15,492 nt of DNA from Raineyaceae bacterium. GTDB lineage: Bacteria > Bacteroidota > Bacteroidia > Cytophagales > Thermonemataceae. The stretch is from assembly GCA_043772375.1 (NCBI GenBank), contig JAYVGJ010000233.1, positions 1 to 15,492 on the forward strand, read 5' to 3'. The notes beneath the pieces were generated by a model that was not told where the DNA came from, did not search any database, and saw only the letters and a program-made list of their open reading frames with translations. Below, piece by piece: positions 1 through 15,492 of this stretch. Position 1 is the stretch's first letter. Every line of letters begins with the position of its first letter. The position numbers and the translations under genes are program-made.

Positions 1-13
1 GGGGAGCTTTGTT

Positions 14-34
14 CCCCTCCTTTTCAAGGAGGGG
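14..34. other. GC-rich hairpin (cccctcct-tttca-aggagggg) at window edge; possible terminator of an upstream gene or copy of a GC-rich palindromic element
   Basis: 8-bp perfect stem seen directly; GC-rich island in AT-rich DNA; window edge prevents further context. Confidence 0.3.
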
Positions 35-266
35 TTAGGGGTGGTTTTGAAGTATTTATAACATAACTTATTCATTATCAGGATATAAAAACTCTAATAT
101 ATATCATTCCAAGAGGGTAAACTCTTTTGGAATGATTGCGTTTTTAAGATAGTAAGTATTTGATTATCATTTTTTTAATTAAATATTTTGTCAAATAAGT
201 AGGTTTTAGTAATTAGTTGATGTGTTGATAGTATTTAAAATGATATGTAAAACCTCACCATTAGCG

Positions 267-308
267 TTTTGTATTCATTCACAACTCACAATTCACAATT
301 CATAATTA
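267..308 (+). repeat. Gene-start-proximal motif, copy 1: TTTTGTATTCATTCA + heptads CAACTCA/CAATTCA/CAATTCA/TAATT, about 30 bp upstream of rng start
   Basis: Direct sequence comparison with copies at 3063-3100(-), 4409-4447(+), 5209-5235(-), 5469-5508(-), 14412-14452(-). Confidence 0.6.
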
Positions 309-339
309 CCTACATACAATCAACTAAAAAAATACGAAC

Positions 340-1899
340 TTGAATAGTGAATTAGTTATTAATTCTACGCCAGAAGGGGTGCGTATTGCCCTTTTGAAAG
401 ACAAAAAAATTGTAGAATACCATATTGAGGAAACTGGAAGTAATTTTGGAGTAGGAGATATTTATTTAGGAACTATTCGTAAGATAATGCCTGGGCTAAA
501 TGCCGCTTTTATTGATATAGGGTACGAAAAAGATGCTTTTTTACACTATCTTGATTTGGGCGCAAATGTGCCTTCATTGCTAAAATATACCAAAGACACT
601 ATTGCCAAAAGGCAGCAAACACACAAATTAGATACTTTTACGCTTGAGCCACCTATTGAAAAAATAGGCAAAGTAACGCAAGTGCTTAACCGTAATACAC
701 CAATTCTTGTTCAGATAACCAAAGAACCCATTTCTACAAAAGGACCTCGTTTATCTTGCGAAATCTCTATTGCAGGGCGTTATATGGTGCTTGTGCCATT
801 TGCTAGTTCTGTCAATATTTCTAAGAAAATAGCTTCAAAGGAAGAAAGAAATAGGCTTTTAAGGCTGATTAGTTCTATCAAACCTAAAAATTTTGGCGTG
901 ATTGTGCGCACTGCCGCAGAAGGCGTTGAGGTAGCAGAACTTGATACAGATTTGCGTGATTTGGTAGAAAAATGGGAAACTGGTTATAATAAATTGCGTG
1001 ATGCAATGCCTCGTGACAAGATTTTGGGCGAAATAGGGCGTGTAAGTTCTATTTTGCGTGATATGTTGAATGATAATTTTGATAGCATTTTGGTAGATGA
1101 TAAAGCTATTTTTGAAGAAATAAAAGCTTTTGTAAAAATTATCTCACCAAAACACGAAAAAATAGTCAAATTTCATAATTCAAAAGTGCCTATTTTTGAA
1201 CTTCTGAACATAGAAAAACAACTTAAAAGTTTGTTTGGAAAAACAGTTAGTTTGCAAAAAGGCGGTTATTTGGTCATAGAACACACAGAAGCATTACACG
1301 TAATTGACGTGAATAGTGGCAACAAATCAACAGCGCAAGAAAGTCAGGAAGAAACAGCACTTGCCGTAAACCTTGAAGCAGCAGCAGAAGTCGCTAGACA
1401 GCTTCGTATGCGTGATATGGGCGGTATTGTGGTAGTGGATTTTATTGATATGAAACGTGCTGAATACAAATTACAAGTATTTGAAAAAATGCGCCAAGCA
1501 ATGGCAGAAGACCGTGCCAAACATACTATTTTGCCTATTACAAAGTTTGGACTGATGCAAATCACACGCCAAAGAGTGCGCCCAGAAATGAACATCAAAA
1601 CCCTAGAAGATTGCCCTACTTGTGCAGGAACAGGCAAAATTGGTTCTAGCATCTTGATTTCTGATAACATTGATTTAATGCTGGCACACGTTTTGGAAAA
1701 GCAAAATGAAGCGGGAATTACGCTCACTTTGCACCCATTTTTAGTAGCTTATTACACAAAAGGCTTTCCTTCTAGGCGTGCAAAATGGTTTTTCAAATAC
1801 AAAAAATGGATAAAAATTATTGCAGATAACTCCTTGTCTATCAATGATTTCAAATTCAAAAATAAAGAAGGCATTGAAATAGAACTAGAAAAATTCTAA
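340..1899 (+). CDS. rng: Ribonuclease G (RNase E/G family; S1 domain + catalytic domain), TTG start
   Basis: 519 aa. N-terminus MNSELVINSTPEGVRIALLKD...GDIYLGTIRKIMPGLNAAFIDIGYEKDAFLH aligns closely by eye with E. coli RNase G N-terminus (MTAELLVNVTPSETRVA...GNIYKGRVSRVLPGMQAAFVDIGLDKAAFLH). Also QTEALHVIDVNSG and CPTC Zn-link-like motifs. Confidence 0.9.
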   Translation: MNSELVINSTPEGVRIALLKDKKIVEYHIEETGSNFGVGDIYLGTIRKIMPGLNAAFIDIGYEKDAFLHYLDLGANVPSLLKYTKDTIAKRQQTHKLDTFTLEPPIEKIGKVTQVLNRNTPILVQITKEPISTKGPRLSCEISIAGRYMVLVPFASSVNISKKIASKEERNRLLRLISSIKPKNFGVIVRTAAEGVEVAELDTDLRDLVEKWETGYNKLRDAMPRDKILGEIGRVSSILRDMLNDNFDSILVDDKAIFEEIKAFVKIISPKHEKIVKFHNSKVPIFELLNIEKQLKSLFGKTVSLQKGGYLVIEHTEALHVIDVNSGNKSTAQESQEETALAVNLEAAAEVARQLRMRDMGGIVVVDFIDMKRAEYKLQVFEKMRQAMAEDRAKHTILPITKFGLMQITRQRVRPEMNIKTLEDCPTCAGTGKIGSSILISDNIDLMLAHVLEKQNEAGITLTLHPFLVAYYTKGFPSRRAKWFFKYKKWIKIIADNSLSINDFKFKNKEGIEIELEKF

Positions 1900-1913
1900 A
1901 AAATTCTGCGTTG

Positions 1914-1945
1914 TTGTTTGTGAAGACACAAACAAAGGCTTTTTG
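1914..1945 (+). terminator. Rho-independent terminator after rng (stem ttgtttgtg/cacaaacaa, then T-run)
   Basis: 9-bp stem, 4-nt loop, followed by aggcttttt. Confidence 0.55.
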
Positions 1946-1993
1946 AAAAATATCCCTGAAAAAAATTACAAGTATTCCTCAAAATACGCAAAA

Positions 1994-2027
1994 AGTGTTA
2001 TTCTGATTGTCAGAATAACACTTTTTT
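1994..2027. terminator. Bidirectional terminator between convergent rng and hutG (stem agtgttattctga/tcagaataacact, A-run before and T-run after)
   Basis: 13-bp perfect stem, 3-nt loop, flanked by aaaaa and tttttt. Confidence 0.65.
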
Positions 2028-2047
2028 AATTTACGTGATGATTATTT

Positions 2048-3052
2048 TTATGAAACTACTTTGAAAATCAAATTTGCGGCAAGTTTTGCGGTTTGCTCAT
2101 CTCTATCAAATTGCGGATTAAGTTCTGCAATATCAAAAGCAATGATTTTGCGGGTATTTGCAAGGTAATCTAAAAGCGCAAAAACCACCTCTGGATAGAC
2201 ACCTTCCCCGTTTGTGGCACTCACAGCTGGCGCAAAAGCAGCCGCAAAAACGTCCATACAAACCGTAATATAAAGAGCATCTTTGTCAGCTACAAAATAT
2301 TCTAATTTTTCTAATAATTCTGCTAAATAGTGCATATTTACCCTATTTGAGAGGATATATTCTGCACCAATTTCTTTTGCATTATTGAAAACTTTGGTTG
2401 TGTTGCTTTGTTTTTGAATACCAATAGCCAAATAATGAAATGGCATAGCATTTTTGTCGCAAAGTTCAGAAATCTGCAAAAAAGGCGTACCAGAATTGCC
2501 TTTCCCTGTTCTGCTAACGTTTCCATTAGTTGTATTATCTTTGTAGCTGCGAGTGTCCAAATGTGCATCAAAATTGATAATACCCACATTTAGCTGATGT
2601 TTTCTTGCGAAATGATGAATGCCTAAATAATGCCCATAGGCTACCTCGTGTCCGCCACCCAAAACAATACTTTTGTAGCCTTTGGAAAGAATATAATCAA
2701 TTTTTTCGCCTAAATCCACCTGTGCATCTTCCAAAAAATCACCCAAACACACCACATCACCAATATCAATAATTTTACTTTTATCAGAAAGATGATAAGG
2801 AAGATTAGCAAGTGCTTTTCTGATATGTTTTGGAGCTTCACTTGCGCCAATACGCCCCAAATTACGTTTTACGCCCTCATCACAACAAAAGCCTGTAATG
2901 ACGTAGCTAACAGCATCATTTGCAGATACAGGCGTAAAATCTGGGCTATTGATAGGGAGTATTTGTATGGCTTGATGCCAACGGAAACCCTCACGCCCGT
3001 CTAGCGTGTCTGTGCGTCCTTGCCAAAGTTTTTTGTTGGGTATTCTATACAT
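2048..3052 (-). CDS. hutG: Arginase-family metallohydrolase, most likely formimidoylglutamase (HutG)
   Basis: 334 aa. N-terminal WQGRTD...FRWHQ signature typical of formiminoglutamases; arginase-fold metal-binding motifs GGGHEVAYG, DAHLD and CMDVF...P; isolated from other hut genes in this window. Confidence 0.6.
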   Translation of the reverse strand: MYRIPNKKLWQGRTDTLDGREGFRWHQAIQILPINSPDFTPVSANDAVSYVITGFCCDEGVKRNLGRIGASEAPKHIRKALANLPYHLSDKSKIIDIGDVVCLGDFLEDAQVDLGEKIDYILSKGYKSIVLGGGHEVAYGHYLGIHHFARKHQLNVGIINFDAHLDTRSYKDNTTNGNVSRTGKGNSGTPFLQISELCDKNAMPFHYLAIGIQKQSNTTKVFNNAKEIGAEYILSNRVNMHYLAELLEKLEYFVADKDALYITVCMDVFAAAFAPAVSATNGEGVYPEVVFALLDYLANTRKIIAFDIAELNPQFDRDEQTAKLAANLIFKVVS

Positions 3053-3062
3053 TACATTTTTT

Positions 3063-3100
3063 AATTATGAATTGTAAGTTGTAAATTATGAATGAATACA
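3063..3100 (-). repeat. Gene-start-proximal motif, copy 2 (minus orientation; reads TGTATTCATTCATAATTTACAACTTACAATTCATAATT), about 10 bp upstream of hutG ATG
   Basis: Reverse complement matches the motif family; immediately precedes the hutG start codon at 3052. Confidence 0.6.
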
Positions 3101-3171
3101 GTTTTAGAGTGTTTTTGACCACCTAGGAATAAGTTGTTAATAATATCTTGGTTTCAAAGTTTACATAGTTA

Positions 3172-3290
3172 TTTTTTAACCGCAAAGACGCAAAGAAAAG
3201 GCGCAAAGTACGCAAAGAAATACAAAAAAATTAGTACCAACCTTGCGTTCTTTGCGTGTATTTAAACTTTGCGCCTTTGCGGTAAAATTA
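3172..3290. repeat. Imperfect inverted array of heptamer CGCAAAG (4 direct copies at 3181/3189/3202/3211; 3-4 reverse-complement CTTTGCG copies at 3242-3281)
   Basis: Copies counted directly; the two arms are near reverse complements (accgcaaag(a/g)cgcaaag...); located between the birA 3' end and the hutG 5' end. Confidence 0.6.
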
Positions 3291-3380
3291 GGACTTTATT
3301 TACAATGTCTTACTTAGTTTGTGAAAATACAACCCAAAATCACGACAAATAGGGCGGTTTGAAATTGTCTGTAAAGCAAA

Positions 3381-4229
3381 TTAATAGCAAAATTTGACTT
3401 CTTTAAAGTGATAATAGTGCAATTTATTATTTTTTTTGATACAAAGTTTACCTATTTCATCAACACCAATAATTTCACCTTCAAAAGTGCCTTCAACATC
3501 TTCAAACATAGCTTTTTCTTGATAACGGTACATATTTTGCAAATATTCAAATTTTATTAAGGCTTTTTTATTTTCTTTCAACTGAAAATAGCGTTTTTCT
3601 AAGCAAGAAAGTAGTTCCTCTACGCATACACACACATTATACGTATTTGCGGTAGCATCTACACTAGCATTTGCACTAGCACTAGCACTAGCGTTTGTGG
3701 CAAGTAGGAGAGAGGTGGCGGTGGGAATATTGAAATGTAATTGGTTGATATTAAGACCTATACCAATAATAGAATAAATTATATTTTTTCCTGAAAGAAT
3801 ATTTTGTATCAAAATTCCGCTTACTTTTTTATCATCAATAAAAATATCATTTGACCATTTTATTTTGACAGAATTATTATCTAAATCATCTAAAATATTA
3901 TCTTTTATTTTAGAAGAAACAAAATCAAAAATCCCCAGAGCTACGACCATATTTAGCCAAAATTGCTCATTTGCATCAAGGAAATGCGGTTTTAGAATAA
4001 GAGAAAGTGTAATGTTTTCGTTTGGATTAGCGTCCCAAGTGTTGCCTGCTTGTCCTTTTCCTGCGGTTTGGTTGTCTGTAATAATGAGTGTACCATCAAA
4101 CAAAGTTCTTTCTAAAACCTTTTCTGAACTTTTATCTGATAGCATTTGCAGGGCATATTCATTGGTTGAAAGACATTCTGGTAAATAAATGAGTGATTTA
4201 CCAAAAAATAAAGTAGAAAAATTGTACAA
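3381..4229 (-). CDS. birA: Biotin--[acetyl-CoA-carboxylase] ligase (BirA/BPL family, no N-terminal HTH apparent) with internal Ala/Ser low-complexity insertion
   Basis: 282 aa. LIYLPECLSTNEYA...TDNQTAGKGQAGNTWDANPNENITLSLIL matches BPL motifs (..STN.Y.., GRGRxGRxW); insertion ATNASASASANASVDATAN encoded by gctagt-type repeats at about 3655-3700. Confidence 0.85.
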   Translation of the reverse strand: MYNFSTLFFGKSLIYLPECLSTNEYALQMLSDKSSEKVLERTLFDGTLIITDNQTAGKGQAGNTWDANPNENITLSLILKPHFLDANEQFWLNMVVALGIFDFVSSKIKDNILDDLDNNSVKIKWSNDIFIDDKKVSGILIQNILSGKNIIYSIIGIGLNINQLHFNIPTATSLLLATNASASASANASVDATANTYNVCVCVEELLSCLEKRYFQLKENKKALIKFEYLQNMYRYQEKAMFEDVEGTFEGEIIGVDEIGKLCIKKNNKLHYYHFKEVKFCY

Positions 4230-4408
4230 TTTTTTGTATTTTTGTGTTTTGATACTGAAAAATAGTTGTGAATTAAATATAAAAAGTTGTTAATCAACCA
4301 ATTATATAAATACTGTTCGTAATTATTTTTAAACGTAACAAAAAAACCATCAAAAAAAAAGAAAAAAGTGAATTTTGATAAATTAGATTGTTGTAATTAT
4401 TACTACGC

Positions 4409-4447
4409 TGTATTTAATTCACAATTCACAATTTACAATTCACAATC
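4409..4447 (+). repeat. Gene-start-proximal motif, copy 3: TGTATTTAATTCACAATTCACAATTTACAATTCACAATC, about 10 bp upstream of rsfS ATG
   Basis: Four tandem TTCACAA/TTTACAA heptads seen directly. Confidence 0.6.
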
Positions 4448-4461
4448 ATTAATAAAGTCAA

Positions 4462-4854
4462 ATGAAAAAAAGTAGAAAAGAAAAAGAGCCTACAAGCCTT
4501 TCAGCAGAACTTTTGAGCCAAGCAGTGGCAAAAGGAATGCAAGATAAAAAAGCGCAAAACATTGTTATTATGGATATGCGTCACGTAAAACAAGCTATGG
4601 CGGATTTTTTTGTGATATGTACGGGTGGTTCTGATACACAATTAGATGCCATTGCGGACTCAATAGAGAAAGAAGTAGTAGAAATTGGCAACGAAAAGCC
4701 TTGGCACAGAGAAGGAATGCAAAACCGTGAATGGATTTTGCTGGATTATGTCAATGTGATTGCACACGTTTTTAAGAAAACAAAAAGAGATTTTTTTGCC
4801 CTAGAAGAACTTTGGGCAGATGCGAAAATCACGCAAGTTGCCTCTGATAATTAA
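4462..4854 (+). CDS. rsfS: Ribosomal silencing factor RsfS (Iojap family)
   Basis: 130 aa. NIVIMDMRHV...DFFVICTGGSDTQLDAIADSIEKEV...REWILLDYVNVIAHVF...FFALEELWADA matches the RsfS/Iojap pattern (DYFVIATG.S.RHV.AIAD, EW.LLDYGDVVVH.F, LE.LW). Confidence 0.9.
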   Translation: MKKSRKEKEPTSLSAELLSQAVAKGMQDKKAQNIVIMDMRHVKQAMADFFVICTGGSDTQLDAIADSIEKEVVEIGNEKPWHREGMQNREWILLDYVNVIAHVFKKTKRDFFALEELWADAKITQVASDN

Positions 4855-4860
4855 ATGATA

Positions 4861-4893
4861 ACTTTCCAAAAGTTACCAACTTTTGGAAAGTTT
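4861..4893 (+). terminator. Rho-independent terminator after rsfS (ctttccaaaagtt / aacttttggaaag + ttt)
   Basis: 13-bp perfect stem seen directly. Confidence 0.6.
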
Positions 4894-4914
4894 AGCAAAT
4901 GTTTTTCTTCATTT

Positions 4915-4946
4915 TTTTGTAATTGACAAAAAAATGTGTATTTTTG
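4915..4946 (+). promoter_or_regulatory. Bacteroidota-type sigma-A promoter (TTTG-N20-TATTTTTG) for the small lipoprotein gene
   Basis: TTTG at 4915-4918 and a TAnnTTTG match TATTTTTG at 4939-4946; about 75 nt upstream of the ATG at 5021. Confidence 0.45.
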
Positions 4947-5020
4947 GTAAAGTTTAGTTGAGATTAGGAAATAATAATCAGTTAAGAATAATTTTAAAAG
5001 TGTTTAAAAAAGTGTTTGAT

Positions 5021-5197
5021 ATGAGAAAATTTATTGCTTTCGTTCTTTTGTTTAGTTCAATAATGATGCTTAGTTCTTGCGTTACGTATGTGGGCAGACG
5101 TGGTCGTGGATATGATTCACAGACTTGGACACCAAAAAAATATGGAGAAGTGCCTTTGCGTAGCTTTACGGGTTATCCTCGTGGAAGCAGAAGATAG
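5021..5197 (+). CDS. Small basic lipoprotein (58 aa; signal peptide MRKFIAFVLLFSSIMMLSSC, lipobox LSSC, mature part Arg/Gly/Tyr-rich)
   Basis: The internal ATG at 5021 gives a canonical n/h/c signal with a lipobox Cys; the ORF-track start at 4958 lies upstream of the promoter match. Confidence 0.55.
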   Translation: MRKFIAFVLLFSSIMMLSSCVTYVGRRGRGYDSQTWTPKKYGEVPLRSFTGYPRGSRR

Positions 5198-5208
5198 TTA
5201 TTTTAACA

Positions 5209-5235
5209 GTTGTGAGTTTTGAGTTGTGAGTTAAT
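5209..5235 (-). repeat. Gene-start-proximal motif, copy 4 (minus orientation: ATTAACTCACAACTCAAAACTCACAAC), no adjacent minus-strand start codon
   Basis: Sequence comparison; followed by ataatataatat and a tgataatcaattta box that is shared with copy 5. Confidence 0.5.
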
Positions 5236-5322
5236 ATAATATAATATATTGATAATCAATTTAGTACACATCAAGACGTAAATTTAATCATAGCAATTTT
5301 ATAATAATTATTATTTATAATA

Positions 5323-5463
5323 ATGTCAAAAATTATCAAAATCTTTATTTTTAGTATTTGTGCAATATTTTTACTAGAATCTTGTACGCCTTCTTTTAAG
5401 AAAAGGCGCAAGGGCGCACCGCCAAAATCTGGAAAAATTCCTTGCCCAGTCAAAGACTGCTAA
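5323..5463 (+). CDS. Second small basic lipoprotein (46 aa; MSKIIKIFIFSICAIFLLESC + TPSFKKRRKGAPPKSGKIPCPVKDC), tandem paralog-like partner of 5021-5197
   Basis: Found by manual translation (below the 60 aa ORF filter). Classical signal peptide plus Cys; the 60 aa minus-strand ORF 5271-5453 called on the opposite strand has an implausible composition. Confidence 0.45.
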   Translation: MSKIIKIFIFSICAIFLLESCTPSFKKRRKGAPPKSGKIPCPVKDC

Positions 5464-5468
5464 AATAG

Positions 5469-5508
5469 TTGTGAGTTGTAAGTTATGAATTGTGAGTTAA
5501 TACAAAAT
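5469..5508 (-). repeat. Gene-start-proximal motif, copy 5 (minus orientation: TTTTGTATTAACTCACAATTCATAACTTACAACTCACAAC)
   Basis: Sequence comparison; followed by the same tgataatcaattta box as copy 4, indicating a duplicated roughly 250 bp module (lipoprotein gene + motif). Confidence 0.55.
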
Positions 5509-5674
5509 ACTGATAATCAATTTATTATGAACTTCCACATAAAGACATAAAAATCAAGTAAAAGAAGTAATACCTCTGCAATTGCATCTGCAAATGTACG
5601 TGTATTGCTTCTTTTTTGTGTGTTCATTTTGTTTAAGCTACAAAAAATACCAAAAACCATTGTTTGTATTTTCA

Positions 5675-5710
5675 CAAATAACTATTATACAAATAACTAT
5701 TATACAAATA
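5675..5710 (+). repeat. 15-bp tandem direct repeat caaataactattata x2.4, 12 bp upstream of cmk ATG
   Basis: Counted directly (5675-5689, 5690-5704, partial 5705-5710). Confidence 0.7.
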
Positions 5711-5721
5711 CTCTAAAATCT

Positions 5722-6429
5722 ATGAAAAAACTTATTATTGCCTTAGATGGCTATTCTGCTTGTGGCAAAAGTTCTACGGCAAAGCTCGTAGCAGCACAAT
5801 TAGGCTATTCTTATATAGATACTGGGGCTATGTACCGTGCCGTTACACTTTATTTTTTGGATAATTACGTGGAACTAACCAATCCAAAAGCCATTAAAAC
5901 TGCCTTAGATAAGATAAATATCACTTTTGAACACAACCCTCTCACACAACTTAGTGATACTTTTCTTAATAATCTTAATGTAGAAGATGAAATCAGGAAA
6001 ATGTATATCTCCCAGAATGTCAGCCAAGTAAGTGCTATTACGGAGGTGCGCAAGGCAATGGTGGCACAACAACAAAAAATGGGTAGGAAACGGGGTATTG
6101 TGATGGACGGCAGAGATATTGCGACAACTGTCTTTCCTGATGCAGAAGTAAAAGTTTTTATGACAGCGGACACCGTTATACGTGCCTCACGCCGCCAAAA
6201 AGAACTTTTTGCAAAAGATGAGATTGTTGATTTGGATATTATTCTAGAAAATATCAAAAAAAGAGACAATATAGATTCTACACGTGAGGAAAGCCCCCTT
6301 AGAATGGATAAAGAGGCTTTTTTGTTGGACACGACCTTTATGACTGTTGATGAGCAAGTGGATATAGTTTTGCAATTAGCCACCAGCAAAATGATAGCCA
6401 TTAACAAAGAATTAGGAATTGCAAATTAG
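5722..6429 (+). CDS. cmk: Cytidylate kinase
   Basis: 235 aa from the internal ATG. MKKLIIALDGYSACGKSSTAKLVAAQLGYSYIDTGAMYRAVT is the CMP kinase P-loop/N-terminus; the ORF-track start at 5605 is an upstream extension through the tandem repeat. Confidence 0.9.
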   Translation: MKKLIIALDGYSACGKSSTAKLVAAQLGYSYIDTGAMYRAVTLYFLDNYVELTNPKAIKTALDKINITFEHNPLTQLSDTFLNNLNVEDEIRKMYISQNVSQVSAITEVRKAMVAQQQKMGRKRGIVMDGRDIATTVFPDAEVKVFMTADTVIRASRRQKELFAKDEIVDLDIILENIKKRDNIDSTREESPLRMDKEAFLLDTTFMTVDEQVDIVLQLATSKMIAINKELGIAN

Positions 6430-6468
6430 GAATTATAAATTTATTTTTTTAGGAAAAATTTAGAAAAA

Positions 6469-6500
6469 ATTTGAAAAGAAAAAAATAAAAGCTATCTTTG
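6469..6500 (+). promoter_or_regulatory. Bacteroidota-type sigma-A promoter TTTG-N19-TATCTTTG upstream of the 52 aa basic protein gene
   Basis: Exact TAnnTTTG match at 6493-6500 with TTTG 19 nt upstream. Confidence 0.5.
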
Positions 6501-6624
6501 CACCTCAATTTTATAAGTATGCTTCTTAAGTTTTAGAGTATATTTTTTGAATATAATTTTGAAACAAAGTTTTAAGATAAAGTTTTTTATATTGTTTTAC
6601 ATATAAACCCCCAAATATACGAAT

Positions 6625-6783
6625 ATGGCAGTAACAAGATTACAGCGCAAAGACCGCAAGAATGTGGCTCGTGCAAAAGCAAAAGTAGCAAATATCTCTC
6701 GTTTGATGACAAAACCAGCTATTAAAGAAGTTGATATAGAAGCAATCAAAGCAGAATTTGCAGCTAAAAAAGCAGCTAAATAA
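6625..6783 (+). CDS. Small (52 aa) highly basic Lys/Ala-rich protein MAVTRLQRKDRKNVARAKAKVANISRLMTKPAIKEVDIEAIKAEFAAKKAAK; ribosomal-protein-like or nucleoid-protein-like composition, family not recognised
   Basis: ATG at 6625, stop TAA at 6781-6783; not in the ORF track (<60 aa); flanked by a consensus promoter and a strong terminator. Confidence 0.55.
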   Translation: MAVTRLQRKDRKNVARAKAKVANISRLMTKPAIKEVDIEAIKAEFAAKKAAK

Positions 6784-6851
6784 TTGTGATTACTTAGTTA
6801 AATCTTATGAATGACAAGTTTTTGTTTCAAATAAACAAATCTCCTCAATAA

Positions 6852-6890
6852 AAATCCCTTTTAATTCAATTTAAAAGGGATTTTTATTTT
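6852..6890 (+). terminator. Strong rho-independent terminator (13-bp stem aaatcccttttaa/ttaaaagggattt + ttttatttt)
   Basis: Perfect 13-bp stem with a 6-nt loop and T-run. Confidence 0.75.
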
Positions 6891-6907
6891 ATAAATTACA
6901 AAACCTA

Positions 6908-7024
6908 GTCGTAGTGTCCCACTACGACTGCAAAAGGTGTATTGAGCGTCCCGCTCCTATATTTACTACACAAATAAGCGGGACGCTTGAATACATTGAA
7001 CAAGTCGTAGTGGGACACTACGAC
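6908..7024. repeat. REP/BIME-like cluster of four GC-rich self-complementary units arranged symmetrically about position 6966: gtcgtagtg-tcc-cactacgac (6908-6928), agcg-tcc-cgct (6945-6955), agcg-gga-cgct (6977-6987), gtcgtagtg-gga-cactacgac (7004-7024)
   Basis: All stems verified base by base; partner units differ only by the inverted loop (tcc vs gga); spacers are not complementary; lies between convergent genes. Confidence 0.7.
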
Positions 7025-7083
7025 CAGAAAACTTTTCCGAAATTTAAGCCGTTCTTAGTATAGTTGCGAGTCCGTAATGGGAT

Positions 7084-15492: not shown

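Follow-up and report, generated by a model that had tools for sequence, protein, structure and literature searches.

REPINs and their RAYT transposases have been studied almost only in Gammaproteobacteria, where they are discussed as long-lived and vertically inherited genomic replicators. The closest described systems to the locus considered here are those of RAYT subclass 2.6 (Quentin et al. 2018, PMC6006769), which corresponds to group 5 of Bertels (PMC5581495) and is found mostly in Bacteroidetes. The RAYTs of this subclass carry the motifs NH[LIV]H, WQ and YIH[QN]NP and have a mean length of 179 aa (PMC6006769). Two REPs of Aequorivita have been reported, GCTAG-CGCGAGCG-TCC-CGCTCGTG from Aequorivita sublithincola and GCTGG-CGCGGGCG-TCC-CGCCCGTG (PMC6006769, Table S1). 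The REPs of the subclass depart likewise from the GT[AG]G foot and their stems were generalised as 'weaker' (PMC6006769). For group 5, the flanking 16-mers were found at about 31 occurrences per replicon (Bertels et al. 2017, PMC5581495), and according to a preprint of 2022 an association with REPINs is confined to groups 2 and 3 (10.1101/2021.07.10.451892). Both the literature and the NCBI annotation models thus already covered this family, its enzyme and REP design in general, and the kind of element is a known one which has hardly been described so far in Bacteroidota.

The present analysis concerns the window, that is, the whole 15,492-nt stretch of Raineyaceae DNA that was read. Its positions 6900-7031 very probably represent a REPIN derived, by loss of the gene, from a RAYT locus of Quentin subclass 2.6 (Bertels group 5) that encoded an HUH/Y1 enzyme. 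This assignment draws on direct observations of the anatomy of the element, its dispersal, its intergenic position, its match to the flanks of a RAYT gene, its collinearity with the locus after removal of that gene and the polymorphism of the site. Accordingly, the element would be mobile but neither coding nor autonomous. It would consist of two inverted REP halves, both of them compound: the CT[AG]G foot is followed by a hairpin of 9 bp, then by a spacer and a further hairpin of 5 bp, and the loop of both hairpins is TCC.

The complete REPIN-like element measures 132 nt (6900-7031, plus strand). It was delimited from the consensus of 13 copies, the collinearity with the RAYT flanks and the fold as one hairpin, and its plus strand corresponds to the sense strand of the RAYT gene at the parental locus. 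The sequence-only reading had described four perfect hairpins at 6908-7024, symmetric about position 6966, and their coordinates and sequences were confirmed. The units therefore stand, while the extent given for them falls short of the full conserved element, which in the consensus runs from AAAACCTAG to CCAGAAAA with flanks that diverge outside. The left outer REP unit (6905-6928, plus strand) consists of the foot CTAG, which overlaps the first stem base, and the hairpin GTCGTAGTG-TCC-CACTACGAC at 6908-6928. It is followed by the left inner hairpin GAGCG-TCC-CGCTC (6944-6956, plus strand), invariant across the 13 copies, and by a central loop (6957-6975, plus strand), which was placed by alignment to the gene-less form of locus L035 and is the most variable part of the family. 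The right inner hairpin AAGCG-GGA-CGCTT (6976-6988, plus strand) corresponds to the one found directly after the RAYT stop codon in loci L035-L045. The right outer unit (7004-7027, minus strand) reads CTGG-TCGTAGTG-TCC-CACTACGA on the minus strand, and its hairpin at 7004-7024 appears as GTCGTAGTG-GGA-CACTACGAC on the plus strand. The foot is CTGG in the right unit of 12 of the 13 copies and CT[AG]G in all 13, in place of the canonical unpaired 5' GT[AG]G foot of REPs; a GTAG is present inside the stem of the outer unit and not at its foot. The 18-base pattern of the outer unit occurs twice in the window against 0.00 expected from window shuffles.

The spacers had been described as non-complementary, which was refuted by the partial pairing of GGTGTATTG with GAATACATT. 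Folding, which had been proposed as a check, returned one long hairpin for the whole element, with an RNA minimum free energy of -75.8 kcal/mol against -26.4 +/- 3.2 for shuffled sequences (z = -15.3); the DNA fold has -44.4 kcal/mol (z = -13.5), and the terminal inverted repeats measure 21-25 bp. The four hairpins are thus the two arms of a single 132-nt element and not four separate units. The mirrored TCC and GGA loops find their explanation here, because they are exactly what is expected when a palindrome whose loop is asymmetric is repeated in the opposite orientation.

Dispersal was assessed by a scan for GTCGTAGTG-NNN-CACTACGAC in 185,579 species genomes (596 Gb). Thirty loci were obtained, whereas a pattern of 18 specified palindromic bases should turn up by chance at about nine sites in this amount of sequence, and two matches in GC-rich actinobacteria look like chance-type ones. 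Ten of the 30 loci come from a single MAG, Raineyaceae bacterium GL49_Down_concoct_216 (JAYVHJ01), and contain at least 15 exact outer units, mostly in pairs 84-103 nt apart with a TCC and then a GGA loop and with window-like internal sequence. Exact outer units were also found in three further MAGs, namely a second Raineyaceae, 'bacterium 341R_metabinner_26' and a Cytophagales MAG. The further copies which the earlier reading had proposed to count therefore exist in related genomes, as intergenic inverted pairs with the spacing just given. The element as such recurs in at least nine copies in one Raineyaceae MAG and in at least four related assemblies, where the copy number (about 10-20, perhaps) is a lower bound from one fragmented MAG. 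A BLAST comparison with all fetched loci gave 13 full-length copies with 82-93% identity to the window copy, and their alignment has a mean column identity of 83%. The nine copies that do not adjoin the RAYT gene are all intergenic (9/9), with flanking genes in convergent, tandem or divergent order. Several copies were found at contig ends, and one Logan contig breaks within a unit, which is the expected behaviour of repeats in assemblies; such elements break the metagenome assemblies of this lineage and should be masked by annotators. The element was absent from the viral contigs, plasmids and phages of the collections searched. The exact stem GTCGTAGTG/CACTACGAC does not appear in the supplements of Quentin et al. 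2018 (PMC6006769), and those literature matches to the stem string that were looked at belong to unrelated studies in which it occurs incidentally.

A screen for HUH motifs among the ORFs of the loci fetched led to the transposase, one ORF of 183 aa lying directly beside a unit (L012). The protein matches Pfam Y1_Tnp (E = 2e-10) and scores 96.3 bits with the NCBIfam model NF047646 'REP-associated tyrosine transposase' (cut-off 80), while the IS200 model gives 31.1 bits, below its cut-off of 55. It carries the RAYT motifs NHIH and YIHQNP, and H60, H62 and Y145 are invariant among 26 homologues. A phmmer search of the PDB with one RAYT sequence gave no match; with a profile of the 26 homologues, the best match among solved structures was E. 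coli TnpA-REP (4ER8), and the alignment covers both the HUH and the Tyr motif. The distant RAYT homologue P0002 (L062) was set aside, its flanks being without recognisable units.

The flanks of the RAYT gene contain the units of the element. In L035 the gene is preceded by CTAG TCGTAGTG TCT CACTACGA CTGCAAACAATGTATT GAGCG TCC CGCTC, with 26 nt from there to the ATG, and its TAA is followed by TGAAAC and then by AAGCG GGA CGCTT GAATACATTAAATAG GTCGTAGTG GGA CACTACGAC CAGAAAA. The same arrangement holds throughout L035-L040, with the left half of the element 5' of the gene and the right half 3' of it. In L042-L045 the gene has two whole elements upstream, and one downstream together with truncated right ends, all in the orientation of the gene. 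Two of these loci, L042 and L044, belong to assemblies ERZ27314323 and ERZ27314326, which share series and contig naming with the window contig (ERZ27314285 k141_5579412). In a global alignment the window element is collinear, end to end, with L035 minus the gene, and its central loop keeps the TTTAC.AC of the RAYT 5' leader and the ..AAG that precedes the right half. Because the alignment to the gene-less L035 is collinear, the window element can be read as the transposase locus from which the transposase is missing.

The neighbours of the RAYT gene are a 2-hydroxyacid dehydrogenase on one side and a glycoside hydrolase 3/beta-lactamase protein on the other in several lineages; they are common to L035, L036 and L039 and partly present in L038. 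The RAYT gene appears to be single-copy and syntenic. No RAYT gene was found in the window or in the readable parts of the 39-kb contig, and the RAYT link to the genome of the window itself rests on contigs of sibling assemblies. The search for a RAYT which the earlier reading had proposed was nevertheless successful in relatives and sibling assemblies, where the gene is flanked by the units of the element.

Additional structures were observed around the gene. Tandem truncated right ends lie 3' of RAYT at 1184-1420 of L042 and 3553-3800 of L038 (..CTACGACCAGATAA, GGGACGCTACGACCAAATAA, CATTACGACCAAATAA), where the stump ..CTACGACCAGATAA is present three times in L042 and CATTACGACCAGAAAA in L038. 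One right half in these stretches bears an internal deletion between two GGGACGCT repeats. The tandem stumps suggest repeated action at the right end, of which they would be the scars. In L041 (1-76 of a 657-nt contig) the region upstream of RAYT is the reverse complement of the normal flank, joined at the position of the left half, which is explained either by a real inversion or by an artefact of fold-back at the hairpin during assembly.

The site beside the sigma gene allowed a comparison between relatives. For the sigma-factor protein only one close cluster is present in the protein collection, and its members gave the orthologous loci. The element is present in the window, in L031 and in L047, the last of which is identical to the window. 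Loci L046 and L048 are without it and keep the sigma gene, the 52-aa gene and the bidirectional terminator, with intergenic gaps of 230 nt and 155 nt, respectively, where the window has 300 nt. The loci become similar to the window again at TTTATAAAATAAAAATCCC, so that the left boundary falls at 6896-6900; on the sigma side the sequence cannot be aligned, the empty sites as a whole are not alignable base for base and the boundaries of the insertion are approximate. An A-rich target, AAAAC, may be suspected. Presence of the element at the orthologous site is polymorphic between sister lineages, and the strain comparison suggested earlier has been answered by an orthologous intergenic site that is empty in two of them. 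Two other loci, L032 and L034, were rejected as empty sites, as the sigma protein is the same and the downstream gene is different, so that their intergenic regions are not orthologous. Short GTACGAAGTACGA-type repeats were also seen adjoining REPINs (L007, ~120-140; L029, ~4930-4955). Such repeats occupy the position of the window's REPIN in L046 (~3110-3150).

The element lies between convergent genes, on the sigma-gene side of an older bidirectional terminator at 6850-6889 which it adjoins. This placement, together with a T-rich run that follows the left unit on the minus strand and was flagged as terminator-like, would fit a host-selected terminator or mRNA-stabilising stem-loop that recurs by operon need and not by movement, and REPs have been co-opted for both roles (PMC3733652). 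We hold such an origin to be very unlikely. The adjacent terminator is itself canonical and bidirectional, and it is the only terminator there in the element-less sister lineages; moreover, copies occur in convergent, tandem and divergent contexts alike. The identity of 82-93% holds over 132 nt, including the parts outside the stems, and taken together with the match to the flanks of the transposase gene it implies descent from one source and not convergence. The REPIN at the window site is probably either neutral or a second stem-loop at the 3' end of the sigma transcript.

Movement by an ordinary selfish insertion sequence instead of a domesticated RAYT was considered as well, the element being in that case a MITE of a DDE-type IS or a PATE of a multi-copy IS200/IS605 element. 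The 21-25 bp terminal inverted repeats would fit this, as would the size of the element, which is typical of MITEs, and a DDE transposase fragment was seen near the distant RAYT homologue of L062. We nevertheless judge this origin highly improbable, as there is no target-site duplication in the 13 copies (at the two ends of a copy, the 4-mers that adjoin CTAG and CCAG on the outside show no co-variation) and the ends of the element are themselves hairpins. Furthermore, the only transposase bracketed by the units is a Y1 enzyme which passes the RAYT equivalog model and stays below the IS200 cut-off, and the neighbours of its gene are constant in several lineages.

Pairing within the family was compared with that expected from descent. 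For the long hairpin, 91.9% of the cells are paired in the 13 copies with 0 compensatory pairs, and for the four local hairpins 98.3% are paired with one compensatory pair (T-A to C-G, in one right unit). Covariation within the family was indistinguishable from shuffles for both the long and the local hairpins, the copies being too similar, and identity by descent accounts for the pairing as well as selection for structure does. A search of Rfam at a permissive threshold gave nothing at the gathering threshold; the best match, MIR7127 (a plant miRNA precursor; 33.8 bits vs 100), is generic long-hairpin noise. We find it scarcely credible that the element encodes a small structured RNA or serves as a recombinase site, which would be a palindrome whose centre is asymmetric. 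Its very stable fold and palindromic arms around an asymmetric 3-nt centre are met by the lack of an Rfam family and of covariation within the family on the one hand, and by the absence of a recombinase gene nearby and a centre too short for the core sites of tyrosine recombinases on the other.

The comparison across lineages is more informative in its fixed foot and loop over varying stems. It comprises nine REP variants from five Bacteroidota lineages, three from the present lineage, two flanking the RAYT of Pedobacter psychrodurus, one from Pedobacter rhizosphaerae, one from a Cryomorphaceae MAG and two from Aequorivita; they were hand-picked as hairpins, so their 100% pairing is partly built in. 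Six of the eight stem pairs are changed on both sides, while three parts are fixed, namely the C-T-[AG]-G of the foot, the stem top and the T-C-N loop. Such natural variants, in foot, loop and co-varying stems, form a set for testing DNA recognition by this RAYT subclass. In Pedobacter rhizosphaerae (NZ_FOGG01000004.1, ~175.4-176.5 kb; L020 7453 and 7672, L013 495) three direct copies of a >200-nt repeat were observed, which (at ~220 nt) starts with CTG-GTCGTAGTG-TCT-CACTACGAC-CTATAATA.AGTCGTAGC. This three-unit cluster was discarded as a RAYT locus, there being no ORF of at least 100 aa between the units.

The transposases of IS200/IS605 and E. coli TnpA-REP act on single-stranded DNA, where they recognise folded hairpins and cut and rejoin nearby. 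We know of no demonstration of transposition or cleavage for any RAYT of subclass 2.6. By analogy with these enzymes, the apparently single-copy RAYT would bind the folded hairpins on single-stranded DNA and would cut and rejoin next to them without target duplication, by which the doublet could be copied or moved in trans; the conserved foot and the G-TCC-C tip of the hairpin would be the likely recognition determinants. The view that the hairpins form a REP family mobilised by a RAYT, first put forward by the sequence-only reading, found support in the dispersed intergenic copies, the RAYT with the same flanking units and the empty sites of the sisters. On a broader scale, we lean slightly towards the view that group 5/subclass 2.6 RAYTs of Bacteroidota maintain true REPIN populations, in the form of fixed 132-nt inverted doublets which are gained and lost at orthologous sites and which follow a different code (CT[AG]G foot and G-TCC-C tip, each half with two hairpins). 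It is also possible that a single RAYT acts on other hairpin families which have only this tip in common, such as the GTTTGGTG-TCCC pair at the end of the window and the CCCCACGT-GGA hairpins.

The first of these is a second palindromic element at 15396-15492 (no strand assigned), which is cut by the end of the window and is present as a whole at 2157-2288 of L031. Its three tiers are GTTGCTGTAAA/TTTACAGTAAC, TTCGTTGCA/TGCAACGAA and the unit pair 15433-15456/15468-15491, the pair being GTTTGGTG-GGGA-CACCAAAC at 15435-15454 and GTTTGGTG-TCCC-CACCAAAC at 15470-15489. The full palindrome of ~130 nt has a DNA fold of -38.6 kcal/mol (z = -7.7). Its loop order, GGGA and then TCCC, is the reverse of that in the 6900-7031 family, and its feet are not CT[AG]G. 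The first 30 loci gave no exact copy of the pair. Within 300 kb of related DNA, fuzzy searching gave only one similar unit (6157-6181 of the Cytophagales MAG L005), and a scan of JGI metagenomes gave 12 unrelated singletons, about the expectation for a 19-20-mer with a modest excess. One Logan contig ends right at this palindrome. The pair described earlier is thus present, while its kinship with the 6908-7024 family found no support, only the G-TCC(C)-C tip being in common and further copies being absent from these searches.

A start-less ORF had been noted beside the pair. It indeed reads through one unit and has its TAA stop in the spacer, but its standing as a gene is doubtful: a word search gave no homologues, HMMER against 1.8 billion representatives gave four weak matches, to giant proteins, and the gene callers left it uncalled on long contigs. 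The frame is probably not a gene. The idea of a small lipoprotein gene split by the element was likewise dropped, the downstream frame having no homologues beyond those four weak HMMER matches. A signal-peptide-like mini-ORF lies upstream of the element, and removal of 3n+1 nt restores the frame.

Two more hairpin structures were recorded. A third GC-rich palindrome occupies positions 1-47 of the window and continues into L031 (17638-17712). It starts with AAAACCACCCC-taa-CCCCTCCTT-gaa-AAGGAGGGG and goes on as aacaaagct-CCCCTCCTT-cct-AAGGAGGGG-ct-GGGGGTGGTTTT, the 39-kb ENA contig ending ~16 nt past it; none of the fetched loci gave another copy. The hairpin (TT)CCCCACGT-GGA-ACGTGGGG(AA), followed by ACG(G)ACAAAA, was observed at 4144-4160 of L063 and 472-494 of L025. 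The two sites belong to two genomes, have different upstream flanks and are apparently non-orthologous, and the hairpin may be a further REP family.

Elsewhere in the window, a direct repeat CGGACACTTTT lies at 7917-7927 and 7938-7948, 21 nt apart and at a distance of ~235-265 nt 5' of the ECF sigma gene. All six orthologous loci conserve it, including those without the REPIN. The link to the hairpin family that had been raised for it is not sustained, because the repeat is kept upstream of the sigma gene also in loci without the hairpin element; the pair is probably a regulator or promoter element of the upstream control region of the sigma gene. Runs of a 7-nt unit (TTCACAA/AATTCAC; TTGTGAA on the other strand) were seen at 267-312, 3058-3100, 4414-4456, 5203-5243, 5463-5527 and 14407-14452. 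They lie just 5' of at least five gene starts in the sense of the gene (RNase G/E, arginase-family, rsfS, cmk and vault-like) and may be a lineage-specific leader or promoter element. The region 11838-14327 (minus strand) encodes an 829-aa bacterial MVP-like protein with the shoulder domain of the major vault protein (PF11978, E = 3.8e-28) and a vault repeat domain.

Among the known systems, the REPIN-RAYT pairs of Pseudomonas and Enterobacteria (groups 2 and 3; Bertels & Rainey 2011, PMC3116915) resemble the present one in the long hairpin formed by inverted REPs, in the dispersed extragenic copies and in a Y1 gene which is flanked by REPs, syntenic and inherited in a vertical-looking manner, and which here too appears single-copy. 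They differ in the foot (GT[AG]G there, CT[AG]G here), in RAYT group and phylum, and in number, hundreds of copies being known there against about ten seen here. E. coli BIMEs are likewise intergenic clusters of inverted REP units, but they are mosaics of Y and Z REPs with defined linkers, whereas a fixed doublet with one unit type and a unique spacer is found here. The specific likeness to BIMEs which had been proposed thus found no support, with no mosaic structure, one unit type and one fixed spacer. The GTAG-type REPs of Campylobacterales (Sulfurovum) have the identical 9-bp stem GTCGTAGTG...CACTACGAC in five loci but differ in an unpaired canonical GTAG foot, CCT/TTT/ACC loops, other flanks and another phylum. 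These five (L002, L004, L010, L014 and L016) are Campylobacterales/Sulfurovum MAGs with REPs of the form cGTAG-GTCGTAGTG-CCT-CACTACGAC-at. IS200/IS605 elements and their PATE/MITE derivatives share the HUH/Y1 enzyme, the subterminal hairpins on single-stranded DNA and the lack of target duplication, and their non-autonomous form also arises by gene loss. In contrast to them, the enzyme here passes the RAYT and not the IS200 model and appears single-copy and syntenic, and there is no tnpB.

The closest match is to the REPtrons of subclass 2.6, under which the present RAYT would be filed on the basis of its motifs and the REP design and not of phylogeny. The two agree in phylum, in RAYT motifs and in protein length (183 aa here against a mean of 179). 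Common to their REPs are the CT[AG]G foot, the 8-bp stem ending in G and the TCC/TCT loop, as well as copies of the flanks elsewhere in the genome; the core of the Aequorivita REP CGCGAGCG-TCC-CGCTCGTG is the inner hairpin GAGCG-TCC-CGCTC here. They differ in that another stem sequence, strong stems and two hairpins per half are present here, arranged as regular 132-nt inverted doublets which were undescribed for subclass 2.6 in the 2018 study (PMC6006769). What the present locus adds for the subclass is therefore the regular inverted doublet, a REPIN in the strict sense, with two hairpins per half and a polymorphic site. As a case from an uncultured member of the Cytophagales, it extends the REPIN life style outside Proteobacteria, to a RAYT group said to be without REPINs.
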